Positions 1 to 64,000 of a DNA stretch of 64,000 nt are shown piece by piece. The DNA is taken from contig JAZPXL010000020.1 of NCBI GenBank assembly GCA_045543615.1, positions 14,107 to 78,106 of the forward strand, written 5' to 3'. A program made the translations under genes and the position numbers. The stretch's first letter is position 1, and every line of letters begins with the position of its first letter. Under the pieces are notes generated by a model, which saw only the letters and a program-made list of their open reading frames with translations, did not search any database and was not told the DNA's origin. This DNA comes from Eubacteriales bacterium (GTDB taxonomy: Bacteria; Bacillota; Clostridia; Oscillospirales; CAG-272).

Positions 1-1596
1 GATTGGACAATGGAAGACGTACTCTACACAGTAGACGACGAGCTCGTTTACGTGTTCACCTATAACACCGCTCTCGCAGCGAAGACAGTTTCTGCTCCTC
101 TCTTCGACAGCGTTGTTATCCCCACAGGTCTTACCAAGGAGCAGGCTGCTGATCTCGATATGTTCAGCGTATCTGTTTACGGTCAGGCTATCCAGTCCGA
201 GCACATCCTCTGCAACAACGCAGTTGATGCATTTGCTGAGTACTGGGATGCTGATAGCACTCTCTTCGGTTACGAGAAGGGTGCAGATGCAATCGCTCTC
301 GTTCTTGATGGCGAAACCGTTTATGTAAGCGATCTCGCAGGCATTCAGGCAGCAAGAGCAGCTGGCGAAAAAGATATCTACGCTTTCAGAGCTGATATCA
401 ATATTAAGTCAGAGAACAATATGAGTGGAGCTGACCTCTATGTATTTGATAGTGTTGTTAACACAACAAGTGGTAACTACATCGGTCTTGCTCATTCTCA
501 GAATATTACATATCACGATGTAGTATTCAACGGTGGAATGTTCCTCTACGGAGTTGACACATTCACAGAGTGCACATTCAACCTTACAAGCAACTATATG
601 TGGACATACGGCGCAACCGAGGCTTCCTTTATCAACTGTGTATTCAACACAGACGGTAAGGCTATCCTTGTTTACACCGAAGGTTCAGATGTAGATCATG
701 TTGTAAATGTTGAGGATTGCACATTCAACGCAACAAAGACTGCAAAGACTGCGACCGGCATCGAGGTTGCAGCAGTTTCCATCGACGGATCTCTTCCTAA
801 CGGTGGCACAGGCACATTCACTGTTAACTTTGCCGGCACAAATGCAGTAGACGGCAACTTCAATGGCCTCTACCAGCTCAAGTGCAACAACGTTAAGAAC
901 AATGTAACTGTTAACAACAACGGTACTGTTTCTTACATCGCTAACGGTCAGGATGATCTTGACGCAGCTATCGCAGCAGCAGCTGAAGGCGAAGTAATCG
1001 CTCTCGATGCAGGTACTTACACAGTTTCCGGCGACAACAAGGTTGTTATCGTTGGTAGTGGTGCTGACACCGTTATCAACATTAATGGCAACATTCAGAA
1101 CGCTGACATCTCCAATGCTACAATTACAGGTGGCGACTCTCTCAATGTTAAGGCTAACGGCGTTACATTCACAAACGTTATTTTCGACGGTAATGTTGGT
1201 AATGTAAGTCAGGGCGTTGTAAAGGGCGATATGACCTTTACAGACTGCACCTTCAACGCAGGCTTCCACATTGACAGCTCTATTGCAGGCGTAAATGTTG
1301 CATTTGTTGGTTGTACATTTGACGAGTACGCATACATCAAGCTCGGCGGTAGCGCAAACTACTCTATGACTGATTGCGTAATCGAGACACTTGCATCCGA
1401 TGCAACAGGTCCTTGGGGCAGACAGTGGGTTATCTCTTACAGCGACATTACATTCACTAATTGCGAAATTGGTCGTGTAATTCGTGCAGGCGGTGCTATC
1501 ACTATCACACTCGACGGTTGTGTTGATGAGAACAATGTAGCAGTAACTGATGCTATCGTTCACACATACAACGCTCCCACAGTTGTTATCAAGTAA
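1..1596 (+). CDS. 5'-truncated surface protein: probable TasA-like domain end plus beta-helix (pectin-lyase-like) passenger
   Basis: Frame open from base 1; LFDSVVIP...YGQAIQ segment, then repeated FxxCTF beta-helix motifs like those in the next two genes. Confidence 0.7.
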   Translation, partial: DWTMEDVLYTVDDELVYVFTYNTALAAKTVSAPLFDSVVIPTGLTKEQAADLDMFSVSVYGQAIQSEHILCNNAVDAFAEYWDADSTLFGYEKGADAIALVLDGETVYVSDLAGIQAARAAGEKDIYAFRADINIKSENNMSGADLYVFDSVVNTTSGNYIGLAHSQNITYHDVVFNGGMFLYGVDTFTECTFNLTSNYMWTYGATEASFINCVFNTDGKAILVYTEGSDVDHVVNVEDCTFNATKTAKTATGIEVAAVSIDGSLPNGGTGTFTVNFAGTNAVDGNFNGLYQLKCNNVKNNVTVNNNGTVSYIANGQDDLDAAIAAAAEGEVIALDAGTYTVSGDNKVVIVGSGADTVININGNIQNADISNATITGGDSLNVKANGVTFTNVIFDGNVGNVSQGVVKGDMTFTDCTFNAGFHIDSSIAGVNVAFVGCTFDEYAYIKLGGSANYSMTDCVIETLASDATGPWGRQWVISYSDITFTNCEIGRVIRAGGAITITLDGCVDENNVAVTDAIVHTYNAPTVVIK

Positions 1597-1626
1597 GATA
1601 AGCGAATACGTTTTCTTACAAACAAA

Positions 1627-1731
1627 ACCCGATGCGCCCGCACAGCGTTGAGGGTAAAAACAAAATCAAACAAATTTCGGCATAGCCCGAAAAAAATAAA
1701 GATCCTGCACGCACAGCTTTAAGTAGGATCT
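1627..1731 (+). promoter_or_regulatory. Three tandem hairpins, each carrying GCA(C/T)AGC in or next to the loop
   Basis: accc..gcacagc..gggt; tttcgg-catagc-ccgaaa; agatcctgc..gcacagc..gtaggatct. Confidence 0.45.
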
Positions 1732-1771
1732 GAAAAACCAAGTTTTATCTTTAGGAAAGGAGGAAACCTTT

Positions 1772-1879
1772 ATGAAAATTGAACAAATGACAATTTGCAC
1801 AACGGGGGGGGGTATTACCTCTCAGCCTTTGGATATATTGCACAAAGCCGATCGAATGGAGGTTACCTCCACAGCCTAA
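1772..1879 (+). CDS. Putative 35-aa small ORF containing a G9 tract
   Basis: Strong RBS AGGAAAGGAGG; MKIEQMTICTTGGGITSQPLDILHKADRMEVTSTA*; G9 at 1804-1812. Confidence 0.4.
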   Translation: MKIEQMTICTTGGGITSQPLDILHKADRMEVTSTA

Positions 1880-1960
1880 AGGACTGCCTCCGTTTGTCGG
1901 CGTTGACGGAGTGTAGTATGCACTTACGCCGGCAAATATAAAAAGGAGGTCATAGGTAAT

Positions 1961-4150
1961 ATGACAAACGCAAAACTCACTAAGAGAGCATTGCTTTCAA
2001 GTGCAGTAGCACTGATTCTTTGCTTCTCAATGCTCCTCGGTACAACCTACGCTTGGTTTACCGATAGCGTTGTTTCTAACAACAATATTATCAAGTCCGG
2101 TAATCTTGATGTTGCAATGTCTTGGAAAGAAGCTACTGCAACAGGCACTTACAAAGACGCTTCCGCAGGTCCCATCTTCAACAACGACAAGTGGGAGCCC
2201 GGCTATGTAGAGGCTAAGAACCTCAAAATCGAAAATAAGGGCACACTTGCTCTTAAGTATCAGCTCATCCTTGCAGCTAATGGCGTAGTTTCCGAACTCG
2301 CTGACGTTATCGATGTTTACTATGCAGAGGGCGAACTCGTACTTGCAAACAGAGATTTGACAAACCTTACATACCTTGGTAATCTCACTTCTGTTCTTGT
2401 TAATGCAAGCGCAACCACAACAGGTACACTTGACGAGGGTGAATCTACAACAATTACTATTGCTCTCAAGATGCAGGAAACTGCAGGCAACGAGTATCAG
2501 AACCTTGGAATCGGCTCCAGCTTCGCAGTAAAGCTCCTTGCTACACAGCTCACAGCTGAGAATGACAGCTTTGGTAGTGATTATGATGCAAACGCTCCTT
2601 ACTCCGTATGGAACGGCGTTGTTCCCACCGAGATGCCCGAAACTCTCGTAGTTGACGGTACAAATCAGGTTGTACACGTTAAGGACGCTGCCGCATTTGC
2701 TTATCTGAGCACTCTCTCTGATAAGTGGGTTGAGTTCTACACAGATGGTAATGGCACAACCTATACCAACTACGCTAACGGCGCAGGCGCAAACTACTAT
2801 TACAGTGGAGCTTGGACAGTTAGCCTTGAGGCTGACATCGACCTTGCCAACCATCCGATCGATCCTGTTGTTATTGTTTTCGGTCAGAGCACAGGCGCAA
2901 CCGCATTCAATGGTAACTATCACACAATCCGCAACATCAAGACTACAACAGGTCTGTTTGCAGATGAAGCTCGTGCTTCTTTCTCCAACCTCACTTTGCT
3001 CAATGTAAAGGCTACAAGGGGTGCGCTTATCGGTTTTGGTAGCCACAGCATTACTAATGTTACTGTTAAGAACGCAACTATTTCCGGTACAGATTATGTC
3101 GGTGGCTTGGTTGGTAGCGCATATAGCAGCATTCAGGGTTGTAAGGTTATTGATAGCTCCGTTGTTGCAACCGGTAAGGAAGCAGGCGGTCTCCTTGGTT
3201 ATGCAGAAGCTAATTCTAATGGTAGCACAATTGCTAACAACGCAGTTAACAATGTAACAGTATATGCAGGCAACCGTGCAGCAGGTCTTATTGCTCAGGT
3301 TAACGTAAATGTTAAGGTTTGCAATAACACAGTTGATACCGTAACAGTTGGTGCTGCTGATACAAGCAAATATCAGCCCGGTGCTATTGTTTCCAACGCA
3401 CTTGCTCCTGCTAATATTTACGATAACACCGTAAAGAATGCTACTGTTGCTACAAAGGCAGCACTTGGAAATGATCAGTCAAATCTCAATTCCGCAGTTG
3501 CAGGCGATGCAGATATCGTTTTTGTTGATTCCGGCAACTACACATTCCCCTCTTCTGCTATAAAGGAAGACACCACTATTATTTGTACTCCCGGTACAGT
3601 ATTCGATGGCAATTCTAAGCTTAACATAAAGGGCGCAACTGTTGTTGGTGCAACATTCTCTAATCCAACCGGTACTGCTGTAGATCAGACAATTAACGGC
3701 GTATTCAAGGATTGCGTATTTGATGGTAGCAACGGTCTTCGTTGGTGTTATGCAGGCGAAAACGTAGTATTTGAAAACTGCGTATTCTCCGGTGATGTAT
3801 ACGGCGTACACTTCGATGGCGGCGCAAATGAAGTACTCTTCAAGGATTGCACATTTAGTGGCTTCAATGCTCTTGGTGGCGCAATTACAAAGGCTACTCT
3901 GGACGGTTGTACATTTGTTTCCAACGGTAGAAGTGGTTATAACGGCATCAACCTTTGGGGCAGCACAGAAATGAAGAACTGCACATTTGTTTTTGATGGC
4001 TCTGTAAGCTATGAATGGGTTGACGCTGTTGGCAGCAACAAGACCTATTCTTTCACAAACTGTGTTGTAACTGATGGCACAACTGAAAGAGCTTTGGCCG
4101 CTTCGGATGTTGGCGACTACGGTACAGGCAATACCATTACACTCAACTGA
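1961..4150 (+). CDS. SipW-dependent-type signal peptide protein (TasA/camelysin-like N-domain plus beta-helix passenger)
   Basis: Signal ending GTTYA-WFTD...SGNLDV, WEPG motif, GLUG-like VGGLVG repeats, FxxCxF repeats; RBS AAGGAGG. Confidence 0.85.
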   Translation: MTNAKLTKRALLSSAVALILCFSMLLGTTYAWFTDSVVSNNNIIKSGNLDVAMSWKEATATGTYKDASAGPIFNNDKWEPGYVEAKNLKIENKGTLALKYQLILAANGVVSELADVIDVYYAEGELVLANRDLTNLTYLGNLTSVLVNASATTTGTLDEGESTTITIALKMQETAGNEYQNLGIGSSFAVKLLATQLTAENDSFGSDYDANAPYSVWNGVVPTEMPETLVVDGTNQVVHVKDAAAFAYLSTLSDKWVEFYTDGNGTTYTNYANGAGANYYYSGAWTVSLEADIDLANHPIDPVVIVFGQSTGATAFNGNYHTIRNIKTTTGLFADEARASFSNLTLLNVKATRGALIGFGSHSITNVTVKNATISGTDYVGGLVGSAYSSIQGCKVIDSSVVATGKEAGGLLGYAEANSNGSTIANNAVNNVTVYAGNRAAGLIAQVNVNVKVCNNTVDTVTVGAADTSKYQPGAIVSNALAPANIYDNTVKNATVATKAALGNDQSNLNSAVAGDADIVFVDSGNYTFPSSAIKEDTTIICTPGTVFDGNSKLNIKGATVVGATFSNPTGTAVDQTINGVFKDCVFDGSNGLRWCYAGENVVFENCVFSGDVYGVHFDGGANEVLFKDCTFSGFNALGGAITKATLDGCTFVSNGRSGYNGINLWGSTEMKNCTFVFDGSVSYEWVDAVGSNKTYSFTNCVVTDGTTERALAASDVGDYGTGNTITLN

Positions 4151-4263
4151 GATTATCTCTGTTTGAAGAATAAAAAACTAATTTAGATAATATTTCGTTT
4201 TTACAGTCTTTGGCTTGTAGAGCAATTTTATAATCTACAAATCAAATCTGCAAATGCGATTTT

Positions 4264-4345
4264 AAGCCCAACCCAAGCCCTTTGGGGCTTGGGCGGCAAG
4301 CAGAGGGTATAAACTCTGCGGTATACCTTCTGCTTGCCGAGGGCT
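4264..4345 (+). repeat. Conserved structured intergenic element, copy 1
   Basis: cccaagccc-tttg-gggcttggg followed by stem cggcaagcagagggtat...ataccttctgcttgccg. Confidence 0.7.
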
Positions 4346-4478
4346 GTCTCGGCTAAGCTTCTTCGATCCCGTCAATCGAAAAAGCTTAATTGTCATATTA
4401 CCTATGGAATTTAATTTATTATGATTTTATGTATGTGCATAAAATAAATTTTTTCAAATTTTATAGGAGGTCATCGAA

Positions 4479-6704
4479 ATGACAAACGCAAAACTCACAA
4501 AGAGAGCATTGCTTTCAAGTGCCGTTGCACTTATCCTTTGCTTCTCAATGCTCCTCGGTACAACCTACGCTTGGTTTACCGATAGTGTTACAAGCGCAAA
4601 CAATGTCATCAAGTCCGGTAATCTTGACATTGATGTTGAGTACACGCTTGACGGCGAAAACTGGAAAGATCTCAACGGCGCAGAGGATCTTTTCCAGAAG
4701 GGTCTTTGGGAGCCCGGCCACACAGAGGTTGTTGCTCTCAGAATCACCAACAAGGGTTCATTGGCTCTGAATTATGCTGTAAATATGAACCTTGTCAATG
4801 AGGTCGTTGGTAAGACCAAGGACGGAGCTGATATCGTTCTTTCCAACATTCTTACCGTAAGCACTCTCACTATTGAAGATGCAGGCGTTGATCCCGTTTT
4901 AGGAATGAACATTGCTGCAATGACTCTTGAAAAGGCTTTCGAGAGTGAAGATGCGATTGCTTGGAACGCTCCCAGTAGTTTCAAGGATGCTAATGCTCTT
5001 GAAGCAGGCAGCAATCTCTATGTTGGTAGCACTCAGTATGTTTTTGTCAAGGTTGATATGGACAAAGACGTTGGCAACGAGGCTAACCACGATGGCGAAA
5101 ACGTTCCCTCCATCGAGTTCGGTATCAATGTACTTGCTACTCAGTTTACTTATGAGAACGACAGCTTCGGCAATCAGTATGACAAGAACGCTTGGACAGA
5201 AGTTGCAGAAGTTCCCACTCCAGATGCAAACGGTGTTGTTGACGTATACAGCGCACAGCAGCTCGCAGGTGTAATGAAGAACTTCACCGATGTTAAGGTT
5301 ATTAACATCAAGGAAGACATCGATCTGAACGGCCGCTATTGGGTTCCCTCATTTGTTACTGCCCCCGGTCTCGTGATCAACGGTAACGGTCATACCATTT
5401 CTAATATGACCACAAGTGGTGCAAGCAACGTCGGCTTTATCGGTGCTGCTTATCAGGACATTACCATTAAGGATCTGACATTTAAGAACGCTACCGTTGA
5501 AGCTACCGGAAGCTTTGTTGGTATTGTAATTGGTAATGGTTGGGGTGGCAATGCCATCACTCTCGACAATGTAGACGTTATCGATTCTGAGGCTTCTACC
5601 TCGGTTCCCACCAAGGCAATTCGTATCGGTGCTTTGATCGGCTACTCTCCTTATACTCGTGGCGACCTGACCATAAAGAACTGTGATGTTACCGGTTCTA
5701 CTATCACAGGTTACCACAATGTTGGTGCTATGGTTGGTACTATGATGTTCTACGGTCCGGAACAGGGTACTATCACCATCGAAAACAGCACTGCAAAGAA
5801 CAACACTCTGAGATATGGTAGCCCCAATGTTGGTGCTTTCGCATTTGGCGCTTCTACCAGTGGCTATACCGAATACGTTCCTGCATCCGGATTTACCGCT
5901 GAGAACAATAAGCTGGTTGCCATTGCAACTGATGCAAACACACTCAAATCCGCTTTGATCGCTAATGAGAAAAACATCAATATCACCCTTGGTGCTGACG
6001 TAGAACTTCCCATAAGTTCTCTCGGCTCTATCACCGGCGGTAGCGGCGAGTATAAGCTTGGCGGCGCAGACACCGAGACCATTATCATTGATCTGAACGG
6101 CCACAAGCTGGACATCGCTACTACTTACTGGTCTGCTCTCGGCGCAGTAAATGCTGATGCTACTATCACCATCAAGAATGGTTCTATGACCAGCACCGGC
6201 AACAGCGCAGGTACTTGGAATGCATGGGATCTGAGATTCAGCAATTGTAACTGGAACTTCGAGAATGTTAACTTCGGCAAGGCTGTTGCTCTGGATAATG
6301 CAGGCAAGGTCACCAATATGACGACTGTAACAATTACTGATTCTCATAATACTGACACCTACGCTTTGTGGATCACCGCTGAAGGACAGGAAGTTAATAT
6401 TGATGGTTTGACCATTGATATGCTGGATGCTACCGACGGTCGTGGTATCAAGATTGACAACCAGTATGTAGCCGCTGCTGATGAGGCAGTTGTTACACTT
6501 AACATCAAGAACGCTACCTTCAAGACAGAAGAGAAGAGCGCAATTCTTGTTAAGTCTACTGCAGGTGCAGATATCACCCTTGAGAACGTAAATATCTCAG
6601 GCGTCGAGGCAGACACCACCAATGCTGTTTGGAATGACTCTGCTACTGCTGCATACTTTGATAATGTAACTGTTACCGGTGGCACAATAAAGCAGGAGCA
6701 GTAA
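4479..6704 (+). CDS. SipW-dependent-type signal peptide protein (TasA-like N-domain plus beta-helix passenger), paralog
   Basis: First 37 aa identical to the 1961 gene; WEPG, LATQ..ENDSFG motifs; C-terminal part diverged. Confidence 0.85.
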   Translation: MTNAKLTKRALLSSAVALILCFSMLLGTTYAWFTDSVTSANNVIKSGNLDIDVEYTLDGENWKDLNGAEDLFQKGLWEPGHTEVVALRITNKGSLALNYAVNMNLVNEVVGKTKDGADIVLSNILTVSTLTIEDAGVDPVLGMNIAAMTLEKAFESEDAIAWNAPSSFKDANALEAGSNLYVGSTQYVFVKVDMDKDVGNEANHDGENVPSIEFGINVLATQFTYENDSFGNQYDKNAWTEVAEVPTPDANGVVDVYSAQQLAGVMKNFTDVKVINIKEDIDLNGRYWVPSFVTAPGLVINGNGHTISNMTTSGASNVGFIGAAYQDITIKDLTFKNATVEATGSFVGIVIGNGWGGNAITLDNVDVIDSEASTSVPTKAIRIGALIGYSPYTRGDLTIKNCDVTGSTITGYHNVGAMVGTMMFYGPEQGTITIENSTAKNNTLRYGSPNVGAFAFGASTSGYTEYVPASGFTAENNKLVAIATDANTLKSALIANEKNINITLGADVELPISSLGSITGGSGEYKLGGADTETIIIDLNGHKLDIATTYWSALGAVNADATITIKNGSMTSTGNSAGTWNAWDLRFSNCNWNFENVNFGKAVALDNAGKVTNMTTVTITDSHNTDTYALWITAEGQEVNIDGLTIDMLDATDGRGIKIDNQYVAAADEAVVTLNIKNATFKTEEKSAILVKSTAGADITLENVNISGVEADTTNAVWNDSATAAYFDNVTVTGGTIKQEQ

Positions 6705-6733
6705 TCATAAATCCGTTTTCTTTTGAAAACAAA

Positions 6734-6839
6734 AAGCCCAACCCAACCCCTTCGGGGGTTGGGCGGCAAGCAAAGGGTATGATGGTTATTTTATAATCAT
6801 AATTCTCATAATTCAACTTTCATATTTTTTGCTTGCTGA
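6734..6839 (+). repeat. Conserved structured intergenic element, copy 2
   Basis: cccaacccc-ttcg-ggggttggg then cggcaagcaaagggtatga...tcatattttttgcttgctg; compensatory changes relative to copy 1. Confidence 0.7.
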
Positions 6840-7008
6840 TATTTCTTTTTCAATTACACACAATCGTTCTATTAAAATTTTTATCAGCATTTCTGCTTTT
6901 TTCGCTGATTATTTGCTTATTTGGATATATGCCTTTTTTGAGGCTTTCCTCAGCTTCGTTCAGCTTTTCACATTTTGCTTTATTCTCTCTGAAAGGAGTG
7001 CTTTCTAA

Positions 7009-8172
7009 TTGAAGATTTCTGTTAAGCGTTTTTTAAACGATATGTTTGAAATCCCCAAAGAGGGTAAGATCAAAGATAAAAACTTTATGGCTTATATTGG
7101 CTTGTCCGTTGCCATTATTGTTTTGTGTCTCTCTGTTATGGGGGCTACATCTTACGCTTTCTTTACAGCTCAGATCAGGTCTGACAGTAATTCTATTGTT
7201 AGTGCTAACTATGATTTGATATATACTGTTGACGGTATTAAGAATGACGATGGCTCATTTACTGCTGTTAAAGATACAGAGTACAGCATAAAAATCGAGC
7301 TTGATCAAAATTCTAAGGCTTCAACAGGCTTCTGCATACTTGAGGTTGATTTCGGATCGGGCAAGAAGGTTTCATATCACACCGTTCAGCTTGGTGCTGA
7401 TGTCAAGGCTGCCGGTGAACATAGGGATAGCATAACCTTTACAATCGAGCTTGCAGAGCCGGGAACTGTCACTCTCAAGGCTTGTTGGGGCACATCTTCA
7501 CTCTATAACGATTATTCGAGTAATCCTTCTGCTGTTCCTGAGAGATATATTATTGAAGGGGCAGAGATATCTGTTGATGTTCCACTGTCTACCAATAATA
7601 TTATGATGTCACCTCCTCCCAGTGTTGATGACAACACAAGCGCAAATGAGGAGACAACCGTCTCTCCCGACGATATTGTCACCGAGGAGACAACGACATC
7701 TCCCGAAGACGACATCACCACGGGCGATAACACAGAGCCTGATGACACAACCACCGTACCCGAGGTAACCACAGGACGTTATCAGCCTGACGAGAACGGC
7801 ATATATATTGCCAAGGCAGGCGACACGTTTGCCGACATAGCCAACGCCAACGGCGTAAGCGTTTATGCTCTTCTTGCATACAATGGTATGAGTATTGACG
7901 ACTATCAACTCTTTGTTGGTGACATAATTCTCATTCCTCCTGTTGATTGGGAAATTCCTGTAAGTGAGCCTGAGAGCGAGATAACCACAGCACCCGAAGA
8001 CACAACAGTCGAGCCCGAGGACAGCACAGTTGAACCTGAGGACAGCTCGGATGAGCCCGAGGACAGCACAGTTGAACCTGAGGACATCACAGTTGAACCC
8101 GAAGACACAACAGTCGAGCCTGAGGACAGTGGTGAAGCTGTTGAGGACAGCGGCGAGGTTGACGCAGAGTAA
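7009..8172 (+). CDS. SipW-class signal peptide protein with LysM domain and acidic repeats
   Basis: TTG start after GAAAGGAG; GATSYA-FFT cleavage motif; LysM-like YIAKAGDTFADIA...LFVGDIILIP; EPEDSTV repeats. Confidence 0.8.
   Translation: MKISVKRFLNDMFEIPKEGKIKDKNFMAYIGLSVAIIVLCLSVMGATSYAFFTAQIRSDSNSIVSANYDLIYTVDGIKNDDGSFTAVKDTEYSIKIELDQNSKASTGFCILEVDFGSGKKVSYHTVQLGADVKAAGEHRDSITFTIELAEPGTVTLKACWGTSSLYNDYSSNPSAVPERYIIEGAEISVDVPLSTNNIMMSPPPSVDDNTSANEETTVSPDDIVTEETTTSPEDDITTGDNTEPDDTTTVPEVTTGRYQPDENGIYIAKAGDTFADIANANGVSVYALLAYNGMSIDDYQLFVGDIILIPPVDWEIPVSEPESEITTAPEDTTVEPEDSTVEPEDSSDEPEDSTVEPEDITVEPEDTTVEPEDSGEAVEDSGEVDAE
7990..8150 (+). repeat. 21-bp coding tandem repeat (EPED[ST]TV)
   Basis: Recurrent gagcccgaggacagcacagtt-like units. 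Confidence 0.8.
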
Positions 8173-8185
8173 TAACTAACTAAAA

Positions 8186-8223
8186 AAAGACGGCAGAGCG
8201 TGTCTGCCGTCTTTGTTTTTTTT
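8186..8223 (+). terminator. Intrinsic terminator
   Basis: aaagacggcaga-gcgtg-tctgccgtcttt followed by a T-run. Confidence 0.8.
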
Positions 8224-8330
8224 GGTTTACCATATAATATAAATGTAGACAAACTGAAAAGGGTATGATATAATATAAAAGAAAAAAGATTTGAGAGCTT
8301 GTTTAAAACAAAACAGGAGGGAGTTTTATT

Positions 8331-9365
8331 ATGAAGAACAATAAGAAAAACGGCAAGAAAAAATTTTTGGGGCTCAAGATCACAGGGGCTGTAATTGCCT
8401 TTATTGTGCTTTTCTTTGTAGTTATCAATGTTATACCACCTGCAAAGAATATTGATAGCAATCCGTTTATAGTTGAGGATGGTTCACTTCCTTTGGTTGC
8501 AGCGCACAGAGGTGGTGGTGTTGCCAATCCCGAGAACACTATGCTTGCGTTCAGAGAAGCTGTAAAAACATTTGGAGTTGACATTCTTGAGAGTGATCTG
8601 TATTTGACGGCTGACGGATATCTTGTTTACAATCACGATTCATACATTGACGAGACTTGTAATGTTAACGGCGACATCCCCTTTGACGAGGTCAAGGAGC
8701 TTATCAAGAACAAAGAAAACAGGCATTATATTCGTGATATGACGCTTGCAGAGCTTGAGACTTACAATTTTGGCTACTACTTCGAGAACAAGGAAGGCGA
8801 GCGCATTTACAAGGACTCCACCAATCTTGGAGAGCTTGGTCTTCAGATTGCGACGGCTGACAAGCTTTTTGAAGAATTTTATGCTGAATATCCGGAGCTT
8901 CTTTTCATTGTTGAGATCAAGGACGGTGGAGAGAGGGGAGTTGAGGCTTGCCGTATTCTTGCGCAAACGCTTGAAAAGTATCCCGAATATACTGACAATA
9001 TTGTAATTGGAACGTTCAATGAGGAGATAGAGCTTGAGCTTAAGACAAATTATCCTCAGTTTATGAGAGGTGCATCGGTTGGATCTGCTGCGAAATTTGT
9101 TCTGACTGAGATGGTTGGAGTCAATCTTTTTGACAACAGCGATTTTGTTTGCTTGCAGATTCCTATGTCTTACGATATTTCGGGAATTGAGATCACGCTT
9201 GACAGGCAGAATATTATCAATCGAGCGCACAGGCGCAATATTGCTGTGCAGTATTGGACCATCAACGATGCTGACGAGATGCGCACCTTGATCTCTCTTG
9301 GTTGTGATTGCATTATGACTGATGATCCTGAGCTTCTAATCGAGGTACTTGAAGAATACAAATAA
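8331..9365 (+). CDS. Glycerophosphodiester phosphodiesterase, membrane-anchored
   Basis: AAHRGG...PENTMLAF, ESD, EIK, WTIND, IMTD motifs; N-terminal TM segment. Confidence 0.9.
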   Translation: MKNNKKNGKKKFLGLKITGAVIAFIVLFFVVINVIPPAKNIDSNPFIVEDGSLPLVAAHRGGGVANPENTMLAFREAVKTFGVDILESDLYLTADGYLVYNHDSYIDETCNVNGDIPFDEVKELIKNKENRHYIRDMTLAELETYNFGYYFENKEGERIYKDSTNLGELGLQIATADKLFEEFYAEYPELLFIVEIKDGGERGVEACRILAQTLEKYPEYTDNIVIGTFNEEIELELKTNYPQFMRGASVGSAAKFVLTEMVGVNLFDNSDFVCLQIPMSYDISGIEITLDRQNIINRAHRRNIAVQYWTINDADEMRTLISLGCDCIMTDDPELLIEVLEEYK

Positions 9366-9453
9366 CACGTTTTTTGCTATCCCTGTATAATTTCCGTGCA
9401 AAATCAGCAAAATTATTTTGCGCACAAAGGAGAGTTGGGGGAGTTTATGAAGA

Positions 9454-10062
9454 ATGATAAACAGGCTTAAAACCGACAGGGAGCTTCGCTCACGGCTGAT
9501 AACGCTCGGTGCACTTATTATCAACTGCGTGTATGCAACGTCGAACATAGCTCTTGGTCTGACGGCTGACTCTGTGTGGTTTGTCACTCTTGGTGCGTAT
9601 TATTTAGTGCTCAGCATTATGAGGGCTGTTTGTATTCGCAGGCTTTCGTCGCCCATTGGAACGAGGGGCACGCTTGGATTTGTTGGTGTTATGTTGACAA
9701 TTCTTTGTGCAACGCTTATGGGGTCTGTTATTTTGAGCTTTGAGCACGATAAGAGGGGAGTTGCGAGCTTATTTGTGCTCGTCTGTTCGGTTATTTACAC
9801 ATTTTTCAAGCTTGTTTTAGCTGTAAGGAATGCTTGGCGTGCGCACAAACGTGGCAGAGTTGTGTGGGTTGCGCTCCGAAACATCAGCTGTGCTGATGCT
9901 GCTGCGAGTGTACTTTCGGTCGAAAGGCTTACTATTCTCACCCTATTTGATATGGAGGGTGGAAAGGTAGCGTTTGTTCATATTGCAACTGCAGTTTTGT
10001 GTTGTTCGCTTGTGTTATTTCTTGGTGTTTCGTCCATTATGCTGTCATTTCTCAGACGGTGA
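9454..10062 (+). CDS. Multi-pass membrane protein of unknown function
   Basis: About six hydrophobic segments. Confidence 0.7.
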   Translation: MINRLKTDRELRSRLITLGALIINCVYATSNIALGLTADSVWFVTLGAYYLVLSIMRAVCIRRLSSPIGTRGTLGFVGVMLTILCATLMGSVILSFEHDKRGVASLFVLVCSVIYTFFKLVLAVRNAWRAHKRGRVVWVALRNISCADAAASVLSVERLTILTLFDMEGGKVAFVHIATAVLCCSLVLFLGVSSIMLSFLRR

Positions 10063-10074
10063 GTGGACACAAAC

Positions 10075-10110
10075 AAAAATCCCGTGGATAATTCCACGGG
10101 ATTTTTTGTT
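10075..10110. terminator. Bidirectional terminator
   Basis: aaaaatcccgtgga-taat-tccacgggattttt between convergent genes. Confidence 0.8.
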
Positions 10111-10118
10111 TTATAGGC

Positions 10119-11087
10119 TTATGCCCAGCTCATTGTTCTGGGTTTGTCCTCAACCATAACGATGGGAGCGAGAACGGAGATTGCCTTTCTAAGTCCCTCG
10201 TCGATAGTCATAATGCTGTCCTCGTGCTCGATGGAGATAGCTCCGTCATAGCCACAGAGGCGGAGATTGGAGATGATGTCTCTCCAATAAGCTTCGCTAT
10301 TACCAAAGCCAACTGCACGGAATACCCAAGCACGGCCCAGCTCGTCGGAGTAGTGCTTTGTATCAAGCACGCCGTTCTTTGCTGTGTTGTACTTATCAAC
10401 CTTGGTATCCTTTGCGTGGAAGTGGTAGATTGCGCCCTTAAGCTCACGGATAGCTGCAACGGGATCGATGCCCTGCCAGATGAGGTGTGAGGGGTCAAAG
10501 TTTGCACCGATTATGTCACCTACTGCAGCACGCAGGCGCAGGAGTGTTTCGGGATTGTATACGCAGAAGCCCGGGTGCATTTCGAATGCGATGTGTTCAA
10601 TACCGTGTGCGCTTGCGAAAGCAGCCATTTCCTTCCAATAGGGGATGAGCTTTTCATTCCACTGCCACTCAAGAATTGCGAGGAAGTCCTCGGGCCAGGG
10701 ACAAGTTACCCAGTTGGGATATTTTGAGCTGTCGCTATCGCCGGGGCAGCCGGAAAATCCGACTATGGTCTTTACGCCGAGCTTTTCTGCAAGAAGGATA
10801 GCGTTTCTGAAGTCGGTGTCATAGGACTCGGCTGTTGCTTTGTCGGGGTGGAGGGGGTTGCCGTGGCAAGCGAGAGCAGCGATTTCAACATCGAAGCGAC
10901 GGAAGGCTTCAACGAAAGCGTCAAGCTTTGCGCTGTCTGCGAGAAGCTCTGCGGGGTTGCAGTGCGCCTTGCCGGGATATCCACCTGCACCAACTTCAAC
11001 AGTATGTACGCCGAGAGAAGTGAGGATTGTCAAGGACTCTTCGAGAGTCTTTGAAGCATAGAGGTTTTCAAGAACACAAAGTTTCAT
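10119..11087 (-). CDS. Sugar phosphate isomerase/epimerase (xylose-isomerase-like TIM barrel)
   Basis: EMHP, NFDPSH, HFHAKD, SIEHED metal-binding motifs. Confidence 0.9.
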   Translation of the reverse strand: MKLCVLENLYASKTLEESLTILTSLGVHTVEVGAGGYPGKAHCNPAELLADSAKLDAFVEAFRRFDVEIAALACHGNPLHPDKATAESYDTDFRNAILLAEKLGVKTIVGFSGCPGDSDSSKYPNWVTCPWPEDFLAILEWQWNEKLIPYWKEMAAFASAHGIEHIAFEMHPGFCVYNPETLLRLRAAVGDIIGANFDPSHLIWQGIDPVAAIRELKGAIYHFHAKDTKVDKYNTAKNGVLDTKHYSDELGRAWVFRAVGFGNSEAYWRDIISNLRLCGYDGAISIEHEDSIMTIDEGLRKAISVLAPIVMVEDKPRTMSWA

Positions 11088-11102
11088 TTATTTTCTCCTT
11101 AA

Positions 11103-12194
11103 TTAAAATCTGTAAATATCGCCTGTCTTGGAGGATGTGTAGATACCCTCAAGAATGCGTGTTACTGTGTAAGCCTGCTCAGGGGTTACGAGAGGTGTTG
11201 TATTATTGATAACAGCGTCGATCCAGAGTCTTGCCTCACGGTGCTCAGGAGCTTCGTTAGCCGCTCCGTCATAGAATGCAGCTCCACCTGCCTTGAGGTC
11301 GGGAGTGAATTTGTACTTTGCGCCGTGTGCAACGCCGTTGATTCGCAGACCGTCGAGCATATCAGCACCTGCAAGAGTACCTGCAAAGGATGTGATTGCC
11401 TCACGGCAGTCAAGCATATTGATTGCCCAAGAGGACTCGAGGTTGATTGTTGCGCCGTTTTCCATTACGACAAAGCCGAATGCAGAGTCTTCGACGGTGT
11501 ACTGTGTGGGATCCCAAGGGCCCCAGCTGTTGCCCTGAAGCTCAACGGGATTTTCAGCGAGCTTACGGAATACGCTACCTACGCAATACTTGGGCTTGTA
11601 GTTATTAAGCATCCAAAGTGTGAGGTCGAGAGCGTGTGTGCCGATGTCGATGAGAGGGCCGCCACCCTGCTCGTACTCGTTGAGGAATACGCCCCAGGTG
11701 GGAACTGCTCTACGGCGAAGTGCTGTTGCCTTTGCGTAATATATATCACCGAACATACCGTCTTCCACGAGCTGCTTGAGATATACAGCATCGGGACGGT
11801 TACGTGTCTGGTATCCGATGGTGAGGAGCTTGCCTGTGCGCTCTGCGGCGTCAAGCATCTTTTTAGCCTCAGCTGAGTTTATAGCCATAGGCTTTTCACA
11901 CATTACGTGCTTGCCTGCCTCAAGAGCGTCAACTGTGATGAAGCTATGTGAACGGTTGGGTGTGAGAACGTGAACTACCTCAATGGTCTTGTCCTCGAGA
12001 AGCTGCTTGTAGTCGGTATATACAGCGGCGTCGGGAGTGCCGAACTCAGCTGCTGCCTTGCGTGCACGCTCTTCGATAATATCGCAGAATGCGACCATCT
12101 CGACATTTTTAAGTCTTTTGAGAGAGGGAAGATGCTTGCCGTTTGCAATTCCGCCGCATCCGATGATACCAACTCTTACGATTCTTTTCTCCAT
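11103..12194 (-). CDS. Gfo/Idh/MocA family oxidoreductase
   Basis: GIIGCGGIA, CEKPMA, GGGPLIDIGTH. Confidence 0.9.
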   Translation of the reverse strand: MEKRIVRVGIIGCGGIANGKHLPSLKRLKNVEMVAFCDIIEERARKAAAEFGTPDAAVYTDYKQLLEDKTIEVVHVLTPNRSHSFITVDALEAGKHVMCEKPMAINSAEAKKMLDAAERTGKLLTIGYQTRNRPDAVYLKQLVEDGMFGDIYYAKATALRRRAVPTWGVFLNEYEQGGGPLIDIGTHALDLTLWMLNNYKPKYCVGSVFRKLAENPVELQGNSWGPWDPTQYTVEDSAFGFVVMENGATINLESSWAINMLDCREAITSFAGTLAGADMLDGLRINGVAHGAKYKFTPDLKAGGAAFYDGAANEAPEHREARLWIDAVINNTTPLVTPEQAYTVTRILEGIYTSSKTGDIYRF

Positions 12195-12285
12195 AGTATT
12201 TTACCTTGCCTTTTTTTATTCTTGGGAATCCCCATATTTAATGATACCACAAATGTGGTAAAAATTCAATAAGTTTTGTAAATTA

Positions 12286-13599
12286 TTATTTGCCCGAAAC
12301 CGATATATCGTCAAAGAGAACGTCCGGCGCGCCGTAGCTTCCACCTGTTCCGAATGAGAGGTTATCTGCGAGTGCGCGAACCTTATAGAGCAGGGAATAG
12401 AAATTATCTGCTATTGTGATGTTCTTTACTGCACGAACACGGACGCCGTTCTCAACAAGGAAGCCTGCGGCTTCAAGCGAAAAGTCGCCGCTGTCGGCGT
12501 CAGCACCTGCGTGCAGTCCCTTAAGCTCGGTGATATAAAGTCCGTTTCCGAGTACCCCAAGCAGCTCGTCACGGGAAAGTGTGCCCTCCTTGATATAAAG
12601 TCCACGGGGAGAGATGCCCTTTGCGCTGCTTGCGTTGCCCGTTGTGGTCTTGCCGAATTTATTTGCGTACATACGGTTATAGAGAAGTGTGATGAGTCTG
12701 CCGTTTTCGATGACATTCTTTGTATAGCAAGCGACACCCTCTGCGTCAAATGGGCAGTTGTCGAATTTCTTCGGATGGAAGGGATCGTCAACTATTGTGA
12801 GAACATCATTTGCGACCATCTCGCCTTCCTTGTCTGCAAAGAGCGTGGTCTTGAGGAATGCAGAGCGAGCAGAGAAGATTGGTGAGAAGACGGCGAGCAT
12901 TGAGCGCATAGTTTCGCTGTCGAGGATTATGCTGTACTTGCCGGACTCTACTGCCTCGCCGCCGAGCTTTGCAGTAGCGGCCGTGACAGTTCTATCAACG
13001 AGTGAGTCTGCGTCCTCTTCTTCGATAAACGCAACCTCGTAATTTTCCTCAGCATCGTCTCCGTCCTTAACTGCGGCAACTACGCCGTGAATAACATAGC
13101 TTCCACCGTATGAGAGATCAAGTCCCTCAGAGTTTATGAAGCTTTCCTCAACAGCTGAGAGGGAGACGAAGCTCTGTGATCCGTCAACCACCTTGTCGGA
13201 TGCTGAAAGTAGCTTTTTTTGGAGCATAAGCGTATGTTCGATCATCTCTGCTGTTGTCGGAAGCTTGCTTTCTCTACGCTCGACCTTTGGGTATGAGGGT
13301 GAGCCTGCAAAGAGTCCGACCTCGTCAGCCTCGTCAACAACGGGTGCGCTGTCGCAGGCTCTGCGTACAAGCTCGGCTGCTTCTTCAGGTGTAACGATAT
13401 TGCCTGAGGCATATCCACTTTTGCCGCCCTTGACGCAACGGACGGTCATAGATGTACTTTTTTCGTAGGTTACAGAGGAGATCTCGTCCTTGAGAGCCTC
13501 GACGGATGCGTTTGTTGAAGAGCCTATGGTGATCTCGTAGCCTTCAGCACCGTACATTTTGGCTGCTGCGGCAACTGCATCTTTAATTGCATTAATCAT
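12286..13599 (-). CDS. pmbA: TldE/PmbA family protein
   Basis: FDAEG, TGNA, GDFS motifs; no HExxH; start refined to ATG after GAAAGGAGA. Confidence 0.85.
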   Translation of the reverse strand: MINAIKDAVAAAAKMYGAEGYEITIGSSTNASVEALKDEISSVTYEKSTSMTVRCVKGGKSGYASGNIVTPEEAAELVRRACDSAPVVDEADEVGLFAGSPSYPKVERRESKLPTTAEMIEHTLMLQKKLLSASDKVVDGSQSFVSLSAVEESFINSEGLDLSYGGSYVIHGVVAAVKDGDDAEENYEVAFIEEEDADSLVDRTVTAATAKLGGEAVESGKYSIILDSETMRSMLAVFSPIFSARSAFLKTTLFADKEGEMVANDVLTIVDDPFHPKKFDNCPFDAEGVACYTKNVIENGRLITLLYNRMYANKFGKTTTGNASSAKGISPRGLYIKEGTLSRDELLGVLGNGLYITELKGLHAGADADSGDFSLEAAGFLVENGVRVRAVKNITIADNFYSLLYKVRALADNLSFGTGGSYGAPDVLFDDISVSGK

Positions 13600-13616
13600 T
13601 TTCCCGTCTCCTTTCA

Positions 13617-15005
13617 TCAATTTCGTCCACCGACAGTGATGCTGCTGACTCTAATGAGTGGCTGACCGACGTCTGTCGGAACTGATCCACTTGACGATCC
13701 ACACATACCCTGAGCAGTTTCCATATCCTGACCTACCATATCAATGTTCATCAGGATTTCGCTGCCTGTGCCGATGAGGGATGCGCCCTTTACAGGCTCG
13801 CAGAGCTTACCGTTTCTGATGATATATCCCTCACGGACGGAGAAATTGAATGCACCACTGAAGGGATTGACAGATCCACCACCCATAGCGGCGGCGTAGA
13901 TGCCGTAGTCAATGGATGCAAAGATATCCTCGTTTTTATCAGGGCCGCAAGCGATATATGTGTTTGTCATTCTTGAGGTGGGCTCGTATGAATAATCCTG
14001 TCTGCGTGCGCTTGCAGTATGGGGCATACCCATTCTGCGAGAGCCGAGACGGTCGATCATATACGATGTAAGAATTCCGTTTTCAATAAGTGTGCGCTTT
14101 ATCATCGGGTTGCCCTCGTCATCAATATTGCAAGAGCCCCAGCCGTTTGGGATAGTTCCGTCATCAATGGCTGTTACCTTTGAGTTGGCAATCTGCATAC
14201 CCATCTTGCCCGCCATCTGTGACATTCCGATTCCAACGCTTGTAGCTTCAAGTGAGTGACCACAAGCCTCGTGGAAGATTACTCCACCAAAGCCGTTACC
14301 TATCGCAACGGTCATTTTTCCGGAGGGGCAGGGAATTGCAGAGAGGTTGACAACTGCCTGTCTTGCTGCCTCGATTCCTACGCTTACAGGATCAACAACG
14401 GATTCAAACAGCTCAAAGCCCATACTGCGACCGGGACTGCAAGAGCCACTCTGGTTTTCGCCACCGTTGCTTGCGAGAGCAGAGACGCCTATTCTTGTTC
14501 TGACTTGACGGTCACAGGTGTAAAGTCCCTCGCTGTTTGCGACGGTGAAGCTCTTTTCACTTGAATTTATGGAGCCTGAAACCTGAACTACCTGAGAGCT
14601 GTGATCGTAGGCGGCAGAGCAGGCTGTACGGAGAAGCTCGGCTCTCTGGGCGGCAGGTACATCTGAGGGAAGAATTTTTATTGGATGGATGTTGGGATTG
14701 ATGCGCTCGATCAGGCAGAAGTCGGGGATGGTGAGGACACTGCCTCCGACAGCCTGCGCAACTCTTTCTGCGCATTCAACAAGTCCGCCGTGTGAGAGAT
14801 CGGAGGTGCAGGCAAAATATGTCTGCGTGCCTACGAATGCTCTGATTCCCACTCCACCACGGGAGGTGTCCGAAACCGTCTCGATCTTTCGATCGCTGTA
14901 ACGGACGGAGTTTGCCTTTGAATATTCCGAGTAGACCTCAACGAAGTCTGCACCACCGTGGAGCACGATGGCGATAAGCTCGGACATTGTTTTTTTGTCA
15001 AGCAT
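13617..15005 (-). CDS. tldD: TldD metalloprotease
   Basis: FHEACGHSLE, DDEG, RMTNT, C-terminal CG..SGSVP..GQP. Confidence 0.9.
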   Translation of the reverse strand: MLDKKTMSELIAIVLHGGADFVEVYSEYSKANSVRYSDRKIETVSDTSRGGVGIRAFVGTQTYFACTSDLSHGGLVECAERVAQAVGGSVLTIPDFCLIERINPNIHPIKILPSDVPAAQRAELLRTACSAAYDHSSQVVQVSGSINSSEKSFTVANSEGLYTCDRQVRTRIGVSALASNGGENQSGSCSPGRSMGFELFESVVDPVSVGIEAARQAVVNLSAIPCPSGKMTVAIGNGFGGVIFHEACGHSLEATSVGIGMSQMAGKMGMQIANSKVTAIDDGTIPNGWGSCNIDDEGNPMIKRTLIENGILTSYMIDRLGSRRMGMPHTASARRQDYSYEPTSRMTNTYIACGPDKNEDIFASIDYGIYAAAMGGGSVNPFSGAFNFSVREGYIIRNGKLCEPVKGASLIGTGSEILMNIDMVGQDMETAQGMCGSSSGSVPTDVGQPLIRVSSITVGGRN

Positions 15006-15330
15006 TTCTCATTGTTCCTTTCGTTAAGTTAAACGATATATATAATAATTATATCACGCCACGGAAAGCTTGTAAATATAAATTTCAACATTATTGCAAA
15101 ATTTGCGCAAAAAACTATTACCGAAAGCAGAGCTTTTCTTTTGTGCAATATTTATAAATGCTGTCATTTTTTTGCGATTGGAGACAGTAAACCGACAAAT
15201 TTTGTGGAGTTTGATTTTTTTATTCAAAAGATATTGAAAAAAGAAAAAAATGGTGTTATAATATTTCTGTGTGAGAAAAACATAATAGTAAAATTCAATA
15301 CAAACTGAAAAAAGAAAGGTGTTAGGAGCT

Positions 15331-16443
15331 ATGGCAAAAACCAACATTGTCGATTGGACTACTATTACAAATTTCGTTGTCGATTCTTTCGTAGGATACG
15401 GCATTCCCCGTGAGGATGCTGAAATCTGTGCAGACGTTCTGCTTGAGAGTGACAAGCGTGGAATTGAATCCCACGGTTGCAACCGTTTCAAGCCGATTTA
15501 TCTTGACAGAATCAAGGCAGGCATCCAGAATCCCGTTACAAATTTTGATATAATCAAGGAAACTGAAACAACAGCCGTTGTTGACGGTCACGATGGTATG
15601 GGTCAGGTTATTGGATACCGTGCTATGCAGATGGCTATTGACAAGGCTAAGAAGTACGGTATGGGTATGGTTGTTGTTCGCAACTCCTGCCACTACGGTA
15701 TTGCAGGCTACTATACCTCTATGGCTACAAAGCAGGGCTGTATTGGTATGACAGGTACAAACGCTCGTCCCACAGTTGCTCCCACTTGGGGTACTGAGGG
15801 TATGTTCGGAACCAACCCCTTCACTCTCGGTGTTCCTACCGATGAGGCATTTGACTTCAACTTCGACTGCGCAACATCCATCACGCAGAACGGTAAGCTT
15901 GAGTACTATCAGAGAATCGGTCACGATATTCCCTCAGGAACAATGATCGGCCCTGACGGTAACCCCGTTGAAGGCTTTGCAGGCGATGCTCTCAAGGCTA
16001 TGGCAAAGGGCGAGGCTGCTCTCTGCACACTCGGTGGTATCGGTGAGGCTCTCGGTGGATACAAGGGCTATGGCTTTGCTATGTTCGTAGAGTTCCTGTC
16101 CGCTGTTCTTCAGGACGGCGCATACGGTAAGGCTCTTACAGGTAAGGGCCCCGATGGTGAAAAAGTACCCTTCCACCTCGGTCACTTCTTTATTGCTATT
16201 GATACCGATCACTTTATGGGCGAGGATGTTTGCCGTAAGAAAGCCGGAGACATTATCCGTGCAGTTCGTGCATCCCAGAAGCAGCCCGGTGCTGAGCGCA
16301 TCTACACAGCAGGCGAGAAGGAGTATGAGATTCGTCTTGCACGCCACGCAGGTGTTCCGATCAATGAATCTGTTCAGGCTGAGATGAGCGCAGTTCGTGA
16401 CGAGCTTGGCCTTACACAGTATGTATTCCCGTGGGAAGTTTGA
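15331..16443 (+). CDS. Ldh_2 family (type 2 malate/L-lactate) dehydrogenase
   Basis: RGIESHG, VDGHDGMG, HYGIAG, GTNP, GGYKGYG motifs. Confidence 0.88.
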   Translation: MAKTNIVDWTTITNFVVDSFVGYGIPREDAEICADVLLESDKRGIESHGCNRFKPIYLDRIKAGIQNPVTNFDIIKETETTAVVDGHDGMGQVIGYRAMQMAIDKAKKYGMGMVVVRNSCHYGIAGYYTSMATKQGCIGMTGTNARPTVAPTWGTEGMFGTNPFTLGVPTDEAFDFNFDCATSITQNGKLEYYQRIGHDIPSGTMIGPDGNPVEGFAGDALKAMAKGEAALCTLGGIGEALGGYKGYGFAMFVEFLSAVLQDGAYGKALTGKGPDGEKVPFHLGHFFIAIDTDHFMGEDVCRKKAGDIIRAVRASQKQPGAERIYTAGEKEYEIRLARHAGVPINESVQAEMSAVRDELGLTQYVFPWEV

Positions 16444-16488
16444 TTTTTAAACTAAAAATAAAAAATTTTGAATAAAAAGAGGTTTCAA

Positions 16489-17667
16489 ATGAATTACAGA
16501 GAAGAATCCCTTAAGAAGCACGCAGAGTGGGGCGGTAAGATTGAAGTTACCGCACGCATCCCCGTAGACACTCGCGACGATCTTTCTCTTGCATACACCC
16601 CCGGTGTTGCAGAGCCCTGCCTTGCAATTCAGGCAGATTACAACAAGTCCTTTGAGCTTACTCGCCGTTCCAACCTCGTTGCAGTTATCACAGATGGTAC
16701 TGCTGTTCTTGGTCTTGGCGACATCGGCCCTGAGGCAGGTATGCCCGTTATGGAGGGTAAGTGCCTGCTCTTCAAGGAATTCGGTGATGTAGATGCATTC
16801 CCTCTTTGCATTCGTTCCAAGGATGTTGACGAAATCGTTCGCACGATCTACCTCCTCTCCGGTAGCTTTGGTGGAATCAACCTTGAGGACATCGGTGCTC
16901 CCCGTTGCTTCGAGATTGAACGCCGTCTTATCGAGATGTGCGACATTCCGATCTTCCACGATGACCAGCACGGTACAGCAATAGTTGTTGCAGCAGCTCT
17001 CATTAACGCTCTCAAGATCGTTAAGAAGGACATCGCTGACATCAAGATCGCTATGAACGGGGCCGGCGCAGCAGGCGTTTCCATCGCAAAGCATCTCATC
17101 AATATGGGTGCAACAGCAGGCAACATCATTATGTGCAACCGTAAGGGCGCAATTTATGACGGCAAGGAAGGCCTCAACTCCGAGCTTCAGGAGATGGCAA
17201 GAATTACTAACGCTGCAAAGCTTGACGGTACAATCGCTGACGCTCTCCGTGGTGCTGACGTATTTATCGGCGTTTCTGCTCCCGGTACTGTTACTGCAGA
17301 GATGGTTGCTACAATGGCTCCCGATGCTATCGTATTCCCGATGGCTAACCCCACTCCCGAGATTATGCCCGACGAGGCAAAGGCCGGTGGCGCAAGAATC
17401 GTTGGTACAGGTCGTTCCGACTTCCCCAACCAGATCAACAACCTCCTTGCATTCCCCGGTATCTTCCGTGGTGCGCTTGATGTTCGTGCTTCCGTTATTA
17501 ACGAAGAGATGAAGGTTGCTACATCCCGTGCTCTCGCTTCTCTCGTAAGCGACGAGGAGCTTTCCGAGGACTACATCATTCCCTCAGCTCTTGATAAGAA
17601 CGTTGGTAAGGTCGTTGCTGCAGCAGTTGCAGAGGCAGCTCGCAGAACAGGCGTTGCAAGAATTTAA
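16489..17667 (+). CDS. NAD(P)-dependent malic enzyme
   Basis: AYTPGVA, MEGK, INLEDI, FHDDQHGT, GAGAAG, MANPTPEI. Confidence 0.95.
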   Translation: MNYREESLKKHAEWGGKIEVTARIPVDTRDDLSLAYTPGVAEPCLAIQADYNKSFELTRRSNLVAVITDGTAVLGLGDIGPEAGMPVMEGKCLLFKEFGDVDAFPLCIRSKDVDEIVRTIYLLSGSFGGINLEDIGAPRCFEIERRLIEMCDIPIFHDDQHGTAIVVAAALINALKIVKKDIADIKIAMNGAGAAGVSIAKHLINMGATAGNIIMCNRKGAIYDGKEGLNSELQEMARITNAAKLDGTIADALRGADVFIGVSAPGTVTAEMVATMAPDAIVFPMANPTPEIMPDEAKAGGARIVGTGRSDFPNQINNLLAFPGIFRGALDVRASVINEEMKVATSRALASLVSDEELSEDYIIPSALDKNVGKVVAAAVAEAARRTGVARI

Positions 17668-17679
17668 GTTAAGATTAAA

Positions 17680-17720
17680 TAAAAAGGCTTTCGGGCAGTC
17701 GCCCGAAATCCTTTTTTATT
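17680..17720. terminator. Bidirectional terminator
   Basis: aaaaagg-c-tttcgggc-agtc-gcccgaaa-t-cctttttt. Confidence 0.75.
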
Positions 17721-17725
17721 TGTAT

Positions 17726-18661
17726 TTACTGTTGAATGCCCATCATTTCCATAAGCTTCTTGTTAAACTCTTCAGCCGTGTTGTAGCCCATCTGCTTCTG
17801 ACGGTTGTTCATAGCGGCGATTTCAAGAATGATGGCGAGGTTTCGACCGGGCTTTACGGGAATGGTGAGGGCGGGGAGGTTGATGCCGAGTATCTCCACG
17901 CTTGATTCCTCAAGTCCCAGACGGTCATACATCTTGCCCTGCACCCAAGCCTCGAGATTGATAACAAGATCGATTTTTTCGGTATCCTTAACAGCACTCA
18001 TACCGAACAGACGGCGAACGTCAACAATACCTATACCACGAAGCTCTACATAATGGCGCAGAATTTCGGGCGCAGAGCCGATAAGAGACTTCTTTGATAC
18101 TCGCTTGATTTCAACTGCATCGTCGGCTATAAGACGATGTCCACGCTTTACAAGCTCAATTGCAGTTTCACTCTTACCAACTCCACTGTCACCAAGCAAC
18201 AGAAGTCCCTCGCCGTATACCTCGACGAGAACGCCGTGGCGTGTGATTGTTGGCGCAAGATGAACATTAAGTGAAGCAAAGAGTGCAGCCATAAGCACGC
18301 TTGTCATCTCCTCGGAGGTAAGAAGAGGAACTCCGTACTGCTCGCAGGCCTTTACCATCTCGGGAAAAGGTGCGTTGCCTGCCGTCATAACAACTGTCAC
18401 GGGTCGATGAGAAATAAATGCATCTATATGGCGTGCTCTTTCCTCGGGTGGCATATTGGTGAGATATTTGCACTCTGCGTTACCGATGAGCTGAACTCGT
18501 CCGTCCTCAAAGATGTCAAAGAAGCCTGCAAGCGCAAGGCCGGGACGGTCAACCTCAGGTGTGTAAATAAAAATCTGCTCAGCTTCGCTCGGCAGATAAA
18601 CGGGCACAAGGTCAAATTCCTTTATTAGTGCCGACAGAGCAATCTGATATTTTTCTTCCAT
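17726..18661 (-). CDS. hprK: HPr kinase/phosphorylase
   Basis: RPGLALAG, HGVLVEVYG, GDSGVGKSE Walker A, ELRGIGI; start MEEKYQ after AAGGA. Confidence 0.95.
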   Translation of the reverse strand: MEEKYQIALSALIKEFDLVPVYLPSEAEQIFIYTPEVDRPGLALAGFFDIFEDGRVQLIGNAECKYLTNMPPEERARHIDAFISHRPVTVVMTAGNAPFPEMVKACEQYGVPLLTSEEMTSVLMAALFASLNVHLAPTITRHGVLVEVYGEGLLLLGDSGVGKSETAIELVKRGHRLIADDAVEIKRVSKKSLIGSAPEILRHYVELRGIGIVDVRRLFGMSAVKDTEKIDLVINLEAWVQGKMYDRLGLEESSVEILGINLPALTIPVKPGRNLAIILEIAAMNNRQKQMGYNTAEEFNKKLMEMMGIQQ

Positions 18662-18877
18662 ATTATTTTCCTTATTTATTGTATTTACTAAAAGATGTAT
18701 TCCACACGGCGTCAGCCGACTGTATATAGTATAGCATATAATCCTCCGGGTTGCAAAGCTTTTTTGAAAAAAATTTAAAAAAGAGTGCACAGAGGGTGCA
18801 ATATTCATAATAAAGACATAAAAATATGTTATTATATAAGATGTAGCAATATATCTAACTGATTTTGGAGAGTTTTT

Positions 18878-19918
18878 ATGAAAACAACAAAATGGAATTT
18901 TAAGACCGCAGTGCTTGCGTTTATTTTGTGCGCAGCAATTCTTCTGCTTTCTTCTTGCGCTCCCAAGCCCATTGAGAGCACAGAGGAGGAAATGGCAGTT
19001 ATCGGTAATGTTTCGGGACGAGACATCAGATATGAGGAGTACCGTTACATAGTGCTCAATCACAAATACGAGCTTGAGAAAAAGTACGGCGAGGGTATCT
19101 GGGATACGGATGAGAGCGCAGAGAAGTACAGAGAAGAGCTCGAGACCCTTGTTGCCGACAGCATTTGCAGTGACTACTATGCTATTATGAATATGGCAGA
19201 TTATTATTATCTTGGTGGCTCTGAGCTGATGTTTTCCGAGGAGGCTATTCTTAACGCCGTTCAGAAGACCGTTGAGGCGGCTGTTGATGAGTGTGGTAGC
19301 TTTGGTAAGTACAAACAGATGCTCAAGGAAATGTATATGACAGATCACCTCTTCCGTTTCTATCTTGCCGCCGAGGAGTGTGCAACTGAGCTTTTCTACA
19401 TACTGTGTAATGACCTTGGCGAGATTGATTCCGATGAAGAGACCATCAAGGACTATATGCATTCAGACAAATTCATTCGTACAAATCACGTTTATATAGA
19501 TGGTATCAGCGAGGAGAATGCGGCACTTGCAGAGGATATTTACGAAGAGCTTCGCCTCTCGTCCTCTCCTGAGCTTGAGATCATTCTGCTCAAGGGACAG
19601 CATTGTGACGATTATACAATGACAACCACACACGGCAAGTATTTCGCACGATACACCTCGGACTATGGCGACGAGTACGAAAATGCGGCTTTTGAGCTTG
19701 ACGAGGGCGAGCTTAGCGGAGTTGTCACAACGGAGGATGGTTACTACGTAATTCTTCGTTTGCCCGTTGAAGAGGACTACCTTACGACCAATTTTGACGA
19801 TTTCAAGGACGATATCCTTGGCTCTGAATTTAATGTGATCATCAACGAGTACAAGGACAAGCTTGTGTTTGAATTCAACGATTACGGACGCAGTATTGAC
19901 ATTCTGGAGATTGAGTGA
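18878..19918 (+). CDS. PrsA-like peptidyl-prolyl isomerase lipoprotein
   Basis: Lipobox LSSC; parvulin-like YENAAFEL..GELSGVVTTEDGYYVILR. Confidence 0.7.
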   Translation: MKTTKWNFKTAVLAFILCAAILLLSSCAPKPIESTEEEMAVIGNVSGRDIRYEEYRYIVLNHKYELEKKYGEGIWDTDESAEKYREELETLVADSICSDYYAIMNMADYYYLGGSELMFSEEAILNAVQKTVEAAVDECGSFGKYKQMLKEMYMTDHLFRFYLAAEECATELFYILCNDLGEIDSDEETIKDYMHSDKFIRTNHVYIDGISEENAALAEDIYEELRLSSSPELEIILLKGQHCDDYTMTTTHGKYFARYTSDYGDEYENAAFELDEGELSGVVTTEDGYYVILRLPVEEDYLTTNFDDFKDDILGSEFNVIINEYKDKLVFEFNDYGRSIDILEIE

Positions 19919-20922
19919 TGAGTAATTCGAGCAGTAGTGGAAGGCGAAGAGCTTTCAGAAGCCGACACCGTGCCCCGATGGGCGAGGGTGGGCGTATAGC
20001 TGTCATCGTTACCTCGGTTGCTCTTGTATTGTTCGTTATTGCCGTGATGCTTGGTAATCACCTGCGAGGTCTGGCAACAAATATCCCTGACACGTCCACC
20101 GTGGAAAGTGACACCGAGAACCCCACAATTACCTATCCGACGCCACCGTCGGCAATAAAGGCTCTGGGCGTGGTGTTTGGTGTGCCACTTGACGATGTAA
20201 CTAACAGTTCAACTGATACAGGTGGTGCGACGGATACCGAGGGGGAGAGCGAGAGCACAGAGGGCTTTGATGCAGTAAGCGTCAGATTCCGTAGCTACTC
20301 TGATAAGGACGGCGTTTGCTCCCTTTCATATAAGAGCGAGATCTGCACAAGGTATTCGATTGATACAAACGGAGAGGTCACTCTTGCCGATGGTGTTCGG
20401 GATATCAGATCAGCTTACGGTGAGAACACTTATATAAGTGGTGTGTTCGAGGTGAGGTTTCCTGCTGAGGACGCGACGTACCAAGGCGTTATGCGAGAGT
20501 ACGAATTTGCACTTCTTTGCGAGCTTCTGCGTAGCGATATTGACGAAATAATTTTAGTTGGTTTTTCAGATCACACGGACTGTGGACTTGAATTTATCTC
20601 CGAGCTTAAGCGTGAGTGTGGAGATGGAGCTTTGATAGGTCTCTCGCTTGATTTTAAGCATTTTGACGTTGGTAGTGACGTACAGGCAATAAGAGAGCTT
20701 AGTCTTTCTTGTGGGCTTCTTGCACTTGATTTAAGCGACGTGGAGGTACCTGAGCTAATGAGTATAAGGTCGGTGCTTGTGGACAGAATAAGCAGAGCAA
20801 GTCAGACGCTCAACGCCTATTCTATGCGCTTGCTAATAGGTGGTATGGAAAGCCAAGAGCTTTACAAAATTGCCACCGATTGTGGAGTGTTCAATTTCTG
20901 CACGATAGAACCAATCGCGTGA
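19915..20922 (+). CDS. Membrane-anchored hypothetical protein
   Basis: Basic N-terminus, one TM segment, acidic linker; coupled to the upstream gene. Confidence 0.6.
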   Translation: MMSNSSSSGRRRAFRSRHRAPMGEGGRIAVIVTSVALVLFVIAVMLGNHLRGLATNIPDTSTVESDTENPTITYPTPPSAIKALGVVFGVPLDDVTNSSTDTGGATDTEGESESTEGFDAVSVRFRSYSDKDGVCSLSYKSEICTRYSIDTNGEVTLADGVRDIRSAYGENTYISGVFEVRFPAEDATYQGVMREYEFALLCELLRSDIDEIILVGFSDHTDCGLEFISELKRECGDGALIGLSLDFKHFDVGSDVQAIRELSLSCGLLALDLSDVEVPELMSIRSVLVDRISRASQTLNAYSMRLLIGGMESQELYKIATDCGVFNFCTIEPIA

Positions 20923-20935
20923 ATGATAAATGAAA

Positions 20936-20980
20936 AAAAGCCAAACCCCTCGGACTTGCGTCCGAGGGGTTTGGCTTTGA
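20936..20980. terminator. Bidirectional terminator
   Basis: aaagccaaacccctcggac-ttgc-gtccgaggggtttggcttt. Confidence 0.8.
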
Positions 20981-21024
20981 AAAGGGGAATGCCCATTGCA
21001 AGCAACGGGCATTCGAGGGGAAAA

Positions 21025-22359
21025 TTAGTTCTTCTTGCTCTTGCTGACAACAGCAACGCAGCCTACAACTGCGATTACAGCTACGAGGAGGTAGAGGTAA
21101 GATGTATCGCCTGTTGTGGGAGAGGAGGTAGTTGTGTCGTCGGGAGTAGAAGCGGTAGTGTCATCGGGTGTAGCAGCTGTTGTGTCATCAGGAGTAGCTG
21201 CTGTTGTATCATCAGGTGTAACTGTGGGGTATGTGTAATCACAACCTGCGTTGTCACACTTGTTGTCGCCGTCATTATCAACGTGGTTGATGGAAAGGAG
21301 AGTAGCAATGGATGTAGGAACGTAGATATCCTTGCAGGTATCTGTGTAACCAGCCATATCAAGCTCAGCTGCTGCCTTTTCAGCGATGTCAGCTGCAGCT
21401 GCGCCGGCGTATGTGATAGCGATCGAGGGAGCTGCTGCCTCAGTGTTGATGCGAGAAACAGGAGCTACGCCGCTTACCATATAGGAGTCAGCGAAAGCAA
21501 CTGTGGGTGTGTCGCTAAGGAATGCTGCGAAACCTGCAGCGTTGCCTTCGGGAGCTGTGCAAGTAGCAGCAGCAAGGCAGTTTGTGAATGTAGCTGTTGC
21601 GCCACCTGCTGTTACAAAGCCGCAAGCGCGAGCTGCAGAAGCAGAGATTGTACCGAATACAGCGCAGTTTGTGAAAGTAAGGATTGCGCCATCCTGTGCG
21701 TTACCAACAAAGCCGTTAGCGTGTGTATCACCTGCAGTTGCAGATACGGAGCCGTTGAATACGCAGTTTTCAAATGTAGCAGTCTTATTAGCCTTTACGT
21801 TAGCAACGAAACCACCTGCATAGGAGGAACCATTGCTTACTGCAGCTTCCATATAAACGTTTGTGAACTTGATAGAACCACCAACGTTGCCGATGAAGGA
21901 GCTGTTTGCGCCGTTAACCTTTACAACGGAGTTTACGAATGCGATGTCCTTGATTTCGATGTCGCCTGTGGTCTCACGAGCGAAGCCTGTGTTAGCTGCG
22001 CCTTCGATGTAGAGACCGGAAACTGTGTGACCGTTACCGTCGATGTTGCCACCGAATGACCACATAGATGTCCAAACGTTCTCAGGCTTTGTGCCGGAGG
22101 AAGCGTCCCAACCGGGGTTGAGGTCGATGTCAGCCATAAGCTTGATTGTCTTGCCAACGTAGTTACCGTTTGCTGTACGCTGACCGGGAATAGCAAGGAA
22201 GTCAGCTGCGGATGTTACTTCAAGTACGCCATCACCATTGGTGTCGCCCCAGTCTGCTGTGGGTGTGATTGCTGCGGAGGTAGAGAATGCTGCGAAGGGG
22301 ATCATAATGAGCAGAGCTACGAGCACTGCTGTGATCTTTGTAAGTGTAGTGCGTGTCAT
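21025..22359 (-). CDS. Secreted beta-helix (GLUG-like) surface protein with sortase-type anchor
   Basis: Signal peptide; ADIDLNPGW domain; TPDDTTAA repeats; SPTTGD + TM + KSKKN. Confidence 0.8.
   Translation of the reverse strand: MTRTTLTKITAVLVALLIMIPFAAFSTSAAITPTADWGDTNGDGVLEVTSAADFLAIPGQRTANGNYVGKTIKLMADIDLNPGWDASSGTKPENVWTSMWSFGGNIDGNGHTVSGLYIEGAANTGFARETTGDIEIKDIAFVNSVVKVNGANSSFIGNVGGSIKFTNVYMEAAVSNGSSYAGGFVANVKANKTATFENCVFNGSVSATAGDTHANGFVGNAQDGAILTFTNCAVFGTISASAARACGFVTAGGATATFTNCLAAATCTAPEGNAAGFAAFLSDTPTVAFADSYMVSGVAPVSRINTEAAAPSIAITYAGAAAADIAEKAAAELDMAGYTDTCKDIYVPTSIATLLSINHVDNDGDNKCDNAGCDYTYPTVTPDDTTAATPDDTTAATPDDTTASTPDDTTTSSPTTGDTSYLYLLVAVIAVVGCVAVVSKSKKN
21128..21220 (-). repeat. 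24-bp coding tandem repeat (TPDDTTAA x4)
   Basis: Visible in the translation. Confidence 0.75.
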
Positions 22360-22463
22360 TTGTGTTCTCCTTTCGGACTGCGGAGCGCTCGGGTGAGGGG
22401 TCCGCAATTATTATTTTTTATATTATAATTATACTTTGAATTTTTCGTGAACAAAATGCGAAA

Positions 22464-22492
22464 TACTGCTATCAAAAACAACTATACTGCCA
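22464..22492 (-). promoter_or_regulatory. Putative AraC operator, copy A
   Basis: TGGCAGtatAGTTgTTTTTgataGCAGTA, 30 nt upstream of TATAATTATAAT. Confidence 0.65.
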
Positions 22493-22594
22493 AATAGGTG
22501 TTTTATTTTGGGCAAAAAGTATTATTTTATGTTAAAACGCCCCGTTCAAATTATGAACGAGGCGTTTCTTCGTGTTTTCTTTATTTAATGCAAA

Positions 22595-24148
22595 TTATTT
22601 CTTCTTGCCGATCACAAGAGCTCCAAGTGAAACTGTTGCGATGAGAGCGAGAGGTGCAAGTGCGAGAGAGGATGCACAACCGCCGTCGGTCTGTGTTGTG
22701 GAGTCTGTATCGTCTGCAGGAGCCTGTGTAGCATCATCTGAGGGAGCTTGTGTTGTAACATCGTCCTCAGCAGCTGTTGTCTCGTCGGACTCGAGCTTGG
22801 GAAGGATCTCTGTTTCAAGAACAGCGTGGCAGACGGAGCACTCTTTGTGGCGGCTACCTGCGTACTTGTCGGAGGGTTCCTTATCAACTATCCACTCGTC
22901 AGAGGGAGTGTGAGGAAGTGTATCAACGAAATCACCCTGGTAGCTTACGCCACAGTCCTTACAGGTGTATGTGGTGTAACCACGCTCGCCACATGTGGGA
23001 GGTGTTACAACTGCTTCGTAATTGTGACCTTCGATCATTGCATTTGTTACTGCGGGAAGAACAACGTTGATGTCAGTTGCGCTTACTACCCAACCCTTGT
23101 ATGTCTCGGTAGCCTTGAATGCTGCAAAGCCGGGAAGAGAAGCTGCGGGAGCTGTCTTAATGTCGTTTACTTCCTTACCATCGTAAATATATGTGATGTC
23201 GGTTGCAGTCTCGTTTGTGAAGAGAGCTGTTGTGCCTGTTGAAGGATCATAATAAACATCCTCGAACTTGATGTTTGCTGTGTTTGCCTGACAGAATGCG
23301 CCGAGTACAGCGAACTTCTCCGGAGCTGTTACTGTGCCGCCGTTGTAGAAGCGTGTAACTGTAGCTGTTGCACCGCAGCATCCTACGATAGCACCTGCGT
23401 ACTCAACGGAGGAAACGATCTCACCGTAGTTTGCGCAGTCTGTGAATGTGAGGGACTGTGCATTGTTCTGAACAGTTCCTATGAAGCCACCGCTACGGGA
23501 GGGGCTTTCGCACTTACCTGCGAATACGCAGTTCTCGAATACTACGTTTGAGCCGTCGGGAGTGGAAGCAACAAAGCCGCCTGCTGTACCCATTTCAGCT
23601 TTCATAATAGCATCAACGTAAACGTTGGAGAAGGTGAGAGTGCCGGTCTTTACTGAGCAAACGATAGCGGCGTTGTAGCGGCTAACTGAGAAGGAGCAGT
23701 TTTCAAACTTAAGATCCTTGATAACAACGTTGCCGTTGGTTGTAACGATGAAGCCACCGTTGGAATTGTCAGGAATATCTACACAAACACCCTTGATTGT
23801 GTGACCCTGACCATCAAATGTTCCGCGGAAGTCCCACATAGGCTGCCACAGATTGGTGGGCTTTGTGCCGGAGGATGCGTCCCAACCGGGATTGAGGTCG
23901 ATGTCTGCTGTGAGCTTGATAACCTTGCCGTCATAGTTTGCGTTTGCAGGTCTCTTAGCTGCTACTGAGAGTAATTCCTCGGCAGTAGATACTTCAAATA
24001 CGCCGTCACCATCAGCGTCGCCCCAGTTAGGGTCGTGGGTGTATGTAGGTGTAGACTCTGTGCTTGTTGCAGATGCAAATACTGTGCAGAATGTTGCACA
24101 AAGCATAACAGCAAGCAGGAATGCGATTGTTCTAAGCTGAGTTTTCAT
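22595..24148 (-). CDS. Secreted beta-helix surface protein with C-terminal GGC-TM-basic tail
   Basis: Paralog of the 21025 gene (ADIDLNPGWDASSGTKP); Cys-rich PTC..GYTTYTCxxCG repeats; ends DGGCASSLALAPL...GKKK. Confidence 0.8.
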   Translation of the reverse strand: MKTQLRTIAFLLAVMLCATFCTVFASATSTESTPTYTHDPNWGDADGDGVFEVSTAEELLSVAAKRPANANYDGKVIKLTADIDLNPGWDASSGTKPTNLWQPMWDFRGTFDGQGHTIKGVCVDIPDNSNGGFIVTTNGNVVIKDLKFENCSFSVSRYNAAIVCSVKTGTLTFSNVYVDAIMKAEMGTAGGFVASTPDGSNVVFENCVFAGKCESPSRSGGFIGTVQNNAQSLTFTDCANYGEIVSSVEYAGAIVGCCGATATVTRFYNGGTVTAPEKFAVLGAFCQANTANIKFEDVYYDPSTGTTALFTNETATDITYIYDGKEVNDIKTAPAASLPGFAAFKATETYKGWVVSATDINVVLPAVTNAMIEGHNYEAVVTPPTCGERGYTTYTCKDCGVSYQGDFVDTLPHTPSDEWIVDKEPSDKYAGSRHKECSVCHAVLETEILPKLESDETTAAEDDVTTQAPSDDATQAPADDTDSTTQTDGGCASSLALAPLALIATVSLGALVIGKKK

Positions 24149-24252
24149 TCTTGTTTCCCCTTGTTTTTCTTTTTGATTTTGTCGAAGCAAAATTCTACTA
24201 CGACTGAGTATAACCATTATACATTAACGTCTCACGGCATTAAAATCCGATA

Positions 24253-24281
24253 TTGTGCTCCAAAAAACAACTTTTCTGCAT
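24253..24281 (-). promoter_or_regulatory. Putative AraC operator, copy C
   Basis: aTGCAGaaaAGTTgTTTTTtggaGCAcaA, 31 nt upstream of TATAAT. Confidence 0.55.
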
Positions 24282-24407
24282 TCTTTGATACAACAATTAC
24301 CTTAATACATCATTTTTTTCCGAAATAAAGATTTTTTTCTATTATTATTGACAAATCGTTTAATATGAAGTATAATAAAGTTACAGAAACGAAAAAGGAG
24401 ATCTGAT

Positions 24408-25202
24408 ATGGATAAGCAAGTCAAGCTGAGTGATAGCTTTCACGTCTCGTCGCTGTCAATACAGCTCAGCGATTTTAACAACGCACACCATTTCGAGGCT
24501 CGCAACAAAAAAATCCACAATAGCATAGGTTACATTCTAAAGGGCAGAGTGGAGATAAGCACCCTGACCGAGACCATAACGGCAAAGGAGGGTGACCTCA
24601 TCTTTATTCCCGAGGGAGCGAGATATATTTCGCATTGGGATGGAGATCCGCAAATCAGCTTTTTCAGCCTGCATTTCCTTATGCAGAAGAATACGCCGTC
24701 TTTCTGGCGTACTATGCCCATACAGATGATCACAACGACTGATAACGACAGTATTGGCAGAATGATTGCTGCTATCTATCAGCTTGCAGATGGAGACGAG
24801 TCGGAGATTATGCGCGCCTACTCGCTTTTCTACTCGATAGCAGAGCAGATTTTGCCCTGTATGAACAAAACTCATTCCGTTGTAATGCCCGCACCGTTGA
24901 TTGCGGCGGTAAAGTACATAGACGAGAATTATGTAAGGATTGCCTCAGTGGCGCAAATTGCACAGGCTTGTTATATAAGTGAGTCAAGACTTTACCATTT
25001 GTTCAGGGAATTTTTAGGCACAACGCCGATTTCCTACCTAAATAATTTACGTATACAGACTGCGATGGAGATGCTCAGGGATACCGACCTTTCGATACAG
25101 ATTATCGCAGAACAGCTCAATTTCCACTCCGAATATTATTTTAGGAAGACTTTTATCAAATACACGGGCGTTTTGCCATCTAAATTCCGAAAAATGTTGT
25201 AA
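24408..25202 (+). CDS. AraC family transcriptional regulator
   Basis: Cupin-like N-domain; double HTH ending FHSEYYFRKTFIKYTGVLPSKFR. Confidence 0.92.
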   Translation: MDKQVKLSDSFHVSSLSIQLSDFNNAHHFEARNKKIHNSIGYILKGRVEISTLTETITAKEGDLIFIPEGARYISHWDGDPQISFFSLHFLMQKNTPSFWRTMPIQMITTTDNDSIGRMIAAIYQLADGDESEIMRAYSLFYSIAEQILPCMNKTHSVVMPAPLIAAVKYIDENYVRIASVAQIAQACYISESRLYHLFREFLGTTPISYLNNLRIQTAMEMLRDTDLSIQIIAEQLNFHSEYYFRKTFIKYTGVLPSKFRKML

Positions 25203-25243
25203 AAAATATCCAAAGCCGAGGCGATTTCCTCGGCTTTTGTTTT

Positions 25244-25272
25244 TGGCAGGAAAGTTTCTTTTTGGGGCAGTA
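25244..25272 (+). promoter_or_regulatory. Putative AraC operator, copy B
   Basis: TGGCAGgaaAGTTtcTTTTtgggGCAGTA, 30 nt upstream of TATAATTATAAT. Confidence 0.65.
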
Positions 25273-25363
25273 AGGGAGATTTTCAGAATAGGGGTTCAAT
25301 TGTATAATTATAATCGTAATACTTTTTCGAATTACACGAAAAAAAAGAAAGGATACTTTTACA

Positions 25364-26845
25364 ATGAAAAGAATTACAGCACTCGTACTTTCACTCATTA
25401 TGGTCCTCTTCGTATTTACAATAGTTGGTTGCGTTGACAACGGCGCAGGCGACGACACGACAGGATCTGCAGACACCTCCGGTGGCGAGACCTCCGTTAA
25501 GGACGTTCTCGGATTTGACAAGCAGGATTACAAAAACCAGAAATTCTACATTCTTCTTAACAACTCGAGCGCTGCAAAATTCTCTATGGCAGAGGACTTC
25601 TATGCCGACGAGAACGCAGCTGACGCTGTAAGCGAGGAGACCTACAACCGTAATCTCGCTTGCGAGGATTACCTCAAGATCGATATCGAATACGTTCAGG
25701 AACCCGGCAACTGGAACAGTGGTATGCCTCAGAAGATCTACACTCAGGTAATGGGTGGTAACTGCGACTACGATATGGTTGCTATGGGTCTTAACACAGG
25801 TATTATGGGTGGTTATATCGATATTTACCGTAACATTCTTGAGATGGAAGGCATCAATCCCGCTCACGACTGGTGGGTACAGGAGCTTGTTGATGAGGCT
25901 TCCGTTAACGGCCGCCTTATCTTCATCACAGGTGACGTAGGTATTTCCACATACCGTTACCTCGGTTGTATCTTTGCTAACCTTACAACTGCAAGCAACT
26001 GGGGCATTGAAACTGATTTCTATCAGACAGTAAGAGACAAGAAGTGGACAATGGAGGAGTTCTTCAATACCGCTCTTGTGGTTGGTCAGGACGTTAACAA
26101 CGACGGTCAGTTCGACGTTAACCTCGATACACTTGGTTGGGCAAACGTTATGACCAGCGTTCGCCTTATGTGGAGCTCTGCTGATGTTAACCTTATCAAC
26201 CGTCAGGGAGATGGTACATTTGCTGTAGTTAAGGAGCTTGATGACAGAACACTTGAGCTCATTACAAAGATTAAGGACGCATACGACAGCACAAACTCTG
26301 CATATTTCTCCTCAACAACGGATGCAGTAACAGCGTTTGTTGACGACCGTTGCCTCTTTGCAAGCTTCGTTCTCTCTATGGCAGAGGAGCTTGCAGTCTC
26401 CAACATCGAGAGTGAGTTCGCAATTCTTCCTCTTCCTCTCTACGATGCTAACCAGGATGATTACATTTCCACAAACATTTCCGCATACAACGCAATCTTC
26501 TTCCCGGACTCCAACAAGGATCCCGTTCTTGCAGCAAGAGTTGCAGAGTATATGGGTTACTACGGACAGAAGAACATCGTTCCCAAGTACTACGATGTAG
26601 CACTCAAGAACCGTTACAGCAACAATGTTGAGAACATCGAGATGCTCGACCTCATCCGTGACAAGCTCCGTGTATCTCCCAACGAGCTCTTCGGTACAAT
26701 CGGTGACATCATCGGTGCAACACCTACAACAAACAAGAACACCGATACAAACAGCCTTTACGCTACACCTGTCTCCTATTGGAAAGGTATGTATAACGAT
26801 TATTCCAAGGGCGTTAGCGAGTACATCTTCCAGTACTTCAAATAA
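25364..26845 (+). CDS. Extracellular solute-binding lipoprotein (sugar-type)
   Basis: Lipobox IVGC; KKWTMEEF, FAILPLPLYD, PKYYDVALKNRY..ENIEMLDLI. Confidence 0.8.
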   Translation: MKRITALVLSLIMVLFVFTIVGCVDNGAGDDTTGSADTSGGETSVKDVLGFDKQDYKNQKFYILLNNSSAAKFSMAEDFYADENAADAVSEETYNRNLACEDYLKIDIEYVQEPGNWNSGMPQKIYTQVMGGNCDYDMVAMGLNTGIMGGYIDIYRNILEMEGINPAHDWWVQELVDEASVNGRLIFITGDVGISTYRYLGCIFANLTTASNWGIETDFYQTVRDKKWTMEEFFNTALVVGQDVNNDGQFDVNLDTLGWANVMTSVRLMWSSADVNLINRQGDGTFAVVKELDDRTLELITKIKDAYDSTNSAYFSSTTDAVTAFVDDRCLFASFVLSMAEELAVSNIESEFAILPLPLYDANQDDYISTNISAYNAIFFPDSNKDPVLAARVAEYMGYYGQKNIVPKYYDVALKNRYSNNVENIEMLDLIRDKLRVSPNELFGTIGDIIGATPTTNKNTDTNSLYATPVSYWKGMYNDYSKGVSEYIFQYFK

Positions 26846-26902
26846 TTCGACTACTTGATTAAAGCATAAATTCGCGCAATTCACAGAAAGGCAGAAATAA
26901 CA

Positions 26903-27931
26903 ATGGACAATAAGCAGATAGTATTTACAGCACCCGGCAAGGCTGAGCTGCTTGATAACACGGTAGCAGACGCTCTTGCTCCCCATCAGGTACGTGTTCG
27001 TACAACATACACAGTTATCAGCGCAGGTACAGAGAGAGCAAACCTCGTAGGCGAGGTTAACATCTCCGGTAAGCGTGAGGACTGCAACGACCGTTTCCCC
27101 AGAAAGCTTGGTTATTGCGGTGTTGGTGTTGTTGAAGAGATTGGCTCTGAGGTAACACACGTTAAGGTCGGACAGAGAGTTGTTATTTACTTTGGTAAGC
27201 ACAGCCAGTACAATATTATTCCCGAAACCAACGCAATTCCGATCATTCCCGACAGCGTAAGCGATCTTGACGCTTGTTTGATGGTTATCGCTTGCTTCCC
27301 TGCAGGTGGACTTCGCAAGACCCGTCTTGAGTACGGCGAGGCGGCTATGATAGTAGGCCTTGGCATTCTTGGTATTATTGGCGTTAAGCTTGCACAGATT
27401 TCCGGTGCTGTTCCTGTAATTGCAGTTGACCCCAACCCTGAGAGACGTGCTCTCGCTCTTGAGTATGGAGCTGACGTTGCACTTGATCCCAGAGACAGCG
27501 ACTTTATCGATAAGGTAAAGGAGCTTACACACGGCAAGGGCGTTCCGGTTGTTATTGAGGCTTCGGGTAACTCCACAGCTCTCAAGCAGTCCCTGCTTTG
27601 CTGCGCACCTATGGCAAGAGTATCTCTTCTTGGTTGCACACGTACACCCGACACATACGATCTCTATCACGATGTTCACTATCCCGGCGTTCAGCTCATC
27701 GGTGCGCACAACTTTGCTCGCCCGAAGGTTGAATCCTATCCAGGACATTGGACAGCAGAGGATGACGTTCACGCAATGCTCAACCTCATCGCATACGGTC
27801 GTATGGATCTCAAGCCTCTCATCTCCGAGGTTCACTCTCCTGCAGAGTGTGGCGAGGTATTTGCGAGACTTGCTAACGATAAGAACTTCCCCATTGGCGT
27901 AGCATTTAACTGGAACGAGGTTAACAAATGA
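26903..27931 (+). CDS. MDR-family (zinc-binding-type) alcohol dehydrogenase
   Basis: ISAGTE, LGYCGVG, GLGILG Rossmann motif. Confidence 0.88.
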   Translation: MDNKQIVFTAPGKAELLDNTVADALAPHQVRVRTTYTVISAGTERANLVGEVNISGKREDCNDRFPRKLGYCGVGVVEEIGSEVTHVKVGQRVVIYFGKHSQYNIIPETNAIPIIPDSVSDLDACLMVIACFPAGGLRKTRLEYGEAAMIVGLGILGIIGVKLAQISGAVPVIAVDPNPERRALALEYGADVALDPRDSDFIDKVKELTHGKGVPVVIEASGNSTALKQSLLCCAPMARVSLLGCTRTPDTYDLYHDVHYPGVQLIGAHNFARPKVESYPGHWTAEDDVHAMLNLIAYGRMDLKPLISEVHSPAECGEVFARLANDKNFPIGVAFNWNEVNK

Positions 27932-28947
27932 GACCGATAAAGCTTGGTCATATTGGTACGCTTCACGACCACAGCTCAGCCAAGCTTGAATGTGTCAGAA
28001 AATTTCCTGAGCTTTTCGAGGTGATCGGGGTAGTCCCCGAATCACCCGAAAGGTGGGAGGAGATAAAGGATCTTCCTGCGTACAGTGGTGTAAGATGCGT
28101 TACCCGAGAAGAGCTTTTTGAGGCGGGGGTAGAGGCAGTATTGGTTGAGGGCTTTGAGCGTCAGCTGATAATTGATGCACTCTATTTTGCCGAGAGGGGA
28201 GTACATCTCCACATCGACAAGCCTGCCGGTGACGATGTTGCTACATTTGAGAAGCTTTTGCGAGTAGCAAAGGAAAAGAATCTGACAGTTCAGATGGCGT
28301 ATATGTACAGATACAATGCAGCCTTGCTCGATTGCCTCAGTCGCATAGAGAAGGGCGAGCTTGGCGAGATATATTCCGTAACAGCTATTATGAATACAGG
28401 ACATCCTGCATCGAAGAGAGAATGGCTCTCCCGTCTGCCCGGTGGTATCTTCTATTTTCTTGGCTGTCATATGATCGACCTTGTATACCGTTTGCTCGGC
28501 AAGCCCGATGAGATCCATCCCTTCCTCAAATCCACAGGCTTTGATGGAGTTGAGAGTATCGACTTCGGACACGCAGTATTTGAATACAGAAACGGCGTAT
28601 CCACGCTTGAAGCAACGAGTGCTGAGATCAACGGCTACGGCCGTCGTCAGCTTGTAGTTTGCGGAAGCCGTGGTACATACGAAATTGAGCCGCTTGAAGC
28701 TCCGACACACGCATATTTCATTTCTGCCGATCAGGCTGTCACATTTGGCGACAGACGAGTTGAGGTAGAGCTTCCGCCCTTTGACGGAAAATGTCGATAT
28801 GATGAAATGATGAAGGATTTTGCAGCATTCGTAAGAGGCGAGAGAGAAAATCCCTTCACATATTCATATGAGCTTGAGCTTCAGAAGCTTATTGCCTTCT
28901 GTTGCTTTGACAGAGAAGTCGATTGGAGATCGACCACAGAAATATAA
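27928..28947 (+). CDS. Gfo/Idh/MocA family oxidoreductase
   Basis: HIDKPAG, YMYRYN, LGCHMID. Confidence 0.85.
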   Translation: MRPIKLGHIGTLHDHSSAKLECVRKFPELFEVIGVVPESPERWEEIKDLPAYSGVRCVTREELFEAGVEAVLVEGFERQLIIDALYFAERGVHLHIDKPAGDDVATFEKLLRVAKEKNLTVQMAYMYRYNAALLDCLSRIEKGELGEIYSVTAIMNTGHPASKREWLSRLPGGIFYFLGCHMIDLVYRLLGKPDEIHPFLKSTGFDGVESIDFGHAVFEYRNGVSTLEATSAEINGYGRRQLVVCGSRGTYEIEPLEAPTHAYFISADQAVTFGDRRVEVELPPFDGKCRYDEMMKDFAAFVRGERENPFTYSYELELQKLIAFCCFDREVDWRSTTEI

Positions 28948-28965
28948 GCCCATACGGAGGCAACA

Positions 28966-31473
28966 ATGATTAAAATGTTCAGAAATACAAAGTGCATAAT
29001 CAGCAGAGCAGTAGCAATGCTTCTTCTGCTCGTTATGCTTTCGCTTCAGCTTATGGCTTGTGATCCCGAAGGTGATCCAAGTGACACAACGGCTGACGAT
29101 AATACTACACAAGAGGTAACAGATAACGTGCAAGTACCCGATAATGGTGCTATCATCACCGTAGCAGGTGGTTTTAAGCAGGATGGCACAGAGCTTTACA
29201 CAAATGTAACAAGCAAGGATGCGAGCTTTGATTTTGCTTCTCGCATTGAGGTTTCCAAGATTGCAAAATGGGAAATCTACAAGGACGCAGACACAACAGA
29301 TCTCATTGACGGCAAAGAGGTAACTCTTACCGAGGGTGAGAACTCCTATTACATCAAGGTACATCGTGACGAAAACGTCACAACCTACCACGCAGTTGTC
29401 AACTATCACGAGGCTTGCTTTGTTGAGTTCTATTCAAGCTCCAAGGTTAAGGTCGAAACGCAGATGGTTGATGTTGGTGGAAGCGCAAAAGTACCCACAA
29501 CTCCCGTTAAGACAGGCTTTACATTTGATGGATGGTATCTTGACGGCGTAAAATACGATTTTGCAACAAAAGTAAACGAAGACATTACCCTTATTGCTCA
29601 TTGGACAAAGGATGATAACACTTTCGTTTCTTCAAACACACAAGTGCCTGTATTCGACACACTTGATGCATCCCTCCATATAGTATGGAAGGATTATGCT
29701 GACAATCTCAAACTTCGTCCTGAGAGTGTTAAGTGCATTCTTACCCAGACAGTTGACGGTAGCGAGAATGTTTACGAGATAGTTCTCACCGAAAAGTCAG
29801 CTAAATGGGCAACAGGAACAACAGTTCCCACAGGTGCTGAGCTTACAAGAGGTGAGGGTGGCGATTGGACACTCTACATAAGAAATCTTCCCAAGGAAGT
29901 TGGTGGCAAGGCTTGCTCCTACACACTCGTGCAGGAAGCTTTGAGTGGCAACTACACCACGCTTCAGGGCGCAAGCGCAGTAACAAATACCATCCGTGGT
30001 TATGTTCCATCAATTGACTCAACAGCTGCACTTACAACACGCAACAGCCGTTTCTACGATAAGGCCGGCAATATGATAGTTCTCAACGGTGTTGTAACTA
30101 TCAACGTTGGTAACGCAACATATCACACCGATATTTCCACAAGAGCACTTGATAAGCTCAAGGCTATTGGCGTAAACGCAATCAGAGTTACAGCTCAGAT
30201 CGTTGGTGATGTCGGATACGGTTATGTTTACTTCAACAACGGCTCTGCAAGAACGGGCGATTATAATGACAGCAACGCAAAGAGACATTCTGAGGCTGAT
30301 CGCAAGCTTATGATTGAGAGCCTTGATTATGCTATCAAGAACGCCACAGAGTTGGGTATGTATATCGTAATCGACTGGGGTATTCTTACCTCCAATCCTA
30401 TGCAGTATGTTGAAGAGGCAAGCGAATTCTTCGGTATTCTTGCTGAAAAGCATAAGGACAATCCTTATGTTCTCTTTGAGATCTGTAACGAGCCTCAGGC
30501 AACCTGGGGTAACGCAAACGGTCCTCAGAACAGCATTAAGAACTATGCAGAGAAGATTATCGAGGTTGTTCGCTCTAAAGGTTCCGATGCAATAGTTATC
30601 GTTGCTCCCAACAACTGTGCAACAGCACTTTCTGCGTTCACAGGCCCTGTTGCAGGTGATGACCCAATTGATATGCCTCTTGATGATGAGCACGCATACA
30701 ATGTTGCTTATACATTCCACTGCTATCCTTACAACTACAAGTATACCACATACAGCTGGAAGCTGCGTGATGCATACGAGGCAGGCTATACAGTTGTTGT
30801 AACAGAGTTCAGCCCGATGGACGGCACATTTGACAACCCCGACAAGCTGACATACGATATGCAGGAATCTGCAAAGTATCTCCGTCAGTTCAGAGAGTAC
30901 AATTACAACTTCTTCTACTTCCGTTATACATCAATGCAGTACAACAATGACAGCATTGCAAACTATAAGGAAACTATGATGTTTGTTCCCAACGTCAACC
31001 TCATCACAAAGAACTGGACACGTGACGATCTTACAGTATGCGGCAAGTGGTTCTACGATTATATGACAGGCGACGGCGTATTTGCACCTGCAGACTTCAC
31101 AACAACACAGAAGAAGCCTCTTATGCAGGAATACAAGGACAAATACCTCAAGGACTTTGGACTTTCCGTTGTATTCCCCGGCTTTGCAATCAGCGCAAAG
31201 GAAATGGGCAACGCTGAGTTCTTCAGCATTGGCAAGGAGGACACACTTGAGGATCGTCAGTACCATTACTACTGCTACCTTATTTACTCTCAGATTGCAA
31301 ATAAGGTTGGAGCTAATAATGTAAGTGGTGCTGATATGAACACGCTTCCTACCGATAAAGCAACACCTATGATTCTTAATTATCGTCTTGCAAATGTTAA
31401 CCATACTGTATCAGTAATGTACGGCACGAGTAATGACGGAAGCGAGTTCGGAATCACAATAATTCTTAAATAA
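28966..31473 (+). CDS. GH5 glycoside hydrolase lipoprotein with InlB B-repeat and Cna-B-like domains
   Basis: Lipobox LMAC; PVKTGFTFDGWY; WKD...RPESV; catalytic FEICNEP and VVTEF. Confidence 0.8.
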   Translation: MIKMFRNTKCIISRAVAMLLLLVMLSLQLMACDPEGDPSDTTADDNTTQEVTDNVQVPDNGAIITVAGGFKQDGTELYTNVTSKDASFDFASRIEVSKIAKWEIYKDADTTDLIDGKEVTLTEGENSYYIKVHRDENVTTYHAVVNYHEACFVEFYSSSKVKVETQMVDVGGSAKVPTTPVKTGFTFDGWYLDGVKYDFATKVNEDITLIAHWTKDDNTFVSSNTQVPVFDTLDASLHIVWKDYADNLKLRPESVKCILTQTVDGSENVYEIVLTEKSAKWATGTTVPTGAELTRGEGGDWTLYIRNLPKEVGGKACSYTLVQEALSGNYTTLQGASAVTNTIRGYVPSIDSTAALTTRNSRFYDKAGNMIVLNGVVTINVGNATYHTDISTRALDKLKAIGVNAIRVTAQIVGDVGYGYVYFNNGSARTGDYNDSNAKRHSEADRKLMIESLDYAIKNATELGMYIVIDWGILTSNPMQYVEEASEFFGILAEKHKDNPYVLFEICNEPQATWGNANGPQNSIKNYAEKIIEVVRSKGSDAIVIVAPNNCATALSAFTGPVAGDDPIDMPLDDEHAYNVAYTFHCYPYNYKYTTYSWKLRDAYEAGYTVVVTEFSPMDGTFDNPDKLTYDMQESAKYLRQFREYNYNFFYFRYTSMQYNNDSIANYKETMMFVPNVNLITKNWTRDDLTVCGKWFYDYMTGDGVFAPADFTTTQKKPLMQEYKDKYLKDFGLSVVFPGFAISAKEMGNAEFFSIGKEDTLEDRQYHYYCYLIYSQIANKVGANNVSGADMNTLPTDKATPMILNYRLANVNHTVSVMYGTSNDGSEFGITIILK

Positions 31474-31499
31474 CAAGTATCTCGAAAGGAAAAAAGAAA

Positions 31500-32486
31500 A
31501 TGAAAGCAGTTCTTGTAACTAAAGACAATCATCTTGTCTGGTCGGATGTACCGGATCCCGTTATAAAGAGCGAGGAAGTGCTTGTAGAAATACACGCAGC
31601 CGCACTCAACCGTGCTGACCTTATGCAGAGAGAGGGTACATATCCTCCCCCTCCCGGTTGTCCTGAGTGGATGGGCCTTGAAATCGCAGGTATCATCGTT
31701 AAGATGGGCGACGAGGCAGCAGAGAAGTCAAGCTTCAAGGTAGGCGACAAGGTTTGCGCGCTCCTTGGTGGTGGCGGATACGCTGAGTATGTTTCTGTTA
31801 AGTACGATATGCTTATGCCTGTTCCTGAGGGATGCTCTATGGTTGAAGCAGCAGCTCTTCCCGAGGCATTTGCAACAGCATACCTCAACCTCTTCTGGGA
31901 GGGCGGCCTCAAGGAAGGCGACACACTTCTTATGCACGCAGGTGCAAGTGGACTTGCAAGCGTTATCATTCCGATGGCAAAGGCTTTCGGTGCAAGAGTT
32001 ATCACAACAGTTCTTTCCGACGAGCTTGCAGAGAGAATTGCTCCCCTCGGTGCTGACATTGTTGTTAACACAACAAAGACACCTATCGAGGAAGTTCTCA
32101 AGGCTGAGATGGAAGCAGGCAGAGCCGTTGACATCGCTATCGACTGTCTCGGCGGCGAGATGATGGGTCGCTCGCTCCATTACCTCAAGTACGGCGCACG
32201 TTGGATTATGATCGCAACACTTGCAGGCGATATGACACAGGTTGACCTGCGCAACGTCTTCGTTCGCAACGTTCGCATTATCGGAAGCACACTTCGTTCA
32301 AAGACACCCGAGAGAAAGGCAGTTATTCTTGCAAATCTCGTTCGTGATATCTGGCCCAAGATCGAATCCCGTGAGCTTCTTCCCACAATCTACAAGGTAC
32401 TGCCCATAACACAGGCAGAGGAGGCTCAGGCTATCCTTTACAGCGGCAAGCACAGCGGTAAGGTTGTTATGACAGTTGAGCACTGA
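31500..32486 (+). CDS. NAD(P)H-quinone oxidoreductase, PIG3 family
   Basis: ALNRADLMQREGTYPPPPG, GLEIAG, GSTLRS. Confidence 0.9.
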   Translation: MKAVLVTKDNHLVWSDVPDPVIKSEEVLVEIHAAALNRADLMQREGTYPPPPGCPEWMGLEIAGIIVKMGDEAAEKSSFKVGDKVCALLGGGGYAEYVSVKYDMLMPVPEGCSMVEAAALPEAFATAYLNLFWEGGLKEGDTLLMHAGASGLASVIIPMAKAFGARVITTVLSDELAERIAPLGADIVVNTTKTPIEEVLKAEMEAGRAVDIAIDCLGGEMMGRSLHYLKYGARWIMIATLAGDMTQVDLRNVFVRNVRIIGSTLRSKTPERKAVILANLVRDIWPKIESRELLPTIYKVLPITQAEEAQAILYSGKHSGKVVMTVEH

Positions 32487-32497
32487 GCTCTCAAATA

Positions 32498-32533
32498 GAA
32501 AAGCCATTTGCCAAAGGCAAATGGCTTTTCTCT
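32498..32533 (+). terminator. Intrinsic terminator
   Basis: gaaaagccatttgcc-aaa-ggcaaatggcttttc. Confidence 0.8.
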
Positions 32534-32627
32534 ATTGCACACAAAAAAGTTGACAACGATGGGCAACAATGTTATAATAAAACTAATCCAAGAAGCATAA
32601 CCGAAGAATTCTTACGGAGAGAGAACG

Positions 32628-33221
32628 ATGTATAAAAAATTCGTCAAGAGAATACTTGACATATTGCTTGCAATAATATTGCTGATAATATTATTCATAC
32701 CGATGGTTGTCATCGGGATAATAATCAAGCTCGACTCGCCCGGCCCTGTGTTTTTCAGGCAACGGCGTCTTGGCAAGGACAAAAAGGAATTCGGAATGAT
32801 AAAATTCCGATCAATGTCAACGCTTGCGCCCAAATATACTCCAAAGCATCAGCTTAGGGATGCAGAGAGCTATATCAGTCCATTTGGGCGATTTATCAGA
32901 CGTTATTCAATAGACGAGCTTCCACAGCTCTTCAATATCATAGGAGGCAGTATGAGCTTTGTTGGCCCTCGTCCTGCTCTCTATAATCAGTATGACCTAA
33001 TTGAAGCAAGGGACAGATACGGCGCAAACTCGCTGACACCGGGACTTAGTGGCTGGGCGCAGATAAACGGCAGGGACGAGATTGACACGGAAAGAAAAGC
33101 AGCTCTTGACGGAGAGTATCTTGAAAAGCAGAGCTTCCTTTTTGATCTTAGGTGCCTATTGCGTACTGTCAGGGTAGTTCTTTTTGCCGAGGGTGTTGTT
33201 GAGGGAGATGGAGAAGAATGA
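32628..33221 (+). CDS. Bacterial sugar transferase (undecaprenyl-phosphate phosphoglycosyltransferase)
   Basis: KRILDI, KFRSM, DELPQLFN, MSFVGPRP, PGLSGWAQI. Confidence 0.92.
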   Translation: MYKKFVKRILDILLAIILLIILFIPMVVIGIIIKLDSPGPVFFRQRRLGKDKKEFGMIKFRSMSTLAPKYTPKHQLRDAESYISPFGRFIRRYSIDELPQLFNIIGGSMSFVGPRPALYNQYDLIEARDRYGANSLTPGLSGWAQINGRDEIDTERKAALDGEYLEKQSFLFDLRCLLRTVRVVLFAEGVVEGDGEE

Positions 33222-33352
33222 ACTCATTGTTTGTCCCTGAGACTTACGATGAGTTTTTCTTTTGCGCAAAAGAGATAAAAATGCCACGGAGGTATGGAAA
33301 AAAAGAGAAATTTGTGCTATAATAGTAAAAAACAAAAGCGAAGGATGGCGTT

Positions 33353-34198
33353 ATGGAAAAGTATTGCGATCTTCATACACACTCCGTTTTCTCCGACGGC
33401 ACATACACGCCAAGCGAAATTGTTGATGCAGCAGAAGAGGCAGGTCTGTCTGCTGTCGCCTTGACCGACCACAACACAACCCTGGGACTTGATGAATTTT
33501 TGTCAGCTTCACGGGGACGAGGAGTTTTTGCGATAGCCGGAATTGAGCTTTCGACAGAGTGGAGGGGTAAGGAATTGCATATTGTCTCGCTTTTTCTTCC
33601 GAGAGAGAGCTTTAGAATGGTTGAAGATATGCTTGCCGAGAGAAACGAGATGAAGAAAGATGCCAATCGACGTCTTGTTGCAGCACTTCGGGCAGACGGA
33701 TACCAAATCGACTATGATGAGATAGCACGTCATACCGAGGGTTATATCAACAGAGCTCATATTGCAAGAGCTCTTATGGAGATGGGGTATGTAAGCAGTA
33801 TCAAGGAGGCGTTTTCGACTCTTCTTGCAGAGGGACGGGGTTATTATGTGCCACCATCACTTATTGATGCGTGTGACGGCATAGAGTTTCTGAAATCCGC
33901 AGGCTCTGTAACTGTGTTGGCTCATCCATTTTTAAATCTGAGCGAGAGCGAGCTTGAGGCTTTTTTGCCGATTGCAAAAGAGCGAGGACTTGATGCTATC
34001 GAGACGCATTATTCGCTTTTTAGCGAAGAAGAAACTGCAATTGCCACCCAAAAAGCTTACCGTTATGAACTATACGAGAGTGGTGGCAGCGATTTTCACG
34101 GAAACAATAAGCCCGATATAGCGATTGGCAGAGGACGGGGAGAGATGAGAGTTCCATACACTTTTGTCACAAAGCTTGAGAGCTTGATATCAAAATAA
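33353..34198 (+). CDS. PHP domain phosphoesterase (TrpH/YciV-like)
   Basis: DLHTHS..SDG, TDHN, AHP, GGSDFHG. Confidence 0.9.
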   Translation: MEKYCDLHTHSVFSDGTYTPSEIVDAAEEAGLSAVALTDHNTTLGLDEFLSASRGRGVFAIAGIELSTEWRGKELHIVSLFLPRESFRMVEDMLAERNEMKKDANRRLVAALRADGYQIDYDEIARHTEGYINRAHIARALMEMGYVSSIKEAFSTLLAEGRGYYVPPSLIDACDGIEFLKSAGSVTVLAHPFLNLSESELEAFLPIAKERGLDAIETHYSLFSEEETAIATQKAYRYELYESGGSDFHGNNKPDIAIGRGRGEMRVPYTFVTKLESLISK

Positions 34199-34212
34199 AA
34201 AAGGAGAGGAAA

Positions 34213-35241
34213 ATGAAAAGATATTTGTTGCCCGAAGAGGGACAGTTTTACAAGGCAAATTTGCATTGTCACACAACGGTAAGTGACGGAAAGAGAACAC
34301 CCGAGCAGGTCAAAGCTATTTATAAAAGCAAGGGATACTCGATAGTTGCATATACCGACCACAATGTTATGATACCACATCACGAGCTTGACGACGGAGA
34401 GTTTTTGGCTCTTACGGGCTTTGAATATGATGTTGCAGAGAGTGGCACAACACCCGGTAATACCCGCAAATGCTGTCACATTTGCTTTATTGCGCTTGAT
34501 CGTGACAATCACACACAGCCATTTTGGAACAGACAAAGGTATGTTTGGGGCAACGCCTGCAATTATATTCCCCGGGTTGTGTTTGATGAGAGCGAGCCTG
34601 ACGCCGTCCGTGTGTATAGTGGCGAGGCTATAAGTAAGGTTATGACCGAGGGAAGAGAGAAGGGCTTTTTCGTTACATACAACCATCCGACCTGGTCGAG
34701 AGAGGTTTATACGGACTATGTTGAGTACAGAGGTATGAGTGCCTTTGAGATGTTCAACGGCTCTTGTATTTCAATGGGATACAATGACTACAACCCCCGT
34801 GTGTATGACGATCTGCTTCACGCAGGTATTCGTGCGTATGCCATAGGTGCTGACGACAACCACAACGCACATCCCGACAATTCAAGACGCTCGGACTCGG
34901 GCGTTTCTTGGACCTGCATAAAGGCTGAGAGACTTGAATATTCAGCCGTTACAAAAGCTCTTGCAGATGGTCATTTTTACAGCTCCGAAGGCCCTGAGAT
35001 TTTCGAGCTTTGGTTTGAGGACGGAGAGGTTCATATTCGCACCTCGCCCGTTGACAGAATTGAATGCGTGTACGGCGTGCGCAAGGCAAGGGTTGAGCTG
35101 AACGAGGATGGCTCGTCCATCACCGAGGCTGTGTTCCCATTCACACCCGAGCAGGGATATTTCCGACTGACCGTCAAGGACGCTTGCGGCAAGGTTGCTT
35201 GTACAAATGCGTACTTTGCAGATGAGCTTTACGGAGAGTAA
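34213..35241 (+). CDS. PHP domain metallohydrolase
   Basis: NLHCHTTVSDG, TDHN, NHP, DDNH. Confidence 0.85.
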   Translation: MKRYLLPEEGQFYKANLHCHTTVSDGKRTPEQVKAIYKSKGYSIVAYTDHNVMIPHHELDDGEFLALTGFEYDVAESGTTPGNTRKCCHICFIALDRDNHTQPFWNRQRYVWGNACNYIPRVVFDESEPDAVRVYSGEAISKVMTEGREKGFFVTYNHPTWSREVYTDYVEYRGMSAFEMFNGSCISMGYNDYNPRVYDDLLHAGIRAYAIGADDNHNAHPDNSRRSDSGVSWTCIKAERLEYSAVTKALADGHFYSSEGPEIFELWFEDGEVHIRTSPVDRIECVYGVRKARVELNEDGSSITEAVFPFTPEQGYFRLTVKDACGKVACTNAYFADELYGE

Positions 35242-35293
35242 ATTTCAAAACAAAAGAAGCAAGAGATAATCTCTTGCTTCTTTTTTGCTTGCT

Positions 35294-36907
35294 TTATTTT
35301 TTCGGTGCTGCAAATAAGAACTTGTGGCAGATATTGTTTGAATCAATGAGGATTATAAAGTCAGATGTTGTGATTTTGTCATTTGTGTAGCCTGTGATAT
35401 TGGCAAGGAAAACACCGGTGTGGTTGTAGTAAGCACATTCGCCGCTATCGCTATTGTAAAACGTATAGAAATAAGTGGAGCTTTGGAAGCTGTCGTATGT
35501 ACCGCCGTTGCCGAAGGTGGCTATCTGCTCAACTGCGCCTGATGCAAATCTGTACACCACGTCGGGAGAGGAGCTGTCCTTGCCCTTTGCGATGATATAT
35601 GCATATTCGTTGTATGCGCTGTCAACAGTTGCGCCGTTTGCCTCAAGGTCATAAACAACGTTTCCTCCAAGGTCATATATTGCCTTTGCGTTGTAAAAAT
35701 AGTTGTAGTTGCAGATGAATTTGTATTCGCTTGAAACTCTTGCAAGCACCTTGCCCTTGGCGTTGAGGAGAACTCTGCAGCCCTGTGAGTCGGAGATAAG
35801 AAATCTGTCGCGGCCGACCATCTGAGGAATTTCATCGTATCCGTCAACGGTGAGATATTTGCCAAGCTTTCCACCATTTGACATAAGTGCTATTTCGTAA
35901 CTGTCGCTATCTGTGTTAAGGCATTTGTTTTCGTCGATTTCTGCGAAGATAGCGATATTTTCAATACCTTTCTTTAGATAGGAGTTTCCTTGGGAGGAAA
36001 AAACATCGGCAGAAACTGCATTGTAAAGCACAAAGCTTGCATCAAGTTCGCTTGTTTTGCCGTTCTTGGCTTCAATCAGGAGGGTTACAAGGTCATACTT
36101 CTTGCTTGAAAAGAAAACATCATATTTATTGGCGTCGGAGGGAAGCTCTGCAAAATACTGTACGAAAACGTTTCCGTTTTGAAGCAGGACTATCTGGCTT
36201 CTGTATGCGTAGCTTGGGAGAACGTACTCGGTGATTGCGCCAAAATTCTCGTCATAGATAACAACGCCATTGCTGTCGATATCGAAATAACGATTACCAA
36301 CGTAGTCGGTGATGGAGGGGAAGCCTGTGAAGGTATAGCTTGACTTGAGGGAAAGCGTGCCGTCTTTGTTCTCTGAGTAGAGATTGTTTTCGATCGCAAT
36401 AAGAGCGTCACCGAAGCGTTTTGTTTTTGCCCAGACAAGATCGGAGAGCTGCGATTTGCTTAGATATGTTGTGTCGATATTCTTGATTTCCCAAACAAGA
36501 GTACCGTTTATATCGTAGAAACATAGAGAGCCCTCGTTTTCGCTTAAAGCAACGACGGCATAGATGTAATCAAAGCTTGTGTTTGCAAAAGCATAATATG
36601 TGGTGTGTGCATCAACGAGGGTAGTTATAGTCTGCATTGTTGAGAGATTGACAATTCTCGTTGTGTTTCTGTAATCGGATGACTGCTCGGTAAACACTCC
36701 GATGTTGTCATTATAGCTATCAAGAGCACCGAAAACACCGGCATTCTGATAAACCGTGGGAACTTTTACTTCATTCTCCCACTTTGTATTGTAGATGTCA
36801 CCAATGACGGATTTTGTGGTTGGCGAGGATGAGCAGGATGCGAGGGTTGTAATGAGCAGGGCGAGCGCAAAGATTGCGCATAAAATTGATAATGTCTTGT
36901 TTTTCAT
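35294..36907 (-). CDS. Hypothetical lipoprotein (beta-rich)
   Basis: Lipobox LASC; RBS GGAGG. Confidence 0.7.
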   Translation of the reverse strand: MKNKTLSILCAIFALALLITTLASCSSSPTTKSVIGDIYNTKWENEVKVPTVYQNAGVFGALDSYNDNIGVFTEQSSDYRNTTRIVNLSTMQTITTLVDAHTTYYAFANTSFDYIYAVVALSENEGSLCFYDINGTLVWEIKNIDTTYLSKSQLSDLVWAKTKRFGDALIAIENNLYSENKDGTLSLKSSYTFTGFPSITDYVGNRYFDIDSNGVVIYDENFGAITEYVLPSYAYRSQIVLLQNGNVFVQYFAELPSDANKYDVFFSSKKYDLVTLLIEAKNGKTSELDASFVLYNAVSADVFSSQGNSYLKKGIENIAIFAEIDENKCLNTDSDSYEIALMSNGGKLGKYLTVDGYDEIPQMVGRDRFLISDSQGCRVLLNAKGKVLARVSSEYKFICNYNYFYNAKAIYDLGGNVVYDLEANGATVDSAYNEYAYIIAKGKDSSSPDVVYRFASGAVEQIATFGNGGTYDSFQSSTYFYTFYNSDSGECAYYNHTGVFLANITGYTNDKITTSDFIILIDSNNICHKFLFAAPKK

Positions 36908-36969
36908 TATTTTCCTCCATAAATTTTTATCAGTATATCATAAAAATATCCAAAAGTCAACGAAAAAGC

Positions 36970-38478
36970 TCACAAGCTGTCGCATTCTGTGCGCTCAAGC
37001 TCCAAGATCACCTTTGGAATTGATGAAACCGTGTCGGATGCTATCATACTTATTGAGCCATACTGCTCCTCGGCGATCTCGCCCGCTCTGCCGCAGATAA
37101 ATGCAGCGAGAGCTGTGGCAATTGTTGTGTCCTTGTTGCACCAACCACAAGTGGCGGCAAGCACTCCTGAGAGAACGTCCCCACTACCTGCAGTTGCCAT
37201 TCCGGCACATCCACGCTCAACAATAAAGACTCGCTCTCCGTCACTTATTATGGTCGACGGGCCTTTGAGAAGCAGGGTACAGCCTATGCGAGTTGCGTAT
37301 TGAATAACTGATGGGATGGGATCGTTTACTATCTCGGATATGTTTTTTCCACACAGACGGGAGAACTCCATATTGTGAGGTGTAAGAATTATCCTCGCCC
37401 CAGATGACTTGATTGTTTCCTCGTCTATTGTGGATAATGCGTTAAGTCCGTCTGCGTCAATAATCAGCACGCCGTGGTAGTGTTTAAGCAGATAGAGGAG
37501 AATGTCACGGCAAGCACCCGAAAGACCTATACCCATTCCGATAGCAATTACCTTTGAGCGACGGATAAGGGTGTCGATTTCATCTTTATTGAAAGCAACC
37601 TCGCCGTCCTTGTGCGAGAGGGGGAAGAGCGTTGCTTCAAGTATGTTTGGAATGATATAGTCAGCTATGGCAGAGGGTGCGGCAATTGTTGCAACGCCTG
37701 CCCCACTTCTCATAGCGGCGTTTGCCATTGATGAAAGCCTGATAGCTCCACTGTATTTTGACGAGCCACCGATTAGCGTGATATATCCATAGGTTGATTT
37801 GTTGGAATAATTGGCTCTTGGAGTGCAGATGCGTGCCGCATCGGCTGTCTCAAAGAGCTTGTATGGAGGATGGATGGGCGTGATGCCAATGGGGACATTG
37901 ATTTTTTTCTTCATATAGTCCTTTGCCATACCGAGAAAATGACCTGACTTGTATGAGCCTATCGACACGGTAAGGTCGGAATGGACGGCAAGCGTGCTCA
38001 TTCCGCTGTCACCACCAAGGCCGCTGTTAATGTCAACCGAGACAACAAATGAACCACTTGTGTTTATAGCCTCGATTGCAGTTTTTGCAATACCCTCTGC
38101 CTCTCCGCGAAAGCCTGTTCCGAATATGCAATCGACGAGCGTTTTGTAGCCTTTGAGGTCGGTTTCGCTACTGAAAAAGGAGTACGGCACGCCACTCGCC
38201 ACAGCTTCATCAAAGAAAAACTTTCCGTCGGGTGAGAAACGGTCTTCAAGCAAAAAAATATGGCAGTCGATGCCGTCCTTCAAGAGAGCCGATGCGACAA
38301 CAAATCCGTCACCTGCGTTGTTGCCGACTCCACAAACTATTCCGACAGGTGCTCTCCATTCCACGCATTTCTTCACCGAGAGGCCTGCCCTCTGCATAAG
38401 CGTGCGTGATGGAACGCCACCCTCTATGGTTGCTCTGTCGCTCTCCCTCATATTTTTAGTTGATAGAATATCAGTCAT
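36970..38478 (-). CDS. nnr: Bifunctional NAD(P)HX epimerase/dehydratase
   Basis: GVGNNAGDG, DCIFGTG, IDADG, TPH..EF, MATAGSGDVLSG. Confidence 0.92.
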   Translation of the reverse strand: MTDILSTKNMRESDRATIEGGVPSRTLMQRAGLSVKKCVEWRAPVGIVCGVGNNAGDGFVVASALLKDGIDCHIFLLEDRFSPDGKFFFDEAVASGVPYSFFSSETDLKGYKTLVDCIFGTGFRGEAEGIAKTAIEAINTSGSFVVSVDINSGLGGDSGMSTLAVHSDLTVSIGSYKSGHFLGMAKDYMKKKINVPIGITPIHPPYKLFETADAARICTPRANYSNKSTYGYITLIGGSSKYSGAIRLSSMANAAMRSGAGVATIAAPSAIADYIIPNILEATLFPLSHKDGEVAFNKDEIDTLIRRSKVIAIGMGIGLSGACRDILLYLLKHYHGVLIIDADGLNALSTIDEETIKSSGARIILTPHNMEFSRLCGKNISEIVNDPIPSVIQYATRIGCTLLLKGPSTIISDGERVFIVERGCAGMATAGSGDVLSGVLAATCGWCNKDTTIATALAAFICGRAGEIAEEQYGSISMIASDTVSSIPKVILELERTECDSL

Positions 38479-38588
38479 TTTTCTGCCTCCGTTTCGTCTG
38501 CTTGCATTATACCACACAAAGCGTGTGTTGTCAAGAAATGGCGAAAACGAGCAGTCGGATATCCGACTGCTCGTCTATATGCAAATAA

Positions 38589-39404
38589 TTATTTGTCCTC
38601 AGTAAGTCCAAGCTGCTCGAATACAGGAGGCCATACGTTTGAGTTCGGGCCTATTTTGCCTTCTGCAAGAAGAGTGGAGTAGCGAGAGGTACGGTGAGGG
38701 CAATCGTCTTTGTATGCGTAACCGGGCTTTGAGGGTGCGCACCAATAAACTGCGTTGGTGATTATGCGCTGAACATAAGGATTGTAGAATGAGGGACAGG
38801 TTTCGTGACCGGGCTGGAAGTAGAAGATCTTACCTGCGTCACGGAGGAATGTCATACCTGAACGGAAGATGCAGCCGTCCTCATACCAGCCACCGAAGAT
38901 GAGCTCATCGGGCTGAGGAATGAAGAAGGGCTCTGCGTAAAGCTCCTCGGATTCAATGAAGAAACAGTCGGGAATACCTGCTGCGATGGGGTGAGTGGGA
39001 AGCATATTCCACATAATTTCTTTCTGATTACGTCCCCAAGAAAGATTACCCGTTGTGCCGATGATAGCACGGAAGGGCTTTGAATGGTGAGCAGAGTGGA
39101 GAGCGATGAAACCCATCTTTCCGAGATAAACTCTGCGCTGAATGCGAGTTACAAGCGCATCATCAACCTCACCGTGTGCCATATGTCCCCACCAAATGAG
39201 AACATCGGTGTTATCGAGCACCTCGGGAGGAAGTCCCTGATCGGGATCGTCAAGGGCTGCAAGTGTTATCTCAAGATCCTCGTTTACGGAGAGGAACTCC
39301 TTGATGGTTGAGTGCAGACCGTTAGGATAGAGAGCCATAGCTTCAGGGTGACTCTTCTCGTGTCTGAACTCGTTCCATATGGTTACTCTGATTTTGTTTT
39401 CCAT
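38589..39404 (-). CDS. ThuA (trehalose-utilisation-like) domain protein
   Basis: VTIWNEFRHE, WWGHMAH, LHSAH, YFQPGHET. Confidence 0.88.
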   Translation of the reverse strand: MENKIRVTIWNEFRHEKSHPEAMALYPNGLHSTIKEFLSVNEDLEITLAALDDPDQGLPPEVLDNTDVLIWWGHMAHGEVDDALVTRIQRRVYLGKMGFIALHSAHHSKPFRAIIGTTGNLSWGRNQKEIMWNMLPTHPIAAGIPDCFFIESEELYAEPFFIPQPDELIFGGWYEDGCIFRSGMTFLRDAGKIFYFQPGHETCPSFYNPYVQRIITNAVYWCAPSKPGYAYKDDCPHRTSRYSTLLAEGKIGPNSNVWPPVFEQLGLTEDK

Positions 39405-39442
39405 TGTTTTTCTCCTTATGTGGTATATGGATATTTTTGTTT

Positions 39443-40141
39443 TTATTGTGGCTGGTCGTTGTTGCGTATCAGCTCATAACTCCCTGAGCGAAGAGCGTCG
39501 AGAAGCTCGTCGTTTGAAGTGATGGGATGGTCTGTAATAATTCCACCCGTCGGCAGACCGTCAGAGAGGTGGTGGAAGTCACTTCCTGAAATGGCGATGA
39601 GCGAGAATTTTTCAGCCCAGAGGCGAGCGATATCATTTCTGCTGTCGTGCTTTACGTTTCCGTTGAAGACTTCAATGCCGTCAAGCAGAGTGGGCGTAGT
39701 GACACGCATATTGTTACGGAAGGGGTGCGCTCCGAAGAGCAAATAACCACGCTCGTGCGTCATCGCACTGATGTCGGCTATCTTTCTGTCCATCAAATCA
39801 TAAGAGGTGCGCAAAAAATCCTCCTCAACTCCGTAGATGAGATAATCATTTTCATCAACATTGCTTCGAAGCTCGACTCCAAGAAGCACACAAAGTCGTC
39901 CCTCTGCTGCAAGGCAGAGATCGTGGTAGTCCTTTAGATAATAATTGATCTTTTCTTCCCAAGTCCAAGAGGAAAGATCTCCCTTTGCTTTGCTTTTGTA
40001 GGTAAAGCGTGAGAGATGGTTTGTTAGAACAAGCGTGGAGTATCCCTCGCTTACAAAGTGGTCAACGATCTGGGCAGGGGTCACGGTAGCGCAGGACGAG
40101 ACGGGAAAAGAATGGCAATGCAGCTCAGTTTTATATTTCAA
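39443..40141 (-). CDS. PHP domain protein
   Basis: ELHCHS, TNH, AHPFR, GSDFH. Confidence 0.85.
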   Translation of the reverse strand: MKYKTELHCHSFPVSSCATVTPAQIVDHFVSEGYSTLVLTNHLSRFTYKSKAKGDLSSWTWEEKINYYLKDYHDLCLAAEGRLCVLLGVELRSNVDENDYLIYGVEEDFLRTSYDLMDRKIADISAMTHERGYLLFGAHPFRNNMRVTTPTLLDGIEVFNGNVKHDSRNDIARLWAEKFSLIAISGSDFHHLSDGLPTGGIITDHPITSNDELLDALRSGSYELIRNNDQPQ

Positions 40142-40294
40142 CTTTTCGCCTTTCTGTATGTCGAAGAAATATTATACTATTATAATACTACTTTTTTCAG
40201 CTTTTTTCAATACCTTGGAATAAAAATGTAAAAAAGAATTTGTGTCAGGGAGAATAAAAAACTGCCTGTAAAGCTTCACAGGCAGTTGTGGTTT

Positions 40295-41524
40295 TTATTG
40301 AGGTCTTTTTCTGCAAAGGTATTCGTCAAGCTTTGACACCATATTATCGGGGATCTTGCGAGCGACGGGGCAGAGCGCAGCGTTTGCCATACGGCTTACG
40401 AATCTCGTGATAAATAGACAGTCCTCTTCAAGCTGTTCTTCGCTCATTACAGCCTTTGTGTCGTAGCTGTTGTGGATGGTCGCAGTATTCGACGGAGCGT
40501 GTCTTGCAAAAGAAACTGAGGGGATGCCCTTGTCAGAGAAGGGTGTTGAGTCGCTTGAATAAACACCCTGATATGTATGAACAGGGAATCCACATTCAAG
40601 TCCCATATAGCTTATATAGTGGCAAAGCTGATTTTCTGCTGTACTGCAGGAAACAAATTTACCCATAATACAGCCTATCATATCAAGGTTTACGCAGAGA
40701 GCGATATTATCAAGCTCATCCGAATGCGCCTCGCAATAAGCCTTAGAGCCGAGCAGACCACGCTCCTCGCTGCCACAGAAGATGAAGCGCAGGCCGTATC
40801 GATGTGGTACTTTGGAGAAATAGTCTGCCATATAGAGAAGACCTATACAGCCCGACATATTGTCATAAGCACCTGTGGAGAGTGAGGTTGAGTCATAATG
40901 TGCAGTAAGAACGATGTAGCTGTCAATCTCACCCGGGAGATCGAGGATAACGTTTCTTGATGTTCCCTCATATTCTACCTGATCAATAGTGATCTTGGCA
41001 GTTGCCGCACCACCCTTGATTATCTTTATAGCATCCTTTGCGTTGATATTAACGCCAAGAATCTTGCTTCCCTTTGAGACAAAGGAGCGAAGCTCACGAG
41101 TGTCGATGTCTGAGTCGGCATAATTTGCGTTTCCGTCATAGGAGATAAAGCCGACAGCACCACTGTCAAGAAGGTCACGGTATTTCCAATAGCCGAGGTA
41201 GCCATCAAAAATTACTATCTTGCCACGGCAGAGCGAGAGGGAATATTTATCATCGGAGCGCAGATAGTAAAGCTCAGCCTCGACCTCGCCCGAGCCACAG
41301 CAGAGGTAGCCACGGCAGGGGATGGACTTTCCGTTTATTGTCAGAGAGGCAGTGCGCATAGTTGCCATATCTACGGCGAAATCCTCAAAATATGCCGATG
41401 TAGCGTATTTCTTGCAAACTGACGCAATGTATTCTGCAGTTCTTTTTTCCTCGTCGCTTCCACCTGTGCGAACATAGGCGGTATCTGCGAGTATTTGCTT
41501 CATTGTTTTAATATCAAATTCCAA
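40295..41524 (-). CDS. M28 family aminopeptidase
   Basis: AHYDS, GAYDNMSG, SEERGLLGS, NLDM, SSDS, IH. Confidence 0.88.
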   Translation of the reverse strand: MEFDIKTMKQILADTAYVRTGGSDEEKRTAEYIASVCKKYATSAYFEDFAVDMATMRTASLTINGKSIPCRGYLCCGSGEVEAELYYLRSDDKYSLSLCRGKIVIFDGYLGYWKYRDLLDSGAVGFISYDGNANYADSDIDTRELRSFVSKGSKILGVNINAKDAIKIIKGGAATAKITIDQVEYEGTSRNVILDLPGEIDSYIVLTAHYDSTSLSTGAYDNMSGCIGLLYMADYFSKVPHRYGLRFIFCGSEERGLLGSKAYCEAHSDELDNIALCVNLDMIGCIMGKFVSCSTAENQLCHYISYMGLECGFPVHTYQGVYSSDSTPFSDKGIPSVSFARHAPSNTATIHNSYDTKAVMSEEQLEEDCLFITRFVSRMANAALCPVARKIPDNMVSKLDEYLCRKRPQ

Positions 41525-41654
41525 GGTAATGTCTCCTTTTTTGTTGTTATTTAACTAATTATAACACAGAAAAACACATATATCAAGTTTTTCTACATAT
41601 CTTTTGCATTTTTGGCTGATACTAAAGAAAAAGTGAGCCAAAAGGAGTATTGTA

Positions 41655-42968
41655 ATGAATCATTTCAAGCCAACAATAGAAAAGATAAACGCAAGAGAAA
41701 TAATTGATTCGAGAGGTAAGCCGACAGTTGAGGCAACCGTTGTCCTCTCTGACGGAAGTACGGGAATCGCAGCTGTTCCGTCGGGTGCATCGACCGGAAT
41801 ATATGAAGCGCACGAGCTGAGGGACGGAGAGAGCGAGCGATATTTCGGTCAGGGCGTGCGTCGTGCAGTATTATCGGTAAAGAACATCATAGCCCCCGAG
41901 CTTATCGGCAGGCTTGCCACGCACACAGAGGATATTGACAAAAGAATGATTGAGCTTGACGGTACAGATAACAAAAAGAAGATTGGTGCAAACGCCATTC
42001 TTTCAGTGTCTCTTGCAACGGCACGAGCTGCAGCGGCGTTTTATTCTGTGCCGCTTTGGCAATATCTTGGAGGTGCGAGAGCGTGCAGACTTCCCGTTCC
42101 GATGTTCAACATTCTAAACGGTGGCGCACACGCATCAAACAATCTCGATATCCAAGAGTTTATGATAGTTCCCACGGGAGCACATAGCTTTTCCGAGGCT
42201 TTGCGTGCAGGCTGTGAGATTTATCATACGCTTGGCAAAATCCTATGCAACCGAAAGCTTGGCACTTCGGTGGGTGACGAGGGTGGCTATGCGCCAAACC
42301 TTGAGTCCGACACGGATGCGCTTGACCTGATTTGCCGTGCTATTGTGGAGGCAGGATACAATTTTGACACTGTGAAGATTGCACTTGATGCCGCAAGCAG
42401 TGAATGGTTTGACGAAGAGGAGGGAATTTACAGACTGCAAAAGAGTGGCAAGTGCTTCGAGGCGCACGAGCTTTGCAATATGTGGGAGGCACTATGCTTG
42501 CGCTATCCCATCGTCTCTCTTGAGGACGGACTTGACCAGAGAGACTTTTCGGGCTGGGTAACTCTGACCGAAAAAATTGGCAGGACGGTCAGGGTGGTTG
42601 GCGACGACTTTTTTGTCACAAATCCAAAGAGAGTGAGACGTGGAATTGAGGAGGGGGCGGCAAACAGCGTCCTCATCAAGCCCAACCAGATAGGCACGCT
42701 TAGCGAAACTATGGCAGTTATCTCTATGGCAGCGGCATCGGGATATTCGACAATAATGTCGCACCGTTCGGGCGAGACGGCGGACAGCACGATAGCCGAT
42801 CTCGCAGTAGCTCTTGAAACACCATTTATCAAATCAGGTGCGCCCTGCAGAAGTGAGAGGCTTGCAAAATATAACAGACTTGGTGCAATTGAGGCATCTC
42901 TCGGCGCATCGGCACGCTACGGAAGTGCAAGGGTTGTACCTAAAAAGAGGGGAGTCGGAGAGATATAA
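41655..42968 (+). CDS. eno: Enolase
   Basis: DSRG.PTVE, VPSGASTG, GDEGG, LIKPNQIG, SHRSGET, RSERLAKYN. Confidence 0.95.
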   Translation: MNHFKPTIEKINAREIIDSRGKPTVEATVVLSDGSTGIAAVPSGASTGIYEAHELRDGESERYFGQGVRRAVLSVKNIIAPELIGRLATHTEDIDKRMIELDGTDNKKKIGANAILSVSLATARAAAAFYSVPLWQYLGGARACRLPVPMFNILNGGAHASNNLDIQEFMIVPTGAHSFSEALRAGCEIYHTLGKILCNRKLGTSVGDEGGYAPNLESDTDALDLICRAIVEAGYNFDTVKIALDAASSEWFDEEEGIYRLQKSGKCFEAHELCNMWEALCLRYPIVSLEDGLDQRDFSGWVTLTEKIGRTVRVVGDDFFVTNPKRVRRGIEEGAANSVLIKPNQIGTLSETMAVISMAAASGYSTIMSHRSGETADSTIADLAVALETPFIKSGAPCRSERLAKYNRLGAIEASLGASARYGSARVVPKKRGVGEI

Positions 42969-43018
42969 GCTTGTCTCATAATAAAAAAAGGAAGACCGAG
43001 GTCTTCCTTTTTATATGC

Positions 43019-43531
43019 TTATTCTTCAAATACTGCGGGAGAAGAGTTGAGATGAACGGCAAAGCGAATGTTGTATCCACCTGTCTCGAGGGGGTCGCTG
43101 ATACTTTCAAGACTCCAGCCATCAAGCGTGCGAAAGTCGGGAATAAATGTGTCGGCGTCACTCGCCTTTGCCTCTATCCAAGTAACATAGGCTCTGGTGC
43201 AATATTTTGCAAGTGCATTGTATAGGCTTCCACCACCGATGAGCATAACGTCATCGGGTGCATACTCGGATACAGCGTCAAACATCTCACCGAAGCTGTG
43301 AACCACTCTAACTCCATCGGGGCAGAAAGCAGGATTATCGGAGAGTACGATGTTGACTCTGTTAGGCAAAGGTCGCATACCGGGCAGGGACTCAAAGGTC
43401 TTCTGTCCCATAACAACCGTTTTGCCACATGTCTTGCGGCGAAAATATTTCATATCTTCGGGAAGACTATAAAGCAGATCCTTATTTCTTCCGATGGCAC
43501 AGCCTTCATCGGCGGCAACAATAAGATTCAT
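43019..43531 (-). CDS. folA: Dihydrofolate reductase
   Basis: LIVAAD, PEDMKYF, VMGQKT, RPLPNR, IGGG, DTF. Confidence 0.92.
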   Translation of the reverse strand: MNLIVAADEGCAIGRNKDLLYSLPEDMKYFRRKTCGKTVVMGQKTFESLPGMRPLPNRVNIVLSDNPAFCPDGVRVVHSFGEMFDAVSEYAPDDVMLIGGGSLYNALAKYCTRAYVTWIEAKASDADTFIPDFRTLDGWSLESISDPLETGGYNIRFAVHLNSSPAVFEE

Positions 43532-43539
43532 TTTACACC

Positions 43540-44370
43540 TCACACAGCGACAGGGATCTTAAATCCCGTGGGATTTGCGACATAGTTCTCAAATACTACA
43601 TCCTCAACCCCAAAGTCATAGAAGTTTGTGATCTCGGGATTGAGACGGAAGATTGGTGCGTCAAACTGAGGACGCTCAAGCATCTCGCGGACGAGAGGAA
43701 TGTGACGGTCGTAAATATGCGCATCGGCAATTACGTGGACAAACTCACCGGGGAGAAGTCCGGATACCTGAGCAAACATACAGAGAAGAGCGGCGTACTG
43801 TACCACGTTCCAGTTGTTTGCAACGAGCATATCCTGTGAACGCTGATTGAGTATGCCGTTTAAGTATTTACCTGTGACGTTGAATGTCATAGAATACGCA
43901 CAGGGGTAGAGATTCATCTCGTGAAGGTCTGCGTGTGTGTATATATTTGTCATAATTCGTCTTGATGACGGATTGTGGGAGAGGTCATAGAGAACACGGT
44001 CTACCTGGTCAAACTCTCCCTCGGGATATTTGTGCTTGATACCAAGCTGATAGCCGTATGCCTTACCAATCGTGCCGTCATCTCCTGCCCACGCATCCCA
44101 GATATGTGAGCCAAGCTCACTTATTCTGTTGGACTTCTTCTGCCAGATCCAAAGAATCTCATCTATGCAGTTTTTTACGCCTGTACGACGGAGAGTCATT
44201 ATCGGGAACTCCTCGCGCAAGTCATAACGGTTGGTGATACAGAATTTCTTTACGGTGTGCGCAGGTGCGCCATCCTCCCAACGAGGACGGACTTCAAGCT
44301 CTGTGTCATAAAAGCCATTCTCTAAAATATCAAGACAGTTCTGAATATATATCTTGTCGGCTCTGCTCAT
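43540..44370 (-). CDS. thyA: Thymidylate synthase
   Basis: SRR, LYPC, QRSQD, AHIYDRH. Confidence 0.95.
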   Translation of the reverse strand: MSRADKIYIQNCLDILENGFYDTELEVRPRWEDGAPAHTVKKFCITNRYDLREEFPIMTLRRTGVKNCIDEILWIWQKKSNRISELGSHIWDAWAGDDGTIGKAYGYQLGIKHKYPEGEFDQVDRVLYDLSHNPSSRRIMTNIYTHADLHEMNLYPCAYSMTFNVTGKYLNGILNQRSQDMLVANNWNVVQYAALLCMFAQVSGLLPGEFVHVIADAHIYDRHIPLVREMLERPQFDAPIFRLNPEITNFYDFGVEDVVFENYVANPTGFKIPVAV

Positions 44371-44449
44371 TTTTTACCTCACAAAATCAAAAAAATGTTG
44401 TCGTGCATTCTCTGTATAAGCTTTTGGAAGTCGCTTTTTGTGCGAAAGC

Positions 44450-44758
44450 TTAAAACTCGTAGTCAATAACAGCTCTGTCTGTGCTTACAGTCTTTACGTA
44501 TTCGCTGATTTTTACGTGGTCTGGATGAATTTTGTATGCGGCAAGGGCATCGAGATCATCAAAAACTGTGACAAGCACCATATCGTGCGACATAACAGTT
44601 CCCGAAACATCACGTCCGATTTCCATACTGCGAAGACCGTCTATTTTACCACTCTCAAAAAGTGCGTAGAGCGCGTTCTTTACATACTCAAGGTTTTCGT
44701 CCTTGCTTTTACCGTTTGCATTGTCGGAAAATTTCCACATTACTATATGACGAATCAT
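44450..44758 (-). CDS. Dabb family (stress-responsive A/B barrel) protein
   Basis: MIRHIVMWK...YKIHPDH...DY. Confidence 0.85.
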   Translation of the reverse strand: MIRHIVMWKFSDNANGKSKDENLEYVKNALYALFESGKIDGLRSMEIGRDVSGTVMSHDMVLVTVFDDLDALAAYKIHPDHVKISEYVKTVSTDRAVIDYEF

Positions 44759-45011
44759 TTTTTACCTCATATTTGATCAATTTTATTGATTAGATTTTAT
44801 CATAAAGAAGCGTCGATGTCAATACTCATCTTGCCAAAAGGCAGAATAGGAGGGGAGAAAAGAGCGGGAGAGGAGTATATTTTGAACAACAGAAAAAAGA
44901 CTTAGAAAAAATTGCGCATTGGAGTGGCAGGTTTTACCGTTTCTATTGACTTTTTTTATATTTTGTAGTATTATAAATAATGTATATTTATTTTTTGAGG
45001 TAAAAACAACT

Positions 45012-46250
45012 ATGGAATACCGTATTTCAAATAAGCTTGCGGCACTAAGGCCGTCGGCTATCAGAGAAATATTCAAGTCCCTGACGGATCCATCAATTAT
45101 AGCATTTGCAGCAGGTAACCCTGCAGCAGAATCATTTCCCGTCGAGGATATGAAGGCACTCTCGGCTGAAATATTTGCAGAAGAGCCGATAAAGGCTCTC
45201 CAATATGGCATAACTGAGGGCTATCCACCTCTTCGTGCAGAGGTCAATCGCAGACTTCTTGAGAAGTTTGGCATCGGAAGATCCATCGAAAAAGGTGACT
45301 CTTATAACGATATGACACTTATGGTGAGTGGTGGCAACCAGGGCATCGAGCTTTCCTGCAAGGTTCTTTGCAACGAGGGAGACGTGGTGCTTTGTGAAGA
45401 CCCGTCGTTTATCGGTGCGCTCAACGCTTTCCGTTCAAACGGTGCTGTAACAAAGGGCATTCCACTTCTTGCCGATGGAATTGATACCGATGCTCTTGAG
45501 GCGACACTCAAGGAGGACAGGGATGGCGAAAACAGAATTAAGATGCTCTATCTAATTCCCACCTTCCACAATCCTGCAGGAATTACGACCTCGCTCTCTA
45601 CTCGCCGTCGTATTTATGAGATTGCAGTAAAATACAGCCTCATCATTCTTGAGGACAATCCTTATGGTGAGCTTCGTTTTGCAGGCGAGGAGATCCCGAC
45701 CATCAAGAGTATGGACAGCGAGGGCGTGGTGCTTTATTGCTCGTCATTCTCAAAGATCCTCTCGGCAGGTATGCGTGTAGGATTTATAGTTGGCCCTGAG
45801 ACTCTTATGCAGAAGATGGTTGTTGCAAAGCAGGTTGAGGACGTTCACACAAATCAGTTCTTCCAGATGCTTTGTCATCGCTTTATTGTAGAGCGTGACC
45901 TTGACGCTCATATAGAAAAGATCCGTGCGATCTATCGCCGCAAATGTGGTATTATGATGCGTGGACTTGAGGAAAATCTTCCCGACAGCTTTACCTTTAC
46001 ACGCCCTGAGGGTGGCCTGTTTGTATGGTGCACGCTGCCACGGGAGATTGATATGCAAGAGTTTGTGGCACGCTGTCTTGAAAAGAAGCTCGCTATTGTA
46101 CCCGGTACTGCATTCTGCCCCGACGAAAACGGCACATCGAACTCGGTAAGATTTAACTATTCCACACCCTCTGATGAGCAGATCGAGAGAGGCTGCGTCA
46201 TTCTTGGTGAGGTGGCAAGAGAGATGCTCGCAGAGACAAGTGAGAAATAA
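45012..46250 (+). CDS. PLP-dependent class I/II aminotransferase (LysN-like)
   Basis: SAIRE, LQYG, FHNPAG, EDNPY, SFSKILSAGMRVG. Confidence 0.9.
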   Translation: MEYRISNKLAALRPSAIREIFKSLTDPSIIAFAAGNPAAESFPVEDMKALSAEIFAEEPIKALQYGITEGYPPLRAEVNRRLLEKFGIGRSIEKGDSYNDMTLMVSGGNQGIELSCKVLCNEGDVVLCEDPSFIGALNAFRSNGAVTKGIPLLADGIDTDALEATLKEDRDGENRIKMLYLIPTFHNPAGITTSLSTRRRIYEIAVKYSLIILEDNPYGELRFAGEEIPTIKSMDSEGVVLYCSSFSKILSAGMRVGFIVGPETLMQKMVVAKQVEDVHTNQFFQMLCHRFIVERDLDAHIEKIRAIYRRKCGIMMRGLEENLPDSFTFTRPEGGLFVWCTLPREIDMQEFVARCLEKKLAIVPGTAFCPDENGTSNSVRFNYSTPSDEQIERGCVILGEVAREMLAETSEK

Positions 46251-46286
46251 AAAGAACGAAATACAACAGTTTTTGAGGTTATAACA

Positions 46287-47285
46287 ATGATAGACAACAG
46301 ACCCGTTTCCTACTCAGGCGTTCAGCCGAGTGGAAACCTTACAATAGGAAATTATTTAGGCGCGATAAAAAATTTCCCTGTTTATTCGGAAAAGTACAAA
46401 TGCTTTTATTGCGTAGTTGACCAGCACGCCATTACGGTTCGTCAGGTACCGGCAGAGCTTCGCCGTCGCACATACGAGACGCTTGCTCTGTATATTGCTT
46501 GTGGTCTTGATCCTGAAAAGAATACTCTCTACGTTCAGTCGCACGTTCCTGCGCACACAGAAATGGCTTGGATTCTCAACTGCTTTACTATGTTTGGCGA
46601 GCTTTCGAGAATGACACAATTCAAGGACAAGAGCGCAAAGCATTCGGACAATATCAATGCAGGTCTTTTCACGTATCCTGTTTTGATGGCATCGGATATT
46701 CTGCTTTACCAGACGAATGTTGTTCCCGTTGGTCACGATCAGAAACAGCACGTTGAGCTTACAAGAGATATCGCAGAGAGATTCAATCAGCTATATCCTG
46801 ATACCTTCACTTTGCCCGAGCCTATAATCTCGGTAAGTGGAGCAAAAATTATGTCTCTTGCAGATCCTACAAGAAAGATGAGTAAATCGGATGAAAACGA
46901 GAATGCAGTTGTTCGCATTCTTGACGATCCCGATGCAATAATCAGAAAGTTCAAGAGAGCTGTTACCGATTCGGGTAGCGAGATCATCTATTCACCCGAC
47001 AAGCCCGGCATCAGCAATCTGCTTACGATTTATTCCTGCTTTACGGGCAAGAGTATTGAGGAGGCTGAGCGTGAGTTTGACGGCCGTGGATATGGCGAGT
47101 TCAAGCTTGCCGTAGGTCAGGCTTGTGCCGAGCGCCTTGCTCCTGTTGTTGCAGAATACCGTCGCATACTCGCCGATAAGGGCTATCTTGAAGAGATTAT
47201 GAAGAGGGGCGCAGATGAGGCGTCCTACTACGCACGCAAGACACTCTCCAAGGTTCGCCGTAAGCTCGGATTTGTAAATCTTTGA
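46287..47285 (+). CDS. trpS: Tryptophan--tRNA ligase
   Basis: SGVQPSG..TIGNY, YPVLMASD, DQKQH, KMSKS. Confidence 0.96.
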   Translation: MIDNRPVSYSGVQPSGNLTIGNYLGAIKNFPVYSEKYKCFYCVVDQHAITVRQVPAELRRRTYETLALYIACGLDPEKNTLYVQSHVPAHTEMAWILNCFTMFGELSRMTQFKDKSAKHSDNINAGLFTYPVLMASDILLYQTNVVPVGHDQKQHVELTRDIAERFNQLYPDTFTLPEPIISVSGAKIMSLADPTRKMSKSDENENAVVRILDDPDAIIRKFKRAVTDSGSEIIYSPDKPGISNLLTIYSCFTGKSIEEAEREFDGRGYGEFKLAVGQACAERLAPVVAEYRRILADKGYLEEIMKRGADEASYYARKTLSKVRRKLGFVNL

Positions 47286-47302
47286 TAAGGTTTGGTTCTC
47301 AA

Positions 47303-48640
47303 ATGAAAATTGGTTTTATTTCACTCGGTTGCCCCAAAAATCAGCTTGATACTGAGGTGATGCTCCACGAGCTGCTTGAAGCAGGGTACGACATTACGCC
47401 CGATGAGACAGAGGCTGATATTATCATTATCAACACCTGTGCATTTATTGAGGCTGCAAAGAAGGAAGCTATCGACAATATTCTTGATATTGCCTGGCTT
47501 AAGGAAAACAACGGACTTCGTGGAATAATTGTTACGGGCTGTATGCCCGAGCGTTACCGTGAGGCTGTGCTTGAAGAATTTCCTGAAGTTGACGCAGTAA
47601 TCGGCGTTGGCTCTATTCACAACATCGTCGAGGCTGTTCGCTCAGTTGAAGAGAAGGGAAGAGGCTACACATCCTTCCTGCCCGCCGATGAGGTCACACT
47701 TGGTGGCGACAGAGTGCTGACGACCCCAACATTTTGGACATATCTCAAGATTGCTGAGGGCTGTGACAACCGTTGCACATATTGCGCAATTCCCTCAATC
47801 AGAGGAAAATTCCGTTCAAGGGCAATAGAAGAGCTTTGCAGCGAGGCTGCTATGCTTGAGGAGCTTGGAGCAAAGGAAATCACGCTTGTGGCTCAGGACA
47901 CAACGAGATACGGCGTTGACATATATGGTGAATACTCACTCTCACGCCTCCTTCTCGCCCTTCTTGATGCTACAAAGAAGGTAAGATTCCGCCTGCTCTA
48001 TTGCTACCCCGACAAGATAACACAGGAGCTGTGCGATACTATTGCGCAGAATGACAGAATTATTAACTACATTGATATACCCGTTCAGCATATATCTGAC
48101 AAGATCCTTCGCCGTATGAACCGTCACGGTGGCGAGGCGGCTGTAAGAGGAGCAATTTCTATGCTCAGAGAGCGCATCCCGGGCGTTACCATCCGTTCAA
48201 CAGTTATAGTTGGATTCCCCGGCGAGACTGAAGAGGACTTCGAGGAGCTTTGCAGATTTATCAAGGAGACGAAATTTGATCGTCTCGGTGCGTTCCCATA
48301 CTCGCCTGAGGAGGGAACGGCTGCATATGCGTTTGAAGACCAGATTGACGAGCAGGTGAAGCTTGACCGTGCAGATATTATTATGCGCACTCAGCTTGCC
48401 ATCTCTGAGGCAAAGAACAAGAGTATGGTTGGCAAGACCGTCCGTGTGCTTGTTGAGGATTTCGACCCTGTAAGCGAGATGCATTTCGGACGTGGAGATG
48501 CTGACGCTCCCGAAATTGACGGCAAGATATATTTCTCTGCACGCAGAAGAATTGCGCCCGGAAGCACAGTTGACGTAAAGATTACAAGCACGCTTGACTA
48601 TGATCTGTGTGGAAGAGCACTTTTGTTTGCTGAAAGGTGA
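47303..48640 (+). CDS. rimO: Ribosomal protein S12 methylthiotransferase
   Basis: SLGCPKN, EGCDNRCTYC, DAPEIDG TRAM domain; upstream of pgsA. Confidence 0.94.
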   Translation: MKIGFISLGCPKNQLDTEVMLHELLEAGYDITPDETEADIIIINTCAFIEAAKKEAIDNILDIAWLKENNGLRGIIVTGCMPERYREAVLEEFPEVDAVIGVGSIHNIVEAVRSVEEKGRGYTSFLPADEVTLGGDRVLTTPTFWTYLKIAEGCDNRCTYCAIPSIRGKFRSRAIEELCSEAAMLEELGAKEITLVAQDTTRYGVDIYGEYSLSRLLLALLDATKKVRFRLLYCYPDKITQELCDTIAQNDRIINYIDIPVQHISDKILRRMNRHGGEAAVRGAISMLRERIPGVTIRSTVIVGFPGETEEDFEELCRFIKETKFDRLGAFPYSPEEGTAAYAFEDQIDEQVKLDRADIIMRTQLAISEAKNKSMVGKTVRVLVEDFDPVSEMHFGRGDADAPEIDGKIYFSARRRIAPGSTVDVKITSTLDYDLCGRALLFAER

Positions 48641-48645
48641 GGGAA

Positions 48646-49266
48646 ATGAGTAAAATGAATCTGCCGAATAAGCTGACGGTTGGAAGACTGATTATTGTTC
48701 CGTTCTGCATTTTTGCTGTAATGATTCCCGAAAGCTGGCTTGATGGATACATCTCGTCAGCAGTTGCCGCATTCATTTTTATCGCCGCATCGGTTACTGA
48801 TATGATTGACGGCAAGTTGGCACGAAAATACGGACTTATTACTGACTTTGGTAAATTCCTTGATCCCCTTGCAGACAAATTTCTTGTTATAGGAACTCTC
48901 CTTGCGATAGTTTGCAGATATGACGAGTATAGAGATTGGCTGTTTTGGGTAGTGCTTGTGGTAATCTTCAGAGAATTTGCCGTAACCTCAATAAGACTTG
49001 TTGTCAACAATTCCTCAGGTATCGTAATTGCCGCAAACATTCTCGGCAAGATAAAGACTGTTATGCAGATTGTTGCAGTTTCCACCATCCTGCTTGAGCC
49101 TGTACTCTACCGAGTAATTGAGCTTTGCTTCTCGCTTGATGAATTTATACTTGCAAGATTTATGCCCCTTACTGTTATTACCTGCATTCTTATGCTTGTA
49201 TTTACCGTTTGGTCGGGTATAAATTATATCGCATCTTATTGGAAATATCTCGACCCTAACAAATAA
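48646..49266 (+). CDS. pgsA: CDP-diacylglycerol--glycerol-3-phosphate 3-phosphatidyltransferase
   Basis: NLPNKLT, DMIDGKLAR...GKFLDPLADK. Confidence 0.94.
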   Translation: MSKMNLPNKLTVGRLIIVPFCIFAVMIPESWLDGYISSAVAAFIFIAASVTDMIDGKLARKYGLITDFGKFLDPLADKFLVIGTLLAIVCRYDEYRDWLFWVVLVVIFREFAVTSIRLVVNNSSGIVIAANILGKIKTVMQIVAVSTILLEPVLYRVIELCFSLDEFILARFMPLTVITCILMLVFTVWSGINYIASYWKYLDPNK

Positions 49267-49302
49267 AAATTAAGGCTGTGACATACCGTCACAGCCTTAG
49301 TT

Positions 49303-51156
49303 TTATTTACTTGCAAGTGAGCCGTATTCAGAGAGGATGTTTTCGGTGAAGACGTAAATCATAAAACCGTTTACATCGTCATAGTGTCTGCTGTAACAGC
49401 TTTCCATCCATTCTGCCCATTTGGGTGATTTGCTTGCTGTTGAGTATTCTGCAAGTGAGAGGATGACGAAATATTCGTCAACACCCTCCTGGTCATCATA
49501 CCAGCGTGTGCTTGATTGATAATGATATGCAGAGATACCCTCGCCTGCTTTGACGTTGATATTGCGAACACGGACGGCTGAGTCGGAGAGGACGGTTATT
49601 GCCTGTGCATACCAGAAGGTTGCGTATCCGTATTCAAGTCCGTTGTCAACCAAAAACTGTGCAAGAAGATGATTTGCGTTGTCTCTGCCGTAGTCCTCGG
49701 GAATGTCACGGACTTCCTTTGCAAAAATAAGTGAGCCTGCGATAACAACTGCTAAAATGAGTGCGCAGATGCGGGAGAGAACAACTGCTCCACCGTCAAG
49801 CACAACCTCGCCTGAGTTGTCCGTCCCTGTATTTGTGGGTACTGTTGTTTCAACGCCCTCGCTGTTTTGCTCGATCTCAATAAGCTCGTCACGACTCTTT
49901 TCCTCTGCCACCGGAGCTTTTTTCTTTCCAATAAGATTTAGCGAGGTGACAAGCTCACGCAGTCCCACAACAGTTAGAAATGCTCCGCTTCCAAGGATGG
50001 GCGTAAGTCTCCAGTTTGCTGCCGAGAGCTTACCACAGATATAGCCGAACATAATTACTGCGCAAACGATTATGTGCGCCCAAAGGATGATCCTAACCTC
50101 TTTTGAACGGAGTTTTTTGTAGCAGGCGAGCATTACAATGGGTGTGGCAAGGATGATAAGGCCGATTCCTATGCGAATTACCGCCTTGATGGTATCCTCG
50201 ATCATATCACCGAAAAGAGGCTTGCCTGCGGTGATGTTGACGCCAAGAAGTGTGAGATAATGGGTAAAGAATTTTTCCGAATTTGGAAGCCAGGAGGAAA
50301 GGTCTGACCAGGTTGAATAGCCATTTGCATAGCCTGCCTGAATTGTTCCACCCGTCATAGCACCAAGCACCTTGAGTCCAACGAGAGTGCCGATGCAAAC
50401 CAAAAGTACGGTTACAATTGACGAAAAAGATTTGCGTGTAATAAGTCCGTCACGTCCCTCAAACACACGCTCGCAGAAGAATGCGCCGGCTACGGGGAGG
50501 GTCGTCAGCACGATTATTTGCAGACCGTTGGTTGCACTTCCTGCCGCAAGTGCGGCAAACAGAAGTCCCCAGATGATTATTTGGATACGCTTTCCCTTGT
50601 CTACGCTATCAGCAAATTTGAACGCCAAGGCGAGCAGGAAGAACATAAGCGCAAGTCCGAGGCTGTAATAAATCGTGTGTCCCCACATCATCTCCCTCAG
50701 CTTGTCCGATGCCGAGAGGACGGAGAAGAGAACGAACACGCTCACAGAGCTGTACAGATGCGACATTTTTGCACTGCGTGCGCAGGTGTAGATCGAGAGC
50801 GCGAAGAGGATGGCAAATATAGTCATACCGATATTGTGAGCCGTCATTGTGACACCGAATATCGAGATGAGTGGTATCATAATCGCTACGGTCGAGAACG
50901 GAAGCAGGGCGGCGTATTTGAAGGTTTCGTCAAATATTCCGTTGCCCTCAAGCGCAGCATTTGCCCAGAATAGAGTGTCTGTGCAGTCTGAGTGGAAATA
51001 TCCCTCACCGGGGCCGTAAATATAGTAACAGGCAAGGAGTATTGCGAGAATGGCAGGAATGGAACCGAGGACGTAATACGCCGTCTTGGCTATTATCTTT
51101 TTGATATTCTCTTGTCTGTCAAGAGTGGAAATATCTGTGCGTTCTTTAGCTTTCAT
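49303..51156 (-). CDS. Polytopic membrane protein, possible GT-C-type glycosyltransferase
   Basis: Many TM segments; acidic first loop FHSDCTD; C-terminal soluble domain GYATFWYA. Confidence 0.55.
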   Translation of the reverse strand: MKAKERTDISTLDRQENIKKIIAKTAYYVLGSIPAILAILLACYYIYGPGEGYFHSDCTDTLFWANAALEGNGIFDETFKYAALLPFSTVAIMIPLISIFGVTMTAHNIGMTIFAILFALSIYTCARSAKMSHLYSSVSVFVLFSVLSASDKLREMMWGHTIYYSLGLALMFFLLALAFKFADSVDKGKRIQIIIWGLLFAALAAGSATNGLQIIVLTTLPVAGAFFCERVFEGRDGLITRKSFSSIVTVLLVCIGTLVGLKVLGAMTGGTIQAGYANGYSTWSDLSSWLPNSEKFFTHYLTLLGVNITAGKPLFGDMIEDTIKAVIRIGIGLIILATPIVMLACYKKLRSKEVRIILWAHIIVCAVIMFGYICGKLSAANWRLTPILGSGAFLTVVGLRELVTSLNLIGKKKAPVAEEKSRDELIEIEQNSEGVETTVPTNTGTDNSGEVVLDGGAVVLSRICALILAVVIAGSLIFAKEVRDIPEDYGRDNANHLLAQFLVDNGLEYGYATFWYAQAITVLSDSAVRVRNINVKAGEGISAYHYQSSTRWYDDQEGVDEYFVILSLAEYSTASKSPKWAEWMESCYSRHYDDVNGFMIYVFTENILSEYGSLASK

Positions 51157-51191
51157 AATATTACCTTTTTTATGGATTTTGGCTGAGACCG

Positions 51192-52739
51192 TTATTTCTT
51201 TTCCTCGTGGTATTCCTTTTCGGTATTTACGTTCCAGACATTGTCCTTGCTTCTTGAGCCGGTACTGATGGAACGAACAGCCTCAACTGCTGTAAGCATA
51301 GAGTGGTCCATATTGTTGTAACGATGCTGACCGTTTCGTCCGATACACCAGAGGTTGTCGATGCCGCTGAGATAATCCTTGACAACATCAAACTCTGCGT
51401 AGGTGTCAAAGTATGCAGGGTACGCCTTCTTTACACGAATACGTGTGGCGTCCTTGACATCCTCAGGATCGAGCACATCAATCTTTGCAAGCTCACCGAT
51501 GGCAAACGAGATGAAGTCCTCGTCGCTCATCTCCCAAAGCTCGTCACCCTCGTTGCAGAAATATTCAAGACCGATCCAAACTGTGTTTTCGGGATCTTTA
51601 ACCATATATGGAGACCAGTTGTTAAAAATCTGGAGACGACCAATGCGAACATCACGCTCCTGGATGTAGATCCAACAGTCAGGCACGTTGCCTGTAAGAG
51701 TCTTGATCTTTGTCTTGTTCTCGAGAAGAAGCTTGTCAACGAGAAGTCCGACTGTGATAAAGTCACGGTAGGGAAGTCCCTCTGCAACACGGTGAACCTC
51801 AGCCGGTGCGTTATCCTTCATACCTGCAACGAGATCACGAACGGGCATTGTTGAGAAGAACTCGTCTCCCTCAAACTGCCGTCCGTCAGCGCATACAACG
51901 CTCACTACACGGCCGTCAACAACGTTTATGTCCTTGACAGAGCAGTTCATAATAATCTCGCCACCCATAGCCTTGATGTCCTCGGCAAGTGCCTCCCAAA
52001 GCTGACCCGGACCGAACTTGGGATAATAATACTGCTCGATGAGGGATGTCTCAACCTTGTCTTTTGAACGGAAGGGCTTGGAGATGAAGTTCCATACAGC
52101 CTTCATAAGCGAGAGTCCCTTTACACGCTGTGCGCCCCAATCTGCAGAGATCTGAGAGGGATGGCGTCCCCAAAGCTTTGTGGTGTAGTCCTCAAAGAAC
52201 ATTTCGTAGAGAGGTCTGCCGAAACGATTGATATAGAAGTTTTCAAGAGAATCCTCTTTCTTCTTGACAATTGCACTGCCAATATAGCCAAAGCCTGCCT
52301 TCATTGTGCGCACAAAGCCCATATTGATAAAGGTCTCGGGCTTGAGCGAGATGGGGTAGTCAAAGAATTTGCGCAAGAAGAAAATTCTTGAAATACGGTT
52401 GCGAAGAAGCATAACACGGTCTTCCTTCTCGGGATCAGGGCCTTCGGGCGCAAGATCCTTTTCGACGCCAAGAGTCTTGTCATCAATGGATGGCGCACTC
52501 TGCATAGGCATAAGCTCCTGCCAGAGAGCGTTGACCTCTTCGTTCTTTGAGAAGAAACGATGTCCACCGATATCCATTCGGTTGCCTTTGTAATGGGCAG
52601 TTCTGGAGATACCTCCGATAAATTCGCTTTCCTCAAGTATGATTGGGTGAATGTCAGTCTCCTTGAGAAGCTTGTAAGCGGCTGTAAGTCCTGCAGGGCC
52701 TGCGCCGATGATTATTGCAATTTTCTTTTCTGTTGCCAT
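51192..52739 (-). CDS. FAD-dependent oxidoreductase (HemY/UDP-galactopyranose-mutase-like fold)
   Basis: [32 protein letters not shown]. Confidence 0.85.
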
Positions 52740-52851
52740 TGTATTCTCCTGAAAATATTGTACTATTTATGCTTGCCTATAAAAATGTTCCTATATTAAT
52801 ATAGACGAAAAATTATTCGTTTTGTTTCACTAAAACGAAAAAAATCAAAAA

Positions 52852-53565
52852 TTATTCGAGAGGTTCAAGCCCCCACTCGTCAAGACGGTCGGGATAGATC
52901 CATATCTCGTCAACAGCACTCATTCCCTCGTCGGAATCCCTGTCGGGTACTAAGGTTGAGTAGAGGTAAATATCCGTGTCGGAAAAATAGCAGAAACGGA
53001 TGCACCGGTCAAGCACAAGCCGTCCCTTTTCGTTCCATTTATAATAGAACTTTTCGCTGCGAAGCTCGTAAATGGGAGGCTCACCGGGTGAGGTGGGCGT
53101 GTCAAAACGTTGATTTACTGACGAGGTGATAACACCCCTCGTTTCTCCAAAGGTAGGGGAGGTCAGGTCTGAGAGCTGATGCTGAAGCTTGTACTCGCCA
53201 TTTTCGTCTGAGAAATAAAAATAGTATCTCTCGGAGGAGGGGGTTCTGTCATACATAACAGCAATATCCTCAAACTCATCATCGTTGATGAAAGCGATGC
53301 TGACGCCGTAGTTGCAATTGTCTTTGCCCATCCACGGCTCGTCAAGTCGGTAATCGAGATCGATCTCTTGGAGAACAGCCCCACTCTCGATGTCAGTCAG
53401 AACCAAACGATCGACAGCGTAGGGCGTGCCGTAAAGAATGTATTCGCCTGCCAAGCTCTTGATCCTTGCAAGCTCACCACCACCCGAACAGGAGGGAATG
53501 GAGGAGAGAATAAGTAGGGTAAGAAGCGTTAGCGAAAAAATTTTTCGAAGAGTGCGAAGAGACAA
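52852..53565 (-). CDS. Hypothetical lipoprotein
   Basis: TTG start after AAAGGAGG; hydrophobic stretch ending IPSC. Confidence 0.65.
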   Translation of the reverse strand: MSLRTLRKIFSLTLLTLLILSSIPSCSGGGELARIKSLAGEYILYGTPYAVDRLVLTDIESGAVLQEIDLDYRLDEPWMGKDNCNYGVSIAFINDDEFEDIAVMYDRTPSSERYYFYFSDENGEYKLQHQLSDLTSPTFGETRGVITSSVNQRFDTPTSPGEPPIYELRSEKFYYKWNEKGRLVLDRCIRFCYFSDTDIYLYSTLVPDRDSDEGMSAVDEIWIYPDRLDEWGLEPLE

Positions 53566-53748
53566 AATGCAACCTCCTTTCGAGAAAAGGTAAATGAGCA
53601 TAGTTGTATAACTTATATTATACACTTAAAATGATAAAAAGTAAAGAGTTATTTTCGTCAATTTTCACTATTTATATATGATTGTTTGGGGTGGTTTTAG
53701 GGCAGAATAAAAAAATCAAAAAAAATTAAAAAAAGTTTGAAAAAAGGG

Positions 53749-53777
53749 TTGACAAACCAAGTTGCTTGTGGTATAAT
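53749..53777 (+). promoter_or_regulatory. Consensus sigma-A promoter of the tRNA operon
   Basis: TTGACA-17 nt-TATAAT with extended -10 TG and an A-rich upstream region. Confidence 0.9.
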
Positions 53778-53805
53778 AATGACCGTCGCCGATAAGGAGA
53801 CAGAT

Positions 53806-53881
53806 GGGAGCATAGCTCAGCTGGGAGAGCATCTGCCTTACAAGCAGAGGGTCATAGGTTCGAGCCCTATTGTTCCCACCA
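53806..53881 (+). tRNA. tRNA-Val(TAC)
   Basis: Cloverleaf; anticodon loop CT-TAC-AA; GTTCGA; encoded CCA. Confidence 0.97.
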
Positions 53882-53888
53882 ATTAAAT

Positions 53889-53965
53889 GGCCCGGTAGCT
53901 CAGTTGGTTAGAGCGCCAGCCTGTCACGCTGGAGGTCGTGGGTTCGAGCCCCATCCGGGTCGCCA
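53889..53965 (+). tRNA. tRNA-Asp(GTC)
   Basis: Anticodon loop CT-GTC-AC; CCA end. Confidence 0.97.
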
Positions 53966-53993
53966 TTTAATAAAAATACAGCCCTTGCTGTAT

Positions 53994-54069
53994 GCCTCTG
54001 TAGCTCAGTTGGTAGAGCAGGGGACTGAAAATCCCCGTGTCGTTGGTTCAATTCCGACCGGAGGCACCA
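53994..54069 (+). tRNA. tRNA-Phe(GAA)
   Basis: Anticodon loop CT-GAA-AA; CCA end. Confidence 0.97.
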
Positions 54070-54074
54070 TTTAT

Positions 54075-54150
54075 GCGGATTTAGCTCATTTGGTAGAGCG
54101 CAACCTTGCCAAGGTTGAGGTGGCGGGTTCGATCCCCGTAATCCGCTCCA
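54075..54150 (+). tRNA. tRNA-Gly(GCC)
   Basis: Anticodon loop TT-GCC-AA; CCA end. Confidence 0.97.
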
Positions 54151-54187
54151 AAAAACACGGGTACGAGATTCGTACCCGTTATTATTA

Positions 54188-54262
54188 GGCGCCATAGCCA
54201 AGCGGTAAGGCAGAAGTCTGCAAAACTTTTATTCCCCGGTCCGATTCCGGGTGGCGCCTCCA
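54188..54262 (+). tRNA. tRNA-Cys(GCA)
   Basis: Anticodon loop CT-GCA-AA; U73 discriminator; CCA end; atypical T-loop TCCGATT. Confidence 0.93.
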
Positions 54263-54299
54263 AAAAGAGCAGGACACCAAAAGGTGTCCTGCTCTTTTT
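54262..54299 (+). terminator. Terminator hairpin A, copy 1
   Basis: aaaaagagcaggacacc-aaaa-ggtgtcctgctcttttt. Confidence 0.85.
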
Positions 54300-54506
54300 G
54301 GACGTGCTACGCACGAACCGGACTGCGCTCGGCGTTTCAAGCAAAATCGGGCGCACTTCTCTTTACTTTTTCATCTGACTGCATTGGGAATCACAATGTA
54401 GCCGAATCCGGTTCGCATTCGCCACTCGGAGATCGGCAAGCTCGCTTGCCAGGCGTAGAGTGTGCGAATATTCGCCACAGGCGAAATTCCGGGAACGTGG
54501 CGCAAA

Positions 54507-54558
54507 ACCTCTTGCAATCCCCCCCAATGTATGCTATAATAAAACCAGAAAGGTGGTG
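54507..54558 (+). promoter_or_regulatory. Cassette promoter/RBS block P1, copy 1
   Basis: TTGCAA-17-TATAAT with TG extension, C7 spacer, AGAAAGGTGGTG. Confidence 0.8.
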
Positions 54559-54563
54559 AGAAT

Positions 54564-54929
54564 ATGAACACCAAGAATGTTAGTAAAACCAAAATATCTT
54601 TTTCCAAAATATCTTTTTTAATATTGCTTCTCCATTTTGTGTATGCGGCATTATTTGCAATTTTTATGTTGATTGCAGGATTGCTGGAGGAACCTTGTAA
54701 CAGAGATGGAATTTACTTGGTGTTTTCGATAATTTCGATAGCCCTTCTTTGCTTTTTCCCATTTGCTGCAACCGGCATAAATAATGCAAGTATTGCTTTT
54801 CAAATTCTGGCATTGCTACAAAACGAATCTAAGGTCAAGAACATTGTTATGATGGCGATTGCAATATCGTATGAAATTGCTGTTATTATATTCTTTATTT
54901 GGTTTTGGCAGGGCGCTATGGGAGTATAG
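54564..54929 (+). CDS. Cassette gene 1: small 3-TM membrane protein
   Basis: 121 aa, three hydrophobic segments, own promoter and RBS. Confidence 0.75.
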   Translation: MNTKNVSKTKISFSKISFLILLLHFVYAALFAIFMLIAGLLEEPCNRDGIYLVFSIISIALLCFFPFAATGINNASIAFQILALLQNESKVKNIVMMAIAISYEIAVIIFFIWFWQGAMGV

Positions 54930-54930
54930 C

Positions 54931-54994
54931 GGCATCTTTTTTGTCAACACGTCTCCAAAAATTAAAGCGACCTTTCGAGGTCGCTTTAATTTTT
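54931..54994 (+). repeat. Junction motif J1 plus terminator B
   Basis: GGCATCTTTTTTGTCAACACGTCTCCA then aaaattaaagcgacct-ttcg-aggtcgctttaatttt. Confidence 0.8.
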
Positions 54995-55230
54995 ATCCAA
55001 GCCGACGAAGGAGGCTTGGTATGTAATCAACGCGCTTGCGCGTTGTATGTAATTGCGACGGAGTCGCGCAGTATGGCATCACGCGCAAGCGTGTATAAAT
55101 TCGTCGGCTTGATAACATACAACACTTCGTGTTGATTCCATACCGCAACAAGTTGCGGATTACATTCAAGGCTACGCCTTGATTTCATCCACGCCTTCGG
55201 CGTGATGTGCGCTTCGCGCAAACGAATTTT
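54995..55230. repeat. Multi-hairpin REP/BIME-like module Y
   Basis: Short palindromes joined by GTATGTAATC / GATTACATAC-like linkers in opposite orientations; outer stem 54998-55009 with 55100-55111. Confidence 0.75.
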
Positions 55231-55235
55231 TCCTG

Positions 55236-55287
55236 ACCTCTTGCGCTCCCCCCCAATGTATGCTATAATAAACTCAGAAAGGCGGTG
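55236..55287 (+). promoter_or_regulatory. Cassette promoter/RBS block P1, copy 2
   Basis: TTGCGC-17-TATAAT, near-identical to 54507-54558. Confidence 0.8.
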
Positions 55288-55292
55288 GAGAT

Positions 55293-55769
55293 ATGCTCAT
55301 AAAAAAACAAGATTGTACAATGGACATTGATATTAAGAAAACAAAAGAGTATTATCAAACACATTCACTTTGTGATTGTCCCTGCTGTCGAAATTATTAT
55401 GCTCAAGTAAAACAAAGGTTTCAATTAGTGGATGAGTTATTGTCTGAATTTGGGGTGTCTATCGAGTGCCCTGACGAGCTTGGAAGTGTAGAATGGAAAG
55501 ACGAAATTCTATACATTTTCGCTTCGTATACCGTGTGTGGAAAAATCTTGGAACTTGATAAATACGAAATTGATATAAATGATGGCGGGTTGTTTTTGAA
55601 AATTGTCATTGGTGATGACTATGTTCCAAACGAACAGAAAACGGATTATTTTGTTGTAACGATTTACAATATAATTTTGCCTTGGGTGTTAAATGAGCCC
55701 TTTCCTACATCCGTTCCTTACAAAAATAGCTTTTTCGATAAAATCAAGTCGTTGTTTTTAAAAAAATAA
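55293..55769 (+). CDS. Cassette gene 2: hypothetical protein with a CxCxxC motif
   Basis: 158 aa; LCDCPCCRNY. Confidence 0.75.
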   Translation: MLIKKQDCTMDIDIKKTKEYYQTHSLCDCPCCRNYYAQVKQRFQLVDELLSEFGVSIECPDELGSVEWKDEILYIFASYTVCGKILELDKYEIDINDGGLFLKIVIGDDYVPNEQKTDYFVVTIYNIILPWVLNEPFPTSVPYKNSFFDKIKSLFLKK

Positions 55770-55817
55770 TAGGCATCTTTTTGCACGTGCTACGCACATC
55801 TCGCTACGTGCTCTGTG

Positions 55818-55943
55818 CGCCAAAGGTGCAACTGCTTGAAAGTTGCGCATTCATGCCGTCGGGGACGCCGGTCCCTACATTTTTTCTTCAACGTATTGCG
55901 CCCCGCCAAAAGATATGCTATAATAAGACCAAGAAAGGCGGTG
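55818..55943 (+). repeat. Module Z plus promoter P2, copy 1 (contains a GTAG-type REP on the minus strand)
   Basis: Near-identical to 56709-56834; TTGCGC-17-TATAAT; AGAAAGGCGGTG. Confidence 0.85.
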
Positions 55944-55948
55944 GAGAT

Positions 55949-56599
55949 ATGTTTAAGAGAATTTTTGCACTATTCATTTCGCTATTCACATTGGCAACAT
56001 TTACAGGTTGTAATGATACAAACGTTGAGCCTTTGAGTGATGAAGAAAAAGCCGCGCTTGTAAGCAACAGCTTCTCTTCGGATACGTTTTTTAACGTCAA
56101 AGAGGGAGAAGACCTGACAAGCGAAGAGATAAGAGATGTTGTTTCAAATATCCCATCAGAAAAATATGAGTCTTATCCCGACATACACAACATTCCACTT
56201 TCTGCAACACTCTACAAGGACGGAGAATCTATATTATTGGAGAGAAACGATCCCAGACTTATCGGGATCATCAATTTCTTTAACAACTGTGTTTATCATT
56301 CTCAATGCGCTTACACACAAGGACTGCTGTCCTTGGATTATCTTGAGGAAAACGTTACTGGTTCTGACTTCAGACTTGAACTGAAATACACACCGTGTAG
56401 CAATACAGCCCCCATGGCGTACGGCAAATCTACTACAGGGTGCGACACGATTATTATAACAAATTCTTCCTCGGGCTTTACATTGATAGCTCACGAGATT
56501 CCCGGATATGATGGCCAGGAGGAGGCGTATCCTTACAGTGCTATAGGATTCGCTCCGTTGTATAATAGTTACCCGTGGCTTGAGTTGTTTGGCTTTTGA
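55949..56599 (+). CDS. Cassette gene 3: hypothetical lipoprotein
   Basis: Start MFKRIF after RBS; lipobox FTGC; 216 aa. Confidence 0.75.
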   Translation: MFKRIFALFISLFTLATFTGCNDTNVEPLSDEEKAALVSNSFSSDTFFNVKEGEDLTSEEIRDVVSNIPSEKYESYPDIHNIPLSATLYKDGESILLERNDPRLIGIINFFNNCVYHSQCAYTQGLLSLDYLEENVTGSDFRLELKYTPCSNTAPMAYGKSTTGCDTIIITNSSSGFTLIAHEIPGYDGQEEAYPYSAIGFAPLYNSYPWLELFGF

Positions 56600-56609
56600 T
56601 ATTGCGAAT

Positions 56610-56672
56610 GGCATCTTTTTTGTCAACTCACCTCAAAAAGAGCAGGACACCTTTTGGTGTCCTGCTCTTTTT
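56610..56672 (+). repeat. Junction motif J3 plus terminator A, copy 2
   Basis: GGCATCTTTTTTGTCAACTCACCTCA then aaaagagcaggacacc-tttt-ggtgtcctgctcttttt. Confidence 0.85.
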
Positions 56673-56708
56673 GGACGTGCTACTCACAAAGCGCAACCCG
56701 GCTCCGCA

Positions 56709-56834
56709 CGCCAAAGGTACAACTGCTTGAAAGTTGCGCATTTGGACCGTCGAGGACGCCGGTCCCTACATTTTTTCTTCAACGTATTGCGCCCCGCCAA
56801 AAGATATGCTATAATAAGACCAAGAAAGGCGGTG
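56709..56834 (+). repeat. Module Z plus promoter P2, copy 2
   Basis: Direct repeat of 55818-55943; minus-strand GTAG-GGACCG...CGGTCC at 56744-56769. Confidence 0.85.
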
Positions 56835-56836
56835 AT

Positions 56837-57367
56837 ATGATGAGCAGTTATAATGGAATATCTATATCTGAATATCGTTTGCCCATTATGTATATAATTT
56901 ACATTCTTCTTGCTGTTGCTCTTATTATTGCTGCATTATTTTTACTTTGTCAAATATTAAACAATCAAAATAAAAAAACGATTCAAAGAATAAAAGAATT
57001 ACGTAAAAAAGCCGTAACCGATGAGCAGGCTGCCAAGCAATTAGCAAAAATGGAACGAAAAATCAAGAGGCGACGAAAGAAAAACAGAGGCGATTTGATT
57101 TTTTACGTATTTCTTTTCGCTTTGGTAATTGGATTTGAGTTATTCATTGTTATTGGCGGCATAGCCCCCTTGGTAACCGATCATATTGTTAAAGACTATG
57201 TTGTATATACAGGAGAAATAAAAGTTTGCGATAACTTTAAGCGTCCTTATATTGAGCTTGAAGATGGGACAATTGTAAGAGGTGGTACAGAACTTACAGA
57301 AGAAGACACCTACGGAACGGTTGTATATGCCAAAAGAAGCAAAATAGCACTTGGTGGTGAAAAATAA
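56837..57367 (+). CDS. Cassette gene 4: 2-TM membrane protein with a basic loop
   Basis: Start after AAAGGCGGTG; two TM segments flanking a K/R-rich coil. Confidence 0.75.
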   Translation: MMSSYNGISISEYRLPIMYIIYILLAVALIIAALFLLCQILNNQNKKTIQRIKELRKKAVTDEQAAKQLAKMERKIKRRRKKNRGDLIFYVFLFALVIGFELFIVIGGIAPLVTDHIVKDYVVYTGEIKVCDNFKRPYIELEDGTIVRGGTELTEEDTYGTVVYAKRSKIALGGEK

Positions 57368-57370
57368 AGC

Positions 57371-57431
57371 GGCTTCTTTTTTGTCAACACGTCTCAAAAA
57401 AATCCTGAAAGCTCTGCTTTCAGGATTTTTT
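57371..57431 (+). repeat. Junction motif J4 plus terminator C
   Basis: GGCTTCTTTTTTGTCAACACGTCTCA then aaaaaatcctgaaagc-tct-gctttcaggatttttt. Confidence 0.8.
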
Positions 57432-57592
57432 CATTTGTGTCCGCAGGACACAACATCATTTGAGCGTCAGCTCAACATCATTCCGCCGTAGGCGGACACA
57501 AATGAACGAGGTTGCACTTCGTGCAAATGATGTGCTTCGCAATGATGTGATGCTTCGCATCAATGATGTTGCGCTTCGCGCAAACGAATTTT
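57430..57592. repeat. Multi-hairpin REP/BIME-like module Y'
   Basis: Hairpins joined by AACATCATT / AATGATGT linkers; outer stem 57430-57444 with 57492-57506; ends in the same 23-mer as module Y. Confidence 0.75.
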
Positions 57593-57604
57593 GCCCCTCA
57601 GGTC

Positions 57605-57651
57605 TTGAAAAACACCGAAAACTGTGCTATAATAAAACCAGAAAGGCGGTG
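57605..57651 (+). promoter_or_regulatory. Cassette promoter/RBS block P3
   Basis: TTGAAA-17-TATAAT then AAAACCAGAAAGGCGGTG. Confidence 0.8.
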
Positions 57652-57656
57652 GGATT

Positions 57657-58085
57657 ATGAAAAACAAAAAATTACTTTTCATTATACTCGGTGTTTTAGT
57701 AGTTTGCTTTGTTGGAGCTACTTTTTTCTTTGTATCTCAAGGAATTTTGGCCTCAAATAAGGAACAGAAATATGTTGACTTTTATCGGAACGAAGCAGAA
57801 GAATATATTAAAGCGAATTCTGAAATGTTAAACAAGTACGGAGATGATTTTTCCGTTGACTTTGACAACTCAGTTACATATTCCTTAAGCGAAGAGAGAG
57901 GATTTTTTGATAGATATATTGAGCTCTTTGCTCCCAAGGTCCCCGACACAATTGAGGAATTCACCGATGGAATAGATGCAATAAAATTCGGTTTTGAGAT
58001 CAAAAGAGACAAATACGAAATAATTTTTGAGAAAAATAGCGATGGAGAGCTTGTTGTTACAAATCTGTCGGAAAAAAACAAATAA
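57657..58085 (+). CDS. Cassette gene 5: secreted or membrane-anchored hypothetical protein
   Basis: 142 aa; basic N-terminus plus hydrophobic stretch. Confidence 0.75.
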   Translation: MKNKKLLFIILGVLVVCFVGATFFFVSQGILASNKEQKYVDFYRNEAEEYIKANSEMLNKYGDDFSVDFDNSVTYSLSEERGFFDRYIELFAPKVPDTIEEFTDGIDAIKFGFEIKRDKYEIIFEKNSDGELVVTNLSEKNK

Positions 58086-58091
58086 TATTTC

Positions 58092-58239
58092 GACGTCTTT
58101 TTTGTCATTCGCCCGAACTCAAACGCACCCGAAAGGGTGCGTTTTGTATTGGCAAACGTATCTGAAGCGCATCGCTCTCCGCACGCCAAAGGTAAAACTG
58201 ATTGAAAGTTGCGCATTCATGCCGTCGGGGACGACGGTC
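58092..58239 (+). repeat. Degenerate junction J5, hairpin D and partial module Z
   Basis: GACGTCTTTTTTGTCA; aaacgcacc...ggtgcgttt; cgccaaaggta..ttgaaagttgcgcattcatgccgtcggggacg. Confidence 0.7.
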
Positions 58240-58375
58240 GCTGTGGTTTTCTCCAATCTCTTGCTTATCGCCACAAAGTGTGTTATAATAAATTATGATT
58301 ATTCGGACTATTGCGGAGAGACACCGTGGACGGAATTAATTGAGCAGTACATAGAAAAATAAGTGATAATTATAG

Positions 58376-58591
58376 GAGTTTGGGCTATCGCCAATACAAT
58401 ATATCAATGACATAAAGATGAGGAGGGGTATGTATTTGCTTGAGACTACGTCAAGGCCCGTCGGTGAGACAGCCTATGAGTGTGGATTTTCAGATTATCC
58501 CTATTTTTACAAGCGATTTGTGCGCAAGACAGGTCTGTCTCCTATGCGACGGGGACGGCAGATTCATCAAAACCCACACTCGAGGAAATAG
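58376..58591 (+). pseudogene. AraC C-terminal HTH remnant
   Basis: Translates EFGLSPIQYINDIKM...LLETTSRPVGETAYECGFSDYPYFYKRFVRKTGLSP; in-frame TAG directly upstream. Confidence 0.7.
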
Positions 58592-58731
58592 CCACAAGAA
58601 AATGCAGGGGAAATATTGAAATTATCAAACCGGTTGTGATATAATATAAAAAATATGTTGAGTATGTTTGTTGTGTTTTATATTAGTTTCTGCTTGTCGG
58701 CAGGAGAAAATTTTTTAATGGAGTTGTTGTT

Positions 58732-60768
58732 ATGAAAAAGTTATTTGTTGCGCTTTTGTGTGCGGTTCTATTGCTTTCCGTACTATTATTGAGTGCTTGC
58801 ACTCCTGACTCGCCTAACACACCACAGGGCGAGGAGAGCACTCCCGATGGCGTCGGTGAGGTTTTGGGCTCTGAAGGCTTGACCTACGAGCTTAACTGGC
58901 AGGGCAACGGCTATATCGTTACAGGTAAGGGAACTTGCACAGACAAGAGGGTCGTTATCCCCTCGACATATAATGGATTGCCCGTTCTTAGCATTGGAAA
59001 TGGAGCATTCAGCGAGAAAACGCCTCCAAGCGATAATAATCAATCGGGTGGCACTACCAATGATAAAGACAAAAAGGGGCTTGGAGTGTTCGCTTTTGGC
59101 ACAAGAACACTTTCGTCTATCACCTCTTCAATTAGCTTTAGCTTGCTGTCGGACACCTCTGCCACGGATGGCGATGGTATTACAGAGGTTGTTATTCCAG
59201 ACAGCGTGATGGATATTGGCGACAATGCGTTCTATGGTTGCGAATCGCTTGCTTCCTTTGAGGTTTCAAATCTGGTTAACCTTATTGGAACTGACGCTTT
59301 CAAGGATACGGCGTACTATCTCGATGAGTCAAACTGGACGGGGGACGCTTTGTATTTGGAAGAATATTTAGTGGCAGTTCGCCCCACTGTTGTCGGCGAG
59401 TGGGTGGTGCGTGATGGCACAGTAAATATTGCAAGCAATGCCTTTGAGGGATGTGTTGGTATTACGTCAGTTTCTTTTCCTTCGTCTTTGCGTTTTGTTG
59501 GAAAGATGGCATTTATGGGATGCACTGGAATCACGGAGATTGATTTAACTATTCCCGGCATTCAAATTGAAAACTACGCATTTAAGGATTGCACATCTCT
59601 TACAACTATTATGATTGGTACGGACGACATTCCAAATGCACCACCTGTTGAGTCTTTTTGGGGTGTAGGTCTTGAGGGAGATGCCGTATTTATGCCGGGT
59701 GGAGTTTCGGATATTGCATTCAATCCCAAAGCCGATCCGAATTATATCTACTCAGGATCTATTGGTCATCAGGCTTTCTGTGGATGCACATCTCTTACAT
59801 CCGTAACTCTTGGCTCAAATATTGGCTATCTTGGAGGCTTCATATTTGAGGGTTGCTCTGCGCTCAAAGAAGTCGATTTGAGTATGATTAAGGTTTATAC
59901 ACCCGATACAGTCATTGTAACGCCCGGATACAATCACCGTTGGCATATGTCACTTCAGGGCATATTCAAGGATTGTACATCGCTTGTAGACATCAAGCTA
60001 CCTGAGGGTATTGCTTGGCTTGACAGAACCTTTGAGGGCTGTACATCTATCACGGAATTTGTTGTGCCTGATACAGTAAAGGGGCTTAACGGAACATTCA
60101 TCAACTGTTCGTCTCTTCTGAGTGTAAGCATTCCCGAAAGTGTGGTGGCTCTGTCAAAAACATTTATAAATTGTAGTGCTCTCCGTGAGATTACTCTTCC
60201 TCAAAAGCTTGTAAAGATTGGTGACGAAACTTTCTTTTACTGTAATTCGCTTATATATGTATATGTTCCCGACTCTGTTACAGAGATCGGCAATCAAGTT
60301 TTTGTGGGCAATCCTGAGGTAGGTATGAACGTTTCCTTTGGTAAAGGAGTGGAGAAGGTCTTTGATGATTGCGTAACAACTGCTGATGCAATTGTGTTCC
60401 GAGGAACTGTGGAAGAGTGGAAAAAATCTCCGTTTTATAATAAAGTTAATTGCCACAACCCACTCGGAGCGGGCTCTGATGTTATTTGCACAGATGGAAC
60501 AATAATCGGAGATGATGTTGTTGTTGATACTATGAAGGGTATTAAGCTCTCCGACGGCACTCTTTATGTAAGCTTTAAGGACGTTACTTTTCAATACACT
60601 CCGGGTGTTATTGAATCGGTAATATCTCGCAGTCTTGATGAAATAGAGGCAGAGCTTGTGTCAAGTGGATCGATGAGCTGGACGAGAGTCAAAGCAATTG
60701 ATCTGTTGCAGACTAAAACGAATCGAAATATATCTACATACGGCCATATCAGAGAAATGATACAGTAA
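58732..60768 (+). CDS. BspA-type leucine-rich repeat lipoprotein
   Basis: Lipobox LSAC; many IPDSV..IG..AF.GC.SL repeats. Confidence 0.88.
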   Translation: MKKLFVALLCAVLLLSVLLLSACTPDSPNTPQGEESTPDGVGEVLGSEGLTYELNWQGNGYIVTGKGTCTDKRVVIPSTYNGLPVLSIGNGAFSEKTPPSDNNQSGGTTNDKDKKGLGVFAFGTRTLSSITSSISFSLLSDTSATDGDGITEVVIPDSVMDIGDNAFYGCESLASFEVSNLVNLIGTDAFKDTAYYLDESNWTGDALYLEEYLVAVRPTVVGEWVVRDGTVNIASNAFEGCVGITSVSFPSSLRFVGKMAFMGCTGITEIDLTIPGIQIENYAFKDCTSLTTIMIGTDDIPNAPPVESFWGVGLEGDAVFMPGGVSDIAFNPKADPNYIYSGSIGHQAFCGCTSLTSVTLGSNIGYLGGFIFEGCSALKEVDLSMIKVYTPDTVIVTPGYNHRWHMSLQGIFKDCTSLVDIKLPEGIAWLDRTFEGCTSITEFVVPDTVKGLNGTFINCSSLLSVSIPESVVALSKTFINCSALREITLPQKLVKIGDETFFYCNSLIYVYVPDSVTEIGNQVFVGNPEVGMNVSFGKGVEKVFDDCVTTADAIVFRGTVEEWKKSPFYNKVNCHNPLGAGSDVICTDGTIIGDDVVVDTMKGIKLSDGTLYVSFKDVTFQYTPGVIESVISRSLDEIEAELVSSGSMSWTRVKAIDLLQTKTNRNISTYGHIREMIQ

Positions 60769-60939
60769 AAAACTCAAAGCAGAAGCGATGCTCTTGCATC
60801 GATTCTGCTTTTTGTAGAAATTTGGGGCTTTTGCAAAAAAATTTACCTGATTGACAAATCAATATGACAGCACTTGTGTTGCAAAATGCGCTTGTCTGTG
60901 ATATAATAGCTGTTGAAAAACGGAAAGAGAGGTGCTGTT

Positions 60940-61737
60940 ATGTTCTTAACAAAAAACAGCCTTTGGAAAATTGTTATTATGGCTATTGCCTATTTCGTTA
61001 TAGGCACCATCGGCGTTACGCTTGGTATTCTTTTTATGGTTTACGGTTACGATTGGTTGATACTGTACCTTGGTATTGCTATGCTTTGTCTCTGTCCTCT
61101 CATCGTCCTTTGGGGGTTGTACGCTGAGGGCAAGGGCAAGCTTATAAATCTTGGGCGCAAGCTTATTTTCAATGACCTGCGCCCTCGTGATTTTATTAGG
61201 GAATACGACAGGCTCAGAAGTACGGGAGATCTTGTTATAAACAAGCCGAGCTTTGAGATTTTGCAGTTTTTGATTGTGGCTTATGATTCACTTAATGAAA
61301 GGGAGCGTGCGCTCGCTGTTGCTGATGAGCTTATTTTGATGGCGAGCGAGAAGAAGAAGGCTTTGGCAAAGCTTTATAAGGTGAGCCTTTTATTTGCCTA
61401 CGGAATGGTAGAAGAGGGCGAGGAGCTTTTCGTTTCGGTTCAGCGCGAAAAGCTTGATTTTGTCGCCAAGGGCTTTGTGAATAATCTTTACAAGAGTGAC
61501 CGTGCAATTGCTATTGGAGATTATAAAACTGCAGAAATGCACAATTTAAGCACGCTTGAGAGTGCGTCATCCCAAACTCCTCTTGTAGTTCTGATTGCCC
61601 ATTTTTCTTTGGGTGAGATTTATGTTAAGCTTGGAGATGCAGAGAAGGCTGTGGTGCATCTTGAGTATTGTACCAAAAACTGTGGAGAGACGGCGATAGG
61701 AAAGTCGGCATCCGAGGCTCTTGAAAAGATTATATAA
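60940..61737 (+). CDS. Membrane protein with a TPR-like helical domain
   Basis: Two N-terminal TM segments; HFSLGEIYVKLGDAEKA. Confidence 0.65.
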   Translation: MFLTKNSLWKIVIMAIAYFVIGTIGVTLGILFMVYGYDWLILYLGIAMLCLCPLIVLWGLYAEGKGKLINLGRKLIFNDLRPRDFIREYDRLRSTGDLVINKPSFEILQFLIVAYDSLNERERALAVADELILMASEKKKALAKLYKVSLLFAYGMVEEGEELFVSVQREKLDFVAKGFVNNLYKSDRAIAIGDYKTAEMHNLSTLESASSQTPLVVLIAHFSLGEIYVKLGDAEKAVVHLEYCTKNCGETAIGKSASEALEKII

Positions 61738-61814
61738 TCGTTATTGACACAATCCTTTGCGTATGCTATAATAAAAACAACAAATCGTTGAAACTTCGAC
61801 CCGGGAGGATTATT

Positions 61815-62294
61815 ATGAAGACAAAAAGACTTGTTTCGCTTGTACTTGCGGTATTTTTACTTATCACTCTACTTACTTCGCTCATCTCTTGCGTGCAGTC
61901 GGGAGGTGGTGACGGTGGCAACAACATCGACTTTGGCAAAAAGTATATGAAGAGTGACAACGATTACTATGTTTTTAACGGCGATGGCACAGGATACCAC
62001 GTTTACAGATATGTGTACGAGAACTCGGTTAGTCCCGAATACAACTATACTCGCTCAGGCCGTATTGATTTTGTTTGGAGAGAGGCGGCTGACGGCGCAA
62101 TTTATCTCTTTGAGACAAATGCAACCTATGACGAGGATCACACAGAGGGGGAGGACTTGCCATTGGTCGGGGCCGCTATTTATTTTGGCGACGATTTCTT
62201 TGTTTATTTGTACTCAAACCAGTACGGCAGCACATCCCATAGATATATCAAAGAAAACTCATCCCTCGAAAAGCTGACGGAGGATGAAGAATAA
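61815..62294 (+). CDS. Hypothetical lipoprotein
   Basis: RBS GGGAGG; lipobox LISC. Confidence 0.7.
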   Translation: MKTKRLVSLVLAVFLLITLLTSLISCVQSGGGDGGNNIDFGKKYMKSDNDYYVFNGDGTGYHVYRYVYENSVSPEYNYTRSGRIDFVWREAADGAIYLFETNATYDEDHTEGEDLPLVGAAIYFGDDFFVYLYSNQYGSTSHRYIKENSSLEKLTEDEE

Positions 62295-62421
62295 TCAAAA
62301 TAACGGCACAATCACTACCGTGGTTGTGCCGTTTAGTTTTTATTGACAAAGCACGCTCTTTGTGATAAAATAAAGTCGGTAATAATACTTACAAAAACAC
62401 TTAAATCAAGGAGGGCTTGTT

Positions 62422-64000
62422 ATGAAAAAAGTGGTTGCTTTTTTGATCCTTTGCGCTATGCTGCTGTCGGTTTTTGTCGGCTGCACGCCAAACTCGCAGA
62501 CAGATGGCACAACTGATGATTCAAATCCGTCAGGCACACCCGGAGATTTTGTCATTCCTGAGGGAATGAGTGGTGACGATATAGTAAGACTTCTGCTTGC
62601 AGGTGAGAGACTTGACTCTTCCGTTCTCAAAAAGGACGGTGACATTTTTGATGATGGAGCGGAGACTTTCCGTAAGCTTGCGGCAAAGGCTTCAAGCAAT
62701 CTTGCAGAATCTGCCTCTGCACTCAAAATGACGCCTATGCGCTACAAAACCCTTACTCCAATTTCAGCTTCAACTCTGATTGACGAGGGAAAGGGAAGAG
62801 TCGAGATAGACGGAAACAAGTACATTTGGAGCGACTTCAAGGAAAATAACAACTCCTACGAAGCATTTGCCAACACAACAGAGAATATCATTGTGTCTTC
62901 AAAGACTGCGGCAGATATGATTGATTATATAAAGAAGAATGTCAGAGTTGTTGACAAGTGGGTAAGATTTGAGACATCGAGCTTTTATCTGCACGTTGAC
63001 GAAAACTCCGAGATCCTTCTTGAGAGATGGGATAACGAAACCTCAAAAAGAATAAATATCTGCACTCGCTACAAAAATGCGCAGGGCGTGGATGTTTATG
63101 AGCTTTACATTGAAGAGGCGTTTGTCGGCTCATACACAGTAAGCTCACGAACAACATATATCCCGGGTCAGAGATACGAAATGTCCATTAATCAGGATTT
63201 TGGTGACAGAGTTGATGAGAGCTATTTTGTTGCCGACAATTCAAAGGGATATTGGGAGACTTACACGATTTCTGTTTTGCCCACGCATTACAATATTTCC
63301 TGCTTCATTATGAAGGATGACATCGCTTACGACGCTTTTTATGATCCTGTAAGCAAGACGGCAAATTACCTTAAGGTTATGAGTGCCGACAGAGCGACGG
63401 ATATTATGCATATAAGTGGAACTGACGGTGATGATGTGTTCTTCGTTGATGTGCTTTTCTCCGGTTTTGACGGAATTGAGAGTGTTGAGCTTGTGGCTGA
63501 CAACGATGAGATCATAACTGATATGGATTCATATATCAATATGAGTCCTGAGGATTACGAGAAATACAAGCTCTTTTTAAATGACGGTGGATATATTCTT
63601 ATTGGTGAAAATTCGGGTGTTGTCAAGCTCACAAACGGCAAGACCATTACCCCCAAAAGCCAATATGCAGGGGGTAAGGTAACGGTTGCCCGCATTGTCG
63701 CAGAGGGAGAGAAGGAAAGGTTTGTTAACGGTTTTGTGTCCTTGCGCATTGATGCAAACACTTACGATGAGCTTGTGATTGTATTAGAGCAGTTTTTGAG
63801 TGAATGTGGCATTGTTTGTCGCAGAGACACAAAGCTTATGCTTGAGAGCATTAAGCGTGCATATGAGGAACTTCCCCTCTTTACCACCTATTATAAATGG
63901 AACGGAGTTGTCGTTTCGGATACTGAGGGTATTGGCAAGGCACTTGAGGTTGAAAAAACAAGATTTGCACGTATCAGAGAGATTTATGAGGAGCGTGAGA
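62422..64000 (+). CDS. Hypothetical lipoprotein, 3'-truncated by the window edge
   Basis: RBS AAGGAGGG; MKKVVAFLILCAMLLSVFVGC; frame appears open to the end; absent from the ORF track because it has no stop. Confidence 0.7.
   Translation, partial: MKKVVAFLILCAMLLSVFVGCTPNSQTDGTTDDSNPSGTPGDFVIPEGMSGDDIVRLLLAGERLDSSVLKKDGDIFDDGAETFRKLAAKASSNLAESASALKMTPMRYKTLTPISASTLIDEGKGRVEIDGNKYIWSDFKENNNSYEAFANTTENIIVSSKTAADMIDYIKKNVRVVDKWVRFETSSFYLHVDENSEILLERWDNETSKRINICTRYKNAQGVDVYELYIEEAFVGSYTVSSRTTYIPGQRYEMSINQDFGDRVDESYFVADNSKGYWETYTISVLPTHYNISCFIMKDDIAYDAFYDPVSKTANYLKVMSADRATDIMHISGTDGDDVFFVDVLFSGFDGIESVELVADNDEIITDMDSYINMSPEDYEKYKLFLNDGGYILIGENSGVVKLTNGKTITPKSQYAGGKVTVARIVAEGEKERFVNGFVSLRIDANTYDELVIVLEQFLSECGIVCRRDTKLMLESIKRAYEELPLFTTYYKWNGVVVSDTEGIGKALEVEKTRFARIREIYEERE

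Follow-up and report, generated by a model that had tools for sequence, protein, structure and literature searches.

Layout of the array behind tRNA-Cys

The window, that is, the whole stretch of 64,000 nucleotides analysed here, belongs to a MAG of 2.12 Mb (96%-complete, 60 contigs, many of which end in array repeats). On the 3' side of a tRNA-Cys gene it carries five small, AT-rich, unrelated and co-oriented genes, each framed by the same start and end motifs, with the following features.

53806..54262, +, tRNA-Val/Asp/Phe/Gly/Cys cluster (ARAGORN; Rfam tRNA, 62-70 bits)
54188-54262, +, tRNA-Cys, the anchor of the array (ARAGORN)
54261..54300, +, T0, terminator-like palindrome adjoining the CCA end of tRNA-Cys (repeat comparison)
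54398..54505, +, repeat module B (75-91% matches in L102, L024, L017, L113, L141 and others)
54506..54563, +, promoter TTGCAA-17-TGcTATAAT and leader 1
54564..54929, +, cargo g1, 121 aa, multi-pass membrane protein, family not assigned
54931..54948, +, post-stop motif 1, GGCATCTTTTTTGTCAAC (motif search)
54957..54994, +, terminator-like hairpin 3' of g1 (repeat comparison)
54990..55233, +, tandem hairpin array 1, short GC hairpins with TATGTAAT/ATTCCATA-type linkers (matches in L039, L106, L073, L109)
55235..55292, +, promoter and leader 2
55293..55769, +, cargo g2, 158 aa, cytosolic, conserved unnamed family
55772..55783, +, post-stop motif 2, truncated to GGCATCTTTTTG, its T-run fused to the GTGCTACGCAC module
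55802..55876, +, repeat module C, copy 1 (repeat comparison)
55890..55948, +, promoter and leader 3
55949..56599, +, cargo g3, 216-aa lipoprotein
56610..56627, +, post-stop motif 3 (motif search)
56634..56693, +, second copy of T0 and downstream GGACGTGCTAC (88% repeat match)
56693..56767, +, repeat module C, copy 2 (repeat comparison)
56781..56836, +, promoter and leader 4
56837..57367, +, cargo g4, 176 aa, membrane protein with a charged coiled segment
57371..57388, +, post-stop motif 4, GGCTTCTTTTTTGTCAAC (motif search)
57397..57431, +, intrinsic-terminator-like hairpin, 16 pairs and a T run (repeat comparison)
57430..57595, +, tandem hairpin array 2, CATCAT/ATGATG linkers
57599..57656, +, promoter TTGAAA-17-TGcTATAAT and leader 5
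57657..58085, +, cargo g5, 142 aa, N-terminal membrane anchor
58092..58107, +, post-stop motif 5, degenerate, GACGTCTTTTTTGTCA (repeat comparison)
58168..58242, +, repeat module C, copy 3 (repeat comparison)
58255..58365, +, sixth unit, decayed, with a leaderless promoter and ~75 nt similar to the 3' end of cargo from another cassette
58418..58591, +, C-terminal fragment (57 aa) of an AraC-type HTH protein, distal edge of the array (HTH_18 9e-09, HTH_AraC 1.1e-06)

The first-pass annotation had described five unrelated, AT-richer genes in this position, and each of g1-g5 does form a BLASTP cluster of its own (E 1e-5), rather than being a tandem paralog of the others, with a GC content of 33-41%, below that of the genome (46%) and of the spacers (43-51%). 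Each slot ends in an A-tract/hairpin/T-tract terminator followed by repeat-module filler. The T0 copy at 56634-56673 has its loop flipped relative to that at 54261..54300, and part of the decayed sixth unit (58291-58365) is matched by L031 and L119 at 79-80%. A hairpin-rich module had been described before every gene; true tandem hairpin arrays stand upstream of g2 and g5 only, and other repeat modules precede g1, g3 and g4. Module B also occurs elsewhere in the host genome (C47) and in the arrays of other species, and the hairpin arrays represent a genome-wide repeat class that is not specific to the locus. REP/BIME elements, which are associated with RAYT transposases, likewise comprise short, GC-rich hairpins that recur in families across the genome and cluster behind genes and terminators; unlike these, the hairpins studied here form regular tandem arrays (23-25 nt period, constant linkers, ~100 different stems) and no Y1/RAYT transposase was found. 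Together, terminators and hairpin arrays would insulate the units, so that each cargo gene may be expressed separately.

Scaffold motifs, their distribution and the cargo

Each slot has a promoter of the extended -10 type (TTGnnn-17-TGnTATAAT) and a short, fixed 5' UTR with an interrupted long Shine-Dalgarno (SD) block of 12 nt, AGAAAGGCGGTG, the leader at g1-g5 reading ATAATAA-N3-6-AGAAAGGYGGTG-N2-5-ATG. An own promoter and a shared leader had been claimed for each gene, and both are present; the promoter block occurs in six copies and not five (68-100% identity to the reference copy), the sixth (58255-58292) being without a leader. The trailer, a GGCATCTTTTTTGTCAAC-type motif of ~17 nt, starts 1, 2, 10, 3 and 6 nt past the stop codons of g1-g5, in keeping with the ~11 nt given earlier, and its copies after g2 (truncated) and g5 are degenerate. 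The pattern TGCTATAATAA-N3-6-AGAAAGGYGGTG has six matches in the 2.12-Mb genome, five at the locus and one behind tRNA-Trp on contig C41, and the reversed-pattern control has none. With a fixed 4-nt gap the leader has three matches in the window, where 100 shuffles gave 0, and a trailer search allowing up to three mismatches gave three matches against 0.07 expected. Rather than surrounding ordinary genes genome-wide, the full motifs are confined in the host genome to the tRNA-Cys array and a second array behind tRNA-Trp. The SD block is distinct from the ordinary SD of the genome, in which GGAGG precedes 259 of 1460 long ORFs and GGCGG precedes 11. At metagenome loci selected by the trailer its central base is C in 22 cases, T in 2 and A in 0, and an invariant central C could be due to a protein that recognises it instead of to descent.

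Within the genus the scaffold occurs in 15 of 38 genomes (reversed-pattern control, 0), and a sample of 150 other genomes from the same order gave 0; genome contigs of ruminant-gut Clostridia MAGs contain at least 120 scaffold stretches. The SD block is also found in 26 of 120 metagenome loci picked by the trailer alone, and in all 25 units considered the leader lies 2-10 nt before the ATG and the trailer 1-10 nt past the stop codon. A co-oriented tRNA gene lies within 3 kb upstream of 64 of 125 leaders; an opposite-strand tRNA upstream occurs for 4 and a same-strand tRNA downstream for none of the 125. The earlier choice of tRNA-Cys as anchor holds in part, since it accounts for 20 of these 64, with tRNA-Trp, Gln, Tyr and Ser also being used and some single cassettes remote from any tRNA. 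Gene content behind tRNA-Cys differs between species (G007, G178/G179, G176 and ~14 more).

None of g1-g5 reaches the Pfam cut-off, and the g2 family, with invariant C27/C29/C32, comprises 118 homologue clusters. Across the clade, 121 complete ORFs behind the leader form 74 unrelated clusters (BLASTP, E 1e-5), which bears out the notion of a conserved scaffold around variable cargo, and each Pfam family is matched by at most two of the 74 cluster representatives. The commonest cargo is IVP genes (16 of 121 ORFs) and no immunity family was detected among the cargo. As the cargo consists mostly of small membrane proteins, lipoproteins or orphan cytosolic proteins, accessory surface or interaction functions are suggested.

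Exchange of cargo and the search for an enzyme

Cross-species comparisons, all of which are based on MAGs, revealed the same cargo at 96-99.5% identity between species, the SD block and GTCAA marking the limits of the homology. For the g3 unit identity amounts to 96.2% in L159 (734 nt) and 96.9% in L062 (717 nt), above the 77.2% and 76.1% of the respective tRNA regions, and the sequences 5' of the -10 and 3' of GTCAA are unrelated. A cargo of 266 aa, 99.1-99.5% identical in three species, lies behind two different promoter types, and between L067 and L076 a cassette with its filler is 98.9% identical, the next native gene being 87.4% identical. Among 32 ORF pairs of at least 90% identity, upstream homology stops at 28-42 nt in 9 and downstream homology at 11-37 nt in 12; the spacer from -10 to SD differs among copies of one cargo and that from SD to ATG travels with it. 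Read from such alignments, cargo is shown to reassort against promoters and terminators and to move between species, with recombination junctions falling in the SD block (12 nt), in the trailer (~17 nt) and at the T-runs of terminators.

The earlier statement that the window has neither recombinase nor canonical attC stood up: contig C20 carries no tyrosine recombinase, all five of the genome being elsewhere, and none of the six spacers has an attC core pair (R''/R'). As to the recombinase supplied in trans that it inferred, a tblastn search with the six recombinases of the genome over array loci totalling 1.57 Mb found tyrosine recombinases at 1 locus and serine recombinases at 4, and a recombinase adjoining the array is absent in the window and in almost all of ~260 array loci. 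Metagenome contigs yielded no clean junction of circular cassettes, the 'goes back' joints lying in repeat modules and having extra letters. Repeat comparison of the window found no inverted or direct repeats bounding the units, and no partial tRNA repeat of att type exceeds 9 nt. The proposal of gene capture is supported in part, for the conserved scaffold, the anchoring at tRNA 3' ends, the differing content and the nearly identical units, and not for a recombinase acting on the motifs, a circular or excised form, partial-tRNA repeats or an accretion of cassettes at the tRNA end in particular. Because the host genome is an incomplete MAG with many contigs ending in array repeats, a recombinase could be unassembled.

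Related systems and competing explanations

By analogy, the closest counterparts would be the Bacteroidales rAID-1 arrays and tRNA-anchored islands. The former (recombinase-associated acquired interbacterial defence; Ross et al., bioRxiv 10.1101/471110) share with this array co-oriented low-GC accessory genes, strain-variable content, signs of horizontal acquisition and repetitive intergenic sequences, described as 'reminiscent of integrons'. Here, in contrast, there is a tRNA anchor, no adjacent recombinase and no detected immunity family, and the hosts are Clostridia MAGs. Tycheposons of Prochlorococcus (Hackl et al., bioRxiv 10.1101/2020.12.28.424599) are 10-20 kb long, carry their own integrase and leave partial tRNA repeats; their islands similarly adjoin the 3' side of several tRNA species and accumulate partly degraded material, whereas the present units are of 0.6-0.9 kb with a single gene, no integrase and a partial tRNA repeat of at most 9 nt. 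Integrons, and CALINs, which are arrays without integrase (Cury et al. 2016, PMC4889954), resemble the array in having a conserved scaffold around variable single genes, boundaries close to the ORF, one orientation throughout and, for CALINs, no integrase. However, two different boundary motifs replace the single attC and no IntI is present. Identity with an integron was rejected because the attC core pair and an adjacent recombinase are absent and each cassette has its own promoter in place of Pc.

An assembly or binning artefact, namely a repeat-induced chimera, is barely credible. The spacers are indeed high-copy repeats, with scaffold bin depths of hundreds to ~1,270 against 0-25 in most cargo bins, and many contigs of relatives break at the tRNA cluster, but independent assemblies from many projects and hosts recovered this architecture, one example being a metagenome contig of 11,960 nt with four trailers, and g2 followed by g3 recurs behind tRNA-Cys in G007. 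This last order, at 74% and 68% nucleotide identity, indicates that part of the array is old and inherited, and modules C and T0 are local duplicates; an ordinary vertically inherited region, its leader and trailer being a duplicated regulatory scaffold without movement, is nevertheless improbable given nearly identical cargo whose flanks are unrelated from one species-level genome to another, one cargo family behind tRNA-Trp, tRNA-Tyr and tRNA-Ser in different genomes, and one scaffold for so many unrelated clusters. More doubtful still are cassettes made from transcripts, whereby an mRNA starting at the SD block (~7 nt past the -10) would be reverse transcribed from a priming site near the trailer and reinserted behind a resident promoter, perhaps assisted by IVP four-helix-bundle proteins, relatives of DGR Avd. 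The 5' junction does match the transcription start expected from the usual spacing to the -10, IVP genes lead the cargo, all three of the host genome lie just downstream of tRNAs, and they occur in 15 of 15 leader-positive against 11 of 23 leader-negative genomes of the genus, a co-occurrence confounded by phylogeny. Yet the sole RT of the genome lies in a prophage-like DGR region (C58) with none seen near arrays, and the trailer, being upstream of the terminator, is not the transcript's end.

A dedicated, integron-like capture, in which a recombinase encoded elsewhere would act on the SD block and/or the trailer, or on the tRNA-side terminator, to insert, excise and exchange non-autonomous cassettes in the 3' flanks of tRNA genes, we regard as rather unlikely. 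It would fit junctions inside 12-17 nt motifs across independent cargo families, ORF-precise boundaries, a conserved central C where ordinary SDs have GGAGG, and an association with five tRNA species that is strictly downstream and co-oriented. L076 has an extra block (IVP gene, small cassette, trailer) between the tRNA-Cys CCA and the filler common to L067, and integron cassettes likewise enter beside the fixed end; a serine-recombinase element immediately 3' of the tRNA-Cys CCA in G002 indicates that recombinases use this site. In two of four metagenome runs, contigs join the tRNA-Cys end to g1's terminator across the 9-nt repeat CTCCAAAAA; these joints have short sides (21-34 nt) in the contig data and may derive from other organisms. 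Against such capture stand the missing recombinase, attC core pair, bounding repeats, longer tRNA repeat and clean circle, and two different boundary motifs would require a two-site exchange.

We give about an even chance to the locus being a tRNA-anchored flexible island of self-contained single-gene expression cassettes, a family common to a ruminant-gut Clostridia clade, with exchange and insertion guided by shared short sequences and the tRNA. The motifs and the conserved tRNA gene would act as homology anchors, and host general recombination functions, or another function, would carry out the exchange; an integrase of the integron type encoded at the locus is not part of this proposal. 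Ordinary exchange between repeat modules, many of which are shared, accounts for the same breakpoints. For RecA-type recombination, however, 12 and 17 nt make very short flanks, and homology-guided exchange does not account for how unrelated ORFs first gained leader and trailer so near to ATG and stop. Since neither recombinase, circular form nor partial-tRNA repeat was found, the mechanism may be motif-guided homologous exchange or a dedicated capture system. Literature searches turned up no description of such a cassette system, and the recurrence of these framed genes, nearly identical, in other gut-bacterial species suggests that single genes are traded in a manner not yet described.

Architecture of the array behind tRNA-Cys

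The genes following tRNA-Cys had been described in the first-pass annotation as five unrelated, co-oriented and AT-richer genes, and this description holds, as the cargo genes g1 to g5 form five separate BLASTP clusters with a GC content of 33-41 %, against 43-51 % for the spacers and 46 % for the genome. The features of the array, in window coordinates, are as follows.

53806-54262, + strand: genes for tRNA-Val, Asp, Phe, Gly and Cys (ARAGORN)
54564-54929, + strand: g1, ORF co-oriented with tRNA-Cys
55293-55769, + strand: g2, ORF co-oriented with tRNA-Cys
55949-56599, + strand: g3, ORF co-oriented with tRNA-Cys
56837-57367, + strand: g4, ORF co-oriented with tRNA-Cys
57657-58085, + strand: g5, ORF co-oriented with tRNA-Cys
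58255-58292, + strand: sixth promoter copy (D1 repeat), leader absent
58418-58591: 57-aa C-terminal fragment of an AraC-type HTH protein, without the N-terminal part, at the distal array edge

Each unit possesses its own -35/-10 block, carried by a 38-nt promoter block (repeat family D1) that occurs in six copies spaced 655-891 nt apart, two of which are detected by a promoter scan at 10-11 of 12. Five of the six copies continue into a leader of the form ATAATAA-N3-6-AGAAAGGYGGTG-N2-5-ATG, in agreement with the earlier claim of a promoter and leader on each gene. The trailer, GGCATCTTTTTTGTCAAC or a degenerate version of it, starts 1, 2, 10, 3 and 6 nt past the stop codons of g1 to g5 respectively, that is, within the distance of about 11 nt proposed before. 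The sixth promoter copy runs into approximately 75 nt similar to the 3' end of another cassette's cargo, and the AraC-type fragment beyond it looks like a gene cut short by the island; given this leaderless promoter, cargo remnant and gene fragment, the distal end of the array is decayed. Immediately past the array, 58732-60768 encodes a 678-aa BspA-type leucine-rich-repeat lipoprotein (LRR_5, 8e-60). The window ORF 60913-61737 encodes a 274-aa membrane protein, which has an ordinary promoter here and lies outside the scaffold. Homologues of the latter occur within tRNA-Cys arrays in the related genome G007 and at locus L140, and the G007 copy has leader-like sequence 5' and trailer-like sequence 3'.

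The leader exceeds chance and is locus-specific. It was not matched in 100 shuffles of the window, and the reversed pattern had no match in the 2.12-Mb genome, where the leader itself has six matches, five in this array and one in an array behind tRNA-Trp on contig C41. Outside the array the sub-motifs match rarely in this genome (two matches for the SD block, five for TCTTTTTTGTCA), mostly within coding sequence and once after an ordinary terminator; the only such match in a cassette context is the SD block of the tRNA-Trp array. The SD block differs from the normal ribosome-binding site of this organism: among 1460 long ORFs, 259 have GGAGG upstream and 11 have GGCGG. SD usage was counted directly because the 16S 3' end is missing from this MAG assembly; the anti-SD sequence is presumably the usual one. 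On a metagenome contig of 11,960 nt (L201), an array with four trailers includes one leader in which a small additional hairpin (TTTGACGCAAGCGTCAAA) separates the -10 element from the SD block. The trailer on this contig also closes cargoes as long as 355-416 aa, which shows that small genes are not the only ones framed.

The spacers are composed of repeats. The palindromic terminator that follows tRNA-Cys (T0, 54261-54300) recurs 2.4 kb away, after g3 (56634-56673), along with its downstream GGACGTGCTAC, with the same stems and an inverted loop; the second copy is 100 % identical to the first over 42 nt as the reverse complement and 91 % in direct orientation. Module C, a spacer repeat, is present in three copies in the array (D2); the spacer repeat B and the two hairpin arrays have matches at many further loci, in this genome as well as in others. 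A search of the spacers against Rfam gave no match apart from a below-threshold mir-627 on the T0 palindrome. Examples of the tandem hairpin arrays are listed below.

54990-55233, window: tandem hairpin array
57430-57595, window: tandem hairpin array
C12:14102-14388, elsewhere in this genome (G000): tandem hairpin array
C33:11552-11811, elsewhere in this genome (G000): tandem hairpin array
C54:36189-36497, elsewhere in this genome (G000): tandem hairpin array

Genome-wide, 61 such arrays with 293 units and 101 distinct stems were found, against two arrays in a shuffled genome; no Rfam family was identified for them. The stems are 5-7 and the loops 3-4 long, separated by constant linkers of 6-8 nt (CATCAT/ATGATG, ATGATATA, TATGGAAT) with a modal period of 23-25 nt. 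At least four hairpins lie within 450 nt downstream of 15 of the 27 terminal tRNA genes with enough downstream sequence, as compared to 2.9 % of random windows, and hairpin arrays are also enriched at contig ends. The hairpin-rich module noted at first pass is therefore real as a feature of the region but is not private to the cassettes, and it is better regarded as context, since these arrays occur throughout the genome and are enriched after tRNAs.

Cargo diversity, tRNA linkage and exchange between species

The motif search proposed at first pass, through this genome and related MAGs, limited the full leader to two arrays here. Within the genus, 15 of 38 genomes have the leader, frequently in 2-4 copies at 0.6-0.9 kb spacing, whereas a sample of 150 other genomes from across the order gave no match. 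A scan with one genome per species recovered at least 120 stretches with the leader; nearly all of those listed are MAGs of Clostridia, Eubacteriales or Oscillospiraceae, and their hosts include sheep, deer, yak, goat and rabbit (gut). Some matches, in Lachnospiraceae, Phascolarctobacterium, Longicatena, Acholeplasmataceae and Thermacetogenium, stand in front of ordinary genes; these matches in unrelated taxa may be chance or convergent, and they are kept in the cargo-cluster and tRNA-anchor counts. Among the matches listed, 121 complete ORFs behind leaders fall into 74 unrelated clusters, a count that retains locus L064, which is the same contig as L034 (clusters 6 and 7 hold one duplicate each from this pair) and was left out of the pair comparisons. 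No Pfam family matches more than two of the 74 cluster representatives. The trailer lies 1-10 nt past the stop codon in 25 of the 121 units among the matches listed. A metagenome scan with the trailer alone returned at least 120 loci; the SD block is present too in 26 of the 120 listed, and its central base in the trailer-selected loci listed is C in 22 cases, T in two and A in none. The same kind of scan with 32 nt across the tRNA-Cys end and T0 found no match.

For g1 to g5 themselves, no Pfam cut-off was reached, no NCBIfam, PADLOC or PHROG assignment was obtained, and a PDB sequence profile search yielded nothing usable; g2 has 118 homologue clusters, none of them named. Contigs from an RNA library (run X15) overlap parts of g2, g3 and g5, which is not taken as expression because DNA carry-over is possible.

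Linkage to tRNA genes has a strict polarity. Among the matches listed, a tRNA on the same strand lies no more than 3 kb upstream of 64 of 125 leaders (Cys 20, Trp 13, Gln 13, Tyr 8, Ser 5, others 5); opposite-strand tRNAs lie upstream of four and downstream of three of the 125, and same-strand tRNAs downstream of none. The GGCATCTTTTTTGTCAA trailer is associated with tRNA-Cys, in that 10 of the 20 units with this trailer lie behind tRNA-Cys and the other 10 have no tRNA in view; other recurrent trailers are found on arrays behind tRNAs other than Cys. Single cassettes are found away from tRNAs as well. Anchoring at tRNA 3' ends, as first proposed, is thus borne out for about half of the listed leaders, but it is not confined to tRNA-Cys and some cassettes are tRNA-free. 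A count placing a leader within 1.5 kb of 19 of 19 tRNA-Cys genes was set aside as biased, the loci having been selected by leader.

Further tRNA-linked loci in this genome comprise the following.

G000 C41:21394-24421: second array (L006), behind tRNA-Trp
G000 C41:21931-22239: gene for a 23S_rRNA_IVP (IVP) four-helix-bundle (Avd-like) protein
G000 C55:42306-42602: IVP / four-helix-bundle (Avd-like) gene
G000 C55:38695-38973: IVP / four-helix-bundle (Avd-like) gene

The tRNA-Trp array is ordered as an IVP gene, an overlapping 134-aa gene and a leader-driven 174-aa membrane protein; its trailer differs (..GGGGCTTCAGACACCTTTTGTTCG..), and its cargo family is also found behind tRNA-Tyr and tRNA-Ser in other genomes. 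All three IVP genes of this genome lie just 3' of tRNA genes (Trp, Tyr, Gln), and within the genus the family reaches eight copies per genome. Among the matches listed, no other cargo is as frequent behind leaders as IVP (16 of 121), and in near-identical copies homology stops exactly at the stop codon, the point at which a variable partner gene adjoins or overlaps. Co-occurrence of IVP genes and leaders was discounted as support for a mechanism, being confounded by phylogeny. In the congener G002 (L019, G002:C11:1-2700), an element whose end is formed by the gene for a large serine recombinase is inserted right at the CCA of tRNA-Cys in the syntenic cluster, and no terminator separates the two.

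Comparison of the content after tRNA-Cys among relatives, which had been suggested earlier, revealed differences. Behind the syntenic tRNA cluster, G007 carries a 99-aa gene, a 267-aa gene (the homologue of the window ORF 60913-61737), g2, a 110-aa gene, g3 and further genes, with nucleotide identities to this genome of 74 % for g2 and 68 % for g3. The array genes of G178 and G179 encode 181 and 231 aa, those of G176 are different again, and the first cargo differs in each of about 14 further species. Two other species-level genomes carry the g3 unit at 96.2 % and 96.9 % identity, with tRNA regions only 77.2 % and 76.1 % identical to this one; in the three-way alignment the sequences are unrelated upstream of the -10 element and downstream of GTCAA. 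Similarly, g2 shows 95.0 % identity over 499 nt at L095, where the match is cut off by the locus end, and a 266-aa cargo is 99.1-99.5 % identical across three species, yet has two different promoter types. Between L067 and L076, cassette plus filler are 98.9 % identical, against 87.4 % for the adjoining native gene, and the sequence in which these two loci differ lies between the A-run that follows the CCA and a terminator T-run.

In 32 pairs with ORF identity of at least 90 %, upstream homology ends at 28-42 nt in nine and downstream homology at 11-37 nt in 12, as judged by local extension with one of 32 upstream and three of 32 downstream cases omitted where the anchor was not aligned; identity profiles from global alignment were uninformative, forced alignments giving 0.0 or about 0.55. 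In the other pairs homology extends further, as would be expected of orthologous loci or of units with common filler. The -10-to-SD spacer varies among copies of one cargo, whereas the SD-to-ATG and stop-to-trailer spacers travel with the cargo, which places the junctions within the 12-nt SD block and the trailer of about 17 nt. Terminator T-runs form a third junction type, and the g2 trailer is fused to a GTGCTACGCAC module.

Public sequencing runs contain at most 0.27 of the sampled words of 53800-58700 in any one run. In four runs, scaffold bins are hundreds to about 1,270 deep and most cargo bins 0-25; cover was taken from contigs, and cargo bins without cover in some runs are uninformative either way. 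Some run contigs connect one unit's leader-ATG with another unit's trailer, or lead from the tRNA end via CTCCAAAAA into the terminator that follows g1, at joints with short sides that do not permit assignment to this species. The depth contrast and these mixed joints fit many alternative cargoes in similar, community-wide slots.

Comparison with known mobile systems

Integrons combine an IntI-type tyrosine recombinase adjoining the array with promoterless cassettes driven from a common Pc, and each cassette is followed by attC, in which R'' RYYYAAC and R' GTTRRRY surround an imperfect palindrome. The present array resembles them in its co-oriented, unrelated single-gene cassettes with content varying between relatives, but it has a promoter per unit and neither IntI nor attC. 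The tyrosine recombinase family PF00589 is detected at five places in the genome, none of them on contig C20 and hence none in the window, and both strands of the six spacers lack any attC core pair (a single RYYYAAC, no GTTRRRY), as the first reading had noted on both counts. With no core pair, no integrase on the contig and a promoter per unit, the array is neither an integron nor a CALIN.

REP/BIME elements with RAYT depend on a Y1 (HUH) transposase in the genome, and MITEs or other IS-derived elements have terminal inverted repeats with target-site duplications at unit ends. PF01797 (Y1) has no match in this 96 %-complete genome, the control being positive in 6 of 14 reference genomes, so this is not a REP/RAYT system. 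The repeat search found no inverted pair around any unit, the inverted repeats detected being local hairpins; by eye, leader-trailer pairing and terminal inverted repeats amount to 6-7 pairs at most.

The rAID-1 clusters of Bacteroidales have an XerD-like tyrosine recombinase on the 5' side (with 44 % or more identity to BF9343_RS08045), at least two co-directional low-GC downstream genes with repetitive intergenic sequence, and orphan immunity genes as cargo (bioRxiv 10.1101/471110). Our array is similar in its co-directional, low-GC cargo and its repeat families D1-D9, but in the domain search neither the window nor the rest of C20 gave a tyrosine recombinase. The intergenic sequences of rAID-1 (their Fig. 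S4) may contain a related motif. Tycheposon-like islands have an element-encoded site-specific integrase and direct repeats of the tRNA 3' end (bioRxiv 10.1101/2020.12.28.424599). The array likewise lies directly 3' of a tRNA gene in the same orientation, but such an integrase is absent. The last 30 nt of tRNA-Cys, compared with 54301-58700 (blastn-short), gave only the 9-nt CTCCAAAAA and separate matches of 7-8 nt, too short to be accepted as evidence of integrase-type insertion. A possible remnant, ATTCCGGG..GTGGCGC at 54486-54503, was likewise dismissed, consisting of two short matches unconserved in module B of other species. The strong repeat near tRNA-Cys is the following terminator and not the tRNA itself, and as tRNA repeats never exceed 9 nt, this is not a classical integrase island. 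The array shares its logic with integrons and rAID-1 and its location with tycheposon islands, and the defining parts of all three are missing here. No description of the scaffold, the tRNA-adjacent IVP genes or the hairpin arrays was found in the literature searched.

Possible mechanisms and significance

The arrays consist of insulated, single-gene units for expression, framed in a fixed manner on the 5' and 3' sides and situated downstream of tRNAs; their cargo has been reassorted and crosses species boundaries, with junctions within the frames. The shared short sequences and the conserved tRNA may act as anchors that guide this exchange, a reading to which we give about an even chance, and the mechanism itself has a real chance of being new. 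The main rival, a dedicated capture enzyme acting in trans, is favoured by frames that are precise to the ORF, by the unvarying C of the SD block and by the strictness of the tRNA polarity, but no associated recombinase, att repeat or circle was found. Homologues of the genome's recombinases (tblastn) adjoin arrays at only 5 of about 260 loci, so the look for a co-occurring recombinase suggested at first pass yielded almost nothing. Circular cassettes, also suggested then and sought in contigs, yielded only 'goes back' joints (56650 -> 54284, 56770 -> 55856), which were rejected as circles since they lie in the duplicated T0 and C repeats and carry extra letters. We regard this rival as rather unlikely. 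In its fullest form it would be an undescribed, ORF-precise capture system of gut Clostridia, with a trans enzyme outside the integron integrases, that places foreign genes between the fixed leader and trailer of insulated slots equipped with promoters 3' of tRNAs, a proposal we hold to be doubtful to the same degree; the tRNA-adjacent, multi-copy four-helix-bundle (IVP/Avd-like) proteins or an RNA intermediate may be involved in it.

Purely vertical inheritance of the cargo is improbable, being contradicted by the cross-species identities. An origin of the cassettes from transcripts is possible but thin, and more doubtful still, for the sole reverse transcriptase of the genome is encoded on another contig in a prophage-like region. 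An assembly artefact, which independent assemblies contradict, is the least credible reading of all. In the prophage-like region (C58:33013-48167), the reverse transcriptase (461-aa ORF) adjoins a 1363-aa protein, with an integrase present too, and the region is probably a diversity-generating retroelement (DGR); on the same contig, at 23171-23244, ARAGORN reports an unusual tRNA whose anticodon has four letters (aact).

If the cassettes are exchanged as units, evolution would have arrived independently a second time at what integrons achieve, here in Gram-positive anaerobes of the gut, in which integrons are rare, and with promoter and insulation supplied by each cassette. The sharp, ORF-precise boundaries bear on how gene cassettes originate. 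Leader and trailer also account for MAG breaks at tRNA loci, and the hairpin arrays and tRNA-adjacent IVP genes are features of the same islands. Together, leader and trailer provide two short, specific handles for fetching the traded accessory genes of this clade from metagenomes, a small sample of this ruminant-gut clade having already given 74 cargo clusters.

Follow-up and report, generated by a model that had tools for sequence, protein, structure and literature searches.

What joins the single-gene units that stand in a row behind the tRNA-Cys gene of an uncultured gut Clostridia bacterium, and how did they come to lie there? The window, a stretch of 64,000 nucleotides from this genome (2.12-Mb, 96% complete, contig C20), contains five cassettes downstream of tRNA-Cys (54188-54262), each with its own promoter and terminator (Table 1). 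A cassette runs from a terminator and hairpin spacer through a promoter of the extended -10 type, a near-perfect Shine-Dalgarno sequence and one ORF to an 18-nt end box, GGCATCTTTTTTGTCAAC, here termed ARM (ARM' when inverted), and six more bases; three of the five close with ARM. tRNA-Cys, which ends in GGCGCCTCCA with its last base at 54262, anchors the array. The spacer that follows, S1, begins with a terminator hairpin (54263-54301) immediately 3' of the tRNA-Cys CCA, behind which the tRNA-Cys 3' end recurs in a degenerate, inverted form (GGACGTGCTACGCACGAACCGGAC), and it further holds a decayed direct copy of that end at about 54329-54341. In three relatives (G029, G034 and G025), the DNA behind tRNA-Cys shares 78-89% identity with S1, and inverted and direct copies of the tRNA end better preserved than those in S1 occur in three others (G010, G026 and G028). 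At a permissive Rfam threshold, the region 53700-58800 gave the five tRNAs and sub-threshold noise, and nothing else.

Table 1. Features of the tRNA-Cys array, with positions counted from the first base of the window.
Feature	Position	Strand	Description or basis
tRNA cluster Val-Asp-Phe-Gly(gcc)-Cys	53806..54262	+	ARAGORN, Rfam tRNA matches
S1, 'basal' spacer module	54263..54505	+	sequence; similarity to relatives
Cassette 1	54506..54929	+	promoter TTGCAA, 17 nt, TGCTATAAT; Shine-Dalgarno AGAAAGGTGGTG
ORF1 (cassette 1)	54564-54929	+	121 aa, membrane protein
J1	54931..54994	+	ARM 54931-54948, ACGT, CTCCA 54953-57, A-run, hairpin dG -23.2
Cassette 2: promoter, Shine-Dalgarno, ORF2	55235..55769	+	ORF2 55293-55769, 158 aa
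J2, truncated	55772..55797	+	GGCATCTTTTT joined directly to GCACGTGCTACGCAC
Cassette 3: promoter, Shine-Dalgarno, ORF3	55890..56599	+	ORF3 55949-56599, 216 aa, lipoprotein signal
J3	56610..56673	+	ARM 56610-56627, TCACCT, CA, terminator hairpin dG -35.2
Cassette 4: promoter, Shine-Dalgarno, ORF4	56781..57367	+	ORF4 56837-57367, 176 aa, membrane protein
J4	57371..57431	+	GGCTTCTTTTTTGTCAAC (57371-57388, GGCTTC...), ACGTCT, CA, terminator 57397-57431, dG -20.4
Cassette 5: promoter, Shine-Dalgarno, ORF5	57599..58085	+	ORF5 57657-58085, 142 aa
J5, degenerate ARM	58092..58147	+	GACGTCTTTTTTGTCATT, extra bases, ACTCAAAC, hairpin
Sixth spacer and promoter copy, without Shine-Dalgarno or ORF behind	58165..58300	+	stranded front end; array end

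The original prediction held that a repeated junction motif, imitating the 3' end of tRNA-Cys and followed by a terminator, recurs behind this gene. The repetition is plainly there in the sequence, in J1, J3 and J4 and in the degenerate J5, whose box (58092-58109) departs from ARM at 3 positions and which also shows 8 additional bases and a weaker hairpin. In the three cassettes that close with ARM, the box is followed by 6 nt, CA, an A-run and a terminator hairpin, the terminator of J3 being 88% identical to the one after tRNA-Cys. The 13-mer CTTTTTTGTCAAC has exactly 3 copies in the window and no further exact copies in the whole genome; with up to 2 mismatches, 7 matches were found in the window where 2.97 are expected. 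J2, which the original prediction passed over, is without GTCAAC, core and terminator, and looks like a deletion between the T-run of ARM and that of the terminator; a deletion of the same kind is present in a metagenome contig (L228). The predicted imitation of the tRNA end stands for J1, where 7 of 10 positions are identical to the last 10 bases of tRNA-Cys without gaps (p about 0.004, a binomial estimate for one anchored alignment), but does not extend to a general match of 7-8 nt: J3 and J4 match the tRNA-Cys end only if one C is dropped, and an exact CTCCA is found in 2 of 12 first junctions, the constant part being just CA. The inverted TTTTTG and CAAAAA arms thought to enclose the core are simply a T-run within ARM and the terminator's A-run, with no specific inverted repeat, and the supposed increase in decay from the tRNA-proximal to the distal junction does not appear as a general gradient among the junctions compared.

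As most junctions have just CA in common with the tRNA and an A-run has to begin after some non-A base, the likeness of the core to the tRNA-Cys end could be accidental and the repeats the tails of related terminators. This is very unlikely and is already contradicted by the flanking DNA. A 254-nt block starting exactly at the CTCCA of J1 lies directly after tRNA-Cys in a genome of another genus (G369), with 87% identity over 254 nt and the first 60 nt identical, which supports the reading of this CTCCA as a displaced copy of the tRNA-Cys end. The right flanks of J3 and J4 are found directly behind tRNA-Cys in the present genome and in G022, G001, G025 and L104; the J4 flank stands behind tRNA-Cys in G001 and L104, and behind tRNA-Ala in the present genome. 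For 30 of 69 ARM junctions of relatives, the right-flank DNA directly follows a tRNA CCA end in another genome (72-98% identity over 27-135 nt), and the homology begins 0-8 nt before the CCA end, that is, it overlaps the tRNA by this length. Partial copies of the tRNA-Cys end, 10-12 nt long, lie inside two further arrays (L091 and G251), and of the 24 junctions with a visible tRNA upstream on the same strand, 23 have tRNA-Cys as the nearest one; both findings also argue against chance.

A comparison of a filled with an empty site, proposed in the original prediction as the way to map the joint, is provided by G025, in which one cassette separates tRNA-Cys from a module that in G007, G029 and G034 adjoins this tRNA directly. 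The inserted cassette is flanked by a repeat of CGCCTCCAAAAA, an 8-nt identity that coincidence does not readily explain. From this arrangement, newer units, each with its own terminator, seem to push older ones outward, as had been suggested. Partial direct repeats of the tRNA at the borders, as expected of tRNA-targeting integrative elements, are thus present (G369 block, G025, L091 and G251), but attachment-site identity of tens of bases is not: the overlap with the tRNA is 0-8 nt and CA alone is constant.

We lean, with modest confidence, towards the view that the junctions are the attR-type, element-side ends of small mobile gene cassettes inserted serially and exactly at the tRNA-Cys 3' end. 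The joint is the dinucleotide CA, the last two bases of the tRNA CCA, and the tRNA is left whole; its transcript now ends at the terminator of the incoming unit, while the former tRNA terminator sits behind the new ORF. The joints would be made by a putative site-specific recombinase acting in trans.

The geometry of the junctions across relatives bears on this view. Four types occur, namely tRNA joined to terminator, tRNA joined to ARM', ARM joined to terminator, and ARM joined to ARM' as a 24-2-24 palindrome; judged by sequence, this is the attB, attL, attR and attP pattern of site-specific recombination. The order ARM, 6 nt, CA is found at 49 of 58 hairpin-type junctions with a spacing that is constant across families, and where a junction adjoins an inverted tRNA end, the mirror dinucleotide TG is present in 11 of 12 cases. 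The palindrome ARM-6-CA-6-ARM' was found four times (L075, two in L088, and L112), and attL-type joints, in which tRNA-CCA and 5-6 nt precede ARM', are present at tRNA-Cys in G031, L087 and G184, at tRNA-Leu(caa) in L100 and G106, and at tRNA-Met in G055; the cassettes of the window are without a left-end ARM'. The sequence of ARM is unchanged across metagenome-assembled genomes (MAGs) of many families, while the ORFs and three variable bases differ. TTGACA within the inverted ARM was considered as an antisense promoter and rejected, as no conserved -10 follows.

A serious rival, which we hold to be less likely, is passive modular shuffling without a dedicated recombinase. ARM would then be a functional 3'-UTR or terminator-linked element of small genes, and arrays would grow and swap units through homologous recombination between promoters, ARMs and spacers and through slippage at the A- and T-runs flanking hairpins, with the conserved tRNA cluster as the left homology anchor and CCA or CA travelling with terminators that once stood behind tRNAs. 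Breakpoints do lie at A- or T-runs beside hairpins in all cases, promoter-ORF-ARM units are exchanged for spacers at a second breakpoint, immediately upstream of the -35 box, and given this swap point and the T-run deletions of J2 and L228, part of the shuffling is driven by homology or microhomology. The same spacers are moreover scattered over 33 loci of the genome and are common to arrays at other tRNAs, and at six other tRNAs the cassettes of the arrays close with a different end box, ARM-B, with a core (..TTTAAGGCA) that is independent of tRNA identity; this fits passive shuffling, counts against the insertion view, and gives a negative answer to the check proposed in the original prediction, whether arrays at other tRNAs carry cores matching the ends of those tRNAs. 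However, there is no reason for an RNA element to be inverted, to follow directly on a tRNA, or to face a second copy head-to-head with the spacing fixed at 14 nt; the constancy of 6 nt plus CA across families is not accounted for; and ARM keeps to the tRNA-Cys locus even though arrays at other tRNAs use the same spacers.

The distribution of ARM is narrow: it occupies essentially one locus per genome in G062-G066. A search of 185,579 species genomes gave at least 129 stretches, many of them chance matches in unrelated phyla, and about 31 loci, in MAGs of Clostridia, Eubacteriales and Oscillospiraceae, were retained by context. Two exact matches in the order sample (G141 and G159) lie inside a coding gene and were left out. 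In IMG/VR, ARM has 10 exact matches, 5 of which have one common conserved context and 2 another; none of the ten adjoins a tRNA or lies in a cassette-like context, and the matches are therefore read as unrelated. The palindromic site gave no match in phage and plasmid collections, where the low-complexity filter may hide one. No public sequencing run held more than 0.29 of the words of the array, and the Logan contigs of four runs contained no bridging contig, circle or clean excision joint.

If the cassettes are inserted by a recombinase at the tRNA-Cys end, the crossover of about 2 nt and the 24-2-24 palindromic donor fit a large serine recombinase or a transposase that duplicates 2 nt better than a tyrosine recombinase, given the general properties of these enzymes. 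A tyrosine-recombinase model with an 8-nt overlap was rejected, as the 8 nt are not common to the partners. Serine integrases, however, are not known to recombine attR-type with attB-type sites, which, together with the missing left-end ARM' of the cassettes in the window, counts against the insertion view. No recombinase gene was found in or beside any array examined, which also counts against insertion and fits passive shuffling: neither the window array nor the array contigs of G062-G066 hold a gene matching PF00589 or PF00239, and among the larger array ORFs selected from related loci a Pfam scan gave no recombinase and one DDE transposase (L107). The tyrosine recombinases of the genome itself, four in number, are all Xer-like or phage-type; they score far below the NCBIfam integron-integrase cut-offs, and none is on contig C20. 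Besides these, the genome has just one large serine recombinase, encoded on a different contig; it has no conserved orthologue in the genus, with no match in the ARM-bearing G022 and G029. In G002, the DNA about 0.8 kb behind tRNA-Cys contains a truncated serine-recombinase gene.

Single-strand transposition of the IS200/IS605 type, in which an HUH (Y1) enzyme would cleave the right end at TCAA, had been offered as an alternative and would draw on the many cores that read YCAA and on the hairpin adjoining each joint. This proposal is close to refuted: PF01797 (Y1 transposase) has 0 matches in a genome that is 96% complete, and instead of a conserved subterminal hairpin the joints carry different terminators, the sequence of which varies from junction to junction. 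Also, the elements described here have inverted terminal boxes, which to our knowledge the IS200/IS605 family does not.

Several known systems resemble the array in part. In the composite SCC islands of staphylococci, Ccr large serine recombinases act at the 3' end of rlmH/orfX, units without a recombinase can be moved in trans, and the joints have short direct repeats and the element ends imperfect inverted repeats. The present arrays share with these islands the successive insertions at a single conserved gene's 3' end, the short repeats at the joints, the inverted end boxes and an SCC-like site organization, with a palindromic donor of about 50 bp, a 2-nt crossover and hybrid attL and attR; unlike SCC, they have no Ccr-like gene within or close by, they target a tRNA end, and each of their units is a transcription unit with a single gene. 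The one-way row of single-gene cassettes, mostly of unknown function and with a conserved recombination-type end box, is reminiscent of integrons and CALINs. However, the array has no IntI and is anchored at a tRNA and not at attI, its cassettes are not promoterless, each carrying promoter and terminator, and its end box is a fixed sequence without an Rfam match, unlike the structure-defined attC of integrons.

The tycheposons of Prochlorococcus are tRNA-targeted integrative elements with many genes, their own tyrosine recombinase and attachment sites of typically about 40 nt (10.1101/2020.12.28.424599). Like the cassettes, they enter at a tRNA gene, are bordered by partial tRNA repeats and use one site again and again, so that earlier arrivals are displaced deeper into the island by later ones, whereas the units of the array are single genes of about 0.7-0.9 kb without a recombinase, so that no integrase is element-encoded, and the shared core is 2-12 nt, the element side being marked by a conserved 18-24-nt end box that is not derived from the tRNA. 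The rAID-1 orphan-immunity arrays of Bacteroidales (10.1101/471110), which take their name from a linked recombinase, likewise consist of small genes separated by conserved intergenic repeats; unlike these, the ARM arrays have no linked recombinase, and the five proteins of the window gave no immunity-type match, with no Pfam family above cut-off and no usable match in PADLOC.

No description of such arrays in Clostridia was found in the literature searched. It is conceivable, though we would put the chance below even, that gut Clostridia possess an integron-like but differently built form of cassette capture, made up of one-gene units with a fixed 24-nt half-site, an unlinked putative recombinase, a 2-nt (CA) crossover precisely where the CCA of tRNA-Cys ends, a 24-2-24 palindromic donor, and sister systems that use other end boxes and occupy most of the remaining tRNA genes. 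If this holds, tRNA 3' ends would be a general platform for single-gene acquisition, and insertion at the tRNA end, if true, would offer small-genome gut anaerobes a compact way to gather and exchange single accessory genes without a linked integrase. Since both the donor (the 50-bp palindrome) and the target (the tRNA-Cys end plus terminator) are defined, candidate recombinases can be tested directly.

The cassette genes code mostly for unknown membrane proteins, lipoproteins and possibly immunity-type proteins. ORF2 is a member of a genuine protein family that includes unnamed Bacillota clusters, the tRNA-Cys array of G007 contains a homologue of it, and relatives of ORF3 are present in metagenomes. 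A SUFU-like protein, with a fold that is used by immunity proteins, is the product of at least one ARM cassette found in a relative. Metagenome contigs break away from the array at the promoter and Shine-Dalgarno sequence and at ARM, with other ORFs between, and the array also explains the breaks of MAGs at tRNA loci in the present group.

Five single-gene units lie downstream of a cluster of tRNA genes, on the same strand as the cluster (see the table). Each unit comprises a terminator and spacer, a promoter, a Shine-Dalgarno sequence and one ORF. The spacers consist of several short hairpins, each different, behind the terminator, the promoter is of the sigma-70 type with an extended -10 box (TGCTATAATAA; six copies in the array) and the Shine-Dalgarno sequence is near-perfect (AGAAAGGCGGTG). 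The sixth promoter copy, which has no gene, closes the array. Searches with Pfam and PADLOC gave no above-threshold family for the five cassette proteins, and unnamed Bacillota protein clusters include ORF2 and ORF3. Three of the units terminate in an 18-nt box, ARM (GGCATCTTTTTTGTCAAC), which is followed by six bases, CA (CCA at J1, the junction ending the first cassette), an A-run and a strong hairpin (dG -20 to -35). The 2.12-Mb genome contains only three exact copies of the 13-mer ARM core, all of them in the window. At J2, which the original prediction did not mention, the T-run of a truncated ARM is fused to sequence normally found after the terminator, and J5 holds a decayed copy. Just past the array, a short ORF looks by eye like an AraC-type helix-turn-helix fragment, and a gene for a BspA-type LRR lipoprotein (PF13306) follows downstream.

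Positions of features in the window and at other loci (G000, the window's own genome; G002, a comparison genome; C, contigs; L, related loci)
Feature	Sequence	Position
tRNA cluster Val-Asp-Phe-Gly(gcc)-Cys	window	53806-54262
ORF1	window	54564-54929
ARM, J1	window	54931
Spacer string	window	54990-55230
ORF2	window	55293-55769
Truncated ARM, J2	window	55772
ORF3	window	55949-56599
ARM, J3	window	56610
ORF4	window	56837-57367
ARM with one change, J4	window	57371
Spacer string	window	57432-57600
ORF5	window	57657-58085
Decayed ARM, J5	window	58092
Short ORF	window	58418-58591
LRR lipoprotein gene	window	58732-60768
Spacer string (example)	G000:C7	17168-17805
Spacer string (example)	G000:C41	21678-26817
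Spacer string (example)	G000:C55	38399-43220
Spacer string (example)	G000:C28	6133-9160
First gene behind tRNA-Trp	G000:C41	21919-22284
First gene behind tRNA-Tyr	G000:C55	42300-42629
Truncated serine-recombinase gene	G002:C11 (L071)	53-1219
RtcB gene cassette	L088	2451-4018

The predicted likeness of J1 to the tRNA-Cys end is real. A 254-nt block (87% identity, first 60 nt identical) that starts exactly at the CTCCA of J1 lies directly after tRNA-Cys in G369, a genome of the same family and a different genus, and leftward of CTCCA, ARM in the window and the tRNA body in G369 are unrelated to each other. The right flank of J3 is a second copy of the genome's own tRNA-Cys terminator (88% over 60 nt), and a flank of this type stands behind tRNA-Cys in G022; that of J4 is found behind tRNA-Cys in G001, G025 and L104, and behind tRNA-Ala in the window's own genome. 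The window together with 43 related loci yielded 69 ARM junctions, of which 30 have a right flank matching DNA directly behind a tRNA CCA end in another genome (72-98% identity over 27-135 nt, with alignments beginning 0-8 nt upstream of the CCA end); this tRNA is tRNA-Cys in most cases and Gly(gcc), Ala, Trp or Tyr in others. The proposed 7-8-nt mimic of the tRNA end holds at J1 and is not general, with the exact CTCCA in only 2 of 12 first junctions; a likeness due purely to chance is close to excluded. Outward decay, also predicted, is seen at J5 in the window, whereas arrays show no general gradient. A filled site is seen in G025, where one cassette, with the repeat CGCCTCCAAAAA on both sides, separates tRNA-Cys from a module that abuts tRNA-Cys in G007, G029 and G034. 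In L238 and L240 (G319 and G345), ARAGORN ends tRNA-Cys at ..GGTGCCT, and TCA, the same YCA as at most ARM junctions, replaces CCA ahead of the A-run.

The profile of the bases after ARM is A (77%), C (96%), G (77%), three variable bases, CA and an A-run. Of 51 junctions with an A-run, 38 have it begin 7 nt past GTCAAC. Across 85 non-redundant ARM contexts, a hairpin is the right-hand partner in 58, of which 49 have CA at positions 7-8; in 12 the partner is an inverted tRNA end (11 with the mirror TG), in eight entries, which equal four palindromes, it is inverted ARM (ARM'), and in seven it falls outside these classes. The palindromes, in L075, L088 (two) and L112, all read ARM-6 nt-CA-6 nt-ARM'. 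On the tRNA side, 31 distinct tRNA-Cys contexts have a hairpin directly behind the tRNA in 28 cases, ARM' 6 nt behind it in two (G031, L087) and neither in one (L071); G184 has the same inverted-ARM joint as L087. Joints of a tRNA with ARM' also occur at tRNA-Leu(caa) (L100, G106) and at tRNA-Met (G055, where ARM has one mismatch), and 10-12-nt copies of the tRNA-Cys end stand within arrays, ahead of ARM', three times in L091 and also in G251. Left halves (tRNA end, ARM) and right halves (terminator, ARM') are thereby found in all four combinations, which form the attB/attL/attR/attP pattern of reciprocal site-specific recombination. The four joint types share CA and no other base pairs. We lean, if only just, towards serial site-specific insertion at the CA of the tRNA CCA end by a putative unlinked enzyme, in which ARM plus 6 nt would be the half-site on the element side and the array junctions would be attR-type joints.

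In L088, inverted boxes enclose an RtcB gene and, separately, a second gene, and the 7-8 nt that separate the elements are nearly the same. L088 comes from an Oscillospiraceae MAG, and its RtcB RNA-ligase gene (PF01139, E 5e-53) is a cassette bounded on each side by an ARM/ARM' palindrome. A conserved module of ~190 nt follows ARM' in L075, L088, L112 and L091; it contains a terminator (GAAAAACCCGAGATTTTCTCGGGTTTTC) and another hairpin, formed by AAAAAGATGCC..GGCATTTTT, that repeats part of ARM. The module might act as a small RNA or as a binding platform.

Of 24 junctions with a visible upstream tRNA on their strand, 23 have tRNA-Cys as the nearest and one, in G014, has tRNA-Arg(ccg); the order sample adds six tRNA-Cys cases. 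ARM is nearly restricted to a single contig region in each of five other genomes (matches in the main region: G062, 8/9; G063, 5/5; G066, 4/5; G065, 3/4; G064, 2/5). Of the genomes in the genus, 17 have sequence assembled downstream of tRNA-Cys; a forward ARM is present there in seven, ARM' immediately follows the tRNA in one, and the other nine lack both. The order sample has an ARM match with at most one mismatch in 39 of 401 genomes, and the reversed control pattern in eight. Related ARM-bearing MAGs are annotated as Clostridia, Eubacteriales and Oscillospiraceae, from animal guts.

The insertion reading calls for caution because no recombinase is linked to the array and because several features of the arrays sit uneasily with it. 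The left ends of the window's cassettes show no ARM'. At a second swap point, spacers are >90% identical until just before the -35 box, beyond which promoter, ORF and ARM are those of different units; metagenome contigs also break at the promoter/Shine-Dalgarno region and at ARM, with other ORFs between. Both J2 and metagenome contig L228 show a deletion between T-runs. At tRNA-Ala, Tyr, Met, Trp, Ser(tga) and Gln(ttg), the arrays finish with a different box, ARM-B (CACCTTTTGTTCGYTTTTACCTC ... TTTAAGGCA), whose core is identical at all six tRNAs, contrary to the expectation that cores would match the host tRNA. Modules might instead have been shuffled passively at A- and T-runs and conserved flanks, ARM being a 3'-UTR element; we consider this less likely, as ARM copies are inverted and head-to-head at fixed spacing and are confined to one locus.

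As to the enzyme that serial insertion would require, no tyrosine or serine recombinase was found in the window or on the array contigs of five other genomes (G062-G066). The window's own genome has five tyrosine-recombinase matches, which are Xer-like and phage-type genes (one a partial copy), and the four full-length ones all fall far below integron-integrase cut-offs. Its one large serine recombinase, on contig C25, has genus relatives only 27-62% identical and patchily distributed, with no match in two ARM-bearing genomes. The only lead is a truncated large-serine-recombinase gene in G002, which lies ~0.8 kb downstream of tRNA-Cys and converges on it. A 2-nt core with a 50-bp palindrome presumably fits a large serine recombinase or a 2-nt-duplication transposase better than a tyrosine recombinase. 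The alternative of an HUH enzyme, raised because TCAA resembles an IS200/IS605 cleavage tetranucleotide, is nearly excluded, since the window's own genome yielded no HUH Y1 transposase.

The array is not an integron, because there is no IntI and the promoters are on the cassettes. Staphylococcal SCC composite islands are among the closest concepts. Closest is the tRNA-anchored island that has grown through successive integrations, as the tycheposon islands have (10.1101/2020.12.28.424599). The array departs from such islands in four ways: its units are single genes, each with a promoter, its elements carry no recombinase, the shared core is very short and the end box is fixed. Literature searches turned up no account of arrays like these in Clostridia.

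The cassette spacers are strings of short hairpins with differing stems and a fixed word between them (ATATCAT, ACATCATT, GAAATCC or AATGATG types, in both orientations). Copies occur at 33 loci of the window's own genome, 11 of which adjoin tRNA genes, with many at contig ends. These strings resemble REP/BIME arrays; no Y1/RAYT gene was found in that genome. A different conserved element (..GAAGAACCTCTACACCTCGC..GCGAGGTGTAATATTTGCGCAC..) lies behind the terminators of its tRNA-Pro(ggg), Thr(cgt), Pro(cgg), Ser(gga, cga), Lys and Leu(tag) genes and possibly constitutes a second type of module associated with tRNAs. Behind tRNA-Trp, the first gene codes for a four-helix-bundle '23S rRNA intervening sequence protein' (PF05635, E 1e-27), and the first gene behind tRNA-Tyr is, by eye, its look-alike.
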